Positions 1 to 64,000 of a DNA stretch of 64,000 bases are shown here, one piece after another. Numbering within the stretch: position 1 is the stretch's first letter; each line of letters opens with the position of its first letter. Position numbers and translations under genes: made by a program. Source of the DNA: Dehalococcoidia bacterium (GTDB taxonomy: Bacteria > Chloroflexota > Dehalococcoidia > Plut-88900); NCBI GenBank assembly GCA_965197585.1, contig OZ240215.1, positions 608,001-672,000 on the forward strand. Reading direction: 5' to 3'. Under the pieces are notes generated by a model. It made no database searches. It was given only the letters and a program-made list of their open reading frames with translations, and was not told the DNA's origin.

Positions 1-1092
1 TGCCGAGCCGATGACCCCTGCTACGTTGGGCCCCATCGCATGCATGAGAAGGAAATTGTCCGAGCGTTCGCTCTGTCCGACCCGCTGCACGACCCGAGCA
101 GCCATTGGCACCGCCGATACTCCTGCCGCCCCTATCAAGGGATTAATCTTCCCACCCGACAGCACCTTCATCACTTTCCCGAACATCACCCCCGATGCCG
201 TTCCGATTATGAAAGCCCCCAGCCCGAGGCCCAGTATCTTAAGCGTCTCAAGGTCGAGGAAACTCTCTCCCGTCATCGTCGAGCCTATGACGAGGCCCAG
301 GAAGATGGTCACTATGTTTATAAGCGAGTTCTGAGCCGTGTTCGACAGCCTGTCCACCACCCCTGACTCCCTCATCAGGTTCCCGAACATGAACATCCCA
401 AGCAGCGGTATCGCCTTGGGGGCCAGCAGCCCTCCGATTAACAGCACCATGATTGGGAACATAACTCGCAGGAGTTTTGGCACCTCTCTGTCAGTGTACT
501 CCATGGGGATGCTGCGCTCTGCCTTGGTCGTCAGTAGTTTCATTATCGGGGGTTGGATCAAGGGCACCATTGCCATGTAGGAGTAGGCGGCCACAACGAC
601 CGGGCCGAGCACATCGTTCTGGCAAGTCTCGGTGTCCGGGCAAAGTTGGCTGGCAACGAAGATGGTGGTAGGCCCGTCCGCCGAGCCTATGATGGCGATG
701 GAACCGGCCTCCCTTAACGAGAAGTCCAGGGCTATGGCTGCCATCAGGCTAACGAAGATGCCGGTCTGGGCCGCGGCGCCAAGCAGCATCGTAGAAGGAC
801 GCTGCAGCAGTGGCGTGAAGTCCGTCAGGGCCCCGAGACCCAGGAACATCAACAGCGGGAAGAGCTCGTTGTCCAGGCCGGCGCTCTTCAGCACCCCGAA
901 CACCCCGTGCTCTCCCGTCACACCGCCAAGGGGAAGATTCGTCACCATTGCCCCCAGGCCGATAGGCAGCAGAAGCAGGGGCTCGAACTTGTGCTTGATA
1001 GCGAGGTAGATCAGGACTCCCCCGACGAGCATCATTACGGCATCTCGCCACTCGAGACCTAAGAATCCTTCGAAAAGCTCCTCTACAAGCAT
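1..1092 (-). CDS. oadB: Na+-translocating decarboxylase beta subunit (3' end runs off the window)
   Basis: Manual minus-strand translation from ATG 1092: MLVEELFEGFLGLEWRDAVMMLVGGVLIYLAIKHKFEPLLLLPIG...ELFPLLMFLGLGALTDF...IIGSADGPTTIF; characteristic OadB/GcdB motifs. Absent from the ORF track because it is open-ended. Confidence 0.92.
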   Translation of the reverse strand, partial: MLVEELFEGFLGLEWRDAVMMLVGGVLIYLAIKHKFEPLLLLPIGLGAMVTNLPLGGVTGEHGVFGVLKSAGLDNELFPLLMFLGLGALTDFTPLLQRPSTMLLGAAAQTGIFVSLMAAIALDFSLREAGSIAIIGSADGPTTIFVASQLCPDTETCQNDVLGPVVVAAYSYMAMVPLIQPPIMKLLTTKAERSIPMEYTDREVPKLLRVMFPIMVLLIGGLLAPKAIPLLGMFMFGNLMRESGVVDRLSNTAQNSLINIVTIFLGLVIGSTMTGESFLDLETLKILGLGLGAFIIGTASGVMFGKVMKVLSGGKINPLIGAAGVSAVPMAARVVQRVGQSERSDNFLLMHAMGPNVAGVIGSA

Positions 1093-1107
1093 ATTTGGCG
1101 TGTGGCT

Positions 1108-1428
1108 CTACCGGCCGCGCCGGCCTTCGGCCTCTTCCTCCTCGGTAAGGTAAAGAGCGACCGCAATGGCCGCGGCCCGCGCTGCCTTGTCTCGGGGGGC
1201 GCGCTCTGCCGAAGGAGCCTCTTCAGGCATGGCGGAGGGGGAGACAGGCGGTGACTCTATAGTTGGGGTGACGGTTGGGGCCGCAGCGACACGCGATTTC
1301 CCGATTCGGACCGCTCCCAGCTTGTCGATGGTCAGACGCAGGCCCAATGTCGCCCCGAACATGACGACCAAGGCCAGGAACACCATTCCCACGCCCAGGC
1401 CCGCTATTTCGAGCCCGTCAAGATACAT
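1108..1428 (-). CDS. oadG: OadG-family decarboxylase gamma/delta subunit
   Basis: N-terminal TM with GVGMVFLAL, Pro/Ala linker, C-terminal AAAIAVAL; directly upstream of oadB. Confidence 0.8.
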   Translation of the reverse strand: MYLDGLEIAGLGVGMVFLALVVMFGATLGLRLTIDKLGAVRIGKSRVAAAPTVTPTIESPPVSPSAMPEEAPSAERAPRDKAARAAAIAVALYLTEEEEAEGRRGR

Positions 1429-1520
1429 TCAGGACTCTCCCGATGTCGGGGTGGCCCGGGGGCCGGGTTTGCAACAGTGTTGTTCTCCGCATGAGTAAGA
1501 GGAAAACCGGGTTCAGGACT

Positions 1521-2072
1521 TCAGTTGTTAGCCCAGACCCCTTCGAAGAACTCCGGTGTAAGCTCGATTATAGAATCTGATATTTCTACCAGATCTTTCG
1601 ATTGATTCACTTCGAAGCAGGCCACTTCCACGAACTTGCCCATGTCCTTAACTGTCTTTACCGCATAGGCGAAATCCGCGTCCCCACTCACCAGGACGGC
1701 GGTGTCATACAGGTCTTTCCATGCTAGCTGGAGCATGTCTGTGGCAAGCATTATATCCACGCCCTTTTCCACCGCCACCCCTTTCCTGATCGCAGACCGG
1801 CCCAACTTCACTTCCAGGTAAGGTGTGTTGTGGAGCACCGAGAGGAACTTCTGCTGCTGCCCGAATCCCTGCGGCTTGCGTCTGCTGTCTTGGAGGACAT
1901 TGTAGTAATAGGTCCTCAGCAGATGGCGCCCCCGCAGCAATTTCTGCACGAACCTCGGGAAGTTCAGGTCCGTTCGTCTGCAGGACTCCTCCATGGCATG
2001 ATAAAGATTGCTTCCGTCGATGAAAATGGCCACTCTCGGCCTAAGATGGTTTCTGAAACTGTCGTCTAATAT
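1521..2072 (-). CDS. NYN-domain (LabA/DUF88, PIN-like) protein; start probably ATA 2072 (ORF track uses GTG 2033)
   Basis: Motifs RVAIFIDGSN, EKGVDIMLATD, LVSGDADF. AAGGAG lies 6 nt before the in-frame ATA. Confidence 0.9.
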   Translation of the reverse strand: MLDDSFRNHLRPRVAIFIDGSNLYHAMEESCRRTDLNFPRFVQKLLRGRHLLRTYYYNVLQDSRRKPQGFGQQQKFLSVLHNTPYLEVKLGRSAIRKGVAVEKGVDIMLATDMLQLAWKDLYDTAVLVSGDADFAYAVKTVKDMGKFVEVACFEVNQSKDLVEISDSIIELTPEFFEGVWANN

Positions 2073-2416
2073 AAAGGTCTCCTTGGCCCTCGCTCAGGAT
2101 AGTGTGGCGGCGGGGCCGTGCGCCCGTGAGTATACCTTAGCGTTCAGGAAGCTACCAGTGCCCCAACCCAGCCTATCGTCACATGGAATACCAACGAGGC
2201 TCCCTTTCCGTTGTGTGCGCAGATGAACTGGCAAAAGCATCGACAAATTCGTGTCTCGTAGCTATCCTGTCCTTACCACCCCTATCGCTTCGCCGGTAGG
2301 GTCGAGACCGCCCTTTGAGGTGGTCTCTGTCTTTATTGAGAATTAGACACTGGAGATTGATAACCAACCTGCACTTCAATGGCGTCAAACGAATTGGTGA
2401 TGCTCCCAGCCCCGTC

Positions 2417-2445
2417 TTGAGGCTCTACCCACAGACGGCTATAAT
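2417..2445 (+). promoter_or_regulatory. sigma70-like promoter for the acyl-CoA synthetase-like gene
   Basis: TTGAGG-17 bp-TATAAT. Confidence 0.6.
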
Positions 2446-2514
2446 ACCGGCGTTCCGGGGCTATAGCCTGGGAACGCCTCAGCCGATACCGCAACCTTTA
2501 TAAGGACAAGACTC

Positions 2515-3981
2515 ATTCAATCCATAACCCCCCTCGGCCCCGACTTCGCCAAGGCGTTCAACCCCAAGTCCGTAGCCTTAGTGGGCGCCTCCCGAGTCAC
2601 CTCGGCGAAGGGGCCCGGTTGGAGTAATCCCTCGGGCCAGTTCATCCCTTATCTCCTCAAGCTCGGCTATCCCGGCAAGATTTATCCCGTCAACCCCAAG
2701 GCCGACGAAATTCTCGGCCTCAAGTCTTACCCCTCTGTCTCCGCCCTCCCTGAGGTCCCCGAAATGGTGACCGTCTCCGTACCTGCCCGGTTCCTGGCAA
2801 CGGTGCTGGAAGACTGCGCCTCCGTCGGAGCGCTCAATGTCCACGTCTTCACCTCCGGCTTTTCCGAGACCTCCACGACCGAGGGCGTCGAGATGGAAAA
2901 GGTCGTCTGGGAGGTAGCCACCCGAAATGGCATCCGCGTCGTCGGGCCCAACTGCCTCGGCGTGCACTCTCCGGCGGCCCAGTTCTCCACCATCGGAGAT
3001 ATTACCAACAGGTCCGGTAGCGCCGCCTTTGTCGCCCAGAGCGGCGGGCATGCCATGGACTTCATATTCCGCGCCGCGGATGTTGGGATAGGAGTCAGTA
3101 AGGTAATCAGCTTTGGCAATGCACTGGTCCTCGAAAGCGCGGACTACCTTGAGTTCCTGGGCCAGGACGAGAGCACCAACGCCATTGGCATGTACATAGA
3201 GGGTGTCAGGAATGGCCCGAAATTGCTCAAGCTGGCTCGGGAGATCAACCCCCGTAAACCCGTAATCATCTGGAAGGGCGGCCTCAGCGAGTCAGGCTCA
3301 CGAGCCGCCGCCTCCCACACCGGCTCCCTGGCCGGTCAGGGCGCGATATGGAATGCCTTCTTCCGACAAACGGGTGCCGTCCGAGCCGGTTCCGTCGAAG
3401 AAGTCGTAGATGTTATGCAGGCCTTCAACCTCCTCCCCGCTCCTCGCAGCAACCGCCTAGCCATGATCGGCAGCGGTGGGGGCAACAGTGTCGCAGCCTC
3501 GGACATCTGCTCTGAAGAAGGCCTCGACATGGCTGAGCTGTCCTCCGAGACCAGCGCCCTCCTCCGAGAGTTCATCCCCGACGCCGGAAACAGCGTCCGA
3601 AACCCGGTCGACCTCTCATTCATGGCGAATGTCCGGGACAAGCAGCAACAGGCCGCGCGCCTCGTCACCGCAGACCCGTCCATCGACATGCTGCTAATGA
3701 TCCCCAGCCTAAACGAATACACCGACGTTACGTCCGAGCCTGAAAAGGCCGTTGCCACGGACTTCGCAGAGATCGCCAGGGACCATTCCAACGGCAAGCC
3801 TGTCGTCATCCTTTTGCCGGTCCGCATCCGGGACCCCCGCATCAAGATGGACTATCAGAAACTCCAGCAGGAGTTCTCCGAAGCGGGCCTCCTTGCTTAC
3901 ACATCGCTGCGCAGGGCATGCCGGTCCCTGGCCAAGTTCGTGCAGTACCACATGTTCCAGAGATCGCTTAGCTCGGGCTAG
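2515..3981 (+). CDS. CoA-binding protein, ADP-forming acyl-CoA synthetase alpha-subunit-like; start probably ATT 2515 (ORF track 2581)
   Basis: FNPKSVALVGAS, IYPVNPK, VVGPNCLG, QSGG, AAASHTGSLAG (phospho-His loop), NPVD. Confidence 0.88.
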   Translation: MQSITPLGPDFAKAFNPKSVALVGASRVTSAKGPGWSNPSGQFIPYLLKLGYPGKIYPVNPKADEILGLKSYPSVSALPEVPEMVTVSVPARFLATVLEDCASVGALNVHVFTSGFSETSTTEGVEMEKVVWEVATRNGIRVVGPNCLGVHSPAAQFSTIGDITNRSGSAAFVAQSGGHAMDFIFRAADVGIGVSKVISFGNALVLESADYLEFLGQDESTNAIGMYIEGVRNGPKLLKLAREINPRKPVIIWKGGLSESGSRAAASHTGSLAGQGAIWNAFFRQTGAVRAGSVEEVVDVMQAFNLLPAPRSNRLAMIGSGGGNSVAASDICSEEGLDMAELSSETSALLREFIPDAGNSVRNPVDLSFMANVRDKQQQAARLVTADPSIDMLLMIPSLNEYTDVTSEPEKAVATDFAEIARDHSNGKPVVILLPVRIRDPRIKMDYQKLQQEFSEAGLLAYTSLRRACRSLAKFVQYHMFQRSLSSG

Positions 3982-4691
3982 CCCGCTCTTCCCAGGAGCG
4001 CGTCCAACACCCTCTTCGTATCCGACAGGTCTTCGAAGACGAACGTCGGGCCCAGCGCCCGCAGGGTCTCCGTGTCGCAGTGTCCCGTTGCCACCGCCAC
4101 CGTGTTGATCCCGTTTGCCTTTCCCGCTTCCACGTCCGAAGTCGAGTCACCGATGAGAAAGATTTCTCCTGGGTCGTAGACCCTACCCGAGAGAGCCTGG
4201 CACCTGGCTATGGCGTCAGCCACGACTTCCGTGCGGGTCATCCAGTCTCCCCCGAAACCTCCCTCGTGAAAATAGGTGTGCAATCCAAATCTACGCAGCT
4301 TGATGAAAGCCGCCTCCCTGAAATTGCCCGGCTCCAAACCCATATGCACCCCCGGCTCCCGTGACAGCGCTTCCAGCAATTCCTCCGCCCCAGGACACAT
4401 ATATCCATCAGTCCAGGTCTCCAGTCGTCTTACAAGGTGATCAAAGTAGACCGCCTTGAATTCCGATAGGTCTGGAAGTTCATCTGGATTGCCCTTTGTC
4501 AGTCCCCATTTCCTATACATCTCCGTCATAAGCGGCAAGTCTAGTCCGCCGCCAAATACGACGTCATTAAAGGCGCCGGGTATACCGTGCACCTGCTCAA
4601 AGGCGCTGTTCAGTGCGAGGAGGTTGCACCCGGTGGCGGTGATCAGGGTCAGGTCTACGTCGAAGAGGACAAGTCTTTGAAATCTGGACAT
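3978..4691 (-). CDS. HAD-superfamily hydrolase (paralog 1)
   Basis: LVLFDVDLTL motif I; IGDSTSDVEAG motif IV. Confidence 0.9.
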   Translation of the reverse strand: MSRFQRLVLFDVDLTLITATGCNLLALNSAFEQVHGIPGAFNDVVFGGGLDLPLMTEMYRKWGLTKGNPDELPDLSEFKAVYFDHLVRRLETWTDGYMCPGAEELLEALSREPGVHMGLEPGNFREAAFIKLRRFGLHTYFHEGGFGGDWMTRTEVVADAIARCQALSGRVYDPGEIFLIGDSTSDVEAGKANGINTVAVATGHCDTETLRALGPTFVFEDLSDTKRVLDALLGRAG

Positions 4692-4702
4692 TCCGCACTC
4701 AC

Positions 4703-5386
4703 CTAGCCTAGCAACGCGCCCAACACCTTCTCCGTATCCGACAGGTCTTCGAAGACGAACGTTGGGCCTAATGACTTCAATTTCTCCGTGTCGTAGTGCC
4801 CGGTCGCTACGGCCACCGAATTTATGCCGTTGGCCCGACCCGCCTCCACGTCGGAAATCGAGTCCCCGATGACGAAGATGTCCTCACGTTCGTACATCCT
4901 CCCCGAGAGTGTCTGACATTTGACTATTGCGTCGGCCACCACCTCGGGGCGCTCCGGGTGGTCTCCCCCGAACCCGCCTTCTTCGAAAAAGGTGACCAGG
5001 CCGTACTTACGCAGCTTGATGAAAGCCGACTCCCGAAAGTTTCCGGTGGCCAGACCTAACTGCACCCCGGCTCTCGAGTCCAGGACCCTAAGCAATTCCG
5101 GTATTCCCGGGTACACGATACCCATCTCCCAGTCCTTCAGCACTTGTTCCAGAAGTTCGAAATACCGTGCCTTGAAATCGCCGAGACGCCGGTCCCCCTC
5201 GGCCACTCCCCAGTGGGAATACACCTGATCCATTATCGACAGGTCCATCCGCCCCCCAAAGCTAATTCCTTCGAAGGCGTCATCAATGCCGTGCAGCTCT
5301 TGGAATGTATCGTTGAGCGCCTTTCGGTCACCGCCCCTGGTACTGATGAGGGTCTGGTCTACGTCGAACAAGATGAGTCTGTGCAA
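4703..5386 (-). CDS. HAD-superfamily hydrolase (paralog 2); start TTG 5386
   Basis: LILFDVDQTL, GLATGN, IGDSISDVEAG; GGAGG upstream of TTG; clearly homologous to the neighbouring gene. Confidence 0.9.
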   Translation of the reverse strand: MHRLILFDVDQTLISTRGGDRKALNDTFQELHGIDDAFEGISFGGRMDLSIMDQVYSHWGVAEGDRRLGDFKARYFELLEQVLKDWEMGIVYPGIPELLRVLDSRAGVQLGLATGNFRESAFIKLRKYGLVTFFEEGGFGGDHPERPEVVADAIVKCQTLSGRMYEREDIFVIGDSISDVEAGRANGINSVAVATGHYDTEKLKSLGPTFVFEDLSDTEKVLGALLG

Positions 5387-5484
5387 TCTTGACCTCCCGA
5401 ATTCCGGCCCAGTATAGCCGACGCCCTTCCACCATAGGCGATTTGTCCCTTGGCATATAATTGCCGCGTGGGAGGCCCGACGCC

Positions 5485-6822
5485 ATGTACGACGACACCA
5501 TAGCCGCAATTGCCACGCCCATAGGAGAGGGGGCCCTCGGTGTTGTGCGGTTGTCCGGCCCCGACTCCCTTGCGCTCGCCGGGAAGGTCTTTAGCGGCCG
5601 ACTCTCCCACCGCTATATGAGCCGTGGCCGGATAGTCGACCCAGACGACGGCTCGATCCTCGATGAGGTGATGGCAACCTGCATGCTCGCACCCAACAGC
5701 TACACCTGCGAGGACACCGTCGAGATATACGGGCACGGTGGCCCTATACCCCTGCAGGCCGTTCTCAAAGCCCTTCTCCGTTGCGGGGCCCGTGCCGCGG
5801 GCCCCGGCGAATTCACCCTGCGCGCCTTCCTCAACGGCCGTATCGATCTCATCCAGGCCGAGGCCGTACTGGATGTCATAGAATCCAAGACAGACGCTAG
5901 CTTGAGAGTCGCTATGAACGGGCTTCAGGGCGGGCTCTCCCAGCGGATCAAAGAAGCCCGCACTGCCATTTTGGAAGTCCTGGCCTACCTGACCGCGCGC
6001 ATCGACTTCCCGGACGACGACGTCCCCATCGAAGATCCCCTCCCTGCAATCCGTGACGCGGCCTCCACTGTCCGCCAACTCCTTAGCGCCGCCGATACCG
6101 GGATGGTATATCGCCACGGCGTCCGAGTTGCGATAGTCGGGCGTCCCAACGTCGGAAAATCCAGCCTCCTCAACCGGCTCCTGGACCACGAAAGGGCCAT
6201 TGTCACACCCATCGCCGGTACAACCCGGGACACGGTCGAAGAGGTGGCCAATATCCAGGGGATTCCATTTGTCCTTGTGGACACGGCCGGTTTAACCGAC
6301 ACTTCTGACCCCGTTGAACACCTCGGCATAGAACGCAGCCGTAAAGCCCTCGCCCAAGCCGACCTCGTCATCCTGGTTCTGGACTCCAGTCAACCTCTCA
6401 CCGACCAGGACATCAATCTGATTGGTCGGCTCCCGGGCAAGGGTGCAGTTACCGTCGCCAACAAATCAGACCTACCGTGCGTTACCGACCCCTCCGTTCT
6501 CCCATCGGGTGCCGTACGGGCCTCCATGATCACGGGTGAGGGCCTGGATGAGTTGAGAGAGAGGATGGTCGAGGTTGCGCTCAACGGCAAGAGTTTGGGG
6601 TCGGGTGAGGTACTGGTGTCCAATGCTCGGCACAAGTCGGCCCTGGAATCTGCAGCAACTCACCTTGCCTCTGCCGAAAATGCCCTAACTAAAGGCCTGC
6701 CCGACGACTTCGTCACAATAGACCTCACCGCCGCCCTGACCGCCCTCGGAGAAATCACCGGCGAGACCATTACCGAAGACCTCCTCCACACCATCTTCTC
6801 CCGCTTCTGCATCGGCAAATAG
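5485..6822 (+). CDS. mnmE: tRNA modification GTPase MnmE/TrmE
   Basis: DTIAAIATP, GEFTLRAFLNGRIDL, GRPNVGKSS, GTTRD, DTAG, NKSD, C-terminal FCIGK. Confidence 0.98.
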   Translation: MYDDTIAAIATPIGEGALGVVRLSGPDSLALAGKVFSGRLSHRYMSRGRIVDPDDGSILDEVMATCMLAPNSYTCEDTVEIYGHGGPIPLQAVLKALLRCGARAAGPGEFTLRAFLNGRIDLIQAEAVLDVIESKTDASLRVAMNGLQGGLSQRIKEARTAILEVLAYLTARIDFPDDDVPIEDPLPAIRDAASTVRQLLSAADTGMVYRHGVRVAIVGRPNVGKSSLLNRLLDHERAIVTPIAGTTRDTVEEVANIQGIPFVLVDTAGLTDTSDPVEHLGIERSRKALAQADLVILVLDSSQPLTDQDINLIGRLPGKGAVTVANKSDLPCVTDPSVLPSGAVRASMITGEGLDELRERMVEVALNGKSLGSGEVLVSNARHKSALESAATHLASAENALTKGLPDDFVTIDLTAALTALGEITGETITEDLLHTIFSRFCIGK

Positions 6823-7193
6823 GCCTCACGCCATCCTACCTCTTTATCATGTCATCCCGAGGCCCCGCTAGGTATCTAGGACTTGCGCGAACGCTACATA
6901 CCCCCCATTGTGACATCACCCCCTTCCCCTCACCCCCTCTTTTAGCTAATCTCTGCCTGCGAGCAATTTTTGAGTAACTCAAACTTCAAGTTCCCCAAAG
7001 CCCCCTTTTCGCGATCGACCGTGGATGGCCCGCGGCGCGAGAATTGGAGTGATCCCCGTCATTAACAAACAATCAAGAATCGTGCCTACACCCCGCAAGC
7101 AATCAAACACAAAGTTGTTTTCCTTTGATTGTCCGCGTCTCGGTTGATTGTCATATGTTAACTAACCCATATGTAACTGAAGGGCATGTGGAT

Positions 7194-7222
7194 TTGACAT
7201 TCAATAGGCGTGTGGATAGACT
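7194..7222 (+). promoter_or_regulatory. sigma70-like promoter upstream of cofG
   Basis: TTGACA-17 bp-TAGACT. Confidence 0.65.
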
Positions 7223-7319
7223 CGCGGCCATTCCGCGTGATAGCTTGTTGGACAGGCTTATTTTGACTCCTCGCTCGACTTTGACGACTCTACGGTAACT
7301 GCTACTCTCGGAGACACAC

Positions 7320-8519
7320 GTGGTCTACGTTTCCACCGATATCCAAATCGAGCGTTGCCTGCAACAAGTCTTGGACGGCAAGCCGCTATCGAGAGAAGAG
7401 GCATACCGGCTGGTCCGAGCCGAGCGCGCAGAGATTCCTGCTCTACTCGCATGTGCCGCCCGGACCACCGAAAGGGCCAAGGGGCGTCGCGTCGCCTACT
7501 CACGCAAGGTATTCATCCCCCTGACCAACCTGTGCCGAGACCGCTGCGGCTACTGCACCTTCGTCAAGGGCCCCAAACACCCCGACGCCAAGACCATGAC
7601 CCCCGACGAGGTGTTTGCCGTGGCCAAGGCCGGTCAGAAAGCGGGATGCAAAGAAGCCCTCTTCAGCCTCGGTGAGAAGCCCGAAGACGTGCACAGAATG
7701 GCCCGGACGCACCTTCAGGAGCTTGGACACCCCTCCATGACCGACTACCTTGTCGACATGTGCCGCATGGTATTCGAGGAGACTGGTCTCCTTCCCCACA
7801 GCAACTCCGGTGTGCTGGAGCGTGAGGAGATGGCCCAGCTTCGCGAAGTCACGGTCAGCATGGGCCTGATGCTGGAGAATTCCAGCCCGCGCCTCTTGGA
7901 GAGGGGGCAGGCCCACTTCGGCAGTGTGGGCAAGGACCCGGCAATACGAATCCAGACCATGCGCTACGCCGGCGAGATGCTGGTACCGTTTACCACCGGC
8001 ATGCTCATCGGCATCGGAGAGACCCTGGACGAACGGGTCGACACCCTTTTTGCCATCAAAGAGCTTCAGGAAGAATACGGCCACATCCAAGAAGTGATAA
8101 TTCAGAACTTTCGCGCCAAGCCCGACACCCGCATGAGGGCCCACGGAGAGCCTTCGGCGGTGGACATGGCCGTCACCATTGCCTTGGCTCGGCTAATCCT
8201 GGGCCCCGAAATGAACATCCAGGCCCCACCCAACCTGACCGCAGACGCATACCAGTTCTATCTGGCCTCCGGGATCAACGACTGGGGAGGCGTATCCCCC
8301 GTCACCAAAGACTTCATCAACCCTGAGAAGGCCTGGCCAATGATCACGGAGCTCAAGGAAAGCACCGAGTCTCTCGGCTACGAGTTGAAGGAGAGGCTGG
8401 CAATCTACCCCGAATACATTGTGGACAAACCTGGATATCTGAACCCCGTCATGGAGGCCGCAGTGCGCGGTTTCATAGATGAGGATGGCTACGTAAAGGA
8501 TGAGGAGACCCGATGGTAA
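7320..8519 (+). CDS. cofG: FO synthase subunit CofG (radical SAM)
   Basis: YSRKVFIPLTNLCRDRCGYC, EALFSLGEKP, IIQNFRAKP, IQAPPNL, GINDWGGVSPVT. Confidence 0.95.
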   Translation: MVYVSTDIQIERCLQQVLDGKPLSREEAYRLVRAERAEIPALLACAARTTERAKGRRVAYSRKVFIPLTNLCRDRCGYCTFVKGPKHPDAKTMTPDEVFAVAKAGQKAGCKEALFSLGEKPEDVHRMARTHLQELGHPSMTDYLVDMCRMVFEETGLLPHSNSGVLEREEMAQLREVTVSMGLMLENSSPRLLERGQAHFGSVGKDPAIRIQTMRYAGEMLVPFTTGMLIGIGETLDERVDTLFAIKELQEEYGHIQEVIIQNFRAKPDTRMRAHGEPSAVDMAVTIALARLILGPEMNIQAPPNLTADAYQFYLASGINDWGGVSPVTKDFINPEKAWPMITELKESTESLGYELKERLAIYPEYIVDKPGYLNPVMEAAVRGFIDEDGYVKDEETRW

Positions 8520-9679
8520 TTGATACTGCATTTCCCGGAGTCGTTGAATCCAGCCTTGACCGGCTTCTTTCGGCCGTCGAGCCGGAAACGGCGCGTATCC
8601 TGGACAGGGCCTTGAACGGCGTAGATATCGAGGTGGAAGAGGCCATAAAGCTCTTCGACGCAAAGGACCTGGAGCTTCACGCTCTCTGCGCCGCCGCCAA
8701 CGAGCTCCGAAAACGCACCGTCGGCGACATGGTCACCTTCGTTACGGTGCGCAACATCAACTTCACCAATATCTGCTATACGGGCTGCAAGTTCTGCGCC
8801 TTCGCCAAGCACTTCGGTGACGAAGAGGCTGAGACCCTGTCTATCGAGCAGGTCGCCGACCGGGCCGAAGAGGCCTGGGAGGCAGGAGCTACGGAAATCT
8901 GCATGCAAGGCGGCCTCCACCCTAAGATGACCGGCTACGAGTACCGGGACATGCTGATTGCCATCAAGGAGCGGGTCCCGGGCATCCACGTCCACGCCTT
9001 CTCGCCCTTCGAGGTGCAGTACGGCAGCAAGAAGACGGGCCTGAGCATCCGAGATTTCCTGCTCATGGTCAAAGAAGTAGGCCTGGGTTCCATTCCTGGC
9101 ACCGCCGCCGAGATCCTCGACACCGAGATAAGGCAGCGCCTGACCAAGAACAAGCTCAGCGCCGAGAATTGGGTGGAGATTATAAAGACCGCCCACGAAG
9201 TCGGCCTGCCATCCACCTCCACCATCATGTACGGCCACATCGACGCGCCGGTTCACTGGGCCAACCACATCGCCCTCATCCGGGACATCCAGAAGGAGAC
9301 CGGCGGAATCACCGAGTTCGTGCCCCTGGGGTTCGTTCACTGGGACTCGCCCCTTTACCTGCAGGGCGGGGTGAGACCCGGGCCCACAGGCATGGAAGAC
9401 CTGAGGATGCACGCCGTGTCCCGAATCATGCTCAACAACTGGATCAAGAACATCCAGGTATCGTGGGTCAAGCTTGGACAGAAGTTCGCCCAGGTCTGCC
9501 TCAACGCCGGGGCCAATGACTTCGGCGGCACGCTTATGAATGAGAAGATATCCAGGTCGGCGGGCGCGCCTTACGGCCAGTACATGTCGCCGGAGGATTT
9601 CCAGAGCCTGATTAAGGACATTGGCCGTATCCCCGCCCAGCGCACCACGTCCTACGACATCATCAGGGTATTCGATTAG
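8513..9679 (+). CDS. cofH: FO synthase subunit CofH (radical SAM)
   Basis: RNINFTNICYTGCKFCAF, SIPGTAAEIL, NIQVSWVKLG, GANDFGGTLM; overlaps the cofG stop. Confidence 0.95.
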   Translation: MVIDTAFPGVVESSLDRLLSAVEPETARILDRALNGVDIEVEEAIKLFDAKDLELHALCAAANELRKRTVGDMVTFVTVRNINFTNICYTGCKFCAFAKHFGDEEAETLSIEQVADRAEEAWEAGATEICMQGGLHPKMTGYEYRDMLIAIKERVPGIHVHAFSPFEVQYGSKKTGLSIRDFLLMVKEVGLGSIPGTAAEILDTEIRQRLTKNKLSAENWVEIIKTAHEVGLPSTSTIMYGHIDAPVHWANHIALIRDIQKETGGITEFVPLGFVHWDSPLYLQGGVRPGPTGMEDLRMHAVSRIMLNNWIKNIQVSWVKLGQKFAQVCLNAGANDFGGTLMNEKISRSAGAPYGQYMSPEDFQSLIKDIGRIPAQRTTSYDIIRVFD

Positions 9680-9703
9680 CCTGTCGGTCCGGAGGTCTCA
9701 GCC

Positions 9704-10216
9704 ATGAGAGTAGAAGCAAAGCTGGCCGAGATGGGCATCACTCTGCCCGATTACTCGAAGGAAGGTTACCCCGGCGCGACCTTCGGCACCATGAAGTCCC
9801 ACCACCGGGTGGGAAACGTTCTGTACCTCAGCGGCCACGTTCCCTGGAAGGACGGCGGGCCAGTCGGTATCGGGACCCTAGGCAAGGACGTCACCATTGA
9901 GCAGGGCTACGAGTCGGCACGGCTCACGGCGATCCACTGCTTTGCGGGCATCAAGTACGCAGTCGGGGACCTGGACAAGATAGTGGCCATCGTGAGGTCG
10001 TTGAACTTCGTCGTGTGTACGCCCGACTTCACGGACGTGAACAGGGTGTCCAGCGGCGCCACCGACCTGTTCGTCGAGGTCCTGGGTGAGGCGCGAGGAC
10101 TCGGGGGCCGGGCCACCATAGGCGTGACCAGCCTTTCCAGCGGCGTCTGCTTCGAAAACTGGCTTACCGTTGAGGTACAGGACGAGTACATCCCCGACGA
10201 GGTAGGGCAGGAATAG
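9704..10216 (+). CDS. RidA/YjgF/YER057c/UK114 family protein
   Basis: GNVLYLSGH, GDLDKI, GATDLFVEVLGE..G.GGRATIGV..L. Confidence 0.85.
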   Translation: MRVEAKLAEMGITLPDYSKEGYPGATFGTMKSHHRVGNVLYLSGHVPWKDGGPVGIGTLGKDVTIEQGYESARLTAIHCFAGIKYAVGDLDKIVAIVRSLNFVVCTPDFTDVNRVSSGATDLFVEVLGEARGLGGRATIGVTSLSSGVCFENWLTVEVQDEYIPDEVGQE

Positions 10217-10341
10217 GGGCTAAGGGCACCGGTCCTTCCTAGACACACTTGTGAGCGCACACGGCGTGTTCACTATGCTCTTTAGTTGCGGAATCGGGTG
10301 GGTTTACGGTGGTGATAGAATCTTGACTATCCTTTCCCGGT

Positions 10342-11565
10342 TTGGACGGAAGCACTGAATTGCACGATCAGGCGCTTCAAGACCTACGAGTCCTGGACAT
10401 CAGCCGGCGTATTCCCGGACACGTCTGCACGAAATTCATGGCGGACTTCGGGGCGGACGTCATACTGGTCGAACCGCCCTTCGGGGACCCGGGCCGAGCC
10501 TCTACTCCCTTCATTGACGACCTGCCGGGCGTAGAGAAGAGCGGCTTCTTCCGCTACCTCAACAACAACAAGCGGGGCGTCACCCTGGACCCCGAGACCC
10601 GCGCCGGGGCCAAGATATTCATGGAGCTGGTCGAGTGGGCCGACCTCGTTGTCGAGACCTTCTCGCCGTCGACCCTGCAGTCCATGGGCCTCTCCTACGA
10701 GGCCATGAAGGAACGCAACCCTCGCTTGGTCCTCACATCTATATCCAACTTCGGGCAGAACGGCCCCTACAGCGAGTACGAAGCCTCGGAAGCCATGTAC
10801 TACGCAATGTCGGGGCTGATGTACGTGACGGGCCTCCAGTCCAGGGAACCGGTGAAAGTTGGAGCACACATCATCCAGTTTCACGCCGGTATCATGAGCG
10901 CTCTGCATTCGATGATCGCGCTCCGGGGCACGGCGGAGAGAGGCGTGGGTGAACATGTGGACGAGTCGATCCAGGAGGTGCAGGCAGGGAGCATAGATCG
11001 CACCTCCGCGATGCTCCTGGCCTACCAGTACGCAGGTTTCGTCACCCGGCGGGAGACCTTAGAGAGTGGCGGCGGCTCCGTCCACCTCTGTCAGGACGGC
11101 TATCTCAACATGTTCACTGATGCCAATCTGATACCCAAGGGATTGAACATGTTAGGGATGCCCGAGCTAATGGAAGAGCCCCTCTTCGCCACTATGGAGG
11201 CGCGTTCATTGCCTGAAAGCCACGATTTCTTCGATGCGCTGCTCGACCCGTGGCTGAAGGAACGCCACGTGACAGATGCCTTCGCCGCTGCCCAGGAGTC
11301 CCGAATTCTTTCGGGGCCGGTCTACGACTCAGCCCTTCTGACCGCCGACCCAAACTTCCGTGCCCGAGCCTACTGGACTACCGTCGAAAGGGCCCCCGGG
11401 GACATGATTCGGCTTCCCGGCAAGTCGTTCCAGATGTATGGAGGCCCGTGGGCCATGCGCCGCCCTGCCCCAACCCTCGGGCAGCACAACGTGGAGGTTT
11501 ACGGGGGTATCCTCGGATTCTCCAGGGAAGAAGTTTCCAAGTTGAAACAGGCAGGCATAGTGTAG
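10342..11565 (+). CDS. Class III CoA-transferase (CaiB/BaiF), subunit apparently lacking the catalytic Asp
   Basis: LRVLD, DFGADVILVEP, NNNKRGVTLD, ISNFGQNGPY, PAPTLGQHN. Confidence 0.9.
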   Translation: MDGSTELHDQALQDLRVLDISRRIPGHVCTKFMADFGADVILVEPPFGDPGRASTPFIDDLPGVEKSGFFRYLNNNKRGVTLDPETRAGAKIFMELVEWADLVVETFSPSTLQSMGLSYEAMKERNPRLVLTSISNFGQNGPYSEYEASEAMYYAMSGLMYVTGLQSREPVKVGAHIIQFHAGIMSALHSMIALRGTAERGVGEHVDESIQEVQAGSIDRTSAMLLAYQYAGFVTRRETLESGGGSVHLCQDGYLNMFTDANLIPKGLNMLGMPELMEEPLFATMEARSLPESHDFFDALLDPWLKERHVTDAFAAAQESRILSGPVYDSALLTADPNFRARAYWTTVERAPGDMIRLPGKSFQMYGGPWAMRRPAPTLGQHNVEVYGGILGFSREEVSKLKQAGIV

Positions 11566-11587
11566 GGGCCTTTATGCTGATAGTTAA

Positions 11588-12895
11588 ATGACGAACTCGA
11601 AGCTGCCGCTGGATGGGATACGAGTCCTGGACATAACGCTTGTCTGGGCCGGCCCCTATGCCACTCAGATGCTTGCAGACTGGGGCGCCGAGGTTATCCG
11701 CCTGGAGCCTATCGACCACTTCCAACCGATGGCGCGCGGCCAACGAGCCCGCGTATCCAATGCGGAAGTGAATGCGGACACGGACTGGCATACTGCCTAT
11801 CCTGAATGGGACCCGGGGCCCATGCCCTGGAACAGGACACCCTCGTTCAACGTTCATGCCCGCAACAAGAAGAGCATGACGGTTAACCTGGGCGCTCCCG
11901 GAGGCCAGGAGGTCTTCCAGAGACTTTTCCACGTCGCCGACGTGCTGATAGAGAACAACGTACCGACCACTGCTGATAAACTCGGCATCTCATATGAAAG
12001 GGCCAGGGAGATCAACCCCGGATTCATCATGGTGCGAATGCCGGGGTTTGGTCTGCAGGGACCCTACAGGACATATCGAACTCTCGGCAGTCACATTGAT
12101 GGTGTCTCGGGGCACGCCAGCCTGCGGGGCTACCCCGATCTTAGCCTCGATTTTCAGACCGACATCTTCTACAGCGACGCAGCAGGTGGTATTAACTGCG
12201 CCTTAGCCGTGATGATGGCCCTCAGGAATCGGCAGCGCACCGGCAAGGGCCAGATGATCGAGCTGGCACAGGTGGAAAACTTCACGTCCTACATCAGCGA
12301 GGTAAACATAGACCGGCTCGCCAATGGACGGGTCCACCGTACCTTGGGGAATCGGCATCGAAGTATGGTCCCCCATGGCTGCTATCCGTGCTCAGGGGAT
12401 GACGAGTGGGTCGTGATAGCGGTTGAGAAGGAAGAGCAATGGGATGCGCTATGTGAGGTAATGGGCAGCCCGTCATGGACCGCCGACAGGAAGTTCGCCA
12501 GCTACCTGAGCCGGTATGAGCATCAGGATGAACTGGACACTCTGATCTCGGAGTGGACCCGAGAGCGAAACAAGGGAGATTTAATGTCGTTGCTCCAGGA
12601 GGCGGGAGTGCCTGCGGGGCAGGTGTCGAATCACCGGGAAGTGTTTGACGACCCCCAGCTCCGGGGTCGGGGGTTCTTTCAGCGTATCTCGATGCCCGGC
12701 ACGGGGGAGCACGAATACCCCTCCATAATAGGCCGACTCTCGGAGACTCCCAATGCTATCCGTATTCCTCCGCCGAGGCTCGGGGAGCACAACGAATACG
12801 TTTACAAAGACCTTTTAGGCTATACCGACTCCGAATACGATACACTGGTGGAGATGGGCCACATAGGCAACGAGTACCATCCCCACGTGGAATGA
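11588..12895 (+). CDS. Class III CoA-transferase (CaiB/BaiF), catalytic-type subunit
   Basis: WAGPYATQMLADWGAEVI, RNKKS, YSDAAGG (Asp present), PHGCYPC, PPRLGEHN. Confidence 0.92.
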   Translation: MTNSKLPLDGIRVLDITLVWAGPYATQMLADWGAEVIRLEPIDHFQPMARGQRARVSNAEVNADTDWHTAYPEWDPGPMPWNRTPSFNVHARNKKSMTVNLGAPGGQEVFQRLFHVADVLIENNVPTTADKLGISYERAREINPGFIMVRMPGFGLQGPYRTYRTLGSHIDGVSGHASLRGYPDLSLDFQTDIFYSDAAGGINCALAVMMALRNRQRTGKGQMIELAQVENFTSYISEVNIDRLANGRVHRTLGNRHRSMVPHGCYPCSGDDEWVVIAVEKEEQWDALCEVMGSPSWTADRKFASYLSRYEHQDELDTLISEWTRERNKGDLMSLLQEAGVPAGQVSNHREVFDDPQLRGRGFFQRISMPGTGEHEYPSIIGRLSETPNAIRIPPPRLGEHNEYVYKDLLGYTDSEYDTLVEMGHIGNEYHPHVE

Positions 12896-13060
12896 TTTGA
12901 CGGAACTCATCGTGGTAAGCGCTTGGCAAAGCCGTCAATTGCCGGCGTCTTGGCCTAGAGCGCCGTATTCTTTACTTACTCCCCCGACAACGTATACTAT
13001 CTTCGGCGAAAGTCGGGCGGCGGAACCATTGGCAGCCCGATCCCTTTTGGAGGTGCAACA

Positions 13061-13300
13061 GTGGCCGATATTGAAGACATAGCCCCGACCGATTACCTGA
13101 CCGAAGAACAGGTCAAGAAGGGCTACTGGGTACAGGAGACCTTTGGAAACCTGCAGGTCTGGCATCGTAAAAACCAGATAGCGCTCCTGACTATTACTCC
13201 GGACATAGAGTCCAAAGTGCAGGACATAGTCAAGGGCCGCATCCAGGAGCTGCAGGAGGTCTTCGAAAAGACGGGCTGGAAGCCCGAAGAGGACGAATAG
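13061..13300 (+). CDS. Hypothetical protein (79 aa)
   Basis: GGAGG before GTG; protein-like composition. Confidence 0.7.
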   Translation: MADIEDIAPTDYLTEEQVKKGYWVQETFGNLQVWHRKNQIALLTITPDIESKVQDIVKGRIQELQEVFEKTGWKPEEDE

Positions 13301-13333
13301 CAGCACCCTTTCACCGGTTCCAGGAGACCTTTC

Positions 13334-13540
13334 ATGGCTATATACGAATACTACTGTGCCGATTGCGGCAAGGAATTCGAGCTGATGAGGCCCATCAGCA
13401 GGGCGGACGAATTGGCTCCGTGTCCAACCTGTGGCGCCGGCGGGCAGAAACTCATGTCAGCGACGGCCTCCAAGGTGGACTACTACATAAGGATTCCCTC
13501 CAAGCCCGCGTTCCGGCAGCACCCGCCAGCCAAAAAGTAA
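13334..13540 (+). CDS. FmdB-family zinc-ribbon protein
   Basis: MAIYEYYCADCG..FE...CPTCG....KLMS; AGGAG RBS. Confidence 0.9.
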   Translation: MAIYEYYCADCGKEFELMRPISRADELAPCPTCGAGGQKLMSATASKVDYYIRIPSKPAFRQHPPAKK

Positions 13541-13621
13541 AGTGTGGGGTCGTGTCCCGCACCATTTGTTCTGTATTGGAAGACTAGGTTAACAGTCAAA
13601 TAATTCGCTAAGGCGTTTCAC

Positions 13622-13780
13622 ATGAATATAACGAGAAAAAAAGTCTATTGCAGGAAGTGTAAGAAGTTGGTCAGCGCACGTCACCAAGTCGAGGGTGAAG
13701 TGACGACCGTCTTCTGCAACGCGTGCAATACGGCCTCGTACACCTGGGACAAGGTGAGCTGGAAATACACCGGAGGCTAA
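13622..13780 (+). CDS. Small Cys4 zinc-ribbon protein (52 aa), not in ORF track
   Basis: [52 protein letters not shown]; two CxxC; ends 4 nt before dnaJ and contains its GGAGG. Confidence 0.7.
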
Positions 13781-13784
13781 CCCG

Positions 13785-14900
13785 ATGGCCAAGCGGGACT
13801 ACTATGAGGTCCTGGGGGTCGATCGGAATGCTGATGCGAAGGCCGTAAAAAAGGCCTATCGCAACCTCGCCATGAAGTATCACCCGGACCGGAATCCGGG
13901 GGACGCTTCTGCGGCAGAGACCATGAAGGACGTCAACGAAGCCTACGCCGTCCTCAACGACCCCAAGAAGCGCGAGCTCTACAACACATACGGGCACGCC
14001 GGACTCGATGGGTTCAGCCAGGAAGACATCTTCCGTGGGGTCGACTTCTCCAACTTGTTCAGCGAGTTTGGTCTGGGTGACCTGTTCGGGTTCGGTGGAG
14101 ACTCCTTCGGGGGCATGTTCGGTGGACGGACGAGGACCCGCCAACGTACCCGCAAGGGCGCTGACATCCGTTATGACCTTGAACTAACCCTGGAGGACGT
14201 AGCAAGCGGCTTCAAGAAGACCATTACCCTGGACCGGGCCTCGACCTGTGCCGGGTGCCGGGGCTCGGGAGCGGAGGCCGGTGGAGAGGGAGAGTGCGAA
14301 TCGTGCCGGGGGTCGGGACGCACCGTCCGGGAGGAGCGCTCGGGGTTCGGGGTGGTTCGCCAGATATTGACCTGTGGGACGTGCCGGGGCAACGGAAGGG
14401 TCATCACCGAGCCGTGTGCAACCTGCGAAGGCCGGGGCAAGACGGTCGAGACGGTGGACCTGGAGGTGGATGTACCTGCTGGTGTGGAGGATGGGCATGC
14501 GCTCCGGGTGACGGGTGAGGGTGAAGCAGGCCCCGACCTGCCCGGTGACCTCTTCGTCGTGCTCAACGTCGTGCCTGATCCCAGCTTCGAACGCCGCGGA
14601 CAGGACCTCTACGTCAGACAAGAGATAGACATTGTGACAGCGGCCCTCGGAGGCGATGTTGACGTACCCACCCTTGAAGGACCCCTGACCGTAACCCTTC
14701 CGCAGAGCACCCAGCACGGGACTACGTTTCGGCTATCGGGGCACGGGCTGCCCCATCTCAGGGGCTCGGGCAACGGTGACGAGTATGTCGTCATCAGGGT
14801 GGGAGTGCCCACCGACCTTAGCGATGAAGAGAGGCGCTTGCTGGAAGAGTACCGGCAGCTAAGAAGGAGATCTGCACAAGATGTCGATGAACAAAGTTGA
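13785..14900 (+). CDS. dnaJ: Molecular chaperone DnaJ (class A)
   Basis: J domain with HPD, G/F region, four CxxCxGxG repeats, C-terminal domain. Confidence 0.95.
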
Positions 14901-15153
14901 ACAGGTAGAGCCTTACAGCGCCAACGTTACCAAGTCGATACTGAAGAAATGGAACGGGGTGGTGCGGGTCTGGAGCGAGCCCATGAGCGCGGTGGAGGGC
15001 TCCCAGGTCCTTGATGAGATCACTGCCCCGACTCAAGTCACCGTCTTCGAAGAGCAGAAGGATGTATATGGCTCCCTGTCCCAGCGGGCCCACGTCCGCT
15101 ACGGTGAAGAAAAGGAAGGCTGGGTGCTCTGGGACGCGATCTCGGCGGTGTGA
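14881..15153 (+). CDS. Hypothetical protein, possible SH3b-like fold
   Basis: VRVWSEP...QVTVFEE...HVRY...EGWV pattern; overlaps the dnaJ end. Confidence 0.6.
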
Positions 15154-15160
15154 TTTGGCT

Positions 15161-16093
15161 CTAGCGGAACCGGGAAATAACCCCTTCGACCAGTAAATTC
15201 AACTGCTCCGGCACCTCATCTGCAGGCGTCATGGCGTTGAACACTATGTGGTCTACACCTGCATCCACGAATCTCTCCACCGTCCTTGTGCAATCGTCCA
15301 CAGTCCCGAAGGCATATCTGCCATCGTCGACTAAAGAAACCTCGAACCCGCGCCGCCGGTTTAACTCCGTCTCGCCTGCTACCAGGGCTTCCTCCCGCGT
15401 GCTCCCTATGCGATAGAAGAGATGTATGGCCCGTGACATTCCTGAAACATCCCTTCCCAGTTCCTCTCCGTATCGCATTATCTTCGACCAGGATACGGCG
15501 AACTCCTCTGCATTGATGCGTACCGGATAAAAACCGTCCGCGTAACGGGCCGCCCGCTTCAGCATTCTTTCGGATACGCCGCCTGCCCAGAGGGGTGGGT
15601 GAGGGCGCTGATACGGTCTCGGTTCCAGGCGGATGTTGGAAAAGCTCTGAAATTTCCCCTGGTGATCGACGGCCTCACCGGTCCAGAGCTTGGTCATGAT
15701 TTCCAGCGCCTCGTCGGTGAGGTTGCCCCTCTCCCGCATGCTCACGCCGCAGGCTTCGAAAGCGTCGGGGTGGGAGTCGGGAGGCCCGCCCACCCCGAAC
15801 CCGACAATGATCCGCCCTTCAGAGTGTATGTCCAGCGTTGCGAACTCCTTGGCCAGCACGACGGGATTTCTCAACGGCAGTAGCACCGCCCCAGCCCCGA
15901 CGGTTATGCTGCTGCTGTGATGCACCAGGGCGCTCATGGTCATCATTATGTCCCCGGCCGGAACCTCGTTCACGAGAGCCTCCGGCACCCACACCGAGTC
16001 AAACTCCATCTCCTCGGCTAGATGCGCAAAGTCGGGGGGAGGGATTACGTTCTCGATACGGCTGTAGTGGAACCCGAACTTCGGTTTTGCCAT
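15161..16093 (-). CDS. Luciferase-like (LLM) flavin/F420-dependent oxidoreductase
   Basis: FDSVWVPE, LPLRNPVVLAKEFATLD..SEGR, PRPYQRPHPPLWAGG, RAARYADG. Confidence 0.92.
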   Translation of the reverse strand: MAKPKFGFHYSRIENVIPPPDFAHLAEEMEFDSVWVPEALVNEVPAGDIMMTMSALVHHSSSITVGAGAVLLPLRNPVVLAKEFATLDIHSEGRIIVGFGVGGPPDSHPDAFEACGVSMRERGNLTDEALEIMTKLWTGEAVDHQGKFQSFSNIRLEPRPYQRPHPPLWAGGVSERMLKRAARYADGFYPVRINAEEFAVSWSKIMRYGEELGRDVSGMSRAIHLFYRIGSTREEALVAGETELNRRRGFEVSLVDDGRYAFGTVDDCTRTVERFVDAGVDHIVFNAMTPADEVPEQLNLLVEGVISRFR

Positions 16094-16170
16094 ATGTAGT
16101 CTCCAGGGGGCAGATGTGCAGTTACATTATTGCCCAAAGACATCCGCCCCGCTATATTAGCGCAACTATC

Positions 16171-17406
16171 ATGTTAGAACGTCCTAAAACCGCCCCTCCT
16201 CCACAAGCCCTTACCGGGACACGGGTTCTGGACCTGACCCACTACGCCGCCGGCCCGTTCTGCACCAAGCTCCTTGCTGACTACGGCGCGGACGTAATCA
16301 AGGTTGAAAGGCCGGGTCACGGTGATCCGGGGCGAAGGCTCGGCCCGTTCCACAATGACCTCCCCGCATCTGAATCCAGCGCACTATTCCAGTTCCTGAA
16401 CCAGAACAAGCTCGGTGTGACGCTTGACCTGAAGCGGTCTGCAGGCGTGAAACTCTTTGAGGGGCTGGCCCGGTGGGCTGATGTGATTGTTGAGAGCTTC
16501 AGGCCGGGTGTAATGAAAGGCTTCGGGCTGGGCTACTCTCGACTAAAGCAGATCAACCCCAACGTGGTCCTCACTTCCATCTCCAATTTCGGGCAGAACG
16601 GGCCTTACAAAAATCACAAGGCCACGGAGATAGTTGAATATGCGACCGGAGGCCCCATGCTTTTTACCGGCGCCGCCCGCCGAGAGCCGGTGAAGCACGG
16701 GGGACGGGTGGGGATGTATTTCGCCGGCCAAGTCGCGGCCATCGCCACGCTTTCGGCGTTGTACCGGCAGATGGGCAGCGAGGCCTCGGGGGACCACCTG
16801 GACATATCGATTATGGAGACCCAGGCCGGGACTATCGACAGGCAGTCGGCGCTTTTGCTCAGTCACGTATACACCGGCCGACGGTACTCCCGGTACGCCG
16901 GCGAAAATAAGGGGTTCTCCCAAGTCTATCCCGGCAAAGATGGGTATATGGACGTGCAGTCTGCAGGAAGGTTCCCAAGGCTCCTTGAGCTTCTTAACGC
17001 ACCGGACTTCTTCGAAAAGAATGGTGTCGACGTGGCAACGGCTCTCGCAACGCCACGCGTGATACGAAAGCTGGATGGTATGGTGGCGGAGTGGGTGGCG
17101 GGCCGCACCCAGGGTGAGAGCTGGGCACAGAGTCAGGCCCAAAGGACACTGTCGGCCCCACTCTACGATCCGGCAGGCGTGGCCTCCGACCCGGGGTTCC
17201 AGGTGAGAGGTGTATGGGCTGGTGTCGAGAATCCCCGCTATGGACGTCGAGTATTCCCAGCTCGTCACATGATCATGCATCGTACCCCCTGGCAGATTGG
17301 TAGACCCGCCCCGGCCATCGGCCAGCACAACCGTAATGTCTACTGCGGGATTCTTGGTTTGAGCCGCCGGGAGCTGTCGATGCTGCGACAGGAGGGGGTT
17401 GTCTAA
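16171..17406 (+). CDS. Class III CoA-transferase, subunit apparently lacking the catalytic Asp; start ATG 16171
   Basis: RVLDLTHYAAGPFCTKLLADYGADVIKVE, NQNKLGVTLDL, ISNFGQNGPY, PAPAIGQHN. Confidence 0.9.
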   Translation: MLERPKTAPPPQALTGTRVLDLTHYAAGPFCTKLLADYGADVIKVERPGHGDPGRRLGPFHNDLPASESSALFQFLNQNKLGVTLDLKRSAGVKLFEGLARWADVIVESFRPGVMKGFGLGYSRLKQINPNVVLTSISNFGQNGPYKNHKATEIVEYATGGPMLFTGAARREPVKHGGRVGMYFAGQVAAIATLSALYRQMGSEASGDHLDISIMETQAGTIDRQSALLLSHVYTGRRYSRYAGENKGFSQVYPGKDGYMDVQSAGRFPRLLELLNAPDFFEKNGVDVATALATPRVIRKLDGMVAEWVAGRTQGESWAQSQAQRTLSAPLYDPAGVASDPGFQVRGVWAGVENPRYGRRVFPARHMIMHRTPWQIGRPAPAIGQHNRNVYCGILGLSRRELSMLRQEGVV

Positions 17407-18704
17407 TGTCTGTGCGTTTGCCTTTGGAAGGTGTGCGGATCATCGATATGACCCTCGCCTGGGTCGGGCCTTTTGGAACGCAGCTCCTGGCCGACTGGGG
17501 CGCCGAGGTCATTCGCGTCGAGCCGATCTCCATATTCCAGTACGGGACGCGAGCTACCGGCATCCTACCGATGGATCGCGGACTATACGACTGGGCAAGC
17601 AGCTACCCCGACGAAATCCCCGGCGAACGCCACTGGAACCGAAACGCGGTTTTCCAGATTCACGGCCGCAACAAGCTCAGCATGACCTCGAATATACCCG
17701 CCCCCGACATCATGGACACCCATCTCCAACTTGCATCCATTTCGGATGTGGTGATCGAGAACAACGTCCCCCAGACCTACGACAAGATTGGCGCCAGCTA
17801 TGATCAGCTGCGTCAAGCCAGACCGGACATCATAATGGTCCGCGTTCCGGCCTACGGGCTCACCGGCCCCTATGCCAGGTACAGAGCGTTGGGTCCGCAG
17901 ATGGAGTCGGCGGCCGGGCATACCTGGATACGCGGATACAGGGACGGGCCCTTCACGGACGCCGGCACGTCATTTTTGGGTGATGCTGTTGGTGGGGTAA
18001 CCGGGGCTTTTGCCGTCCTCATGGCCCTGTGTCATCGCAAGAGGACTGGACAGGGGCAGCTGGTGGAGGTGGCAACTACGGAGGCAATACTTAGCTATGT
18101 TCCGGAGTCTACTCTCGACTGGCGGGTGAATGGGCGGATCCAAAGCGCAATGGGGAACACTCACCCCTCCCGTGCCCCCCAAGGGTGCTACAGGTGCCGC
18201 GGCGAAGACAACTGGATCGTGCTATCGGTGGGAAGTGACGATGAGTGGGTGGCACTTAAGAGGACTATGGGCAACCCCGACTGGGCCCGGGACGCGAGGT
18301 TTGATACGGTCCTTGGCCGTTACCGCTGCCAAGAGGAGATTGACGACCACCTTGAAGAATGGACGGCTGACAAGGACCACGTCGAGTTGATGGGGTTGCT
18401 TCAGGCCGAGGGTGTGCCCGCGGGTGCGGTGCATGACCAGCAGGAGCTTTACGAAGACCCTCAAATGGTGGCTCGGGGCTATTTCGAGCAGCTGGAGCAG
18501 CCGTCGACCGGAAGACATGCCTATACTGGCATGATGTGGAAAATGACGGAGACACCCAACGGAATCAGGCTCCCCGCACCCATGCTCGGTGAGCACAACG
18601 AGTACGTTTTCAAGGAGCTGTTGGGGGTGACGGAGGCGGAATACAAGAGCCTTGAAGAGAAGGGTCACGTGGGCATGGACTATCCGGCCCACCTGTATGA
18701 TTGA
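17406..18704 (+). CDS. Class III CoA-transferase, catalytic-type subunit
   Basis: WVGPFGTQLLADWGAEVI, RNKLS, FLGDAVGG, PQGCYRC, APMLGEHN; TAATG coupling. Confidence 0.92.
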   Translation: MSVRLPLEGVRIIDMTLAWVGPFGTQLLADWGAEVIRVEPISIFQYGTRATGILPMDRGLYDWASSYPDEIPGERHWNRNAVFQIHGRNKLSMTSNIPAPDIMDTHLQLASISDVVIENNVPQTYDKIGASYDQLRQARPDIIMVRVPAYGLTGPYARYRALGPQMESAAGHTWIRGYRDGPFTDAGTSFLGDAVGGVTGAFAVLMALCHRKRTGQGQLVEVATTEAILSYVPESTLDWRVNGRIQSAMGNTHPSRAPQGCYRCRGEDNWIVLSVGSDDEWVALKRTMGNPDWARDARFDTVLGRYRCQEEIDDHLEEWTADKDHVELMGLLQAEGVPAGAVHDQQELYEDPQMVARGYFEQLEQPSTGRHAYTGMMWKMTETPNGIRLPAPMLGEHNEYVFKELLGVTEAEYKSLEEKGHVGMDYPAHLYD

Positions 18705-18737
18705 GTCCTGCAAGGGTTACAGGGGAGGAGGTCCAGA

Positions 18738-20168
18738 ATGCTCGACTTAGTGGTCCGTGGCGGTACCGTCGTTGCCCCGTGGGGCGTAGGCCCGTGGGAC
18801 GTGGCCGTGAAGGATGAGCGCATAGTCGCGGTCTCGGAACCCGGGACGCTGGCCCAGGATGTGGGCAGGGTCATCGACGCCCGCGGCAAGATCGTTGTGC
18901 CCGGCGGCGTCGAGCCTCACGCTCATTGCTCCTGGACCGTACCTACTTTGGCTCACGAAGGTGTCAGCACCGGCAGCATCGAGGACGTCAGCCGGGCCTG
19001 TCTGTTCGGCGGCACCACCACGCTGGTCGATTTCGCATACTGGGAGCCGGGGGAGGACCTGTTCGAGACCCTGGAAAAGAAAGAGGCCATATTCAAGGGG
19101 AACAGCCACGTCGATTACTCCTATCACGTCTCTCTTTACTCGACCAAGGGAGACCTGCCTTTCAGCGTGATGGAACAGATTGGGGAGGTGATCGATGCGG
19201 GGTATCCCAGCTTCAAGGTCTGGACCACCAACACCACCCCCCACCGCCCCAAACAGATGACCGACATCGGTCATCTCGCCGAGATTATGGGCCACGTGGG
19301 TCGGGGCGGGGGCATGATGCTCGTCCATGCCGAGGACGAGGACATAGTGATGTTTATGTATAAGAAGCAGGCCCACCTCGGCCAGGTGCACCGCAAGTAC
19401 ATGCACCACGTTCACAACAACATGTCTGAAGACATATCTTTCAGAAGGGTTATCAGGCTGTCCGAGTGGATGGACTGTGCCCTATACCTCGTCCACGTAA
19501 GCGCCAAGGAAGGAGTGGAAGCTATAGCCGAGGCCCGGACCAAGGGGTTGCCGGTCTACGGTGAGACCCTGCACCACTACGCTTCCTTCAACCACAAGGA
19601 CTACGAAAGGCCAGACGGCGCCCTTTACCATACCTACCCTTCGCTGAAGACCGAGGCGGACCAGACGGCCTTGTGGGAAGGACTGATTAACGGCGAGCTG
19701 TCGACTCTTGCCACTGATGAGCTTTGGACCAGCAAGACCCACAAGCTCCGAGGCCAGACTATCGAGGACACGACTGGAGGCAGCGAGGGTGTCGAGTCCC
19801 GGATGGGCATCGGGTACAGCGAGGGGGTGGTGAAGCGTGGCATGAGCCTGGAACGGTACGTGGACATAACGTCGGCGAATGCGGCAAGGCTGCTCGGGCT
19901 CTACCCGAGAAAGGGTGCCCTGAGCCCCGGCAGCGACGCTGACATTGCCATAATAGACCCCGACTACAACAAGACACTTGAGCTTTCCGACCTGCATGGC
20001 GCCGACTACAGCATCTGGGTGGGATGGGAGGTGCGTGGGTGGCCGGTAATGACCATCCTTCGGGGAGAGGTTGTAGTTGAGGATGGCAAGCTTTTCGGGA
20101 CGAAGGACAGGGGCCTGCTTCTCCCTCGAAAGATAGACGGGCGGGTAGTAGCTAGTCCCGTGTGTTAA
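18738..20168 (+). CDS. Cyclic amidohydrolase (dihydropyrimidinase/hydantoinase-like)
   Basis: PGGVEPHAH, GGTTT, SFK, VHAE, VHVS, ATD, NAARLLGLYPRKG..PGSDADI. Confidence 0.9.
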   Translation: MLDLVVRGGTVVAPWGVGPWDVAVKDERIVAVSEPGTLAQDVGRVIDARGKIVVPGGVEPHAHCSWTVPTLAHEGVSTGSIEDVSRACLFGGTTTLVDFAYWEPGEDLFETLEKKEAIFKGNSHVDYSYHVSLYSTKGDLPFSVMEQIGEVIDAGYPSFKVWTTNTTPHRPKQMTDIGHLAEIMGHVGRGGGMMLVHAEDEDIVMFMYKKQAHLGQVHRKYMHHVHNNMSEDISFRRVIRLSEWMDCALYLVHVSAKEGVEAIAEARTKGLPVYGETLHHYASFNHKDYERPDGALYHTYPSLKTEADQTALWEGLINGELSTLATDELWTSKTHKLRGQTIEDTTGGSEGVESRMGIGYSEGVVKRGMSLERYVDITSANAARLLGLYPRKGALSPGSDADIAIIDPDYNKTLELSDLHGADYSIWVGWEVRGWPVMTILRGEVVVEDGKLFGTKDRGLLLPRKIDGRVVASPVC

Positions 20169-20222
20169 GTAGAATATCTACTGGGTTGTGTACGATCTCA
20201 GACTTCACGTAAGGAAATAACC

Positions 20223-20615
20223 ATGACAGACCAATCCGGCGCGATAGCTGCCTTAACCCACGTTGGCATTGATGTTTCCGATCTTGAGCGGGCCGAGGCT
20301 TTCTATTCGGCCTTGCTAGGTGTTGAGCGATACGCTGCATGGGACCAGTTCATCGCCTTCACGCCGGTTCCCAACGGTATGATCGTCTACCTTCAGCAAG
20401 TCCCGGAGAAGAAGACCGCCAAGACCCGGGTTCACTTCGATCTGACGGTGCCCGACGTTAAGGCGGCTGTGCCCAGGGTCCAGGCCCTGGGTGCCAGGCT
20501 TCTGAATGAGGAATACGGGGAACCAACGGACGGGCTGGCCGTCTTCGCCGATCCGGATGGCAATGAGTTCTGCCTGTTGAACTTCGACCTGGATAGCAAA
20601 GCCTCGAAAGACTGA
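20223..20615 (+). CDS. VOC/glyoxalase family protein
   Basis: HVGIDVSD, FYSALLG, QQVPEKK..KTRVHFD, ADPDGNEFC. Confidence 0.9.
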   Translation: MTDQSGAIAALTHVGIDVSDLERAEAFYSALLGVERYAAWDQFIAFTPVPNGMIVYLQQVPEKKTAKTRVHFDLTVPDVKAAVPRVQALGARLLNEEYGEPTDGLAVFADPDGNEFCLLNFDLDSKASKD

Positions 20616-20652
20616 GTTTATGGACATTCAATACTCATTAGGAGTTGTATAA

Positions 20653-21015
20653 ATGACAGAACAGAATGCGCCGCTGGGAGTATTGACCCAAGTGGGTATA
20701 GACGTTTCCGATCTGGCCCGCGCGGAGGCCTTTTATTCGGCTTTGCTTGGCGTTAAACGTAATGCGGCGGATGATCGATACCTCAACTTCGAACCTCTAC
20801 CCGGTGGTCTGACGATTTATCTTCAACGAGTCCCCGAAAAAAAGTCCAGCAAGACTCGCCTACACATGGACATTGTTGTAAAGGACACTCCTGCGGCCTT
20901 GGCCACTGTCGAGGCTCTGGGAGGCAATCGACTGGAGTCTTTCTTGGAAGAGGGAGAGGGTTGGACGGTAGTCGCAGATCCGGACGGCAATGAGCTCTGC
21001 CTGCTGCAGGGCTAG
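20653..21015 (+). CDS. VOC/glyoxalase family protein (tandem paralog)
   Basis: QVGIDVSD, FYSALLG, QRVPEKK..KTRLHMD, ADPDGNELC. Confidence 0.9.
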   Translation: MTEQNAPLGVLTQVGIDVSDLARAEAFYSALLGVKRNAADDRYLNFEPLPGGLTIYLQRVPEKKSSKTRLHMDIVVKDTPAALATVEALGGNRLESFLEEGEGWTVVADPDGNELCLLQG

Positions 21016-22049
21016 GAAGCGTATTCCCGGAAAACCGACTCAACGATGTCCAGGGCCTGGTCAATATCCTCGGGGCCGATGCCGTTGTGAGTGACGAACC
21101 GCCACGTTCTGTCGCTCGTGCCACCCTTGATCCCGAGGCTCTCTAGCCTGGACGCAATATCGGACGGAGGCCCATCCACTACCTTGAAGTAGACCTGGTT
21201 GGTCGGATATTTCTCCGGGTCAATGTCTATGCCAGGAATTTGGCTCAGGCCCCGAGCCAGGCGTCGGGCGTTGGAGTGGTCTTCGGCCAACCGTTCGATC
21301 ATGCTCTCCAGCGCCACGATGCCCGCTGCGGCTATAACTCCCACCTGCCTCATCCCACCACCCAGGGTCTCCCGCCAGTATCGCGCCTGGTTGATGAACT
21401 CGGCGCTGCCGCAGAGCATCGAGCCGATGGGACAGCTCAGTCCCTTCGATAAGCAGAAGCTCACCGAATCCGCATCCTTCACCAGCTCGGAGGTCGGAGT
21501 CTCCAGATAGACCGACGCGTTGAATATCCGCGCACCGTCCATGTGGAGCGGGAGCCCATGACGCCGTGCCACCGATGCCACCTCCCCGATCTCGTCCTGG
21601 GTCAGTACAGACCCGCCGCAGAAGGTGTGAGTGTTCTCCAGGGCAATCAGGCCGGTTGGTGGGTCATGGGGATCGTCGGGGCGGATGGCTTGTTCGACCT
21701 CGTCAAGGTCCAGGGTGCCTCGTTCTCCATTGGGAAGCGTCTGGATGTGGACGTTCCCGAGGCCCGAAGCGCCGCCCCCCTCCTCCAGGAAGATGTGGGA
21801 CTGGTCTCCTACTATAAGCTCATCGCCCCTGTTGCAGTGGGTGAGAATGGCCACGAGGTTGCTCATGGTGCCCGAGACGGTGAAGAGAGCAGCCTCTTTG
21901 CCGAGCTTCTCGGCGGCGAGGGCTTCCAGACGGTTGACCGTCGGGTCGTCGCCGTACTCATCATCCCCTAGCTCCGCGTTGAGCATGGCGTCGTACATCT
22001 CGGGGGTGGGGTGGGTTACGGTGTCGCTGCGTAAGTCGATGATACGCAT
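21012..22049 (-). CDS. ltaE: Low-specificity L-threonine aldolase
   Basis: IDLRSDTVT, SGTMSN, ENTH, HMDGARIFNA, CLSKGL (PLP Lys), GGGMRQ. Confidence 0.95.
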   Translation of the reverse strand: MRIIDLRSDTVTHPTPEMYDAMLNAELGDDEYGDDPTVNRLEALAAEKLGKEAALFTVSGTMSNLVAILTHCNRGDELIVGDQSHIFLEEGGGASGLGNVHIQTLPNGERGTLDLDEVEQAIRPDDPHDPPTGLIALENTHTFCGGSVLTQDEIGEVASVARRHGLPLHMDGARIFNASVYLETPTSELVKDADSVSFCLSKGLSCPIGSMLCGSAEFINQARYWRETLGGGMRQVGVIAAAGIVALESMIERLAEDHSNARRLARGLSQIPGIDIDPEKYPTNQVYFKVVDGPPSDIASRLESLGIKGGTSDRTWRFVTHNGIGPEDIDQALDIVESVFREYAS

Positions 22050-22054
22050 GGCTG

Positions 22055-22984
22055 CTAGAGCTTGGGGATGATGTCCTTGGCCAGCCTCTCGGCGTGCTCT
22101 TTCAGGTCGAACACGGGGTTGAACATAATAATGTCCGGGTCTTCTTCCATGACCCGGCCCAGACCGTCGATGACTTCCTCCTCGGACCCGAACACCGAGA
22201 CCTTACGGGCCCTTGCTGCGTCGTGGTAGTAACCGTCGAACCACTCTTCCAGCTTTCGTGCGGCCCTTTCCTTATCGTTGTCGATTGCCAGGTAGACCCG
22301 CTTCCCGAGGGGGAATGTTCCCGGGTCCCGGCCCACCTCTGCCATGTATGAGCGGATGTGAGCGATGGACCTCTTGAAGGCATTGGTAGTCGATGACCCA
22401 GCCCCCATCCACCCGTCTCCGATCCTCACTGCACGTTCCAGTGCGGGCTCGGCGTGGGCGCCGAACCAGATTGGGGGTCGGGGGGACTGGAGGGGTTTGG
22501 GGTTAATGCTCACGTTTTGCAGGTCCCAAAAGCGGTCTTTGAAGGTGACCTGGGGCTCGGTCCAGAGGCGTTTGAGCAGCGCGACGGTGTGCTCAAACCG
22601 GGTGACGCGGTGCTTGTCGTCGAACCCAAAGGCAGGGTACCTCTCTTCGTGGTTACCTATTCCAACTCCCAGCATAAGACGTCCGCCCGACAACTGGTCC
22701 AGACTGGCCGATATTTTGGCCAGGTGGACGGGATTCTGGAATGGCAGCACCAGCACCGAAATACCGAGGCCAACCCTCTCAGTGACTGTAGATGCGTAGG
22801 CAAGCAGGGTGAACGGGTCCAGGGTGTCCATAGTCCCGAGGACCGAGTCCTGGGTCCATACGCTATCGTAGCCGAGGGACTCGACGAGCCTAAGATGCTC
22901 TTCGACGAAGACCATGTCTACGGGCCCGTATGGGAACATCTGGGGCACGGCGATGCCCACCTTGGTTTTTTTGCCAGCAAGCAT
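22055..22984 (-). CDS. LLM-class flavin/F420-dependent oxidoreductase
   Basis: GYDSVWT, PVHLAK..ASLDQLSGGR, PKPLQ.PRPPIWFG, GDGWMGAG. Confidence 0.92.
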   Translation of the reverse strand: MLAGKKTKVGIAVPQMFPYGPVDMVFVEEHLRLVESLGYDSVWTQDSVLGTMDTLDPFTLLAYASTVTERVGLGISVLVLPFQNPVHLAKISASLDQLSGGRLMLGVGIGNHEERYPAFGFDDKHRVTRFEHTVALLKRLWTEPQVTFKDRFWDLQNVSINPKPLQSPRPPIWFGAHAEPALERAVRIGDGWMGAGSSTTNAFKRSIAHIRSYMAEVGRDPGTFPLGKRVYLAIDNDKERAARKLEEWFDGYYHDAARARKVSVFGSEEEVIDGLGRVMEEDPDIIMFNPVFDLKEHAERLAKDIIPKL

Positions 22985-23036
22985 GATTGGACGCCTCCCA
23001 AAGGGTTTCGAGGCTATTGTACAGGACTGGGAAGGG

Positions 23037-24170
23037 CTAGGAGTTGGCCCAGGGGTCGGGGCAATCGGCGAAGCGGGACAGGCTGAACGGTTCTATCGGG
23101 AGTCGGGGCTCGTTTCCGACTATTGAGTCGGCGATCATTTCACCGGACATGGCAGCAAGGGTAATACCCTTTCGCATGTGCCCCGCCGAGATGAAAGCGC
23201 CATCAAGACCGGGGACCGGGCCCAGGATTGGGATTTCGTCCGGGGTTGCGGGCCGGAGCCCCGTTATCACCCAGGAGATTGATGCCTCCTCCATGGCCGG
23301 ACATACCTTGAGAGCTCCTTCCAGGACGTGTTCCACTCCTTCTTGAGACACCGACTTGTCGTAGCCCCGAAAACCGTCGTAGCTGCCGGACAGAATCGTT
23401 CCATTGAGCTTGGAGGTGACATAGGAGCGGCCGTGGTGGATGTTGGCCCCGAGCGGCGGGCCCGGCGCTTGAAGCTCGACCATCTGGCCCTTGTACGGCC
23501 TTATGGGTACTGGAGTGTCGATCCAATCGGAGGCTTCGGAGGTCCATGCACCCATCGCCAGCACTACCGCCCCACAGGCCACAACATCCTCGTCGGTGAT
23601 GATTCCCGTCACCCGAGTCCCATTCTTTTCCAACCCCTTAACGTCGGTGTAGCGGACCTCCACGCCGAGGGATTCGGCAGCGCCGATGTAAGCTAGTGTG
23701 AGCCTGTAGGCGTCGGCCTGGTTCAGTTCCTCAAGGTAGAGCCCGCTCCTGGCTTCGCGTGTTATACGGGAGTCGATTCGGTAAAGGTCGTCGTCCGTCA
23801 CCCACGATACCTTGGGCATGAGATTGCGCCTCCACTCCATGTTGGCGCGGTTCGCTGCCTCGTCTTCCTCGGTGAAGGCCAGGTCCAGCCAGGAGATTTC
23901 CCCGTAGTAGGTGTGTACGCCGGAAGCCTCTTCCATCTCCGGGATCAGTGTCTTGTACTTTTCGAAGGAGGTTCGGGCGAGTTCAAGGTAGGGGCCCGGG
24001 GTGTCGATGGACATGGCCGAGATCATGCCGGTGGCTACACCGGACGCTTCACACCCGATCGACTCCCGTTCGAATATGGTGGACTTTACGCCCAGCTTGG
24101 CGAGATGGTAGGCGATAGAACCGCCCATGATCCCCCCGCCGACTATGGCTACATCTGTTGAGTTGGTCAT
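23037..24170 (-). CDS. thiO: Glycine oxidase ThiO-like FAD oxidoreductase (copy 2)
   Basis: IVGGGIMG, ASG.ATG, AMGAW, PYKGQ, GLRP.TPD..PILG, GHMRKGITLA; thi operon context. Confidence 0.8.
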   Translation of the reverse strand: MTNSTDVAIVGGGIMGGSIAYHLAKLGVKSTIFERESIGCEASGVATGMISAMSIDTPGPYLELARTSFEKYKTLIPEMEEASGVHTYYGEISWLDLAFTEEDEAANRANMEWRRNLMPKVSWVTDDDLYRIDSRITREARSGLYLEELNQADAYRLTLAYIGAAESLGVEVRYTDVKGLEKNGTRVTGIITDEDVVACGAVVLAMGAWTSEASDWIDTPVPIRPYKGQMVELQAPGPPLGANIHHGRSYVTSKLNGTILSGSYDGFRGYDKSVSQEGVEHVLEGALKVCPAMEEASISWVITGLRPATPDEIPILGPVPGLDGAFISAGHMRKGITLAAMSGEMIADSIVGNEPRLPIEPFSLSRFADCPDPWANS

Positions 24171-24388
24171 TGGGACCTCGGGCCGGCGCCCCCGGCCACC
24201 ATGTGCACTATTTCCAGCTTGTCGCCGTCCTGAAGGGTAATCCCCTCCCAGCGGTCTCGCTTGATGATTTCACCGTTGTATTCGATGACTATCATGCGCG
24301 GCTCAATCTTGTGTGACGCCAGATAACCCAGGAGGTCGACGGGCGTATCCACCTCTCGGCGTTTTCCGTTTACAAGGAGAGTTGACAT
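24167..24388 (-). CDS. thiS: Sulfur carrier protein ThiS
   Basis: VNG, IEYNGEII, GDKLEIVHMVAGG followed by a 7-aa extension (AGPRSQ after GG is 6 aa by eye). Confidence 0.93.
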   Translation of the reverse strand: MSTLLVNGKRREVDTPVDLLGYLASHKIEPRMIVIEYNGEIIKRDRWEGITLQDGDKLEIVHMVAGGAGPRSQ

Positions 24389-24399
24389 AGGTCCGGCTA

Positions 24400-25551
24400 T
24401 CAGTGGACGGCCCCGAAGCGGTCCCTGACCATTACCGTTGTGACGCCTTCGAACCTGTCCAGCCGGAAGGGATGAAGATCGAGCCGGGGTTTACCGTCGT
24501 TGATGAGCTGGGACATCACTTCGCCGGTAATTGCACTGAGAGTGATGCCGAGGCGCTGGTGCCCTGTGGCTATGTATGCACCCTCGATGGATGGCACGGC
24601 ACCGAGGATCGGGAGCCAGTCTGCGGAGGCGGGCCGCAGGCCGGTGACGTGGCTTACCACCTTGCTCTCCAGAATGCCGGGACATAGGCTCAGGACGCCC
24701 TCGGAGATCTTGACGATGCCCTGCTCGTGGATGGTGGTGTCGAAACCCATAAAGCCGTCGTAGGTTCCGGTGATAACCGTGCCGCCGAGCTTCGGGGCTA
24801 CGTACCGGTCAACGTGGTGGATCATGCAGGGGAGTGGGGTGCCCGGTATCTCGACGTGAATGGTCTGCCCCTTCAGAGGCTCCACGGGGACGTCCATGCC
24901 GATCCATTCCTCGATGCGCTTGCTCCAGGAGCCGATGGCCAGGACTACGGTGTCCGAGTCTATGGGCCCCAGAGAGGTGTCCAGCCCCTTGACCCGACCT
25001 GCCTCGGTCCTGAGCCCCGTGACTTCACCATACCGGATGGTGACGCCGAGGGCCTCGGCGGCCTGGGCGAAGGCGAGAGTCAGCCGGTAGGCGTCCACCT
25101 GTGCCTGCCCGCCGATGTAGATGCCGCCGATGGCATCCTGAGTTACGCGGGACTCAAGCTCTCTCAAGTCCGACTCGGAGAGCCAGGATGCGACGGGACT
25201 GCTAAGCACCTCGGAGAAAGCTTCCTTGAGTTCCGACTCTTCGTCGTCGGAGCAGGCAATTTCCGTCCAGGCGAAGTCCCCGTACTGTGCATCGATCTTG
25301 GAAAGCTCTTGTACCTCGGGAATGATCTCCTTATGGCGCTTGCAGCTCTCCTCGATAAGACGGGTGAAGGGCTCCGGGGCTCCGGCCTCTTTCAGGGCAA
25401 CCAGCAGGCCGGTTGCGGCCCCAGAGGCCTGGCTCCCTATGGACTCCCGTTCGATTATGGTGCTCTTGATGCCCAGTTGAGCGAGATGATAGGCGATGGA
25501 GCAGCCGATTATTCCACCACCGGCTATCAGCACGTCGGATGAATTGGCCAC
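24400..25551 (-). CDS. thiO: Glycine oxidase ThiO-like FAD oxidoreductase (copy 1); start GTG 25551
   Basis: IAGGGIIG, ASGAATG, PLKGQ, GLRPASAD..PILG, GHQRLGITLS; GGAGG RBS. Confidence 0.82.
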   Translation of the reverse strand: MANSSDVLIAGGGIIGCSIAYHLAQLGIKSTIIERESIGSQASGAATGLLVALKEAGAPEPFTRLIEESCKRHKEIIPEVQELSKIDAQYGDFAWTEIACSDDEESELKEAFSEVLSSPVASWLSESDLRELESRVTQDAIGGIYIGGQAQVDAYRLTLAFAQAAEALGVTIRYGEVTGLRTEAGRVKGLDTSLGPIDSDTVVLAIGSWSKRIEEWIGMDVPVEPLKGQTIHVEIPGTPLPCMIHHVDRYVAPKLGGTVITGTYDGFMGFDTTIHEQGIVKISEGVLSLCPGILESKVVSHVTGLRPASADWLPILGAVPSIEGAYIATGHQRLGITLSAITGEVMSQLINDGKPRLDLHPFRLDRFEGVTTVMVRDRFGAVH

Positions 25552-25638
25552 GGAGACCTCCCTGTAGGGACTATTCGGGCGGCGAGGCCCGCTAAAACAA
25601 AGTCGGCGCCATGATAGCACCTTCGGCAGGAAATGGGC

Positions 25639-26418
25639 TTAGCGTACAACCCCTTCCAGGGGACTGCTGGCCGAGGCATATTCTCTCTTGGGCATGCGTC
25701 CGGCAAGGAAAGCGCCTCGGCCCGCCTGGACGGCCTGGGCCATGGCCTCGGCCATCAAGGCCGGGTTTCCGGCCTGGGCCACGGCGGTGTTTACAAGGCA
25801 CGCATCAGCTCCCATTTCCATTGCAATAGCTGCATCGGAGGGAGCGCCAATACCCGCATCCACCACCACGGGCACCGTGGCCTGCTCGATGATAATCTTT
25901 ATCTGGTCGAAGGTGACCATCCCTTGCCCCGAGCCTATGGGCGAGGCCAATGGCATCACCGTGGCCGTGCCCACTTCCTGAAGACGCTTGGCGAGTACCG
26001 GATCGGCGTTGATATATGGCAGGACCACAAAACCTTCGTCGACGAGGACTCGGGCGGCTTCAAGAGTGCCGATTGGGTCGGGTAGGAGATATTTGGAGTC
26101 GGGGATAACCTCCAGCTTTACCAGGTCGGAAAGGCCCATGGCCCTGGCCAGGCGAGCAGTCCTGATAGCCTCCTCGGCGGTCCGGGCCCCGGCTGTGTTG
26201 GGCAGGATTACGTACTTGTTCCAGTCAATGTAGTCGAGGAGCGTCTTCTGTGATGGGTCGTCCAGGTCTAGCCTGCGAAGGGCAACCGTAATCATCTCCG
26301 CCCCCGAGGCTTCGAAGGAAGCGTTCATCTCCTCATAGTTGCGGTATTTCCCCGTACCCAGGATGAGCCGGGACTTGAAAGTCCGCTCCCCGATTGTCAG
26401 GGTGTCGTCCCTTTTCAA
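25639..26418 (-). CDS. thiG: Thiazole synthase ThiG; start TTG 26418
   Basis: [44 protein letters not shown]. Confidence 0.97.
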
Positions 26419-26456
26419 TTCTGCACCCTCCCCTAATGGGCCGTGTCTTGGCCCTA

Positions 26457-26490
26457 TAACAAAAATGCCGCCTACTGGAGGCGGCATTTG
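26457..26490 (-). terminator. Intrinsic terminator (riboswitch expression platform)
   Basis: Minus strand AAATGCCGCCT-ccagt-AGGCGGCATTT followed by a T-run, between the aptamer and thiG. Confidence 0.8.
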
Positions 26491-26500
26491 CGTCCGATAC

Positions 26501-26593
26501 CCGTCCCTCCGCTGGCATTACCCAGTTCAGGTCATAGGGGTCGGCGGCATCTATTGGGCCGCCCTCTCAGCCTGGCTCTCCAAGCTCCCCTTG
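26501..26593 (-). ncRNA. TPP riboswitch
   Basis: Minus strand GGGG...GCTGAGAG...ACCC..GACCTGAACTGGGTAATGCCAGCGGAGGGA; upstream of thiG. Confidence 0.96.
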
Positions 26594-26748
26594 TTTTGAT
26601 TTCCTTTGATGAAAAGTCTAGGGTCAGCCGTCTTTATTGTCAAATGAAGGGAGGAGGATAAACGGCATTGATGGTAGTATAACCGAGACCCGGCTTTCTC
26701 AGATGGCGGGAGTATGTAATCCGCACCCGTCTGTATTAGGAGTGTGAC

Positions 26749-27954
26749 ATGACTGCCTCTCATCCTGACTACGAATCCCTATTCGCCTCAACAACTCCCC
26801 CCAAGCCCGACGCCGTTAACCCGTTGTCGCTGCGCTTCAAGTATGACTTTGCCATAGCCTTCGCCGATGGAGATACGTTCCCAGCGGAAGATCTAGTACG
26901 CGCTTTGCAGAAGGGGTTGGATGAGGAGGCGAAAGACTTGGCCATCTACCCTCATCCCCAGGGACATCCGGGCATGCGTCGCTTGGTCGCAGAGAACCTG
27001 TCGCGGAACAGGGGGATGAAGGTCGAGGCGGAGGGTGTCACGCTGACTGCCGGTTCCATGCAGGCCCTGGTCCTGCTCAATGAACTGTTCCTCGACCCCG
27101 GCGACACGGTCCTGACTGACGAATTTATATACAACGGCACTATCCGGGTGATGCGTCGCTTCCAGGCCAACATCGTTGAAGTGAGTGGAGATGACGAGGG
27201 AATGCACCCCCATCTGCTGGAAGAGAAGATAGTGGAGCTGAAGGCTGCCGGGGAACGAGTCAAATACATTTACACCGTTCCGACCTTCCAGAATCCGACA
27301 GGCCAGGACATGGGCGCCGAGCGCCGGGCCCAAATCCTGGACGTTGGACGGAGACACGGCGTACCTATATTCGAAGACGATTGCTACGCGGACTTGCGGT
27401 TCGAGGGCGAGAACAAGCCCGCCATCCACTCGATGGACGATACGGGGTCGGTGATGTACTGCGGGTCTTCGTCCAAGATAATCGGGCCGGGGATGCGGTT
27501 GGGTTGGATAGTAGCGCCGCCGGAGATCACCGAAAGGGTGGGCACTCTCCAGCAAGGTGCAACCCCGAGCCAGTTCTCTATCCTGGCTGCACTCCACTAC
27601 CTGGAAGAGCACCGGGACGAGCATGTAAATGAAGTGTCGCAGCTGTACAAGTCCCGGAGAGACGTAATGCTGGCGGCCATCGGCGAGGGTTTCGGGCCCG
27701 CGGTGAAGTGCTCTCACCCGCCGGGCGGAATGTTCATCTGGCTTCGCTTCCCGGAACGGACCGACGTGATGCCGCTTTTGGAAAAGGCGAAAGAGCACGG
27801 AATCAGGTTTGGCCCGGGCCCCATATTTTCCCCGTCCGGGAAGGGTAGGAATTTCCTGAGACTTGCTTTCGGCCACCAGGATGAAGGGACGATTCGGGAG
27901 GGCATCTCCCGGCTCGCGACCGTATTCGAAGAGGCCGGAGCCCTTAGCGCTTAG
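26749..27954 (+). CDS. PLP-dependent class I/II aminotransferase (2-aminoadipate transaminase-like)
   Basis: TAGSMQAL, YTVPTFQNPTG, EDDCY, SSSKIIGPGMRLGW, GGMFIW. Confidence 0.92.
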   Translation: MTASHPDYESLFASTTPPKPDAVNPLSLRFKYDFAIAFADGDTFPAEDLVRALQKGLDEEAKDLAIYPHPQGHPGMRRLVAENLSRNRGMKVEAEGVTLTAGSMQALVLLNELFLDPGDTVLTDEFIYNGTIRVMRRFQANIVEVSGDDEGMHPHLLEEKIVELKAAGERVKYIYTVPTFQNPTGQDMGAERRAQILDVGRRHGVPIFEDDCYADLRFEGENKPAIHSMDDTGSVMYCGSSSKIIGPGMRLGWIVAPPEITERVGTLQQGATPSQFSILAALHYLEEHRDEHVNEVSQLYKSRRDVMLAAIGEGFGPAVKCSHPPGGMFIWLRFPERTDVMPLLEKAKEHGIRFGPGPIFSPSGKGRNFLRLAFGHQDEGTIREGISRLATVFEEAGALSA

Positions 27955-27986
27955 CCCTTCTCTAGACCCGTTTTGTAGGAGCCGCC

Positions 27987-28961
27987 ATGAAGCTCATGAT
28001 CAACGTGCGCCTGGAAGAGAATGTCGTCGTTACGGAAGGCTTCACCCAAGAGCACCTGAATAAAATCCAGGCCGTTTCGGAAGATCTAGACATAGTAGTT
28101 CCCCAGACTGTCGAGGAAACTCAGTCCGAGATACGTGACACGGAGATAGTGTTCGGAGACTTCTCCCCGGCCATGTTCGCCGACGCGCACTATCTTCGCT
28201 GGGTCCAGTCCATAGGCTCGGGCATCGACGGTGTGCTCTTCGACGATTTCGTGGAAAGCGATATCATCCTTACCAGCGCCAAGGGGACCGTCGGCATTCA
28301 CTTGGCCGACCATGCATGGGCCTTGATCCTGGCTCTTACCCGTGGCATACACACCGCTCTCAGGGAGAAGACGTGGAGTGTCCGAATGCCCATCCGAGCC
28401 CGGTCATGGGAGCTGGCGGGCATGACCCTTGGGGTATTTGGGCTTGGAGGCACGGGTGTCGAGGTGGCGCGTCGGGCCCAGGGGTTCGGGATGCGAACTC
28501 TCGCCCTGGACTCGGAAAATGTGAATAAGCCATCCTTCGTGGAGGATGTCTGGCCCCTTGACCGGTTCTACGACCTGCTTGAGGTGTCGGACATCGTGGT
28601 AATCTGCCTACCCCTAACTCCTGAGACGAGGGGTGTATTTAATGCCAAGGCCTTTTCCCACATGCGCAATCATGCCCTGCTAATAAACGTGACCCGGGGC
28701 AACATAGTCGATGGGCCGTCGCTGCTGGAAGCGCTGGAGAAGGGTGCAATAGGGGGCGCGGGCCTCGACACGTCCCCCGGCGAACCCCTCTCCGACGACC
28801 ATCCTCTGTGGAACATGGAGAACGTGGTGGTTACTCCCCACACGGCGGGTGGGTCTCCGGTCCGTGTTGCACGCATAGTGGACGTCTTTTGCGACAACTT
28901 GTCCCGGTATCTGGAAGGTCGGCCTCTCACGGGAGTTATAGACAAGCGCAAGGGGTTCTAG
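27987..28961 (+). CDS. D-2-hydroxyacid dehydrogenase
   Basis: GLGGTG, PLTPET, INVTRG, GAGLD...EPL, TPHTAG. Confidence 0.92.
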   Translation: MKLMINVRLEENVVVTEGFTQEHLNKIQAVSEDLDIVVPQTVEETQSEIRDTEIVFGDFSPAMFADAHYLRWVQSIGSGIDGVLFDDFVESDIILTSAKGTVGIHLADHAWALILALTRGIHTALREKTWSVRMPIRARSWELAGMTLGVFGLGGTGVEVARRAQGFGMRTLALDSENVNKPSFVEDVWPLDRFYDLLEVSDIVVICLPLTPETRGVFNAKAFSHMRNHALLINVTRGNIVDGPSLLEALEKGAIGGAGLDTSPGEPLSDDHPLWNMENVVVTPHTAGGSPVRVARIVDVFCDNLSRYLEGRPLTGVIDKRKGF

Positions 28962-29063
28962 TCCCGTCCTCTTTTTATTTCTATTCCTTGACTGAAAAAT
29001 TACGCTGGTGCATCATTTGACTGTGCGTCCCAGGCAATCATTATTCTGATGGAGGTAGGGCCG

Positions 29064-29492
29064 ATGCAAGAAGTAGCAGACCAACACATGGACCAGGAAT
29101 TTGTAGTCGGTGAGATGGAAACCATCACCGCGGGGAGTATAGACTTCGGCCTCGACTACCGGCACTTTGCAGGGGACGAGGGAGTTGCCATACACGTCTA
29201 CGCCGACCTGGAAGGCAAGCGCACCGAGCTGCTCAGGTTCGACTGTTTCGACGATGCGCCTCACTACCACTACGGCCCCGACGGCCGGGACGAACGCCTT
29301 TTTCTCGACTGCACGGCTGACGGTGCGCCCATACCTTGGGCCCTAAATAAGCTGCGCAGCCGCATGGTGCCCATGCTCGTCCGCGCCGGATATTCCAACG
29401 TCGCCCGGGACCTGGACCACGACCTTGTCCAGTCCCGCCTGGACCTGGTGGAGTCCTGGGCTTCAAGCCTTTCCCAGACCAAAGGCAACTAA
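29064..29492 (+). CDS. Conserved hypothetical protein
   Basis: GGAGG before ATG 29064; motif ELLRFDCF...PHYHY. Confidence 0.75.
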   Translation: MQEVADQHMDQEFVVGEMETITAGSIDFGLDYRHFAGDEGVAIHVYADLEGKRTELLRFDCFDDAPHYHYGPDGRDERLFLDCTADGAPIPWALNKLRSRMVPMLVRAGYSNVARDLDHDLVQSRLDLVESWASSLSQTKGN

Positions 29493-29506
29493 TAGGGCGT
29501 GATACG

Positions 29507-29548
29507 AAAATAGCCGCGGGTCGCCTAGGCGACCCGCGGCTATTTTTT
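29507..29548. terminator. Bidirectional terminator, perfect 40-bp palindrome
   Basis: AAAATAGCCGCGGGTCGCCT|AGGCGACCCGCGGCTATTTT between convergent genes. Confidence 0.85.
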
Positions 29549-29583
29549 CTTTCCAGGGCGAAAGGGCAACCCCGTCTAAGATT

Positions 29584-31056
29584 CTACTTCCACACCTTTG
29601 ACAGGACCCGAGTCCCGTAGGCCGCCATTTTCTCCAATGCCTCGTCGCTGGCGCGGCTGGAGTCGTTGTAGGCGATTATCTCCTTGCCCAGTAACATGGC
29701 TACGTAGGCTACCTGGTGGGAGCGGGGGACGCGGGAGAGAGCCAGGAAGTCGGGGTTGTTGATATTGATCTCGATGGCGCCGTCGTTGAGCCGGCTGCGG
29801 TGTCGAACGTCCCCGCCGAAGTCGGAGCGGCGGATTATGGCCCGAGCGGCCCTGCGGCCGTGCCTGTTGCCGCCGTTCTCCCTGTGCCCGTTGGTTTCAG
29901 GTTTCTTGGCTGAGTCCCCATTGACTGCGTGGGCCTCTCCATTCGAATTGCTGACCCTACGCAGGCCATCGATGAGATCGAGATCCAGGAACTCTTCCTG
30001 GCTAAAGATCTCCCGGGCCAAGCGCGTCGCCCGTCCGAAAAGGGCCTGGACCCGTGTGTTATCCGCTTCGTCCCGGAATCCCGTGATCTCCTTGTCCAGC
30101 TCTACCCCGATCTCCTGGAGAGAGTCCAGCAACTTGGTCAGGCTCTCATCCTCGAAGAACTGGGCCCGAGCGGGGAGGGGAGACAGGAATTCGGCGTCCA
30201 CGAAGCCCTTGATCAAACCACTTACCAGGATGCTGCCTTTCAACTCATATTCGTACAGCTCCCGTATGTCCTCGATGATGACGACACCCGTGTGGCGCAT
30301 AGCCACCCGTCCCTGCCCCGAAGGGTCGAACCAGAAGCGGGTCCTGAAGACCTTGTCGGGCTCGCCGGGAAGGTGCATCTCCTGGAACTTAGTCCCGATC
30401 TCCGGCAAGTCCAGTTGGACCGGAGTCACCTCTGAGTCTCCCTTGGCCGTCTTGATGGTGATCATTAGCTGCCCGGTCCTGAGGTACACGTCAAACCTGT
30501 CTGCCAAAACGTGCTTGAGCCGGGCCTGGGAAAGGGATCCATAGCGGCGGGTCGGGTCTTGGAAAAGGCCGGTGATTTCGATTGTCATGCCGGGCTTGGA
30601 ACGTTGTTCACCGGGGCCCGGGTCTGCGATCTGCGCCTCGGCTGAATCTCGGGACAGGATTACCTTGAGGGTTGGAGATTCCGCTGAACGCTTGCTCAGG
30701 AACGTGGCCTTGGTCCCGACCTGGTTAAAAGCCCATAGACCGATGCCAAGTCGCCCGATTTGCGGGATGGTAGAGCCCCTTTTCGCCGAGTCGACCACGT
30801 GCCTCAAGGCATTCTCAAAGCCTTCGGCGTCCATGCCGGGAGCGTTGTAGTCGATGGTGATGGACTTCTTTTCGAGGGTGAAGGCGACTCGGCACTGCTC
30901 CTCGCCACGGCCCTCGGAGAGGGCTATTGCCCATTCGTCCAAGGCGTTGCTGACATACTCCTTTATGGCATCCGCGGCGCTCCGGTACATGGAGCCAAGG
31001 GTGATAAGGGCATTGGTCTTGTTGATTTGGACATCTACTATCTTTTCCACCTGCAA
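29584..31056 (-). CDS. GHKL (HATPase_c/MORC-like) ATP-binding protein
   Basis: AIKEYVSNALD (N box), NAPGMD, SAK, IGRLGIG (G2 box), GMTIEI. Confidence 0.8.
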   Translation of the reverse strand: MQVEKIVDVQINKTNALITLGSMYRSAADAIKEYVSNALDEWAIALSEGRGEEQCRVAFTLEKKSITIDYNAPGMDAEGFENALRHVVDSAKRGSTIPQIGRLGIGLWAFNQVGTKATFLSKRSAESPTLKVILSRDSAEAQIADPGPGEQRSKPGMTIEITGLFQDPTRRYGSLSQARLKHVLADRFDVYLRTGQLMITIKTAKGDSEVTPVQLDLPEIGTKFQEMHLPGEPDKVFRTRFWFDPSGQGRVAMRHTGVVIIEDIRELYEYELKGSILVSGLIKGFVDAEFLSPLPARAQFFEDESLTKLLDSLQEIGVELDKEITGFRDEADNTRVQALFGRATRLAREIFSQEEFLDLDLIDGLRRVSNSNGEAHAVNGDSAKKPETNGHRENGGNRHGRRAARAIIRRSDFGGDVRHRSRLNDGAIEININNPDFLALSRVPRSHQVAYVAMLLGKEIIAYNDSSRASDEALEKMAAYGTRVLSKVWK

Positions 31057-31169
31057 CCCCCTTTACGAAACTGATAAAAGAAAGAATACCTATGGCAATT
31101 TTAGATTCGGTTCAAAAATTCGTCAATAACCTGTCCAAAAAGGTGGATGGAATCCCCGACACTGGCAAC

Positions 31170-31211
31170 AAAAAATCAGCCGGTGGTTGTCATTGACAAC
31201 CACCGGCTGAT
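31170..31211 (-). terminator. Intrinsic terminator of the small Zn-finger gene (18-bp perfect stem)
   Basis: ATCAGCCGGTGGTTGTCA-t-TGACAACCACCGGCTGAT with an A-run on the left (T-run on minus). Confidence 0.8.
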
Positions 31212-31247
31212 AACGGGCTTATAGAACGTTTCCGTTCTATTGTTTTA

Positions 31248-31367
31248 CTACGATTTCTCCTTGGCCTTAACCGCGTTGAAGCAGTCCACGCAATACATCT
31301 GGCTGTTCAGCTGCATCAATTGCGCTTCAAACTTTCTATTGCAAGCCGCACATTGTGTAGTAGCCAT
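31248..31367 (-). CDS. Small Cys4 zinc-finger protein (39 aa), not in ORF track
   Basis: AGGAGG RBS then MATTQCAACNRKFEAQLMQLNSQMYCVDCFNAVKAKEKS*; own terminator downstream. Confidence 0.8.
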   Translation of the reverse strand: MATTQCAACNRKFEAQLMQLNSQMYCVDCFNAVKAKEKS

Positions 31368-31455
31368 TGAGCTTCCTCCTATTTCATGGATGAGACGCCT
31401 TAGGTATATTCTAACAAAATGGGGAATGTAGGCACGCTTCGGTCCCTTGCAAGAC

Positions 31456-31656
31456 TTACTTACTGGGGCCTCTGTTGATCCTGTAGGCCCATATCGAACC
31501 GGCCACCGCTAAGAGTAGTCCCAGCACCAGGTACCCGATTCCCCACCAAAGCACACCGTAGAACACCACGGCCACTCCAATAGTCCAGAGTATCCCGCAC
31601 AGGACCCAGGCGACTAGTAAGACAAAGAGAGCTACTGCTCCCCTGGAAATTTCCAT
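31456..31656 (-). CDS. Small two-TM membrane protein
   Basis: 66 aa, almost entirely hydrophobic. Confidence 0.65.
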   Translation of the reverse strand: MEISRGAVALFVLLVAWVLCGILWTIGVAVVFYGVLWWGIGYLVLGLLLAVAGSIWAYRINRGPSK

Positions 31657-31760
31657 AAGTCTGGCGATGATAGCACAGGGACAAACAAGGCCCGTGCTAT
31701 AATCGGCCCGCCTGCGCTAGCGGGCAAACCCGTCTATTTGTCCCTTGGAGGAAACCTATT

Positions 31761-32801
31761 ATGGCAGCGAGTTCGATAAGAATCGGCCTTATCGGGGCAG
31801 GGAAGAACACAAGGGAGCGACACATCCCCGGCTTCCAGGCCATCGACGGCGTAGAGGTGGTCAGTGTTTGCAACCGGTCCCGGGAATCCAGCCAGAGGGT
31901 CGCCGACCAGTTCGGCATTCCCAAAGTCATCGAGAACTGGCAAGACCTCGTTGCAGACGACGATATAGACGCCGTCTGCATCGGCACCTGGCCGTACCTG
32001 CACTGTTCCATGACCTTGGCCTCTCTGGACAATGAAAAGCACGTTATGACCGAGGCGCGCATGGCCATGAACGCCGGCGAGGCCCATGACATGCTGGATG
32101 GTGCCAACGCCAGCCCCGGACTCGTAACCCAGATCGTCCCCTCTCCCTTCACCTTCGCTCTTGATGACACCATTAGTTCCCTGGTGGCAGATGGTTATCT
32201 CGGTGACCTATTGGCCATCGACATGAACGTGAACGGCAACCAGTTCCTGGAACGGGAAGCTCCCATATCCTGGAGGCAGGACATGGGGCTCAGCGGGCTC
32301 AACATATTGCACATGGGCATCTGGTACGAGGCCCTTTTGCGGTGGGTGGGCCCGGCCTCTGAAGTCATTGCGATGACCTCCGTGAACGTTCCCGTGCGCA
32401 GGGACGAAGACGGCAACCCAGCCTTCATCACCGTACCCGATCATGCGGACGTGCTTTGCCGCATGGCCATCGGGGGCCAGGCCCGGATAAGGATTAGCTC
32501 GGTTATCGGGCTAGGGCAGGAGTCGGGCATCTGGATAAACGGCTCGGAGGGGAGCCTGTTCATCGACAAGACGGGGCAGACCCTCATGGGAGGCCACAAG
32601 GGCGATTCCGAGCTGAAGGAGATAGCCATAGCCCCGGAAAAGCGCGGGAGCTGGCGGGTGGAAGACGAGTTCATCGGCGCCATACGTGGGCAGGAGAAGA
32701 TCAAGCTGACCTCGTTTGAAGACGGGGTCAAGTACATGGAGTTCACCGAGGCCGTCACCCGAAGTGCGCAGATGCGGAAAGCCGTGATCCTTCCCCTCTA
32801 G
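31761..32801 (+). CDS. Gfo/Idh/MocA oxidoreductase
   Basis: IGLIGAG, DIDAVCIGTWPYLH, KHVMTEARMA. Confidence 0.92.
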   Translation: MAASSIRIGLIGAGKNTRERHIPGFQAIDGVEVVSVCNRSRESSQRVADQFGIPKVIENWQDLVADDDIDAVCIGTWPYLHCSMTLASLDNEKHVMTEARMAMNAGEAHDMLDGANASPGLVTQIVPSPFTFALDDTISSLVADGYLGDLLAIDMNVNGNQFLEREAPISWRQDMGLSGLNILHMGIWYEALLRWVGPASEVIAMTSVNVPVRRDEDGNPAFITVPDHADVLCRMAIGGQARIRISSVIGLGQESGIWINGSEGSLFIDKTGQTLMGGHKGDSELKEIAIAPEKRGSWRVEDEFIGAIRGQEKIKLTSFEDGVKYMEFTEAVTRSAQMRKAVILPL

Positions 32802-32839
32802 GGCAAGGCCCCAACACAGCTTAGATTTAGGAGAAACTT

Positions 32840-33151
32840 ATGATAGCGCTGCTGGTTACCATCGACATCCAGCCCGAGTTCAAGGAACGATTCATGGAGG
32901 AGCTGCTTCTGGACGCGAAGGGCGCCAATGATGACGAGCCCGGCTGCCTGCGGTTCGACGTTCTACAGGATAATGAAGACCCCAACCGCGTCCACCTGTA
33001 TGAAGTTTACAAGGACGACGCGGCGATTGCGGCTCACAGGGAGGCCCCTCACTTCGTCAAATGGCGGGACACGACCAAGGACTGGCTTGCCAAGCCCTAC
33101 TCCCGCACCCTCGGCACCAACGTCTATCCTTCAGACGAAAACTGGCGGTAG
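32840..33151 (+). CDS. ABM-domain monooxygenase (LsrG-like)
   Basis: EPGCLRFDVLQD, LYEVY, AHREAPHF. Confidence 0.9.
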   Translation: MIALLVTIDIQPEFKERFMEELLLDAKGANDDEPGCLRFDVLQDNEDPNRVHLYEVYKDDAAIAAHREAPHFVKWRDTTKDWLAKPYSRTLGTNVYPSDENWR

Positions 33152-33272
33152 ATTGTATTACGCTTCTTTGCCGCCGAAAGAGGCATCCGTGAGCAGAACC
33201 GGCTAGATTTGTGGGCTCGCTTCCCCTGAGATTGTGTAAGGGAGAGCATGATAACCCATTCTGGGAACCGAG

Positions 33273-33509
33273 ATGCCTACCGTCCTCGAAAAAGGTCCGT
33301 ATCGCTTCTTCTTCTATTCAAGCGATCAGATGGAACCCCAACACGTGCACGTTGTACGTGATAATCGTGTCGCAAAGTTCTGGCTACGGCCCGTGAGACT
33401 TCAGAGGAGTGGTGGGCTGACCCAGGCAGAGATACGCCGCATCCGGCGTATAATTGAAGCGAACCACATATTGTTTGTGGAGGCGTGGAATGATTACTTC
33501 AACGATTGA
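33273..33509 (+). CDS. DUF4160 protein (putative HicA-like toxin)
   Basis: MPTVL..GPYRFFFYS...EP.HVHV....AKFWL...EAWNDYF. Confidence 0.88.
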   Translation: MPTVLEKGPYRFFFYSSDQMEPQHVHVVRDNRVAKFWLRPVRLQRSGGLTQAEIRRIRRIIEANHILFVEAWNDYFND

Positions 33510-33804
33510 GGCGCGAATACCGGAAGCAGAGCAGGTGTTGGTTACGGAATCAGCTCTGCGGGTTAACTTCTCCGATGGGCGCACCATTTCCGTGCCTCTG
33601 GACTGGTATCCCAGACTAGTCCATGCCACCCGAAAAGAGAAGGACAATTGGGAGCTGATCGGCGAAGGGGAGGGTATCCGCTGGCCCGACTTGGACGAAG
33701 ACCTTAGCGTTGAGGGCTTGATCGCAGGTCGGCCGTCGGGTGAAAGCCAGCGCTCCTTCAAGCGTTGGCTTGAAAAAAGAGAGGACTTATCGGCAGGCCA
33801 CTAG
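33490..33804 (+). CDS. DUF2442 protein (putative antitoxin)
   Basis: DGRTISVPL.WYPRL..AT......WELIG.GEGI.WPDLDEDLSVEGL; overlaps the DUF4160 gene. Confidence 0.88.
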   Translation: MITSTIEARIPEAEQVLVTESALRVNFSDGRTISVPLDWYPRLVHATRKEKDNWELIGEGEGIRWPDLDEDLSVEGLIAGRPSGESQRSFKRWLEKREDLSAGH

Positions 33805-33890
33805 CCCCACTACTCCAGAAGCCTGGACGGGAGGCTTCCGCATAACTTCCCTCGGCAGGATACGGCAAGAATGAAAGCGGCCTTGATCCC

Positions 33891-34175
33891 CTACTTTATC
33901 TCCACCTCGATAAACGCGAACTCACCCTCGTTCGCATTTATCACGTTGTGCTCGACCCCAGCGTTTCTGAAGTAGGGCTGCCCGACCTTGAGCTCATTGA
34001 CCGACTCCCCCTCGGGGGTCACCGCCCTGAGATTCCCATCCATGATGGGGACCACGACGTAGTCAAGCCCGTGGACGTGATGCCCCACCTCCGCCCCCGG
34101 AGCGAAACGCCACTCCAGCACCCTGACCCTATCGTTGTCTATAAATACTGTTGATTTGGCCTGCGCTGCAGTCAT
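33891..34175 (-). CDS. Cupin domain protein
   Basis: NDRVRV.EWRF.PG..GHHVH, GVEHNV.N, F.EVEIK. Confidence 0.88.
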   Translation of the reverse strand: MTAAQAKSTVFIDNDRVRVLEWRFAPGAEVGHHVHGLDYVVVPIMDGNLRAVTPEGESVNELKVGQPYFRNAGVEHNVINANEGEFAFIEVEIK

Positions 34176-34190
34176 GTATAAGACTCCTGC

Positions 34191-34904
34191 CTAGTCCACT
34201 GTCTGTATAGCTTCTCTCAGATTCACGTCACCGGTGTAGAGGGCTCTTCCGATTATCGCACCCTCAACGCCCAACTCTTTCAGTGACTTCAAATGTTCGA
34301 TGGTCGAGATGCCTCCCGACGCGATAACCGGCACCTTAGTCCTCGACACCACCTGGCGCACGGACTTCAGGTTCGGACCTGACAGCATCCCGTCTCTCGA
34401 TATGTCCGTGTAGATGATGCGCCGCGCCCCGAATCCCTTCACCCGTTCGATCAGTTCGATTGCATCGACCTCCGTTGTCCTCTTCCACCCCGAGGCTGCG
34501 ACCCGACCCTCCCTCGCGTCTATGCCAACTATTACGCCTTCCCCAAATCTTCGCAATGCCTCTTGCAGGAAGTCCGGGTCTTCCACTGCCGCAGTGCCTA
34601 GCACCACCCTCTGGACGCCTCTGTCCAACCAGCCTTCCAGCGTTTCCATGTTTCTGACCCCGCCGCCGAGCTGGACGGGTATATCCACGCTTTCGAGGAT
34701 GCGGGCCACGGCCTCGGCGTTTTCGGATCTGCCCGATGCGGCGCCCTCCAGATCGACTACGTGGATTCTCGGCGCGCCTGCCTGCTCCCAGCCTCGAGCC
34801 ACGGCCCCAGGGTCCGTCGAGAAGACGGTCTCCTTATCGAAATCACCCTGGAGAAGACGGACGCAGCGCCCGCCTTTCAGGTCGATAGCCGGGATTATTT
34901 CCAT
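34191..34904 (-). CDS. hisA: ProFAR isomerase HisA; start ATG 34904
   Basis: MEIIPAIDL..GRCVRL.QG, HVVDL, QLGGG, YTDISRDG, IASGG, GRALY. Confidence 0.97.
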   Translation of the reverse strand: MEIIPAIDLKGGRCVRLLQGDFDKETVFSTDPGAVARGWEQAGAPRIHVVDLEGAASGRSENAEAVARILESVDIPVQLGGGVRNMETLEGWLDRGVQRVVLGTAAVEDPDFLQEALRRFGEGVIVGIDAREGRVAASGWKRTTEVDAIELIERVKGFGARRIIYTDISRDGMLSGPNLKSVRQVVSRTKVPVIASGGISTIEHLKSLKELGVEGAIIGRALYTGDVNLREAIQTVD

Positions 34905-35530
34905 GTCTGGTCCAGGACCCAGTTCTGCATGAAATTTTCGTACATCTTCAGGCCCAAGGTCCCGCTCTTTTCCGGATGGAAGAGAGTGGCGACCATGTTG
35001 TCCCGAGACGCGGCACAGCAAAAAGTGCGTCCGTAGTCTGTGGTGGCCAGTGTGAGACCCGGGTCCCGGGGCACGGGGTGATAGCTGTGGACGAAATAGA
35101 AGTAGGAGCGGTCGGGAATGCCGTTGAAGAGGGGACTTGAGTGGCTCTGCTCCACATTGTTCCAACCCATGTGGGGTTGCTTCACGCTTTTGGGCAGCCG
35201 CTCGACTGACCCCGGCAAAACCCCGAGACACTCCTGCTCTCCCTCTGCCGAGAAATCAAATAGCACCTGCAAGCCCATACATACCCCGAAGAAGGGTCTT
35301 CCCTGCGAGATGGCACTAAGGACTGGATCTATCAGCCCCCGCTCCTTCAACCCCTCCATCGTAGGCTTTGCCGCGCCCTGACCGGGCAGCACCAGCGCAT
35401 CCGCCGCTGCGATATCCCCCGCCTCCCCCGACACCCGGGCCTCGTATCCCAGCTTGGCGAATGCTTTCTGCACGCTCCTAAGGTTGCTCGCCCCGTAGTC
35501 GATTACCAGCACTACAGGCCCCGACTTCAT
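34895..35530 (-). CDS. hisH: Imidazole glycerol phosphate synthase subunit HisH
   Basis: IDYG..NL.SV, LPG.G, GVCMG, PHMGWN, YFVHSY, FHPEKS. Confidence 0.97.
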   Translation of the reverse strand: MKSGPVVLVIDYGASNLRSVQKAFAKLGYEARVSGEAGDIAAADALVLPGQGAAKPTMEGLKERGLIDPVLSAISQGRPFFGVCMGLQVLFDFSAEGEQECLGVLPGSVERLPKSVKQPHMGWNNVEQSHSSPLFNGIPDRSYFYFVHSYHPVPRDPGLTLATTDYGRTFCCAASRDNMVATLFHPEKSGTLGLKMYENFMQNWVLDQTWK

Positions 35531-35574
35531 ATTCAAACTCTCCGAATCTCCTTCAACCCGATTAAACGGCAGAC

Positions 35575-36522
35575 CTAGAGTCCCAGTATTTCAATGGCAT
35601 TGGCTCCCAGTATCGCCTCTTTTTCGCCATTCGTGAGTATTGGCAACTCCATTATCCGTTCCACGCTGCGGGTCAGGCCGTACCAGGGGTAGTCGGAGCC
35701 CATCATGACGCGACCCGGGCCGATGTCACGGATGAGCTGCGCCAGCTGCTCGTCCGTCGGGGCCTTGGGGGCGCCTGTCCACTCTATTACCTCGCAGCTG
35801 TCGAAGTAGGCGTTGGGGAAGGCCTTGCCGATATCCAGGGTTTGTTCCCACGTAGCCCCGCCCATATGGGCGATGATGAACTTCAGATTGGGAAATGCTT
35901 CCAGCACCGGTGCAAAAGACCGGGGCTCGGCATAGGGCATCCCGTCGGACGACGGCCCCGAATGGCTGAGGAAAGGCATCCCCAACTCTTGGCAGACCCG
36001 GTAGATGGGCCACATTCGCGGATCGCTCATCTCGAACTTTTGAAGTGCCGGATGGACCTTCACACCCTTGGCCCCTCGCCCCTCCACCAACTCCCTAAGA
36101 TGCGCTGCACCCTCCTCACCGGGAAGGGCATTGGGGTCCACCGCTACGAAAGGGACCAGGCACTCGTTCTCCGCCGCTAGGTCGCACCCCCAGTAGTTAA
36201 ACTCCCGGAGCAGGGCTGGGGAAGATGACTTGATTTCGGTGATGGCAGCAGCCCGCTGGGTCTCGGTCAGGTTAGGGTCGAGGTGGAATATGGCATAGTC
36301 CCGGGCCTGGTCCTCGACGAACATGTTGGCGACGACCGCACGGTAGAAGCCTGCGTCGGCTATGTCCTGGATGGCCTCCTCAGCGCTGCCGTTGGAGGAG
36401 GGGGAGGTTACGTTTTCCTTCTCTCCGTATTCGCCAATGCTGTAGTTGGCGAGGCGTCTGGCGCCCCACTCCCGGGACCTGTATATGTGCATGTGAACGT
36501 CGACTAACTGCGGTCCTGCCAT
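35575..36522 (-). CDS. Amidohydrolase family 2 protein
   Basis: VDVHMH, KGVKVHP, SHSG, IIAHMGG, RVMMGSDYP. Confidence 0.9.
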   Translation of the reverse strand: MAGPQLVDVHMHIYRSREWGARRLANYSIGEYGEKENVTSPSSNGSAEEAIQDIADAGFYRAVVANMFVEDQARDYAIFHLDPNLTETQRAAAITEIKSSSPALLREFNYWGCDLAAENECLVPFVAVDPNALPGEEGAAHLRELVEGRGAKGVKVHPALQKFEMSDPRMWPIYRVCQELGMPFLSHSGPSSDGMPYAEPRSFAPVLEAFPNLKFIIAHMGGATWEQTLDIGKAFPNAYFDSCEVIEWTGAPKAPTDEQLAQLIRDIGPGRVMMGSDYPWYGLTRSVERIMELPILTNGEKEAILGANAIEILGL

Positions 36523-36536
36523 CGGTCTCTCCCTTC

Positions 36537-37754
36537 CTAGCTCCCTTTCAACCCGAAGGCCTTCTCTGCTGCGTCTACAACATGCCGGCCTATGGCAATT
36601 GATGCCGTTGCCCCCGGAGAAGACGCATTCCTCACGTGCACTGTATTATTGCCACTGCTGATCAGAAAGTCATCCAGCAACCGGCCCTTGCGGTCGACCG
36701 CCTGCGCCCTCACCCCAGCCCCTCGCTCCACCAGATCTTCCTTCTGGATTTCGGGTACCAGTCTGCGCGCTGCCTTGAGAAACGCCTGCTTGCTCACCGA
36801 CCGAAAGAACTCCTGCATTCCCATGCGCCAATATTGCCGAGTCAGCAGCCAGAACCCCGGAAAGGACAGGGTCCTCAGAAATTCACGCGGGTTGACGCTC
36901 CCGATAGTGTATCCCTCTCTGGCGAAAGCTAGAACTGCATTGGGCCCCGCTTCCGTGTACCCGCGCACGGTCTTGGTGAAGTGTACGCCCAAGAATGGGA
37001 ATGCGGGATCGGGGACGGGGTAAATCAGGCCGCGCACAAGACCCTCGGCCCGAGGTGATAGTGTGTAATAGTCCCCGCGAAAGGGGACTATGCGAACGTC
37101 GCGGTCGGGCGACGTCATTTCGGAGACGACGTCCGCGTAGAGCCCCGCACAGTTGATGAGATGCTTCACCCGCAGGCTGCCACCCGACGTGATGAGTTCC
37201 ATTCCGCCGGGCAAGGAATTGACCCCCAACAACGCTGTCCCCAAGGAGACTCGGCCCCCCGACCCTTCGAAATCCGAGGCATAGGCCTTGGCCACCTGGG
37301 TGTAGTCGACTATCCCGGTCTCGGGTGAGTGAAGGGCGGCGACGCCTCGGGCGTAGGGTTCCAGTTCCTTCAGCTCATCCGGCCCGATCCTCCGAAGGCC
37401 CGGGACCCCGTTTGCCGTCCCCCGACGGTATAGCTCCTCCAACGCCGGGGCCTCCGAATCATCCACCGCCACGATGACCTTGCCGCATTTTTCGTAGGGT
37501 ATGCCGTGGTCGTCGCAGAACTCGGTAAGCATTCGGGCGCCGGTAACGCAGTTCTGAGCCTTTAGGGAGCCGGGTTTGTAGTAGATGCCCGAGTGGATAA
37601 CGCCGCTGTTGTGTCCAGTCTGGTGCCGGGCTAGTTCTTTCTCCTTCTCGATGACAACTATGCCGAGGCCCGGATACCTGAGCCCCAACTCCCGCGCCGC
37701 CGAGAGCCCGAGTATCCCCCCGCCTATCACCCCCACGTCAAAGTCGAAGCTCAA
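36537..37754 (-). CDS. lhgO: L-2-hydroxyglutarate oxidase-like FAD oxidoreductase
   Basis: GGGILG, HQTGHNSGVIHSGIYY.PGSLKA, YPVPDP.FPFLGVHFT, GVRAQA, SPGATAS. Confidence 0.9.
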   Translation of the reverse strand: MSFDFDVGVIGGGILGLSAARELGLRYPGLGIVVIEKEKELARHQTGHNSGVIHSGIYYKPGSLKAQNCVTGARMLTEFCDDHGIPYEKCGKVIVAVDDSEAPALEELYRRGTANGVPGLRRIGPDELKELEPYARGVAALHSPETGIVDYTQVAKAYASDFEGSGGRVSLGTALLGVNSLPGGMELITSGGSLRVKHLINCAGLYADVVSEMTSPDRDVRIVPFRGDYYTLSPRAEGLVRGLIYPVPDPAFPFLGVHFTKTVRGYTEAGPNAVLAFAREGYTIGSVNPREFLRTLSFPGFWLLTRQYWRMGMQEFFRSVSKQAFLKAARRLVPEIQKEDLVERGAGVRAQAVDRKGRLLDDFLISSGNNTVHVRNASSPGATASIAIGRHVVDAAEKAFGLKGS

Positions 37755-39193
37755 CCGCTGCCCCCCGAGTGTGCACCCAATTCCTTTTCACCGGATCCAC
37801 GCCTTCGCAGAATTCGGCGTGCGAATTGTCCGCTGCCTCCCCCCAGCGCCGGCCCCCTCATAAGCATCAGAAAGGCTCCGAACATGCAAACCATAAACAT
37901 CCCGGAAGGCAAAGCATAGCTATCGTTCAATTCATACATATTGCCGATTACGGTCGGGCCCGCGGCCATCCCGAAAAGCGCAAAGCTGCCCAATGCGCCC
38001 GATATCGCTCCCACGTTCCTTATCCCGAAATTCGAGGCTGCCACTATCGGAACTATGGCGCTGAACGCCGTTCCCGCACTGGCCAGGATAAGGGGTATCA
38101 ATAATCCCATGAATCTCGGCGCATCCAGGAAGACCACACTGAACATCACAGTCGGGGCCATCATAGCTCCGATGGTGGCCGTGCCCAGGATAGCCTTGAT
38201 GGGGACCTTGTCGCTAAGGTACGCGTACAAGAACTTGCTGAAGATCACCATCCCGCCGTTGGCCGCAAGCAGAGCCGATGCCACCTCAGGTACATAGCCG
38301 AGGTCTCCCAGGAAAGGCTGGGTCTGGGTGAAGGTTCCGAAGGAGCTGCATAACGCCACGAAGAACAGCACACCGATTATCCAAAACTTCAGCGTTTTGG
38401 CTGCCTGGCTTAGTGCCACCCCGGGTAATGAGGCGGAGGGTGGTGTTTCCGAGCGCGCACGTCTTTCTTCAAGGGAGGGAACAACTTCCGGGTCGCCGTC
38501 GGGGCGCAGACCCATGGACTGCGGGTCTCTGCGGACAACGAATATGCTTATGGGAATTTGCAGGGCCCACACGGTGATGGCCAATATGCTAGTGGTAGTC
38601 TGCCAGCTGTACAGCTCTATGAAGGCTGTGGCCAAAGGAATGGTGATCAGCCCCCCGGCTCCGATGCCCGTATACGTAATCGCTATCGCAAGACTCCGCC
38701 TGCGCTCGAACCATCGGGCTATGAGTACGTTGACCGGCACGGCCACGCAGAAGGCGAACCCCAGGGCGGCGATCATCATCGTCGCATACAGTTCCCAGGG
38801 CTCGGAGATCCAGCGGAGCAGGAACACCCCTACCCCCAACATCACTCCCCCGAACAACATAACGGGCTGCGAGCCGTACTTGTCGGTAATCTTGCCTGCG
38901 CCGGGCGAGGCTAGAGCCACAGCCAGAAGGCTAAGTGAGAACGCGTTGGAGATGGTGCCGCGGCCCCAGCCAAAGGTGTCGGACCAGGACTCGAAGAAAA
39001 TGAGGGGCGCAGAGAAGAGGATACCGTAGCCGAGGGTAAGGGCGATCCATCCGCAGACGACCATGTACCAGCCATAGAAGATCCTGGGTCTCCTGATTGC
39101 TGCTTCGGCGCCCGGGCCTGCCCCTTTTGCCAGCGAGGGGCCCGGGCCTGGGAGAAGCCCCGGGTCTTGGCTTTCTGCAGAGGTCTCGGCCAT
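37751..39193 (-). CDS. MFS transporter; start probably ATG 39193
   Basis: IFYGW, GKITDKYG, WFERRR, ~12 hydrophobic segments. Confidence 0.9.
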   Translation of the reverse strand: MAETSAESQDPGLLPGPGPSLAKGAGPGAEAAIRRPRIFYGWYMVVCGWIALTLGYGILFSAPLIFFESWSDTFGWGRGTISNAFSLSLLAVALASPGAGKITDKYGSQPVMLFGGVMLGVGVFLLRWISEPWELYATMMIAALGFAFCVAVPVNVLIARWFERRRSLAIAITYTGIGAGGLITIPLATAFIELYSWQTTTSILAITVWALQIPISIFVVRRDPQSMGLRPDGDPEVVPSLEERRARSETPPSASLPGVALSQAAKTLKFWIIGVLFFVALCSSFGTFTQTQPFLGDLGYVPEVASALLAANGGMVIFSKFLYAYLSDKVPIKAILGTATIGAMMAPTVMFSVVFLDAPRFMGLLIPLILASAGTAFSAIVPIVAASNFGIRNVGAISGALGSFALFGMAAGPTVIGNMYELNDSYALPSGMFMVCMFGAFLMLMRGPALGGGSGQFARRILRRRGSGEKELGAHSGGSG

Positions 39194-39300
39194 GCCAATA
39201 AGGTTAACTCCAACATCGGGGCTAGTCCACACGCGAACTGCTTTCCCCATCCGTGGCTCCCCCTGCTAAAATGTCTCCACACTGGACTTGGAGTTGCACC

Positions 39301-40236
39301 ATCAGCATAGTCATTGGGAAACGGACCAAGGTCGGAATAGCAGTCCCCCAGACCTTCCCCGATGGTCCTTTCGACATTTCCGTAATCGAAGAGAACCTGA
39401 AACTGATCGAGTCCCTGGGCTTCGAAAGCGTGTGGACCCACGACCAGGCCATAGGCGCCATCCAGACTCTTGACCCCTTCGTCCTGCTGGCCTACGCCGC
39501 CCGGCACACGACCAAGGTAAAGCTCGGCATATCCGTCATCGTCACTCCTTATCGCAGCCCCGTTCATCTGGCAAAGTCGGGCGCGAGTATCGACCAGATC
39601 AGCGGTGGACGCTTCATCATGGGCCTGGGAATCGGCAGCGATATCGAGGTCTACCCCGCTTTCGGCATCACCCCAGAGGCCCGAGCCACTCGCTTTGAAG
39701 AGCAAATCGAGGTTATCAAGGCACTCTGGACTCAGCCGGAAGTTACCTTCAAAGGCAGGTTCCTGGACCTGGACGGGGTAACTATCGCCCCAAAGCCCTT
39801 ACAGCAGCCCCGTGCCCCGATATGGATCGGGGGTCACGCCAAGGGGGCATTGGTACGAGCCGTGAAGTACGCCGACGCATGGATGGGTGCGGGAGCGTCT
39901 ACCATCGCCGATTTCAAAGACCAAATCGTCTTCGTGCGCGGACTTTTGGAAAAGGAGGGTCGCGACCCGGCCCACTTCCCAATATCCAAGCGCATATTCA
40001 TCGGCATTGGACCAGACAGGGAGTCGGTGGGCCGAAAGATGAGTCAGTGGTTCGGAGAGTATTATCACGACTCCGAGCTTGCAGGTCGGGTGGCGGTGTA
40101 CGGGCCCGTGCAGCAGGTGATTGAAGAGCTGGCTACCGTGGTAGAAGAGGACTTGGATATGCTCATGCTCAACCCCGTCTACGACCCCACAGAGCAGACT
40201 CACATCCTCGCCGAGGACGTGCTCCCTAAACTCTAG
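39301..40236 (+). CDS. LLM-class oxidoreductase, close paralog of 22055-22984; start uncertain (ATC 39301, ATA 39307 or ATG 39271)
   Basis: TKVGIAVPQ, PVHLAK..ASIDQISGGR, PKPLQ, WMGAG, C-terminal LPKL. Confidence 0.9.
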   Translation: MSIVIGKRTKVGIAVPQTFPDGPFDISVIEENLKLIESLGFESVWTHDQAIGAIQTLDPFVLLAYAARHTTKVKLGISVIVTPYRSPVHLAKSGASIDQISGGRFIMGLGIGSDIEVYPAFGITPEARATRFEEQIEVIKALWTQPEVTFKGRFLDLDGVTIAPKPLQQPRAPIWIGGHAKGALVRAVKYADAWMGAGASTIADFKDQIVFVRGLLEKEGRDPAHFPISKRIFIGIGPDRESVGRKMSQWFGEYYHDSELAGRVAVYGPVQQVIEELATVVEEDLDMLMLNPVYDPTEQTHILAEDVLPKL

Positions 40237-40244
40237 TGTCTGCA

Positions 40245-40273
40245 TTGACACGCTTGCTGTCCACTCATAAACT
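40245..40273 (+). promoter_or_regulatory. sigma70-like promoter of the DsbA selenoprotein gene
   Basis: TTGACA-17 bp-TAAACT. Confidence 0.65.
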
Positions 40274-40316
40274 CGCCCCGAGGCCCGGCTCCTTAGAAAC
40301 AAGCAGGTGATTTCAC

Positions 40317-40952
40317 ATGGATCCCGTTAAAGTACAGATCTTCTCCGACTACATCTGACCCTGGTGCTACATCGGCCTGGAACGGACCGAAAGATTGGCT
40401 GAAGAATACGACGTTGATGTCGAGTGGCTGGCCTTCGAGCTGGTGCCCGGCACCCCGCCCGAGGGCACACCCCGGCCCTTCAAGGAGGGTGAGACCTCCG
40501 ACCTCCGAGGTCACATGAAGGACTCCGCCGAGGAGGCGGGCCTTACCAAGATGCGCCGGCAACAGGTCACTCCCTACACCATCCCCGCCTTTGAGGCCAG
40601 CGAGTTTGCCAAAGAGCAGGACAAGTTCGATGACTTCCATAAGGCAGTCTTCAGGGCATTCTGGGAAGAGGGCCGCAACATAGGCGTCGACGACGTCTTA
40701 AAGGACATCTTCGAAGAGTGCGGCATGGACTGGGAGGAGTACGAGTCGACTGGAGGCGGAGAGAACTACCGACCCACGGTCGCAAACCAGCTGATGCAGG
40801 CCCGGGCCTACGGCATTTCGGGTGTACCTGCCTTCATCCTGGACCGCTATCTGATCTCCGGCGCGCAGCCCTACGAGGTGTTCCAGCAGGTCATGCAGCG
40901 CATTGACCAGGACCGCCGCAAGCAGGGCCTCTGGGTCCCGGGGCAGGAGTAG
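40317..40952 (+). CDS. DsbA/FrnE-family oxidoreductase, selenoprotein (TGA 40356-40358 read as Sec)
   Basis: MDPVKVQIFSDYI-TGA-PWCYIG is in frame with the 40395 ORF (W..FEL, GISGVPAF, ISGAQP); family motif is SDxxCPWC. Confidence 0.9.
40372..40390 (+). promoter_or_regulatory. Putative bacterial SECIS hairpin
   Basis: TCGGcCT-GGAAC-GGaCCGA stem-loop beginning 13 nt after the TGA, with G at the start of the apical loop. Confidence 0.65.
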
Positions 40953-40958
40953 GTCTCT

Positions 40959-41735
40959 CTACCCCACCACCCCCACCCCATCCCCGACACTCACACTCCC
41001 CGGCCTCGAAACTGTGCCATAGACGCCGAAATAGGCGGCTTGTGGGTCGGGGCGGTAGCTCAGGATTACGCGGAGGGTGTTCATGTCACGCTCCCCCGTG
41101 TCAGGGTCATGGGTGGTTATGGCGCACCTCGGGTCCCTGGCCACGACCTTTACCCGCACCTCCGGCCCTACCGACACCTCTTCCCCTACCCATGAGTCCT
41201 CCTCGTGGGGCGTCGAGTTCTCGATGAAGAAGGTCGGGCGGAATCGCCGGTTGTCCATGGGCTTCGACACCCCTTCCTGCCCTCCCAGGAAGTCCAGCGA
41301 CGCCTGAGACAGTATGGAAATCGGGTATGTGTCCTGGCATTGGCCGGGCTTGTCGGACTTTATCAGCCGGATGTCGGCGCCGCAGAAGTGTGACAGAGCT
41401 TCGCAGAAGCTGCCCCCCACCACCCTGCCCCCGACCATGCGCCCGAATATGAACGTCTTCACCGTGTCCTCCGGCTCGGGCTTCCCTTCGATGGTGGAGC
41501 CGTCGGGAAAAGTCAGGGACAACCGCTCGGGGTGTAGCTGGTACTCGGCTTTGACCTGCACCATCCTGCTGATCTGACGCTGAGTCATTAGCCGTCCAGC
41601 CGCGTCGATGACGTGGAACCGCCGGTCTTCTATGATTCCTTCCTTACTAACGTGCACCGTTTGTGGGTGGCACAATCCCAGCGATTTTACGGGAGCGATA
41701 TTCAGTGCTTGTAGAGTGAGGGATTCGCTGCTCAT
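40959..41735 (-). CDS. MOSC-domain protein; start ATG 41735
   Basis: IAPVKS, EDRRF, RRFRP, PRCAITT.DP.TG, FGVYG...PG.VSVGD. Confidence 0.9.
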   Translation of the reverse strand: MSSESLTLQALNIAPVKSLGLCHPQTVHVSKEGIIEDRRFHVIDAAGRLMTQRQISRMVQVKAEYQLHPERLSLTFPDGSTIEGKPEPEDTVKTFIFGRMVGGRVVGGSFCEALSHFCGADIRLIKSDKPGQCQDTYPISILSQASLDFLGGQEGVSKPMDNRRFRPTFFIENSTPHEEDSWVGEEVSVGPEVRVKVVARDPRCAITTHDPDTGERDMNTLRVILSYRPDPQAAYFGVYGTVSRPGSVSVGDGVGVVG

Positions 41736-41813
41736 AGTTATTCGACTCGGCTCCTGATTTCGTTTCGGTTGCCCATAGACTCGACTCTCAGTATCATCAC
41801 CGCCGGTGGAACT

Positions 41814-42914
41814 TTGCACGCAATAGTAATAGGCGCCGGCGTGATCGGCGCTTCAATAGCTTACTATCTCAGCGCAGCGGGCGCACGCGTCACCGTGATC
41901 GAGCGTGGCAGGCCGGGTGGAGGGACTTCGGGGACGTCGACAGCCTACGTGAACGCCGTCCTAAAGCGGCCCGAGCATTACCACCGCTTCAGCCGTTTGG
42001 GTGTCGAGGCGTACGACCAACTGGAAGAAGAGCTGGGGCCAAACAGCGGAATCGGGTCTCGGGGAGCGCTCCATTGGCCCGGGTCGATGCCCGGTAGCCT
42101 TCGGACTTTCGACCGTACCCTTGCAGAGTTGGAAGAGTGGGATTACCCCCATGAAGTCCTTTCCCCGCAACAGGCTTCCAAGATTGAGCCCAACGTCCGA
42201 GTCAAAGACCACTCCGGCCCAGTCCTCTATCTCCCCAACGAACGTTGGGTAGAAGGCGAGACCCTGGCCCGTACCCTATGTGACAGGGCCGTCGATATGG
42301 GCGCTAGGCTCATGGACTCATGCCCGGTAATCGAGATAGTCTCTTCCGGTGGACGGGCCACGGGCGTTGATACCGGCCTTGGGTTCGTGGCTGGGGACCA
42401 GGTCGTCGTGGCGGCTGGTGTGTCGAGCGTGGGTATTCTGGCCCCCTTGGGCTATCGACTTCCATTGGGTCGCTCGGTTGGCGTGTTAGTCAAGTTTCGC
42501 CCCCCGACCCCCCTGCTCAACGGCGTTGTATATCCCGGCAAATACCACTGCCGCCCGACTGAGGGAGGTGGCGTCATAATCGGCAGCGACGATTTCGATA
42601 TCATGGCCGACGAGTACACCGATACTTCAAAGCCTCCCTCATGGCTCTACGGCCTCCGCGACATCGCCGCCCAGGACATACGCGGCCTCGGTTCCCTGCC
42701 CATCGAAGAATTCCGCATCGGCCTCCGGCCCTTGCCCTCCGACGGCCTCCCGCTAATCGGACCAGTTCCCGGCGTGGAGGGCGTCTATGCCGCGGTCATG
42801 CACAGCGGCATAACACTAGCAGCGATAGTTGGCCGTACGGTGGCGGAGGAGGTGGGGCGGGGGGAGGAGTTGGGGGTGGTGGGGGGGTATCGGTTGGACA
42901 GATCCATCTCGTAG
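41814..42914 (+). CDS. FAD-dependent oxidoreductase (DAO/glycine oxidase family); start TTG 41814
   Basis: IVIGAGVIG, VVAAG, GLRPLPSDGLP.IG, HSGITLA. Confidence 0.9.
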   Translation: MHAIVIGAGVIGASIAYYLSAAGARVTVIERGRPGGGTSGTSTAYVNAVLKRPEHYHRFSRLGVEAYDQLEEELGPNSGIGSRGALHWPGSMPGSLRTFDRTLAELEEWDYPHEVLSPQQASKIEPNVRVKDHSGPVLYLPNERWVEGETLARTLCDRAVDMGARLMDSCPVIEIVSSGGRATGVDTGLGFVAGDQVVVAAGVSSVGILAPLGYRLPLGRSVGVLVKFRPPTPLLNGVVYPGKYHCRPTEGGGVIIGSDDFDIMADEYTDTSKPPSWLYGLRDIAAQDIRGLGSLPIEEFRIGLRPLPSDGLPLIGPVPGVEGVYAAVMHSGITLAAIVGRTVAEEVGRGEELGVVGGYRLDRSIS

Positions 42915-42939
42915 ATGAGTATCAATCGCACCTCACTTC

Positions 42940-43350
42940 TTAAATTAAGAGAGTTGCGAACCCAGCTTGCTCGAAATTGTGGTCTTCAGCCAAGGCCTCC
43001 CAAATGCACCTTTGCCTCATCAGCACAAAACTCGCACAATCGGTTAGGCTCCAGTGTTGATCAGATCGTGAAGCGTACAGATCTAAGGCAGCCTCAAACT
43101 GATTGCTTGTCTGTGGGACAACTTCTACGTTAGGCTCGATTTTCAAGCTAGTGACCGTCTCTGCAGCACGTTGCCTTAGTTGCTGCCCTCCGGCGCTTAT
43201 GTAAGTCAGGAATTCAACTAATACCATTTCTGTGGTAACAATACGGAAAGGGGCAAGTTGTGTAGCCAGTCGCTTCGCCTTTTCATGCAGGGTGTCTCGG
43301 GGATTCAGCAGTGCAATCCAGTATCCAGTGTCAGCAAAAACCGTTTTCAC
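42940..43350 (-). CDS. vapC: PIN-domain (VapC) toxin
   Basis: VFADTGYWIAL, VLVE, SLTDCASF, EDHNFEQAGF. Confidence 0.92.
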   Translation of the reverse strand: MKTVFADTGYWIALLNPRDTLHEKAKRLATQLAPFRIVTTEMVLVEFLTYISAGGQQLRQRAAETVTSLKIEPNVEVVPQTSNQFEAALDLYASRSDQHWSLTDCASFVLMRQRCIWEALAEDHNFEQAGFATLLI

Positions 43351-43356
43351 TTGGGC

Positions 43357-44748
43357 CTATTCCTTTGGCCAGCCGTAAAGATAATGTTTGTAGTTCCTTG
43401 CACCGTCGGACGGTAGGCTATCGAATGCGCCGGCCGGAATGGATTCTCGGATTTTCCGGACCGTTTCCAAGACTGACAACCCTGCGTCTGGCTTTGATAT
43501 AGTTTCTTCGATGCTGACCATGTCTACAATGTCTTCCGGTGCCTTGAGCCCAGTTCGTTGCTGGAAGTCGTTAACGTCACGATAACTGGCACGGAAAGCT
43601 GTAACCAGATTCGCCCCCATATTACTGGCACTGATCAGGTCTGTCCGGGCTTTTCCCCATTCTCCGATTACCATAAAACCAATCCCGCGATTGGTGAAGG
43701 CTGCCTTGTTTGGCCTTAGAGTTAGCGCCTTGTCGAAATCTTGCATTGCACGGGCATGGTTGCCCTTTCTTAGATATGCAACTCCGCGATCGTTATATGC
43801 GTTGCAATTGTTCGGGTCTAGGGCCAATGCCTTGTCTATGTCACGGATGGCTTGGTCTAGGTTGCCTTTATCCGAATGTGCCGAGCCGCGCCAAACGTAT
43901 AAGAAGACACGGTTGGGGTCCAATTCTAATGCCCTATCGAGGTCTCGGATCACCCAGTCCAACTCACCTTTCCTGGCGAACGCAATCGCGCGTGCATAGT
44001 AGGCATAGATGTAGCCGGGGTCTAGGACTATCGACTCTCCAAAGTCCTCTATAGCTTTGTCCAAGTCGCCTTTTTTGCTGTGAGCTATTCCTCGCTCTAG
44101 ATAGAGGTAGGGGTCGCGTCTGTCCAGAGCCAAAGCTTTCTCGAAGTAAGTTATGGCGCGCTCATAGTTGGCTAGAAGGGAGTGAACGCTGCCAATGCTT
44201 ACGTAGGAGGTTGCATTATTGGGGTCTAGAGCTAACGCTTTTTCGTAATCCCGAATGGCGTGATCATAATCCGATTTGTGTATGTAGGAGTGACCACGAT
44301 AATTATAGGCTTCTATGTTGCGCGGATTTAGATCCAACGCATTGGAGTAGTCTTTTATGGCTCGGTTGTAATCACCTTTCTTAAAGTAGATGTTGCCACG
44401 ATTGTGATGCGCTTGCGATGAGGGCGCTAGATTTAAACTCGTGCTGAAATCTTGTAGCGCCAAGTCCAGATTGCCTATGCTTTCATAGGCAACTCCACGG
44501 TTCACATATAAGCCTGCTATATCCGGACAAAGTTCAATTGCCTTAGTGTAATAGGATATTGCTCCTTGGTAGTCATGCGTTTCCTGGCAAGACCAAGCTT
44601 GGTCAATTATATCGTCGTATGTGCCTACTACCTCTCCTGAACTGTGACGAATGCCAGCCAGATCGATGATTTTGGCCTGGGCGCTCTGATTGGGAGGGAA
44701 CCTTCCCTCGACTCTATAGATTGGCGTGATGGTCTCTGCAGTTACCAT
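43357..44748 (-). CDS. Tetratricopeptide-repeat protein with a C-terminal antitoxin-like tail
   Basis: ~10 TPRs (AYxNRG...A..D..KAL.LDP); ends VLETVRKIRESIPAGAFDSLPSDGARNYKHYLYGWPKE. Confidence 0.9.
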   Translation of the reverse strand: MVTAETITPIYRVEGRFPPNQSAQAKIIDLAGIRHSSGEVVGTYDDIIDQAWSCQETHDYQGAISYYTKAIELCPDIAGLYVNRGVAYESIGNLDLALQDFSTSLNLAPSSQAHHNRGNIYFKKGDYNRAIKDYSNALDLNPRNIEAYNYRGHSYIHKSDYDHAIRDYEKALALDPNNATSYVSIGSVHSLLANYERAITYFEKALALDRRDPYLYLERGIAHSKKGDLDKAIEDFGESIVLDPGYIYAYYARAIAFARKGELDWVIRDLDRALELDPNRVFLYVWRGSAHSDKGNLDQAIRDIDKALALDPNNCNAYNDRGVAYLRKGNHARAMQDFDKALTLRPNKAAFTNRGIGFMVIGEWGKARTDLISASNMGANLVTAFRASYRDVNDFQQRTGLKAPEDIVDMVSIEETISKPDAGLSVLETVRKIRESIPAGAFDSLPSDGARNYKHYLYGWPKE

Positions 44749-44820
44749 TTCTCACCTTACTTGCAGGATTAACTGCGAATACGTTAAGCAATTGTACAGC
44801 ATGGAAAGGAGAACGGGGCG

Positions 44821-46077
44821 CTATCTGCTCATTCGCTCAGCTTTAACTTCGCCCGGCACCCGAGGCTGTCTCAGCAGCATCACAAATACCGCTGTTGCCA
44901 CCAGTGCCCCGACGCATATGTAGTAGAACAGCCGGTAGGAGTCCTGCGCGTCGGCTATTCCCCCGGCCATGATCGGGCCGGCTACCCCTCCCGCCGTGGA
45001 CAAAAGCCGGAGCCCGCCTTGTATCGTGCCGAAGTTCCGGGCCCCGAACAGGTCGGCCTGCAGCGCCGACCGCACCGGTATCACCCCACCCGACCCCACC
45101 CCATAGAAAAATGACCCTGCTATAGCCAGCAAAGGTGTCGCAAGGTTGGCTAACAGCACCAACCCCATAGCTTGGATTGCCAGACTGACCACCACTACAG
45201 CCTTCTTATCGACGAAATCTGACAGCGATCCCATCCCCAGCCGACCTATCACGCTGAATAGCGGTACCCCCGCGGCCGCTGCGCCCGCCACGGTCAACGA
45301 TACGTTTCCATCCAGCTTCAGTGCAGAGATCAACTGGGAGATTACCGCCCCGTGGACCAGCGTCCACAGCGTAAACACAGCCCCCAGGTACCAGAAGGTC
45401 CGCGTGGATAAAGCCTCCTTGAAACGAAAGTCGACCTCCGTGCGTCTGGAGTAGACGGGGGAATTAGTTCCTGCCACGTCGCCGTCGGGCAGGAGTCCAT
45501 ATTGCTCAGGCCGATGCCTGAATACCAGGGCTAGCGGCAGGATGACCGCCCATGATGCAATACCCAACACTTGTACCGTGGTCCGCCACCCAAACTGGGA
45601 AATAAGCACCACGAGCAGGTAAACCATGATCCCGCTGAACGCCGAGCCCAGCGAGATGATCCCCATGCTCCGGCCTCTCTTTCGGCGAAACCACTGGGCC
45701 GCAGCAATATATGTAACGATTGGGTTGCACCCGCTGGACCCTACGGAGATGACCAGGAACATAACGTAGAACATCCCCAGCCCATCTATGTAGCCCAGAA
45801 GGAGAAACCCGACCCCGTAGATAACCCCGCCCACCATGATGACTCGCCTCGGGCCCAGCTTGTCGACCAGCACGCCCACCACCGGCGCAGCTATCCCGCT
45901 CTCCCCTTGCTGCAACGCAAAGGCCACAGAGGTCAGGGCTCTCGACCACCCGAACTCCTCGATAATCGGGTCGAACAGCGCCGAGAATCCATAGAAGAAT
46001 GCCCCCGTAATGATCGACACCGGTATTGAGCCGATGACGATCCACCATCCGTAGAACAATTTGGGTCTGGGAGTTAT
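44821..46077 (-). CDS. MFS transporter; start ATA 46077 or TTG 46059
   Basis: LFYGW, GVLVDKLGPR, WFRRKRG, LSDFVD, FGARNFG. Confidence 0.9.
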   Translation of the reverse strand: MTPRPKLFYGWWIVIGSIPVSIITGAFFYGFSALFDPIIEEFGWSRALTSVAFALQQGESGIAAPVVGVLVDKLGPRRVIMVGGVIYGVGFLLLGYIDGLGMFYVMFLVISVGSSGCNPIVTYIAAAQWFRRKRGRSMGIISLGSAFSGIMVYLLVVLISQFGWRTTVQVLGIASWAVILPLALVFRHRPEQYGLLPDGDVAGTNSPVYSRRTEVDFRFKEALSTRTFWYLGAVFTLWTLVHGAVISQLISALKLDGNVSLTVAGAAAAGVPLFSVIGRLGMGSLSDFVDKKAVVVVSLAIQAMGLVLLANLATPLLAIAGSFFYGVGSGGVIPVRSALQADLFGARNFGTIQGGLRLLSTAGGVAGPIMAGGIADAQDSYRLFYYICVGALVATAVFVMLLRQPRVPGEVKAERMSR

Positions 46078-46111
46078 TGGGCCATCCTCCGCTCGGTCTT
46101 TTCCCTTATCC

Positions 46112-46969
46112 TCAGGCAGTATTTTGGTGGTTGGAAGGGCGAATTGCTTCTTCCCGATTGACCCGCGCCTGTGTCATCCCTGCTTCCAAAGTTTGGGCGT
46201 AGATCGACTCCACGTAATTACGTCTGAGCACCGCAATCCCCGATTCCGTCAGACTCCTGGGAATAGAGTACTCCTCCATCATCCCCTCTAATGCTATAGG
46301 GCTGGCGTCCTGTGTCTTCAGGCATCTCGCCATCGACTCCAGAGTGCTTAGCGTTATAGCCTGCGCTTCCGCACTGGTAAACCCGTTGGCAGACCCGAAC
46401 TCTACGAAGGCCTTGAGCACCGGCCATATAAACGTTTGACCCGCCGCGTGGAGCAATACGAACGTGTCCATCGCCTCCTCCCGGATGGTGATGACATGTT
46501 CGCAAAAGCGGCCCCAATAGGATTCCAGGTCTCGGATACGCTCCGGGTCCGAACCCGGTTCGGGGCAGAGGGCCAGGTAGCCCAGCCTCAGTGACATATA
46601 CGATGTCGGGAAGACCCAGGCCAGGGTGCATTTGGAAGACAGATACCGGCGGTAGAATGACAGGGGCAGCGATGCAGCGCCCGCGGCGACTATCTGCCCG
46701 TCCCCGATCCCCGGACCGATCTCCTCCATCAGAACCCCCATCTGATCGGGCCTGACAAGCGGATAGATTACATCGGCTCCTTCGCATGCCTCCCGGTTGT
46801 CGGCGTAGACAGTAATACCGTATTTCTCTCGGAGCTCTGCACACCGCTCCGGCCGTCTGTGGGAGGCAACCAACTCGACTCCCTGCGCTCGTTCCTCGGG
46901 CCCGGTCATTGCCGCCAACATAACCTCCCCGAACCCGCCCGCGCCGATAATTGCCACTCGTCGAATCAT
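46112..46969 (-). CDS. Pyrroline-5-carboxylate reductase-like protein (divergent)
   Basis: IIGAGGFG Rossmann motif, VRPDQ, and a ProC-like C-terminal arrangement with degenerate SPGGTT (PRSLT). Confidence 0.7.
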   Translation of the reverse strand: MIRRVAIIGAGGFGEVMLAAMTGPEERAQGVELVASHRRPERCAELREKYGITVYADNREACEGADVIYPLVRPDQMGVLMEEIGPGIGDGQIVAAGAASLPLSFYRRYLSSKCTLAWVFPTSYMSLRLGYLALCPEPGSDPERIRDLESYWGRFCEHVITIREEAMDTFVLLHAAGQTFIWPVLKAFVEFGSANGFTSAEAQAITLSTLESMARCLKTQDASPIALEGMMEEYSIPRSLTESGIAVLRRNYVESIYAQTLEAGMTQARVNREEAIRPSNHQNTA

Positions 46970-47120
46970 TGGATCTTTCACTTTCCCTTGCATTAAGAGT
47001 CCGGCAATGGGCAAAGCCGGCACCGGCCATTCTACCGCCCGGCTCCCTTCCTCGTCTTTCCGTATCCCTCCCCCGACTTGCACATCATCCCGGCATTTCC
47101 GCTACTATGGCCCATCTCCG

Positions 47121-47882
47121 ATGGATGACCGCAACATAAGAGAAACATGGGGCCCGCGTATGAGGCGGGACTGGGACGAACGCGCCCACGCCGATGCTTT
47201 CTACTACTCGACCTGGAAAGTTGGGCACAAGTGGGACCCCGACGAGTTCTTTGAGTCCGGCGAGAGGGACTGTCAGCTTTTCGTAGATCCCATCATCAAG
47301 GAGCTGGGCCTAGAGCCTGTGGACTCAGCGATGTTGGAGTTGGGGTGTGGGGTGGGCCGGATGACCAAGGCGCTCTCTCGCCGCTTTCGCTCCGTCCGTG
47401 CGACCGACGTCTCCCCCGAGATGGTCCAGCAAGGCCAATCCCTCTGCCCCGAGTTGAACAACGTCACCTGGGAAGTCTCCGACGGCTTTGACCTGACCAC
47501 CATCTCGGATGGGTCTCTAGATTTTGCCTTCAGCTTCCTCGTTTTCCAGCACGTGCCGCATAAAGAGATCGTCCTCCACAACGTGGCCGAAATGCTCCGT
47601 GTCCTCAGGCCCGGGGGCGGGTTCCTATTTCAGTACAACGGCGAGACCCGACGGAAGGTCGGGCGGAGGGGACGGCTGATCTGGGGAATTCTCGATCGGT
47701 GGCGTATTCCCCTGCTCCCACGCCTCTTTGGGATCGACACTCGGGAGGCGGGTAAGACCTGGGACGGCGCTCCTCTCACCGGCCAGGAGGTTGAAGCATG
47801 GGTCGAGGCACGGGGTGGTCAGGTAGTCGGGGTGAGGGGGGTGGGCACGCCAGCCGCATGGTGCTGGGGTGTTAAGAAGTAG
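47121..47882 (+). CDS. Class I SAM-dependent methyltransferase; start ATG 47121
   Basis: LELGCGVGR, DVSPEM, VFQH, RVLRPGG. Confidence 0.9.
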   Translation: MDDRNIRETWGPRMRRDWDERAHADAFYYSTWKVGHKWDPDEFFESGERDCQLFVDPIIKELGLEPVDSAMLELGCGVGRMTKALSRRFRSVRATDVSPEMVQQGQSLCPELNNVTWEVSDGFDLTTISDGSLDFAFSFLVFQHVPHKEIVLHNVAEMLRVLRPGGGFLFQYNGETRRKVGRRGRLIWGILDRWRIPLLPRLFGIDTREAGKTWDGAPLTGQEVEAWVEARGGQVVGVRGVGTPAAWCWGVKK

Positions 47883-47916
47883 AGATGCGAGGCGCGATCG
47901 GAGACTGATATACCCT

Positions 47917-49137
47917 TCAAGCGGTGGGCAGATCAAAAACGGAAGCGGCCCGGTCGGTGACATATTCCCCTATCGAAAGCGAGGACGTAGCCCCCGGAGA
48001 CGGCGCATTGATCACGTGCACCGCGTTCCGTGTTTCCTTAATCACGAAGTCGTCGACCATGTTGCCGTCCGGCAGCACTGCCTGGGCCCGTACCCCGCTC
48101 CCCCACTTCTCCAGGTCCTCCACCCTAACGCTTGGCACTAGCTTCTGCATCGACTTCACATAAGCCTTCTTGCTCAGCGAGAAATAGACCTCCTGTAGGA
48201 CCGTCCGCCAGTAGCGCATCGCCATCCTCCAGAAGGCCGGCATTGATAGGATAGTCCACGCTTCCTTTGGGTCTAAGTCGGTGATGGAGTATCCCTCCCG
48301 GGACCCGGCGACCATAGCGTTGGGCCCACTCCTGATGACACCTCCCTTTATCCTCCCGAATGTCGCTCCCAGGAACGGGAAGCGGGGGTCGGGGACCGGG
48401 TAGATCAGGTTGCGCACGTAGCCCTTGGCAGCAGGCTTGAGAGCGTAAAACTCGCCGCGGAAGGGGATGAGCCGGACGTTGGTCTTGACGCCCGCCATAG
48501 CTGCGATGTGGTCTGCATGGAGCCCGGCGCAGTTGACGAGGTATCGAGTGGAAACCGTGCCTCGCTCCGTGTTGATCTCAAGCCCTTCCGCCCGAGACCC
48601 TATTCCCCTGACCCGCGCTCCCGTCCACACCTCCCCACCCGACTCCCTGAACAGCTGTGCGTAAGCATCCGTGACTGCGTTGTAGTCCACGATTGCCGTC
48701 TCCGGAGAGTGGATCGCCTTCACTCCGTTGGCGTGGGGCTCGATCTCCCGCAGCCTCTCGGGCCCAATCAGCTCCAGCCCCGAAACCCCGTTGGCCGTGC
48801 CTTTACGGTACAACTCCTCCAGGGCCGGGACCTCCTCCGGGTTGGTTGCCACGATGACCTTGCCACAGTCTTCGTATTCGACATCGTTCTCGTCACAGAA
48901 GGCTTTCAGCATCCGGGCGCCGCGCACGCAGTTTCTCGCCTTCAGGGAGCCCGTGCGATAGTAGATGCCGGTGTGAATTACGCAGTTGTTGTGCCCGGTC
49001 TGGTGCCTCCCGAGACCGTCTTCCTTCTCCAGCACCACACACCGCGCCGATGGGAAGCGTCGGGAAAGTTGAAGGGCAGTCGCCAACCCAACCACCCCTC
49101 CCCCCACGATGGCAATATCGAAACGGATGTCAGCCAC
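47917..49137 (-). CDS. lhgO: L-2-hydroxyglutarate oxidase-like (second paralog)
   Basis: GGGVVG, HQTGHNNCVIHTGIYY, YPVPDPRFPFLG, GVRAQA, APSPGATSS. Confidence 0.88.
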   Translation of the reverse strand: MADIRFDIAIVGGGVVGLATALQLSRRFPSARCVVLEKEDGLGRHQTGHNNCVIHTGIYYRTGSLKARNCVRGARMLKAFCDENDVEYEDCGKVIVATNPEEVPALEELYRKGTANGVSGLELIGPERLREIEPHANGVKAIHSPETAIVDYNAVTDAYAQLFRESGGEVWTGARVRGIGSRAEGLEINTERGTVSTRYLVNCAGLHADHIAAMAGVKTNVRLIPFRGEFYALKPAAKGYVRNLIYPVPDPRFPFLGATFGRIKGGVIRSGPNAMVAGSREGYSITDLDPKEAWTILSMPAFWRMAMRYWRTVLQEVYFSLSKKAYVKSMQKLVPSVRVEDLEKWGSGVRAQAVLPDGNMVDDFVIKETRNAVHVINAPSPGATSSLSIGEYVTDRAASVFDLPTA

Positions 49138-49858
49138 GGGAAATGTCTTCATCCGAACAATGAATGCCGGACAGCTTTTCAACCCTAGACCAAGTTAATA
49201 TGTTCTCCTTCTTTAGCCAGCCCTTGCAAACCATGAACTGGACCTGAACTTCACGTCTTTTCGTGTCGTCTTTGTCCCACACCACGAATGGAACCACAGC
49301 CTTATTGCGATTGAGATGTTTAAGTAAGATTTTACCCATCACATACTGGCGTATTAGCTGGTGGACTAAAATGTCGCCACTGTCAGTACCAAAACTCATC
49401 TCGTGCTTGGCCTCTCCAATAAACAGATGATTTGGAGATTCCAATACGATATCGATCTCAGTGTTAAAGAGGTTATCGTAAAGCCTTTTAGCCACCTTTG
49501 CTTCGTTGGGGACGACATAGTTATCTGGCTCCAATTTTCGGAACTTCCACCCCTCGGGCGTCCTGAAACATTTGATGCTGTGGTGCAAGTCGGGAAATAG
49601 ACATCTGTAGTGCTGAGCAAATTCGTCAGTTAAATCAGGAGTTTCTTCCTTGGTCTTGTAGACGTGGTCGCGGACGCCCTTCCAGAACAGTTCTAACTTT
49701 ACTTGACCGGGCCGAAGCCTTGGCAGGTTGCAGTCGTCAAACTCACAGTAAGACTTCAAAAGGTTGTTGGCTAAGGAAGCGAGATTCTCAGGATACATAC
49801 GCGCGAAAGTCAGTGCCGTCTTCCAGTTCTCAGTCCTGTTCTTAATACCTAGGATCAT
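49130..49858 (-). CDS. Hypothetical protein with a PD-(D/E)xK nuclease-like motif
   Basis: TEIDIVLES...FIGEAK, HQLIRQY, LTW; AT-richer than neighbours. Confidence 0.65.
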   Translation of the reverse strand: MILGIKNRTENWKTALTFARMYPENLASLANNLLKSYCEFDDCNLPRLRPGQVKLELFWKGVRDHVYKTKEETPDLTDEFAQHYRCLFPDLHHSIKCFRTPEGWKFRKLEPDNYVVPNEAKVAKRLYDNLFNTEIDIVLESPNHLFIGEAKHEMSFGTDSGDILVHQLIRQYVMGKILLKHLNRNKAVVPFVVWDKDDTKRREVQVQFMVCKGWLKKENILTWSRVEKLSGIHCSDEDISRG

Positions 49859-49868
49859 TGCAGCTCTC

Positions 49869-51215
49869 CTACTTCAATCTCAAATATGGCGACTGCGCCG
49901 GTGGCTCCGACAAGTAACCCTTCGCAAACCGCATCCCAGTTTGGCGGATCAGCTCTGCATCTTCCTCCGGGGTAGGGGCGGATGGCACCTTGGCGGAGGC
50001 CTCGTAGCCGTAGGTGGGGATGGGGTCGGTTATCGGCTCACGGAAGACGCCGACCGGGTCCTCTCCACGGTCCATTGCCTGGATGCCGTCTCGGATCATG
50101 CGGCGCATCAAGATTACCCCCCGATCCGTTGTTGCCAGGTGTTCCAGGTCGTGGACGGCAATGTCCCGCTGCCCGACCTGCGCGTCGTAGTCGGCGGGAA
50201 AGCGTTGCCTGTCCTCATAGGGTCTGGCAGTGCCCGCTAGTTGTGCCATCGTTGCGAACTCAGGGTTGTTGGTATAGGCGTCTTCCTCGCCCTCCGGCGT
50301 CCGGGTGAAGGTGAATTCCAGCGTATTGGTGTCGTCCTGGGGCACTCGCCACCGGAACAGGGTCGGATAGAAGCAGACCTGGTCCTGCCCCTCGTTGTAC
50401 TGGGGTGGCAGGTCGGGGGGCAGGGGGATGTGGCCGATGTTCGGGGCGATGTACTCGACGTTATGCGACCAGATGTGACCGTCAATCCGTCGGGTCACAC
50501 AGCACATCAGCCCGATCGGTGACTCCAGCACCTCAAACGCACCCACGTCCAGCAGGGCTTCGATGGGCCGACCCGCAGAGTCCGTAAATTGGACGTTGCT
50601 TATGCCTGCGTGGAGAAATGCCTCGTGCACCGGGTCTACAACGTTGTCCATCACCTGTAGCCAGTTACAGTGCTTGATGTTCTTCGTCCCGACGGCGAGG
50701 CTCATTCCGGGCGCCGTGTAGGCGTCGTACATCGGGAAGGGGTAGATTTTGTCCGGGGGGCCCATGTAGGCGAAGACGAGGCCATTGAACTCGTGGACCG
50801 GGTAGGCGCCGTGGTAGAGCCGGTCCTTGAGAGTGCTGGTATCAGGCTCACCCGGCGTCTCCAGTATCTTGCCGCTGATGTCGAAGAGCCAGCCGTGGTA
50901 GCAGCACCGGATGCCCCCGTCCTCGATCTTGCCGTACTCCAGAGACGTGCCCCGATGGCAACAGTGCAGCTCCAGCAGCCCCGCTCTTCCGGCGTCATCC
51001 CGAAAAGCAACCAGGTCCTCCCCGAGGATGCGTATTCTGACAGGCAGGTCATTCAGTTCGTCGGAGTGGGCAACGGGCTGCCAGAACCGCCGCAAATACT
51101 CGCCGGTCGGGGTCCCGGGCCCGACGTGGGTCAGGTCCACGTCCTCCGTGGGTATGTCCCTGTGCAAATAGCCGGAATAGGTCTCGGTCAGAAAAGCTGG
51201 TTTTGAGCTTGGCAT
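49869..51215 (-). CDS. Rieske non-heme iron oxygenase large subunit (LigXa/phthalate dioxygenase-like); start ATG 51215
   Basis: VGPGTP.GEYLRRFWQP, CCHRG and CCYHGW Rieske ligands, NW....N..DPVH..FLH iron motif. Confidence 0.93.
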   Translation of the reverse strand: MPSSKPAFLTETYSGYLHRDIPTEDVDLTHVGPGTPTGEYLRRFWQPVAHSDELNDLPVRIRILGEDLVAFRDDAGRAGLLELHCCHRGTSLEYGKIEDGGIRCCYHGWLFDISGKILETPGEPDTSTLKDRLYHGAYPVHEFNGLVFAYMGPPDKIYPFPMYDAYTAPGMSLAVGTKNIKHCNWLQVMDNVVDPVHEAFLHAGISNVQFTDSAGRPIEALLDVGAFEVLESPIGLMCCVTRRIDGHIWSHNVEYIAPNIGHIPLPPDLPPQYNEGQDQVCFYPTLFRWRVPQDDTNTLEFTFTRTPEGEEDAYTNNPEFATMAQLAGTARPYEDRQRFPADYDAQVGQRDIAVHDLEHLATTDRGVILMRRMIRDGIQAMDRGEDPVGVFREPITDPIPTYGYEASAKVPSAPTPEEDAELIRQTGMRFAKGYLSEPPAQSPYLRLK

Positions 51216-51338
51216 CGGTGTGCCTCCGTCACAGTGGAAGTAGATAAAAGGCGAATGGTGATCCAAGCGCTAGATTAACACGGCGCACAAGTGTCAAGCT
51301 GCATGATCCCGTTCACATAGAGGGGTGACATCACCCCC

Positions 51339-52649
51339 CGTGCGACCTCAAAATTGATGGTTACCGGGAGAGGGAATTGACCTCATAATTGCGGTTACCG
51401 GCAGTGTTCCAGGATAGCGGCTGACCCTGACGCCATGCTAGCCCCAGCAGCTTGTCGGTCTCGGCATCGATCTGACGGCTCAGCCAGAGCGGATTGAGCG
51501 ACAGGTAGAGCTTCTCCAGCAACATCTGCCGAGTTCGTGAGACTGCACCGCTGCTGAGCATCCGTTGGTACGGGGTCGCTCCCTCGTCGTGGTGTCGGAT
51601 GACCTTGGCCCTGTGCCCACTCCTCGCAGTGAGTCTTCGGACCGGCTGAAAGAAGTTCACGTGAAGCCTCGCCAGCGAGTAGACCTCGGTGAGTTGTTTG
51701 AAGGCCGCTGACGAGGCGTACCGTGCGTGTCCGGTCAGACGCCGCACCACAGCACCGTTCTTCTGCTCGACGTGGGCGCTGTCGTTCTTACGGTAGGGCC
51801 TGCTCCTGGTGAAGCTGATCCCGTTCTCCTCGCAGTAGGTGTAGAGCCCTCTGTTGATGAACTCTGACCCATTATCGCTGTCCAGGCCCAGGAGAGGGAC
51901 GGGCAGCCTCCGATGCATCCTGCGTATGGCAGCTCCCACACGCTCCTGTGTCTTACCCCAGACCACGTCCATATCCACCCACCCAGTGGCCACGTCCACC
52001 GCCGTAACCGTCCACAGGTGGAACCCCTCAACCGTCGGACCGCAGTGTGCCACCGTGTCCACCTCGACAAAGCCCGGCCTCGCATCGTCCCAGTCCCTGA
52101 AGGTACGCACGGCAATGCGGTTCCTAAGCAGTGTCCCGGGCTTGGTCAGGCTGTGCGTCCTCTTTCTAACGGGCACCTGGTCCGCAGCCAGGAGCCGCTC
52201 CAGAGTTGCCGCACTTGCACGCCTGAGCAGAGTATCAGTGGCAGGGTCGATCTCCAACTCTCCGAATGCCTCCAGTCGTGACGCCATCTCCCCCACAAAG
52301 GGCTGCAGCCTCCTGGCTCCGATGCCGCTGGCAGCCTCGTGAACCACCCTGGCCGCCGCCGCCACCTCAGGACCGTACTCGACCGGTCTACCCACACGGC
52401 CGCCTCTCCCCTTTCGAGTCCGACCGGACAGCAGCCGGACGGCCGACTTCCTGTGGTAGCCGGTCACAGCTACCACCTCGTCGAGGATCCTTCCCTTCTC
52501 GGTCCTGTCGGCCTCGCGGTACCTGTCCCGCTGTCGTTCGCAGTACTCTTGAATGCTCACTCGGTTCACGATTACCTCCCCGTGGTTTGGGTAACCGTAA
52601 TTTTGAGGTGCATTCCCCCGCTCGGTAACCAAAATTATGAAGTCATGCG
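51339..52649 (-). mobile_element. Insertion sequence (~1.3 kb, rve/DDE transposase, ISNCY-type)
   Basis: Imperfect ~60-bp terminal IRs, each with two ACYTCAWAATT..GGTTACC units; flanks CCCCC / CCCTC. Confidence 0.9.
51361..52569 (-). CDS. DDE transposase (integrase core); start GTG 52569
   Basis: EKGRILDE..AVTGYHRK, EVDTVAHCG, DVATGW, DSDNGSEF, RPYRKND.AHVEQKN; GGAGG RBS. Confidence 0.95.
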   Translation of the reverse strand: MNRVSIQEYCERQRDRYREADRTEKGRILDEVVAVTGYHRKSAVRLLSGRTRKGRGGRVGRPVEYGPEVAAAARVVHEAASGIGARRLQPFVGEMASRLEAFGELEIDPATDTLLRRASAATLERLLAADQVPVRKRTHSLTKPGTLLRNRIAVRTFRDWDDARPGFVEVDTVAHCGPTVEGFHLWTVTAVDVATGWVDMDVVWGKTQERVGAAIRRMHRRLPVPLLGLDSDNGSEFINRGLYTYCEENGISFTRSRPYRKNDSAHVEQKNGAVVRRLTGHARYASSAAFKQLTEVYSLARLHVNFFQPVRRLTARSGHRAKVIRHHDEGATPYQRMLSSGAVSRTRQMLLEKLYLSLNPLWLSRQIDAETDKLLGLAWRQGQPLSWNTAGNRNYEVNSLSR

Positions 52650-52654
52650 CCCTC

Positions 52655-52684
52655 TTGACATTATAAGTACCTATGTTCTATATT
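52655..52684 (+). promoter_or_regulatory. sigma70 promoter overlapped by a LexA-like box (element copy 1)
   Basis: TTGACA-18-TATATT; AGTAC-ctat-GTTCT at 52666-52679 versus the GAAC-N4-GTTC SOS box. Confidence 0.65.
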
Positions 52685-53453
52685 ACAGCCAGGTCTAGAC
52701 CACCTAACCCAACCACCTTAAGGAGGAACCAAAAACCCAGGGAAGCCCCCGAGGACTCAACGCCTCAGCCCATCCCAACGGCCCTCGCGCAGGCCCGCGG
52801 CTCAAGCAACCGACGCCATCTCCTCATCCCCACCGGGTCCCGTGCCCCCTTCCCTGACCACTAGGCGATGGAAGACGCCCTGGACCGTACTTGAAAAGTC
52901 TCCTCACGGAGCAACCTTGTCCCATGAGCGGAACGGGGCAGCCCGTAGCCGAGGACCGCTCGGCTCTCTGTCCGCTTCCCAAATAAACTGGGCTGCCGCC
53001 GTCTCCCGGCTCCGGGACATCGTCGGCTAACTGGATACCCCGTACTCCTGCGAGGGGAACTGACCCTGGACTTTCCCCTTCCTGCACCCGCCTACGGCGG
53101 ACAGCGCAGCCAACCCTGCATCGGAGCCTATGACGGATGACGGACCCGTACGTCCGACCATACTTCCAGGTCTAGGCGGCGGCGGAGACCCGTCCCACGC
53201 TCCCGGGACGCCTCCATGCCCGCATTATCTAAATGTAGGGAGCCTAATCCAGCAAGCGTCTTTCATCGCCAACCCAAAACCTAACAGACAGAACGGAAAC
53301 CGAAACCCCACAATCTAAGATCCGCCTCTGGAGGACTGAAGAAAAGGCCAGTGTGTCACTAACCTATCGAACGAGTACACTGCTTTGCCAACCTTCGCAC
53401 GTTAGTGTTACGCTGACGCTCTAGCTCCGCAAATTCAGCCCTCGGATCTCATT

Positions 53454-54779
53454 ATGGCTGATCCAGTTGGCCCCCAGGCAGGCCGGTCCTCCCGCAGTCC
53501 TCTGTTCTATGGGTGGCTGATTGTCGGGTTATGCCTATTCATCAACTTCGTTTCTCTGGGTGGGCGCAGCAGCTTCACTGTCTTCGTTATACCCATGAGC
53601 GACGACTTCGGATGGTCCCGAAGCGAAATCTCGCTCGCTGCGTCAATCGGTCTGCTGGTCAACGGCCTTACCCAGCCCTTCCTTGGCAGACTGTATGACC
53701 GGTACGGCGCCCGGAGAATCGTTATCCCCAGCCTTCTCGTCCTGGGTGTGGCCACTGTTCTGCTCATGCAGACCTTCCACATCCTGTTCCTCATCGCCCT
53801 TTTCGGCATAGTTTCGTCTGTTGCCACCAGTGGGGTGGGGGACCCGATAACCGGTGCTATGTTGGCAAAGTGGTTCCGCCGACATCGCGCTACTGTCCTG
53901 GGCATCAGCATGGCCGGTGCATCCATAGGTGGAATGCTGCTGGTGCCCTTCACCCAATACCTCATAGAAATAACTCATTGGAGAACGGCGTGGGCCGTGC
54001 TAGGCGCCTTGCTCCTAGTATTTGCCCTGCCGGCAGCCTTCCTCATTATCAGAGAGAATCCCGAGAAGATGGGTCTCCTACCCGACGGAGATGCCACCCC
54101 AATTCGAGAGGTGGGGAAGAGCAGCCAACCGGCTGCAGAGCCGGCTAAGGGCCCGTTGGAAACGGAGTCCTGGGCCCACGCCTTCCGCTCCGCTCCTATC
54201 TGGCAAATGTGCGGCGCCTATTTCGTTTGTGGCGCTACCACCGCGATCATGGGGACCCACTTTGTTCCTTACGCCGTGGACAAGGGTTTCACGGAGTCAA
54301 CCGCTGCCCTGGCCTTCGGAATTATGAATGGGCTGAACATAGTGGGAGTGGTGGGGATAAGCCTTATCTCCGATAAGATGGGAAGAAAGAACTTGCTGGG
54401 CCTGGTATACGCTGGTCGGGGATTCGGATACGCCGTGCTCTTGCTGGTTCCAGGGGGCTGGGGATTGTGGAGCTTTGTGGGGATAGCAGGCTTTTCATGG
54501 TGGGCAACCGCCCCACTCACCACCTCCCTCACCGCCGATGTGTACGGCGTCAAGAGGCTGGGCACTATCAGCAGCATCGCCTTCCTGGCCCATCAGATCG
54601 GAAGCGCAGCCAGTGTCCAGTTCGCAGGGGTAATGCACGATGTCACCGGCAATTACTTCATTCCCTTCAGTATTGTCGGCCTGCTCCTGATTCCTGCCGC
54701 ACTGTCTTCCTTCACCATCCAGGAAAAGAAATACTCTATCAAGTATCAGACCCCGAGCCCCACGCTATCCCCTCCGTAG
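53454..54779 (+). CDS. MFS transporter
   Basis: LFYGW, GRLYDRYG, KWFRRHR, ISDKMGRK, HQIG. Confidence 0.92.
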   Translation: MADPVGPQAGRSSRSPLFYGWLIVGLCLFINFVSLGGRSSFTVFVIPMSDDFGWSRSEISLAASIGLLVNGLTQPFLGRLYDRYGARRIVIPSLLVLGVATVLLMQTFHILFLIALFGIVSSVATSGVGDPITGAMLAKWFRRHRATVLGISMAGASIGGMLLVPFTQYLIEITHWRTAWAVLGALLLVFALPAAFLIIRENPEKMGLLPDGDATPIREVGKSSQPAAEPAKGPLETESWAHAFRSAPIWQMCGAYFVCGATTAIMGTHFVPYAVDKGFTESTAALAFGIMNGLNIVGVVGISLISDKMGRKNLLGLVYAGRGFGYAVLLLVPGGWGLWSFVGIAGFSWWATAPLTTSLTADVYGVKRLGTISSIAFLAHQIGSAASVQFAGVMHDVTGNYFIPFSIVGLLLIPAALSSFTIQEKKYSIKYQTPSPTLSPP

Positions 54780-54792
54780 CACCCCTCTGCTA

Positions 54793-54993
54793 ATGCTCTC
54801 GATCATTCTGGCACATCACGAAGGCGCCATAGACCCCGACCTCCTGGACGCCATCTTGCACCGCCTCGACACCATGTTCGGAGTGGACGGATGGCCGGCG
54901 GTGCTTGGACTCGGAGCCATCATATTGCTCATCCCAGTGTCATTGATTGCCGCATACCTGTTTTACCGGCGGAGGTGGGATAGCGGCGGCTAG
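54793..54993 (+). CDS. Small membrane protein
   Basis: One C-terminal TM followed by RRR. Confidence 0.55.
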   Translation: MLSIILAHHEGAIDPDLLDAILHRLDTMFGVDGWPAVLGLGAIILLIPVSLIAAYLFYRRRWDSGG

Positions 54994-55061
54994 GGAACGT
55001 GGCCCGCGTGTTGTAAAATAGCCGTCGGGCCAAATAACCCCCAGGGAGACTGAGCAACACT

Positions 55062-55430
55062 ATGGACACGAGCATGCTACAACCCGGCCTGAGCGCCGAG
55101 CAGGTCATTACCGTTGACAAGGAGATGACTACCAACCGCACCGGCAAGGAGGGCGCGGATGTCCTTTCCACTCCCGCGCTTCTCGGCTTGATGGAGGACA
55201 CCAGCATCAAGGCCACTGACCACCTGCTGCCCAAGGGATTCACTACCGTTGGCTTCGCCGTGGACGGACTGCGGCACATCGCTCCCACGTTGATTGGTGG
55301 GAAGGTCACTGTCCGCGCCGAGCTCACCGGAGTCGACAAGAATAAGCTTATCTATTCCATAGAAGCTTCTGAGGGTGATAAGAAGATCGGGGTTGCCTCC
55401 CACAGACGGGCCATCATTCCCACGGACTAG
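55062..55430 (+). CDS. Hot-dog thioesterase (fluoroacetyl-CoA thioesterase FlK-like)
   Basis: VLSTPALLGLME, TVG, HIAPT, HRRAII (Thr/Glu/His positions). Confidence 0.88.
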   Translation: MDTSMLQPGLSAEQVITVDKEMTTNRTGKEGADVLSTPALLGLMEDTSIKATDHLLPKGFTTVGFAVDGLRHIAPTLIGGKVTVRAELTGVDKNKLIYSIEASEGDKKIGVASHRRAIIPTD

Positions 55431-55466
55431 GGCCCAGCTTCTACGTGTGTTAACATCCCTCCCGAT

Positions 55467-55976
55467 ATGACTACTACCGAAAAGACGCTTACCCCCGCCG
55501 CAATTCTCGGCGAGCTCAAGAAATTGGGTGTCAGCCACGTAGTCTGGCTTCCCGACACCGAGAGCCGCTTCCTCTACGATGCCGTATCCTCGGACCCCGA
55601 TATCAAGCTAGTGCCCGTCTGCCGAGAGGGTGAGGCGATACCGATCGCTATGGGCCTGATCCTTGGTGGACAGAAGCCTGTGTGCATGATCCAGAGCACC
55701 GGCTTCTACGAGTCGGGCGACGCGGTGCGTGGTCTGGCCTTGGATGTCGGACTTCCTCTCCTCATATTCATTGGCTACCGCGGCTTCAAGCGGGAGGGTC
55801 CCATACTTGACTCGGCAGCCACCTACCTGGAACCGGTATTGGGAGCTTGGGGTATCGACTACCATCTGATAGAGACGGACGAAGACGTGAGGCGAATATC
55901 CCAGGCATATTCGGAGACCCAGGAAAAATCGATGCCCGTGGCCGTGCTAATCGGAGCGGAGTACCAACAGGGATGA
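55467..55976 (+). CDS. TPP-dependent decarboxylase alpha subunit (sulfopyruvate decarboxylase ComD-like)
   Basis: WLPD, VCREGEA, IQSTG, GYRG. Confidence 0.8.
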   Translation: MTTTEKTLTPAAILGELKKLGVSHVVWLPDTESRFLYDAVSSDPDIKLVPVCREGEAIPIAMGLILGGQKPVCMIQSTGFYESGDAVRGLALDVGLPLLIFIGYRGFKREGPILDSAATYLEPVLGAWGIDYHLIETDEDVRRISQAYSETQEKSMPVAVLIGAEYQQG

Positions 55977-56551
55977 TCCCCGGCATAGAGGCCCTCAAAA
56001 TAATTTCCCGTCACCAGGGCGATTCCGTGATGATTACCACGGAAACACCTTTCACCATCTGGGACTCGATATCTGACCGGCGGGAGTTCCACCTGCCCCT
56101 GATCAACTCAATGAGCAAGGCGTCCTCCATAGGTCTCGGAGTGGCGTTGGGGAGGCCGGACCTTAAGGTGCAGGTTGTGGACTCGGATGGCAGCCTTTTG
56201 ATGAATCTCGGTTCCCTGGTCACGATAGCCAACATGGCCCCGCCGAACTTTATTCACTTCGTATACCAGAACAACGTCTATGGCCTGAGCGGGGCGCAGC
56301 CCCTTCCGGGTGCAGAGAAATTCTCCTTCACGGGCTTGGCGAAGGCTGCGGGCTACCCCAACGTCTTCGAGTTCGACGAAGTGGAGGAGTTCTCCCTCGC
56401 CCTGCCGGAAATTCTGGAGAAGCCGGGCCCAACCTTGGTCTGCCTCAAAGTAGACGACGATGGCCCCAAGCCTAAGCTCCCGGCCCGCATGACCAAACAC
56501 GCCTACCCCGAAGTCCGGGACGCCATCGCACGCACTTCTCTGCCGGCCTAG
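55973..56551 (+). CDS. TPP-dependent decarboxylase beta subunit (ComE-like); start ATG 55973
   Basis: SMSKASSIGLG.ALGRP, SDGSLLMNLGSL...NNVY..SG.QP; ATGA overlap. Confidence 0.82.
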   Translation: MIPGIEALKIISRHQGDSVMITTETPFTIWDSISDRREFHLPLINSMSKASSIGLGVALGRPDLKVQVVDSDGSLLMNLGSLVTIANMAPPNFIHFVYQNNVYGLSGAQPLPGAEKFSFTGLAKAAGYPNVFEFDEVEEFSLALPEILEKPGPTLVCLKVDDDGPKPKLPARMTKHAYPEVRDAIARTSLPA

Positions 56552-56688
56552 GGCCTCGCTCCTGGGGCTGACCATAACGCCTGTCGGCTGTTATCCCCTC
56601 GGTAATGAACTAGAGCACCCTACTGTCTGTTGCCGATTCCTTCTTCCAGTATTGAATGGGAGGGAGATGTGCCCATCCCCTGACTAGC

Positions 56689-56717
56689 TTGAAAACTGCC
56701 TAGGCAGGTGTTATATT
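56689..56717 (+). promoter_or_regulatory. sigma70 promoter with a palindrome in its spacer
   Basis: TTGAAA-17-TATATT with upstream TG; CTGCCTAGGCAG palindrome at 56696-56707. Confidence 0.6.
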
Positions 56718-56766
56718 TGGGTCACAGCACTTTGTAAAAAAATTAACAATGTGGAGGGGGAGAGAG

Positions 56767-56976
56767 GTGTCTGAATCATTTCCTACTTGTCAAGCATGCA
56801 ATAGCGGAGACCTGTTACCGCTTTCGGATTTTGGTGGACAGGGCGCGCCCATACGCTATAAAGCATGGGTATGCAGCAACCCCAAGTGCGGATATAACCT
56901 GAAGATCCGCAACGGCGACGTATTCATCAATGAGCCCATTGGCAGTGGCGTAGGTCACATGCCCAGAGTCCGCTAG
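56767..56976 (+). CDS. Small zinc-ribbon protein; start GTG 56767
   Basis: CQAC...LLPLSDFG...KAWVCSNPKC; GGAGG-rich leader. Confidence 0.8.
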   Translation: MSESFPTCQACNSGDLLPLSDFGGQGAPIRYKAWVCSNPKCGYNLKIRNGDVFINEPIGSGVGHMPRVR

Positions 56977-57017
56977 GGTCTATCCCTCGGCAACCGTAAA
57001 CACTCCTGGCCCGATCA

Positions 57018-57540
57018 CCCGCGATGTCAAAATGTTGATAAACGCGGGCTAATTGAAGCTTGGCAGGCAGTGCCTTTACGCACTAACTCTTGGACGCATT
57101 TCCTGGCACGCCAGGGTGCTCTAGCTCTGCTGAAGTGGTTGCCGGGCGGACTGTTGACTTGTAGTCGGGCTCCCTGCAAACCAATAGCGTAACGTCTATT
57201 GATCCGGCGCATTCGATTCGTCAAGTGTAGCGCCTGATGAATTGAGTGATTCACATTCACACTGTAATTAGCCGGTTCATTAGTAGCCCTTGTAACACTG
57301 TCGGTGTCTTGGGGCTGGACTAGAAGAAGTGGCGCATTGTGGTTGTGTGGTCTTGACGGCTGGATTGTTTTATGTGGTGCAGCCGGCTTTTGACAGGAGA
57401 CATAGCAACCGTCGAGCCTTCCTGCGCCTCAAATGCTATTGGGGATCGGAAAACCTCCCAGCTGATGCTCTCAAATGTCTATCAGTGTGCTGCATTGCTC
57501 AACAATGAGAATAAATCTTTTGCATGGCAAAAGGCCCAGA
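57018..57540 (+). ncRNA. Candidate large structured non-coding RNA (unclassified)
   Basis: About 12 consecutive stem-loops with G-U pairs on the + strand and no credible ORF; see findings. Confidence 0.4.
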
Positions 57541-57596
57541 TTGCGGCGCCTATAGGCGTGTGCTACCATCTCGCCGAGCATCTAAGGAGGACATAG

Positions 57597-57893
57597 TTGC
57601 TAGACCTGCTAGTTCTGGGCGCAATCAGGGACGTAGTTTTAATCGTCTTTTTCGGTATGGGAACCTTGCTCGTCGTTCTCCTGATCCTGATTGCCTTCCT
57701 CTTCTACCGCAAGATGGGTGGATTGATAGACGCTGCCAAGGGTAACTTGGAGAATACTCGGGTCACCTTGGGAAACGTCGCAGCGTCGTCTACCATGATC
57801 ACTGATGCGGTGGTGAAACCACTCATCAAGACGTGGGGTATGGCTGCAGGCGCCAAAAAGGCGTTGTCCTTTCTCAGCAAGTTTTCCAGGTAA
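57597..57893 (+). CDS. Membrane protein (DUF948-like TM plus helical tail)
   Basis: AAGGAGG RBS; long N-terminal TM; adjacent to a YtxH-like gene. Confidence 0.7.
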   Translation: MLDLLVLGAIRDVVLIVFFGMGTLLVVLLILIAFLFYRKMGGLIDAAKGNLENTRVTLGNVAASSTMITDAVVKPLIKTWGMAAGAKKALSFLSKFSR

Positions 57894-57989
57894 TAGCGCC
57901 GGCCCGACTACGGCGAACTATACCGCCTTCAATTAGTCCACCGGGAACTGCGTCCCGGCATTTTCACTGAAGCAAAAGGGGTTATTGTC

Positions 57990-58247
57990 ATGTTTGCTTT
58001 CATCATAGGTTTCTTAATGGGTGGCGCAGCTGGAGCTACGATTGTCTTAGCGACAGCGCCACAGTTCCAACACAAGGAAGAGAACGGTCAGGCCCCCGAG
58101 GCCTCGGGCCCGACCTTCCAGAAGGAGCTCAAGGCGCGCATCGACGGGGCCATCATTGTTGGGAAGAAGGCAGCAGCCGAGAAAGTTTCAGAGCTGGATG
58201 AGATGGTGAAACGTCGTAGGGGAGCAGTGCCTGAGGAACAGGAATAA
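57990..58247 (+). CDS. YtxH-like protein
   Basis: FIIGFLMGGAAGA...LA.AP followed by a charged helix. Confidence 0.75.
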   Translation: MFAFIIGFLMGGAAGATIVLATAPQFQHKEENGQAPEASGPTFQKELKARIDGAIIVGKKAAAEKVSELDEMVKRRRGAVPEEQE

Positions 58248-58305
58248 TCTGGGGTTGCCCTACTGGTTTATATCGGCACTTGCCTATCATGCAGGCTAGT
58301 GAAGC

Positions 58306-59133
58306 CTATTCAGAGAAACGTGGGTAAGAGCCGAACACTCTGAACCGAGAAGTGATGCGTTCCACATGATCTAACGCCTCGCGCACCGGGGGGTCCTCCC
58401 TGTGTCCGTACAGGTCCACCAGGAAGATGTAGCGGCCAAGGGCATCCTTGGAGGGGCGGGAATGGATCTTGCTCAGATTGATGTCCCTTTGGGCGAACTC
58501 ACTCAGCACCTCCACCAAGGCTCCCGGCCTGTCCTCTTCGAACGAGAAACAGAGGGACGTGCGGTCCGACCCGGTATGAGAATGGTCTCCCGAGGCCAGC
58601 ACCACGAACCGGGTCTCGTTGTTCATCGTCTCCTGAATGTCCGAAGCCAGCACGTGGACGCCGTAAATGTCTGCCGCTCGTCTTGTGGCTACAGCAGCCA
58701 CAGATCCGTCACTCTTCTTAACTTCCTCAACGCCTGCTGCGGTGCTGAGGGCTGCTTCCATCTGGGCTTTGGGAAAGCACCTTTCCAGGAATCCCCGGCT
58801 CTGACCGAGTGCTTGCGGGTGGGAATACACCACCTTGATGTCGTTGGCTTGGGCGCCGGGAAGCACCAGCAGACAGTGACGTATGGGAAGAACTACTTCA
58901 TATCTTATGGCCAGTTGAGAGCCATGAATGAGCAGGTCCAGTGTGTCGGTCACCGAGCCTTCGATACTGTTCTCGATAGCCACCACCCCTTCTTCGACCA
59001 TTCCTGATACCACAGCCGATCCCACGGCTGATATCGATGGCAGTGGCACAAAGTTGGCGTGAGGGTCATATAGGATGGCAGCCTCCTCGGTGAAGGTGCC
59101 TCGGGGGCCCAGGTAACCCAGACGCTTACTCAT
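58306..59133 (-). CDS. pheA: Prephenate dehydratase
   Basis: YLGPRGTFTE, IENSIEGSV, SHPQAL, NETRF, DRPGAL, NLSKI.SRP, GSYP. Confidence 0.96.
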   Translation of the reverse strand: MSKRLGYLGPRGTFTEEAAILYDPHANFVPLPSISAVGSAVVSGMVEEGVVAIENSIEGSVTDTLDLLIHGSQLAIRYEVVLPIRHCLLVLPGAQANDIKVVYSHPQALGQSRGFLERCFPKAQMEAALSTAAGVEEVKKSDGSVAAVATRRAADIYGVHVLASDIQETMNNETRFVVLASGDHSHTGSDRTSLCFSFEEDRPGALVEVLSEFAQRDINLSKIHSRPSKDALGRYIFLVDLYGHREDPPVREALDHVERITSRFRVFGSYPRFSE

Positions 59134-59810
59134 ACGCCATCCGAGGAATTATCCCCGAAGAGAGCTGAACGCAGCATCTCCTCGTCTTCCGTTGCAGTTA
59201 CCGCGATAACCTCGTCATGCTCGTTGAGCACCAGATCGGGACTCGGCGCCATCGGCACGCCCTCTTTGTTTATGATCAAGGATATGAACGTCCCTGATGG
59301 AAGGTTGAGATCCCCGAGACGTCTGCTTTGGATGTCGAGGTCGCTTGGTATCTTTACAGACACAAGTGCAGCTCCCGAAGCGTCAAAGTCCAACAGCGGT
59401 ACGGAGGCCTGATCAGGAAGCTGGTGTTCTATGTATGAGAGTATCAGGCGAGTTATGCTGATGGTGACGTCCACGCCCAGTTTCTTGAATAGGGACTCAT
59501 TACGCGGGTCGTTAACTATCGCAATTGTGCGAGACACCCGGAACCTGGTCTTGGCAACCTGACAAGCCGTGAGGTTGTCCTTGTCCTGGCCGGTTGTGGC
59601 GATCAGGGTATCTGCACGAGATGCTCCAGCGGCCTCCAACACGGTCGCCTCGCACCCGTCCCCCCGCAACACCACGTCTCCCAGATCTCTACCGAGCTCA
59701 GCGCTGCGTTCCCGGTCCTGTTCTATTATCAGCACCTCATGGGATCGTGCGAGCAGGTTCTTGGCCAAATGGTATGCGACCGAACTCCCTCCGACCAGCA
59801 AGATGTACAA
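59130..59810 (-). CDS. trkA: TrkA-family RCK protein (TrkA_N plus TrkA_C)
   Basis: ILLVGG..V, GDG, ATTGQDKDN, C-terminal RCK-C domain. Confidence 0.88.
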   Translation of the reverse strand: MYILLVGGSSVAYHLAKNLLARSHEVLIIEQDRERSAELGRDLGDVVLRGDGCEATVLEAAGASRADTLIATTGQDKDNLTACQVAKTRFRVSRTIAIVNDPRNESLFKKLGVDVTISITRLILSYIEHQLPDQASVPLLDFDASGAALVSVKIPSDLDIQSRRLGDLNLPSGTFISLIINKEGVPMAPSPDLVLNEHDEVIAVTATEDEEMLRSALFGDNSSDGV

Positions 59811-59820
59811 CTCTACGGGC

Positions 59821-60225
59821 CTACCTCTCTATGGCGTCTCTGAGGAGTTCCACGGTCACTGTGGTCGGGCTGATAGTCTCGAGGCCCAAATCCCGGAACA
59901 GGTCTTTCTGGATCGGGTCATGCAGCCTGCACACCACCTTGGGGACTTTGAATTGAGTCTTCGCCTTTTGGGACGCCAGCAGGTTGCAATTGTCCTCCCG
60001 GGTTGCGGCTACGAACACATCCGTATCATCAATGTCTGCCCGCGCTAAATCGTCGTCGTCGGTCCCGTCCCCGATTAAAGCGTTACCGCGAAATCCGGGC
60101 CCCAGAAAACGGAAACTGTCCTCGTCAACATCCATGACCGTAACCTTATGCCCCTCGGCATCCAGGACAGTTCCCAGCCTTCCTCCGACTCTGCCGCACC
60201 CGACGATAACTACATTCATGTCCAA
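59821..60225 (-). CDS. trkA: TrkA_N-only RCK protein
   Basis: VIVGCGRVG, GDG, AATREDN.N, TISPT. Confidence 0.88.
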   Translation of the reverse strand: MDMNVVIVGCGRVGGRLGTVLDAEGHKVTVMDVDEDSFRFLGPGFRGNALIGDGTDDDDLARADIDDTDVFVAATREDNCNLLASQKAKTQFKVPKVVCRLHDPIQKDLFRDLGLETISPTTVTVELLRDAIER

Positions 60226-60282
60226 TTCCCAAGGTTCATTGCGATCCTACTTTGTGGGCTGAGGCAAGACCCGGGCGCCCTG

Positions 60283-60717
60283 CTATCCTGCCCCGTTCAT
60301 AGGGCCACGGTAAAGCCACACGTGGCAGGTGGCGTTCTCCAGCACGTAGGGCGCCGCACTGCCGAGTGTGAACTCGCCATACTTTCTTTCATATAGGGTG
60401 TTCATCACGACGAGGTCGATTCGCCTGTCGATGGCGGCCTTGACCACCCCCAGTCCGGCGTTTCGTGCTTGCACAACCTCGGTCTGGACGGAGGTGTGCT
60501 GGCTTTTGGCCACGCTCTCCATATAGTCCAGTACGGCCTCGGCTTTGCGCACCTCCAGCCCCATCTCGGCGTCCAGGGGATAGGACCAGGGCACCTCAAT
60601 GACGTATAGGACGAACACTGCGCCATTGCTCTCCTGTGCGAAGCTGCACGCCAGCGCAATGGCCTCCTCGTCGGCGGTATTGCCGTCCACCGCTACCATG
60701 ATTCGTCTATATATCAT
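60283..60717 (-). CDS. Universal stress protein
   Basis: RIMVAVDG, DLVVM, LGS...YVL.NA.C.V. Confidence 0.9.
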   Translation of the reverse strand: MIYRRIMVAVDGNTADEEAIALACSFAQESNGAVFVLYVIEVPWSYPLDAEMGLEVRKAEAVLDYMESVAKSQHTSVQTEVVQARNAGLGVVKAAIDRRIDLVVMNTLYERKYGEFTLGSAAPYVLENATCHVWLYRGPMNGAG

Positions 60718-60761
60718 TGCTTGCTATTTTAACTCGCAGAGACTCTTAGGTGGCGTTCTAA

Positions 60762-61349
60762 TCACCTGTTCGGGTTGCGTATTTTCAACTGCTCGATGTG
60801 TAGCCCCACCAGGTTGTTGGTTGACTCCCGTAGGAGTTCCAGCTCATCCATGCTTAGCTTGTCAAGGTCTTCCAAGTTCCGCTTGATCGTGGTTATCAAT
60901 TCAACTTCCGTGCGCTCCCGCCTACGCATGAAGAAGACTGTTACGCTGGCGATAATTGCTCCGTAAAAGATAATGGTACCGATGATCGACCATGCGCCCC
61001 CTACTACGCTTCCCCAGAAAGTGTCGGGTCTCCAGTTGTTGCCGTGGGTCTGCATCGTGAAGATTGCCCACCACAGTGCGTCCACGAATCCATCTACGTT
61101 GGCGTTGCTGTCTCTCTCCAGGAAGTAAATCAGCGTAGCCACCAAACCTGCTAGGAAAGCAACGACGGACAAGGAAAGTAGCAAGGGGGTCTCGGTGAAA
61201 ACCACCTTCCAAAAATTCAGCACCCCTGGCAGCCTAGGTCTTAGCCTAAGCGGATGATGAGATCGGACCTTTCGCCGAAGTACGTCGTCGCCCAGCTTGT
61301 CGGTGCCCAGGCGCTCGAACCGATCAGCCGTAAGGCGTTGTCGCTTCAC
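60762..61349 (-). CDS. Two-TM ion-channel (KcsA-like) protein with an atypical filter; start GTG 61349
   Basis: TM-IYFLE...N...F.DALWWAIFTMQTHGNNWRP.T.WG-TM. Confidence 0.8.
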   Translation of the reverse strand: MKRQRLTADRFERLGTDKLGDDVLRRKVRSHHPLRLRPRLPGVLNFWKVVFTETPLLLSLSVVAFLAGLVATLIYFLERDSNANVDGFVDALWWAIFTMQTHGNNWRPDTFWGSVVGGAWSIIGTIIFYGAIIASVTVFFMRRRERTEVELITTIKRNLEDLDKLSMDELELLRESTNNLVGLHIEQLKIRNPNR

Positions 61350-61482
61350 TTGTCCCCCCTCCGCCGACAAACCCAATTATAGGCTTGGCCTTTTTGGGCA
61401 CGCAAGGCGATTTGTGGATGCGGTGTTCCATACTTGACCCGGCCCCTACACGCACCGGCACGCTGGCAGCTAGACTATCTCT

Positions 61483-61776
61483 ATGGATGAGAAACCTGGA
61501 GAGAGTGCAAGGCTTACTGCCATTGTCAGGGGTCGGGTGCAGGGGGTGTTCTTCCGTTACTTTGTTCAAGAGGCGGCTAACAAGATGGGATTGACCGGAT
61601 ACGCATACAATCGGGGCGACGGCCGATCTGTGGAAGTCGTTGCTGAAGGGGAGAGACCTGATTTGGAAGTCCTTTTACGCCAACTTCACGTCGGGCCGCC
61701 GGACGCGATGGTGGAGACAGTGGAAGCCTCTTGGTCTCCTGCCGAGGGGACGTTTCACGGGTTCCGGGTGGGATAA
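61483..61776 (+). CDS. acyP: Acylphosphatase
   Basis: GRVQGVFFR, GYAYN..DG.SVEVVAEG, GPP.A.V. Confidence 0.95.
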   Translation: MDEKPGESARLTAIVRGRVQGVFFRYFVQEAANKMGLTGYAYNRGDGRSVEVVAEGERPDLEVLLRQLHVGPPDAMVETVEASWSPAEGTFHGFRVG

Positions 61777-61788
61777 CGACGGGAGTAT

Positions 61789-63069
61789 TTACAACCCCCA
61801 GTCCAGCATCTGCACTTTGACCACGTCACCTTTGTCTACGGACGCCACATCCTCTGGCACTATGGCCAGGCCGTTGGCCAAGGACATCGAAGTCAGGATG
61901 CCGGAGCCCTGGGGGCCAGTGGTCCGGGCGTAGTATTGCCCGTCCCGCCGGGTGACTACTGCCCGAGCGAAAATCCGCCGTGCGTCAGTGTTTACGATTG
62001 AGTCTTCCATGACGGCGTCCACCGTAGGCTTGTCCAGGTCTTTCTTGCCCTGCATCTTCAGCAGCGCGGGTCTGCCGAACTGCTCGAACGCGATCATGGA
62101 GCTGACGGGGTTGCCTGGAAGGCCCAGGTGGGGAACCTGCCGCATCCGCCCCGAGGTGTCACGGGTCTTCAGCAAACCAAAGGCAAGGGGCCGGGCGGGT
62201 TTCATTTTCACCATCCAGAAGGCGATCTCGCCTTGCTGCGCCAGAACGTCCTTTACGATGTCGTAGTCGCCCTTGGACACCCCCGCCGAGGTAATCACCA
62301 TATCGGCGTCCACGCCCTCGGCTATCTTGGACTTCAGCGATTCCATGTTGTCCCGTGCAATTCCAAGCACCTTTGGAACGCCGCCATAGCGCAGCACCAG
62401 AGATGCCACGCTGTAGTTGTTGCTGTTGTATATCTTGCCCGGTACCAGGGGCTCGCCGACTTCCAGCAGCTCGTCTCCCGTGGCCAGGACGGAGACCACC
62501 GGCTTTCGATACACCTTTGCCGTGGGCTTGCCCAACGAGGCGAGAACCCCTATCTCTGCAGGCCTTAGGGTTGCGCCTGCCTTTACTATCACTGTGCCCG
62601 GCGCCACGTCCTCTCCTGCGCGCCTGATGTTGGAGCCGATGCTCCACGCCTTGCGTATATCGATTCGCTCTACACCTCCGTGCCCCGACGCTGACTTCTG
62701 GTCTTCCTCGTCGGTGTCCTCGAAAGGGACTATGGTGTCGGCGCCATCGGGCATGGCGGCGCCGGTCATGATCCTGATGGCAAGACCCTCGGAAACAGAT
62801 TTCTCGGCGATCTTGCCGGCGGGCAACTCCTCGATTACTTTCAGAGTGATGGGGGACTCGGGGGTTGCGCCGTGGATGTCATCCCAACGGACAGCGTAAC
62901 CATCCATGGCGGTGTTATCCCTTGGCGGGATGGAAAACTCGGAAACCGCGTCCTCAACCAACACCTGCCCCAGACAGTCCAATAGTGGCTTTTCCTCTAC
63001 CTCAAGCAGGTCGACGTAACCAAGAATCTTTTCGAGGGCTTCCTCCACCGTTAGCCAGCCCAAGACCAT
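61789..63069 (-). CDS. moeA: Molybdopterin molybdotransferase MoeA
   Basis: AMDGYA, RIMTGA, NIRRAGED, TGDEL, SAGVSKGDYD, GLPGNPVS, QGSG. Confidence 0.97.
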   Translation of the reverse strand: MVLGWLTVEEALEKILGYVDLLEVEEKPLLDCLGQVLVEDAVSEFSIPPRDNTAMDGYAVRWDDIHGATPESPITLKVIEELPAGKIAEKSVSEGLAIRIMTGAAMPDGADTIVPFEDTDEEDQKSASGHGGVERIDIRKAWSIGSNIRRAGEDVAPGTVIVKAGATLRPAEIGVLASLGKPTAKVYRKPVVSVLATGDELLEVGEPLVPGKIYNSNNYSVASLVLRYGGVPKVLGIARDNMESLKSKIAEGVDADMVITSAGVSKGDYDIVKDVLAQQGEIAFWMVKMKPARPLAFGLLKTRDTSGRMRQVPHLGLPGNPVSSMIAFEQFGRPALLKMQGKKDLDKPTVDAVMEDSIVNTDARRIFARAVVTRRDGQYYARTTGPQGSGILTSMSLANGLAIVPEDVASVDKGDVVKVQMLDWGL

Positions 63070-63158
63070 GCTCGTAGACCTCCATTTGTAATTGAGTGCA
63101 GCGATATAGTGCGGAACTTAAGACATGATATCACGAGGTTATGGCCGTACATGCTTTT

Positions 63159-64000
63159 ATCCCGTTCACATAGAGGAGTGACATCATCCCCTTGACTTCA
63201 TAAGACACATGTTCTATTATTGGGCCAGTCTAGACCCGACACCCACCTTAAGGAGGTACCAAAAACTAGGGAAGCCCACCCGGCCCCTGAGGACTCAACG
63301 TCTAAGCCCATCCCAACGGCCCTCGCGCAGGCCCGCGGCTCAAGCAAAAGTCGCCATCTCCTCATCCCATCGGGTCCCGTGCCCCTTCCCTGACTCCCAG
63401 GCGATGGAAGAAGCCCTGGCTTTTTACTCCCACCCCTCTCCTGCCATCCCCCTCTCCGTCATTCCGGCCCTCGAGCCGGAATCCAGGGGCGGGGTGCACG
63501 GAGAGATTACAACAAGGGTGAAAGGAGATGTACTCGCGGACCGTTTGACCCCCATAGAGAACCGTCTCGAAGTTCGGACCGCATTGCAAGAGTTAGCGCG
63601 CTACGGCGAGGGGGTGCCGGAGGATTTGCTCCATATCACTCCGGCAAACTAGGACATCATCAGTTAGGCTGTGGGGCCACAGCTGGATCACTGGCCCCGT
63701 CGTGCCCATAGCGGCATACAGCCCCGAAGGAGCCTCTGACGGACATCCTGCCCTGGATCGGTCCGTGAATATAATCGAGCAAAGGGCACGGCCGGCTGCA
63801 AGTCCCTCCCTCTCAGGCGGGGCCTGCTCTCCAGGTCCCCCGACAGCCGGAACACCCGCAAAGAGAGAATGCAAAGCCACTTAGAGGGCAAAAGGGCATC
63901 TTCCATCGCCAACCCAAAACCTAACAGACAGAACTGAAACCGAAACCCCACAATCGAAGATGGAACATCCGCCTTGGGTGGATCCGCCTCTGGAGAACTG
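63159..64000 (+). repeat. Dispersed element copy 2 (uninterrupted; may extend past the window end)
   Basis: Same 5' block, promoter TTGACT-17-TATTAT, AAGGAGG, conserved ~230-nt block and A/C-rich tail as copy 1. Confidence 0.88.
63458..63485. repeat. REP-like short palindromic element
   Basis: GTC-ATTCCGGC-cctcga-GCCGGAAT-CCA; absent from copy 1 of the surrounding element. Confidence 0.55.

Follow-up and report, generated by a model that had tools for sequence, protein, structure and literature searches.

What would a protein of some ten TPRs be doing immediately upstream of a VapC-type PIN-domain gene, where a small antitoxin might be expected? This question is raised by two genes on the reverse strand of the window, a 64,000-nucleotide stretch of the genome of a Dehalococcoidia bacterium. 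The TPR gene (43357..44748, reverse strand, ATG start, 463 amino acids, stop codon included) is supported by matches to Pfam TPR families and by full-length orthologues of 42-53% identity; the PIN gene (42940..43350, reverse strand, GTG start, 136 amino acids, stop codon included) follows on the same strand after a spacer of six nucleotides (TAG gcccaa GTG). The interpretation favoured here, with a probability of about 0.72, is that the pair constitutes a horizontally acquired two-gene toxin/antitoxin (TA) cassette of the VapBC type, composed of a chimeric antitoxin and a VapC20-like PIN ribonuclease. A Shine-Dalgarno-like sequence, AAGGTGAG, precedes the ATG of the TPR gene (44751..44758, reverse strand), and another, AAGGAA, falls within the final codons of that gene (43360..43365, reverse strand) in a position to serve the PIN gene; similar sequences occupy the same place at the junctions of eight orthologous loci, and the two genes are probably expressed together. 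A promoter and terminator scan, which returned one promoter-like site where 2.3 were expected, was not informative, and Rfam gave no match over positions 41000-47000 or over the inserts of congeners.

An earlier, sequence-only reading of this DNA described an AT-richer two-gene cassette between metabolic genes, and the G+C content of the cassette (0.490; the 3-kb flanks have 0.604 and 0.589) and the genes that flank it (an FAD oxidoreductase and an MFS transporter) agree with that description, as do the ORF list, Pfam and an AlphaFold2 model with its account of a 463-residue protein of about ten TPRs that ends six nucleotides before the PIN gene. The cassette was inserted at this site, because in three genomes of the same genus the flanking genes are directly adjacent (31 nucleotides apart in G171, approximately 120 in G102 and approximately 116 in G137). 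The insertion site is thus empty in three of five congeners, while a fourth carries its TPR-PIN pair at a different location. The segment without counterpart at the junction of the FAD oxidoreductase and MFS genes of the congeners (42902..44851, no strand assigned) comprises the inserted cassette and short flanks. No inverted repeats were found in or around the cassette, including upstream of the TPR gene (positions 42600-45100), and a repeat search for the ends of a mobile element yielded only short repeats at chance level. The flanks are not syntenic among TPR-PIN loci, and the G+C content of the cassette is below that of both flanks in the window and in all nine other loci, although by only 0.01-0.03 in L006. 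The neighbours of eight TPR-PIN loci are housekeeping genes or other TA genes (the latter in two loci).

The PIN gene product matches PF01850 (E 1.4e-10, 42.3 bits versus a cut-off of 23.6), and among solved chains it is closest to VapC20, an endonuclease specific for 23S rRNA (5wzf, E 2.7e-12). An alignment of 35 family members shows no variation at D7, E46, D104 or D123. With the NCBIfam VapC models, the protein does not reach the cut-offs (24.9 bits versus 73.6, and 19.9 versus 80). The earlier description of an intact-looking VapC is upheld by PF01850 and the four invariant acidic residues, with the correction that the start codon is GTG. Its toxicity and its target RNA are inferred, as is the function proposed below for the array.

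The TPR gene product matches TPR_1 of Pfam in nine stretches (E 1.3e-76), and the best 25 of its 34 matching Pfam families are TPR, TPR-like and other helical-repeat models, with no DNA-binding domain among these 25. Residues 1-40 (44629..44748, reverse strand) form an N-terminal stretch that is predicted to be disordered (pLDDT 23-38) and is poorly conserved (mean pairwise identity 0.23); its opening residues, MVTxT..P, are shared by most of the aligned orthologues. Residues 41-376 (43621..44628, reverse strand) are modelled by AlphaFold2 as a superhelical array of about ten TPRs, with 20 repeat helices over residues 40-376 and pLDDT mostly above 90. In a Foldseek search with the full model, the best matches were designed consensus TPR proteins and the TPR domain of O-GlcNAc transferase: generic TPR structures only, and nothing specific. 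Residues 377-415 (43504..43620, reverse strand) are modelled as helical and form a cap and linker, particular to this family, between the array and the C-terminal tail; the cap helices span residues 381-412 (pLDDT approximately 85-91), and the alignment reveals the motifs LPxDI..M.SIEE and an invariant NMG (N376, M377 and G378).

Residues 416-463 (43360..43503, reverse strand) are the predicted PIN-neutralising tail, consisting of helix 421-436 and then LPSDGARNYKHYLYGWPKE; the printed C-terminus of the protein is ...IRESIPAGAFDSLPSDGARNYKHYLYGWPKE. When modelled alone, the tail region has low pLDDT and is unstructured, whereas the array and cap are confidently modelled. The last 87 residues of the protein have no match to PF01954 or any other Pfam family, the tail by itself gave only a chance-level match to DJC28_CD in Pfam at E values up to 10, it has no relative in the PDB by sequence, and no PADLOC model matches the tail or the PIN. 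In its last 50 or so residues the protein resembles small AF2212-like antitoxins, whose C-terminal tail is alike: the homologues P0006 and P0005 are 85-residue proteins with a PF01954 head and the same tail, which align with 47-55% identity over approximately 79% of a 67-residue query, from about VSIEE to the end. The PF01954 head is also present in the upstream ORFs of the PIN loci L002, L007 and L030. The MAFFT alignment pairs DIVDMVSIEE with EVVVSIED, but since the cap is modelled as helical, homology to the small AF2212-like antitoxins is claimed only from about VSIEE onward. The idea that residues 377-415 are a remnant of AF2212-like strands was considered and rejected on the grounds of the same helical model.

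The sequence-only reading had stated that a C-terminus of the LPxDxxxxxxHYLYG type is typical of small antitoxins encoded upstream of this PIN subfamily, and 80 PIN loci that were collected through the PIN alone bear this out: in 76 of them the upstream ORF ends in the tail motif, which in the alignments reads S.LE...SxP...LPxDxxxNxKHYLYGxPK, and 56 of these ORFs are of 140 residues or fewer. The small tail antitoxins, of about 100 residues, overlap the PIN start by four nucleotides (45 loci) or one nucleotide (19 loci). A profile search with the tail, a check that had been proposed, found 486 tail clusters at E<=0.001; among the 150 listed, 112 are of 140 residues or fewer and 128 have the motif no more than 15 residues from the C-terminal end. 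No antitoxin annotation of tail-family proteins was present in the sources examined, where names are absent or read 'hypothetical protein'. The ORF list contains no small antitoxin ORF adjoining the TPR-PIN pair, as had been claimed, but the claim does not extend to the whole genome, which encodes, approximately 2.06 Mb away and beside a truncated PIN paralogue, a stand-alone small antitoxin that shares the tail.

A structure prediction of the tail with the PIN, also proposed earlier, places the tail over the active site of the PIN. The ipSAE of this predicted complex was 0.85, 0.87 and 0.89 in three runs, against 0.00 for the best of three controls. Among solved complexes, 58 of 80 attain this mark, as do 2 of 110 mismatched pairs; these counts are a rough guide, since custom alignments were used, and part of the score may stem from solved VapBC complexes that the model has memorised. 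At least 89% of the contacts are common to the runs, the pLDDT of the partner is at least 73, and the predicted interface comprises residues 418-463 of the TPR protein and residues 8-10, 46, 99, 101 and 122-124 of the PIN. The tail, disordered alone, would upon binding place helix 421-436 along the helices of the PIN, and its NYKHYLYG end would sit on the catalytic pocket, by D7, E46, D104 and D123, blocking RNA cleavage. This predicted geometry bears on the notion that the genes are not a TA pair at all, and that the TPR protein is an adaptor that uses its tail to dock an active PIN ribonuclease onto a cellular RNA-processing complex. Such a role would suit a TPR protein without a DNA-binding domain, and passages of Kaur, Iyer, Burroughs and Aravind (2021, PMC8195603) describe TPR and PIN working together in single-protein conflict systems. 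However, an interface predicted to lie beside all four catalytic acids suggests an inhibitory mode, and the same tail occurs on antitoxin-type proteins of about 100 residues whose genes overlap the PIN start; the adaptor role is very improbable.

Of the outcomes that had been named as fatal to the sequence-only reading, two do not apply to the fusion: it occurs elsewhere, and it is not a frameshift artefact. A search for TPR-tail genes in other genomes found 13 further loci, all in Dehalococcoidia: eight full-length orthologues (42-53% identity, as above), four more, and one short form. Counting the window, 14 such loci are recorded, 13 of which came from a scan of a collection with one genome per species (185,579 species), and the long form is present in three of 401 genomes sampled from the class. 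A PIN of the same subfamily follows the TPR-tail gene in all 12 loci checked (two of these PINs are truncated). The gap between the two genes is five or six nucleotides in the 12 long forms; in the short form, L021, they overlap by four nucleotides. In a PIN tree, the TPR-linked PINs cluster with two changes, a number as low as which was obtained in none of 500 shuffles, and a single clade of TPR-linked PINs is consistent with a tree test (p-AU 0.43).

A related objection is that a free small antitoxin is made from an internal start at M377 or M410, the full-length fusion being irrelevant or decaying. M377 is invariant in 12 sequences, and some metagenomic ORFs begin exactly at these methionines (P0002, 86 residues; P0004, 53 residues), which may be genuine short forms, fragments or split genes; locus scans of metagenome and genome contigs with P0002 found no confirmed relative. 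On the other hand, no Shine-Dalgarno-like sequence lies ahead of M377 or M410, M410 is replaced by leucine in L004, M377 belongs to a confidently folded helix junction in the AlphaFold2 model, and the upstream 376 residues are open and conserved in 12 long orthologues. An internal start, which had also been named as a possible refutation, is therefore improbable, although the short ORFs of other metagenomes still speak for it.

The favoured reading, that of a chimeric VapBC-type antitoxin, would then imply that the protein retains the C-terminal tail of about 50 residues with which small AF2212-like antitoxins counter PINs of this subfamily, and that a superhelix of ten TPRs, with the helical cap, has taken the place of the AF2212-like (AbrB-related) head of those antitoxins. 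Because a TPR array binds proteins and not DNA, the toxin is most likely controlled by what the array binds or by its effect on the stability of the tail, rather than by operator binding. That the array is the sensor of a trigger is a tentative proposal, and that the trigger is a phage protein is more doubtful than the proposal itself; a sensor or anti-phage role of the pair is nevertheless plausible.

The cassette may instead be a plain addiction or selfish TA system, in which a ligand-free array replaces the dimerising head as a stable or oligomeric scaffold for the tail, and the toxin is released only by loss of expression together with proteolysis of the disordered linker and tail. The genomic context is typical of chromosomal TA cassettes, the genome is rich in TA genes (25 PF01850 matches in 3.43 Mb), and the array resembles generic consensus TPRs in the Foldseek search. 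In addition, the tail is doubled in some family members (P0007, P0055 and P0069), suggesting that what counts is how many tails a PIN dimer has at its disposal. Against this, an array of 336 residues that has been kept undecayed at 40-81% pairwise identity over nine genomes would be costly as a mere scaffold, and other N-terminal domains on the same tail are common to defence candidates. Simple addiction is possible but somewhat doubtful.

These other N-terminal domains were compared with the PADLOC models, and for several of them the match is to a protein known or proposed to act in phage defence. PDC-M32A is matched by all five mid-sized upstream proteins of the PIN loci (E 1e-25 to 2e-54, covering profile positions approximately 1-170 or 1-257 of 375) and by nine of 17 further tail proteins tested; PDC-M24B is matched by two tail proteins, and PD-T4-10_B by one, through the N-terminus of that model. 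A search of the Protein Atlas with the PDC-M32A-like head gave unnamed clusters and a weak DUF7946 lead only. The heads named so far for the tail family are the TPR array and the PDC-M32A-like, DUF1828/PDC-M24B-like, DUF6575/PD-T4-10B-like and DUF2806 domains.

Such associations raise the prospect of sensor-gated abortive infection, in which a phage protein binds the TPR array, the tail leaves the PIN or is proteolysed, and translation is shut down. This would be an extension of the TA-cassette reading and is compatible with it. TPR arrays are used for sensing in Avs-type systems, and the cassette is patchy and mobile, as its presence in three of 401 genomes and its absence from the same site in congeners attest. 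The sharing of the tail with domains that match PDC-M32A, PDC-M24B and PD-T4-10_B is circumstantial evidence in the same direction, and PD-T4-10 is presented in passages of Vassallo et al. (2022, PMC9519451) as an experimentally shown TA-type Abi system. The evidence from the locus itself is less favourable: the flanks in the window are metabolic genes, there are no defence genes among the 33 neighbouring ORFs of eight TPR-PIN loci, and the PIN has no match among 50,697 phage records and matches in only seven of 72,556 plasmids. The array, moreover, is about as conserved as the PIN (mean identity 0.49 among nine orthologues, versus 0.59), its variability being no more than that of the PIN and without sign of hypervariability. 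In PADLOC it matches generic TPR models only, over 62-88 residues; for example, residues 153-214 match PDC-M71B at profile positions 124-185 of 515 (E 6.8e-7), and neither PDC-M71 nor any generic TPR defence model is matched over most of its length, with the matches of orthologues being similarly short and shifting in position. Abortive infection is rather unlikely. A broader proposal, itself doubtful, treats the tail as a transferable plug: fitting one family of PIN ribonucleases, it would have been grafted onto interchangeable protein-binding heads to yield a family of ligand-gated ribonuclease switches. Where the head is the TPR array, binding of a phage or stress protein in its groove would remove the plug and bring on abortive infection or dormancy.

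Type II antitoxins normally consist of a DNA-binding head and a toxin-binding tail, and here the tail and toxin are fixed while the head is exchanged, in a natural domain-swap series that holds the neutralising element constant and varies the regulatory element, the TPR array being one head. If the heads are sensors, the series would show how a plain VapBC system becomes a triggered immune or stress switch, and the pair would be a compact two-gene model for sensor-gated toxin release. The TPR-tail design is rare and its hosts are uncultured Dehalococcoidia, so its general importance depends on the wider tail family.

Literature searches found no TPR-fused antitoxin among the papers listed, though supplementary tables may contain such architectures. 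TPR repeats and a PIN nuclease occur together in the predicted TPR-GreA/B-C-PIN conflict systems (passages of PMC8195603), but those are single giant proteins with GreA/B-C, variable N-terminal effectors and a divergent PIN, and lack an antitoxin tail, whereas the window pair is encoded by two separate genes without a GreA/B-C match. The likeness to Avs is an analogy of function only, as neither window protein has a STAND NTPase according to Pfam and PADLOC. PDC-M32 and PD-T4-10 are related through sister architectures of the tail family, which match PDC-M32A and the N-terminus of PD-T4-10B; the window protein has a TPR array in place of those domains, and its PIN matches no PADLOC model. In CapRel SJ46, an antitoxin element doubles as an infection sensor (passages of bioRxiv 10.1101/2023.12.08.570793), a concept that the window pair may share, its sensing being putative; CapRel SJ46 is, however, one polypeptide, with a tRNA pyrophosphokinase toxin and no repeats.

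Closer parallels are found among TA systems. Like VapBC systems of type II (toxin VapC20, 5wzf), the cassette has a PIN with four conserved acidic residues, a co-expressed antitoxin gene immediately upstream, an arrangement that is kept in 12 long orthologous loci, and an antitoxin C-terminus that is predicted to wrap the toxin and cover its active site. It differs in that its antitoxin lacks any head of the DNA-binding kind (AbrB, RHH, Phd or HTH) and has about ten TPRs and 463 residues versus roughly 80-100, and in that a six-nucleotide gap takes the place of the usual overlap of one or four nucleotides. The pairing of COG2880/DUF104/AF2212-like (PF01954) antitoxins with PIN toxins was reported by Makarova, Wolf and Koonin (2009, PMC2701414), passages of which describe the AF2212-like head as AbrB-related and contain no description of a tail or TPR fusion; the window protein shares with these antitoxins a homologous tail and the same PIN subfamily, but not the PF01954 head. 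The multidomain PanA (Panacea) antitoxins, in passages of Ernits et al. (2023, PMC10440598), are proposed to combine a globular sensor domain with a separate short C-terminal neutraliser, and this modular, re-usable architecture resembles that of the TPR protein. Panacea (DUF4065) is not among the best 25 of the 34 Pfam matches of the TPR protein, and here it is the tail and the toxin that are constant and the N-terminal domain that varies.

The two genes form a genuine VapBC-type cassette that is conserved, rare and mobile and has a TPR-headed antitoxin; the probability that it is a toxin/antitoxin (TA) pair neutralised by the C-terminal tail of the TPR protein is put at roughly 70%. A 463-aa TPR-tail ORF with an ATG start (43357..44748, minus strand; Pfam TPR_1 in nine stretches, E 1.3e-76) is followed, after a spacer of 6 nt in the junction sequence, by a 136-aa PIN ORF with a GTG start (42940..43350, minus strand; PF01850, E 1.4e-10). 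The G+C content of the pair is 0.490, versus 0.604 and 0.589 in the flanks, and the bordering genes encode an FAD oxidoreductase and an MFS transporter. The sequence-only reading had described two genes, a 6-nt spacer, the C-terminus, TPRs, low G+C content and metabolic flanks, and was accurate: ORFs, junction, Pfam matches and G+C content all agree with it. According to the ORF listing, no small ORF fit to be a separate antitoxin adjoins the pair. A short peptide, MVT.T..PIP...E.R (encoded at 44720-44748, minus strand), opens most TPR-tail proteins in an alignment of N-termini, and is followed by a disordered, otherwise unconserved stretch. The peptide may serve as a signal for degradation or recognition.

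The tail (residues 416-463) is a genuine antitoxin module, and its linkage is to this PIN subfamily. A word-indexed search with the last 67 residues returned five proteins, among them two of 85 aa (P0005 and P0006) that carry an N-terminal AF2212-like domain (PF01954) and the same C-terminal tail, ...SDGARNYKHYLYGWP. A 2009 study (PMC2701414) predicted that this domain (PF01954/COG2880/DUF104) is an AbrB-related antitoxin that pairs with PIN toxins. A search from the PIN protein alone confirmed 182 relatives in the genome-contig collection, of which the best 80 were kept; in 76 of these 80 loci the motif D-x(5-8)-[YH][LIMV][YH], sought within the last 25 residues of the ORF that runs up to the PIN start, was present, and degenerate versions occupied the other four. 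The sequence-only reading had rightly called the LPxDxxxxxxHYLYG C-terminus typical of small antitoxins preceding this PIN subfamily. Of the 76 motif-bearing ORFs, 56 have at most 140 aa, three have 141-200 aa and 17 are longer than 200 aa; these lengths run from the first in-frame start and may be overestimates. An exhaustive profile search with the tail, a check that the sequence-only reading had proposed, yielded 486 clusters at E<=0.001 (63 at E<=1e-10); the 150 clusters listed include 112 of no more than 140 aa (median 102) and 128 in which the motif lies within 15 residues of the C-terminus. The tail itself had no match in Pfam or the PDB. Tandem double tails occur in P0007, P0055 and P0069, and by motif count also in P0042, P0094, P0112, P0124 and P0129; a doubled tail might correspond to the pair of active sites in a PIN dimer. 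P0085 has its tail mid-protein, ahead of a DUF1828 domain. P0034 (732 aa), with 11 separate stretches matching the tail profile and odd Pfam matches (DUF2175, G-gamma), is likely to be repetitive or of low complexity and not a relative.

The possibility that the fusion was unique was dispelled by its recurrence. In eight of the best 80 PIN loci the upstream protein aligns over its full length with the window protein at 42-53% identity; a ninth (L021) has a 226-aa short form beside a truncated PIN, and the metagenomic representatives P0017, P0022 and P0029 are of the same kind. A scan of the genome-contig collection with a profile of the tail plus the preceding cap (residues 377-415) found 13 loci that also cover the cap, all in Dehalococcoidia assemblies. 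Four are new (L090, L092, L093 and L095), with upstream ORFs of 338-464 aa and PIN genes beginning 6 nt downstream, one of them encoding a possibly truncated PIN of 112 aa. A gap of 5-6 nt before PIN is found only with the long TPR form; among the best 80 loci, the overlap of small antitoxin genes with the PIN start is 4 nt in 45 loci and 1 nt in 19. Mean pairwise identity among nine TPR-PIN pairs is 0.23 for residues 1-40, 0.49 for the TPR array, 0.50 for the cap, 0.55 for the tail and 0.59 for PIN; these values indicate that the array is constrained rather than hypervariable. In a tree of 35 PIN sequences the TPR-linked PINs cluster, requiring two changes, a number as low as which was reached in none of 500 label shuffles. 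A single clade was not rejected (p-AU 0.43), so that one origin of the TPR-linked PINs would be compatible with the sequences.

A free short tail product might instead be made from an internal start at M377 or M410, which had been raised as an objection to the fusion. M377 is invariant and M410 mostly conserved among orthologues, and two ORFs from other metagenomes (P0002 and P0004) were called from the equivalents of these residues. However, M410 is replaced by Leu in locus L004, and neither Met codon is preceded by a Shine-Dalgarno-like sequence, unlike the starts of the TPR gene (AAGGTGAG) and the PIN gene (AAGGAA), and an internal start is given a low probability. P0002, P0003 and P0004, short metagenomic ORFs with about 70% identity to the window protein's tail or cap plus tail, begin at M377 or M410 equivalents or have an unrelated stretch in front; they could be fragments of disrupted TPR-tail genes or genuine short forms.

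Structure was predicted for the TPR protein alone and for its tail with PIN. The AlphaFold2 monomer (12-row alignment; pLDDT 83.1, pTM 0.72) has a disordered N-terminus (residues 1-40), twenty repeat helices (40-376), a confident helical cap (381-412) and a low-confidence tail with one helix (421-436). Its only Foldseek matches were to TPR superhelices of a generic kind, namely consensus designs and O-GlcNAc transferase. The closest solved sequence relative of PIN is VapC20, a 23S rRNA-specific endonuclease (5wzf, E 2.7e-12), and the catalytic acids D7, E46, D104 and D123 are invariant across 35 family members. Prediction of the tail with its VapC, as the sequence-only reading had recommended, placed it beside the active site: PIN and the last 67 residues, with 35-row alignments each, gave ipSAE values of 0.85, 0.87 and 0.89, versus 0.00 for the best of three controls, with at least 89% of contacts in common between runs and partner pLDDT of at least 73. 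Of 80 solved complexes, 58 reach this ipSAE mark, as do 2 of 110 mismatched pairs; the counts are approximate here because the alignments were self-supplied. Solved VapBC complexes may add to the score through model memory, even though the PDB has no relative of the tail. The predicted interface comprises residues 22-67 of the 67-aa piece (418-463 of the protein) and PIN residues 8-10, 12-22, 46, 49-51, 57-75, 99, 101 and 122-124, which flank all four catalytic acids. The model thus supports binding of PIN by the tail in the inhibitory manner of VapB.

The cassette is an insertion at the FAD-oxidoreductase/MFS junction: these genes lie 31 to ~120 nt apart in three of five congeneric genomes (G171, G102 and G137). 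The other two, G120 and G217, have a different GC-rich stretch of 1.1-1.2 kb there (L089 ~2633-3852 and L085 ~410-1500, respectively), in which neither a convincing ORF nor an Rfam match was found; insertions seem to favour this junction as a hot spot. A TPR-PIN pair is present in G217 too, with 66% nucleotide identity, at another genomic site. Apart from weak matches of luciferase-like paralogues, no genes are common to the flanks of the window's cassette and those of other TPR-PIN loci. In all nine other TPR-PIN loci the cassette has lower G+C content than both flanks, in L006 by just 0.01-0.03. A tail match was found in 44 of 401 sampled genomes of the class, and in a long frame also covering the cap in three (G000, the genome holding the window, G217 and G144), a count of long frames alone; several shorter or interrupted frames also reach the cap region. 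Among 50,697 phage records none matched PIN, and among 72,556 plasmids seven did.

G000 also encodes a small tail protein (83-92 aa; PF01954, E 3.6e-11) directly upstream of a PIN paralogue (L002, G000:C1:2706513-2709671; antitoxin 1492-1770, PIN remnant 1235-1567, both minus strand). The paralogue has an in-frame stop near residue 85 and is without the last two catalytic acids; its orphan AF2212-like antitoxin might cross-neutralise the window's PIN. With 25 PF01850 matches (24 above the cut-off), G000 is TA-rich, and its VapC repertoire is large for a genome of 3.43 Mb.

The sequence-only reading had further proposed that a ligand, for example a phage protein, could release the PIN RNase. 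Around eight TPR-PIN loci, 33 neighbouring ORFs include no recognised defence genes. They have housekeeping functions, except that two loci also contain further TA genes: L004 has a PIN and an MNT nucleotidyltransferase, and L013 has HicA. Against the PADLOC defence models the TPR array matched only short generic stretches of TPR models. The heads of 30 long tail-bearing representatives comprise six TPRs, two AF2212-like, two DUF2806, two DUF1828, one DUF6575, one SDR fragment, one odd repeat protein and 15 without a Pfam family. The candidate defence protein PDC-M32A is matched over its first 170-257 positions by this last group and by mid-sized proteins encoded upstream of PIN in five loci (L017, L045, L014, L059 and L043; E 1e-25 to 2e-54 for these five). 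DUF1828 tail proteins match PDC-M24B, and the one with DUF6575 resembles the N-terminal part of PD-T4-10_B, the toxin of a validated TA-type abortive-infection system (PMC9519451). The PDC-M32A-like family (230-337 aa; also P0045, P0047, P0077, P0081 and P0139) has no Pfam match, starts with ..F.GGRFE..G.LD.DVL.EL and ends in the same tail. No PADLOC model covers its PIN partner, and the combination looks like an unlisted PIN-linked variant of the candidate system to which PDC-M32A belongs. Because the tail is found on differing heads, some common to defence proteins, it behaves as a constant plug on interchangeable heads. In this it resembles the multidomain PanA antitoxins, in which Panacea is the proposed sensor and neutralisation is carried out by a distinct short element (PMC10440598); by this analogy a sensor role of the TPR head would be plausible, and its being the trigger sensor for defence or dormancy is judged rather unlikely.

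Full-text literature searches found no description of a TPR-fused antitoxin among the papers listed. The window protein is not a member of Avs/STAND, because it has no NTPase, nor one of the TPR-GreA/B-C-PIN proteins described in PMC8195603. Its tail is from the same lineage as that of AF2212-like antitoxins, and the protein differs from them in being without the PF01954 domain. Judging from sequence, the cassette would work like VapBC, from which it differs in that its antitoxin has no DNA-binding head.
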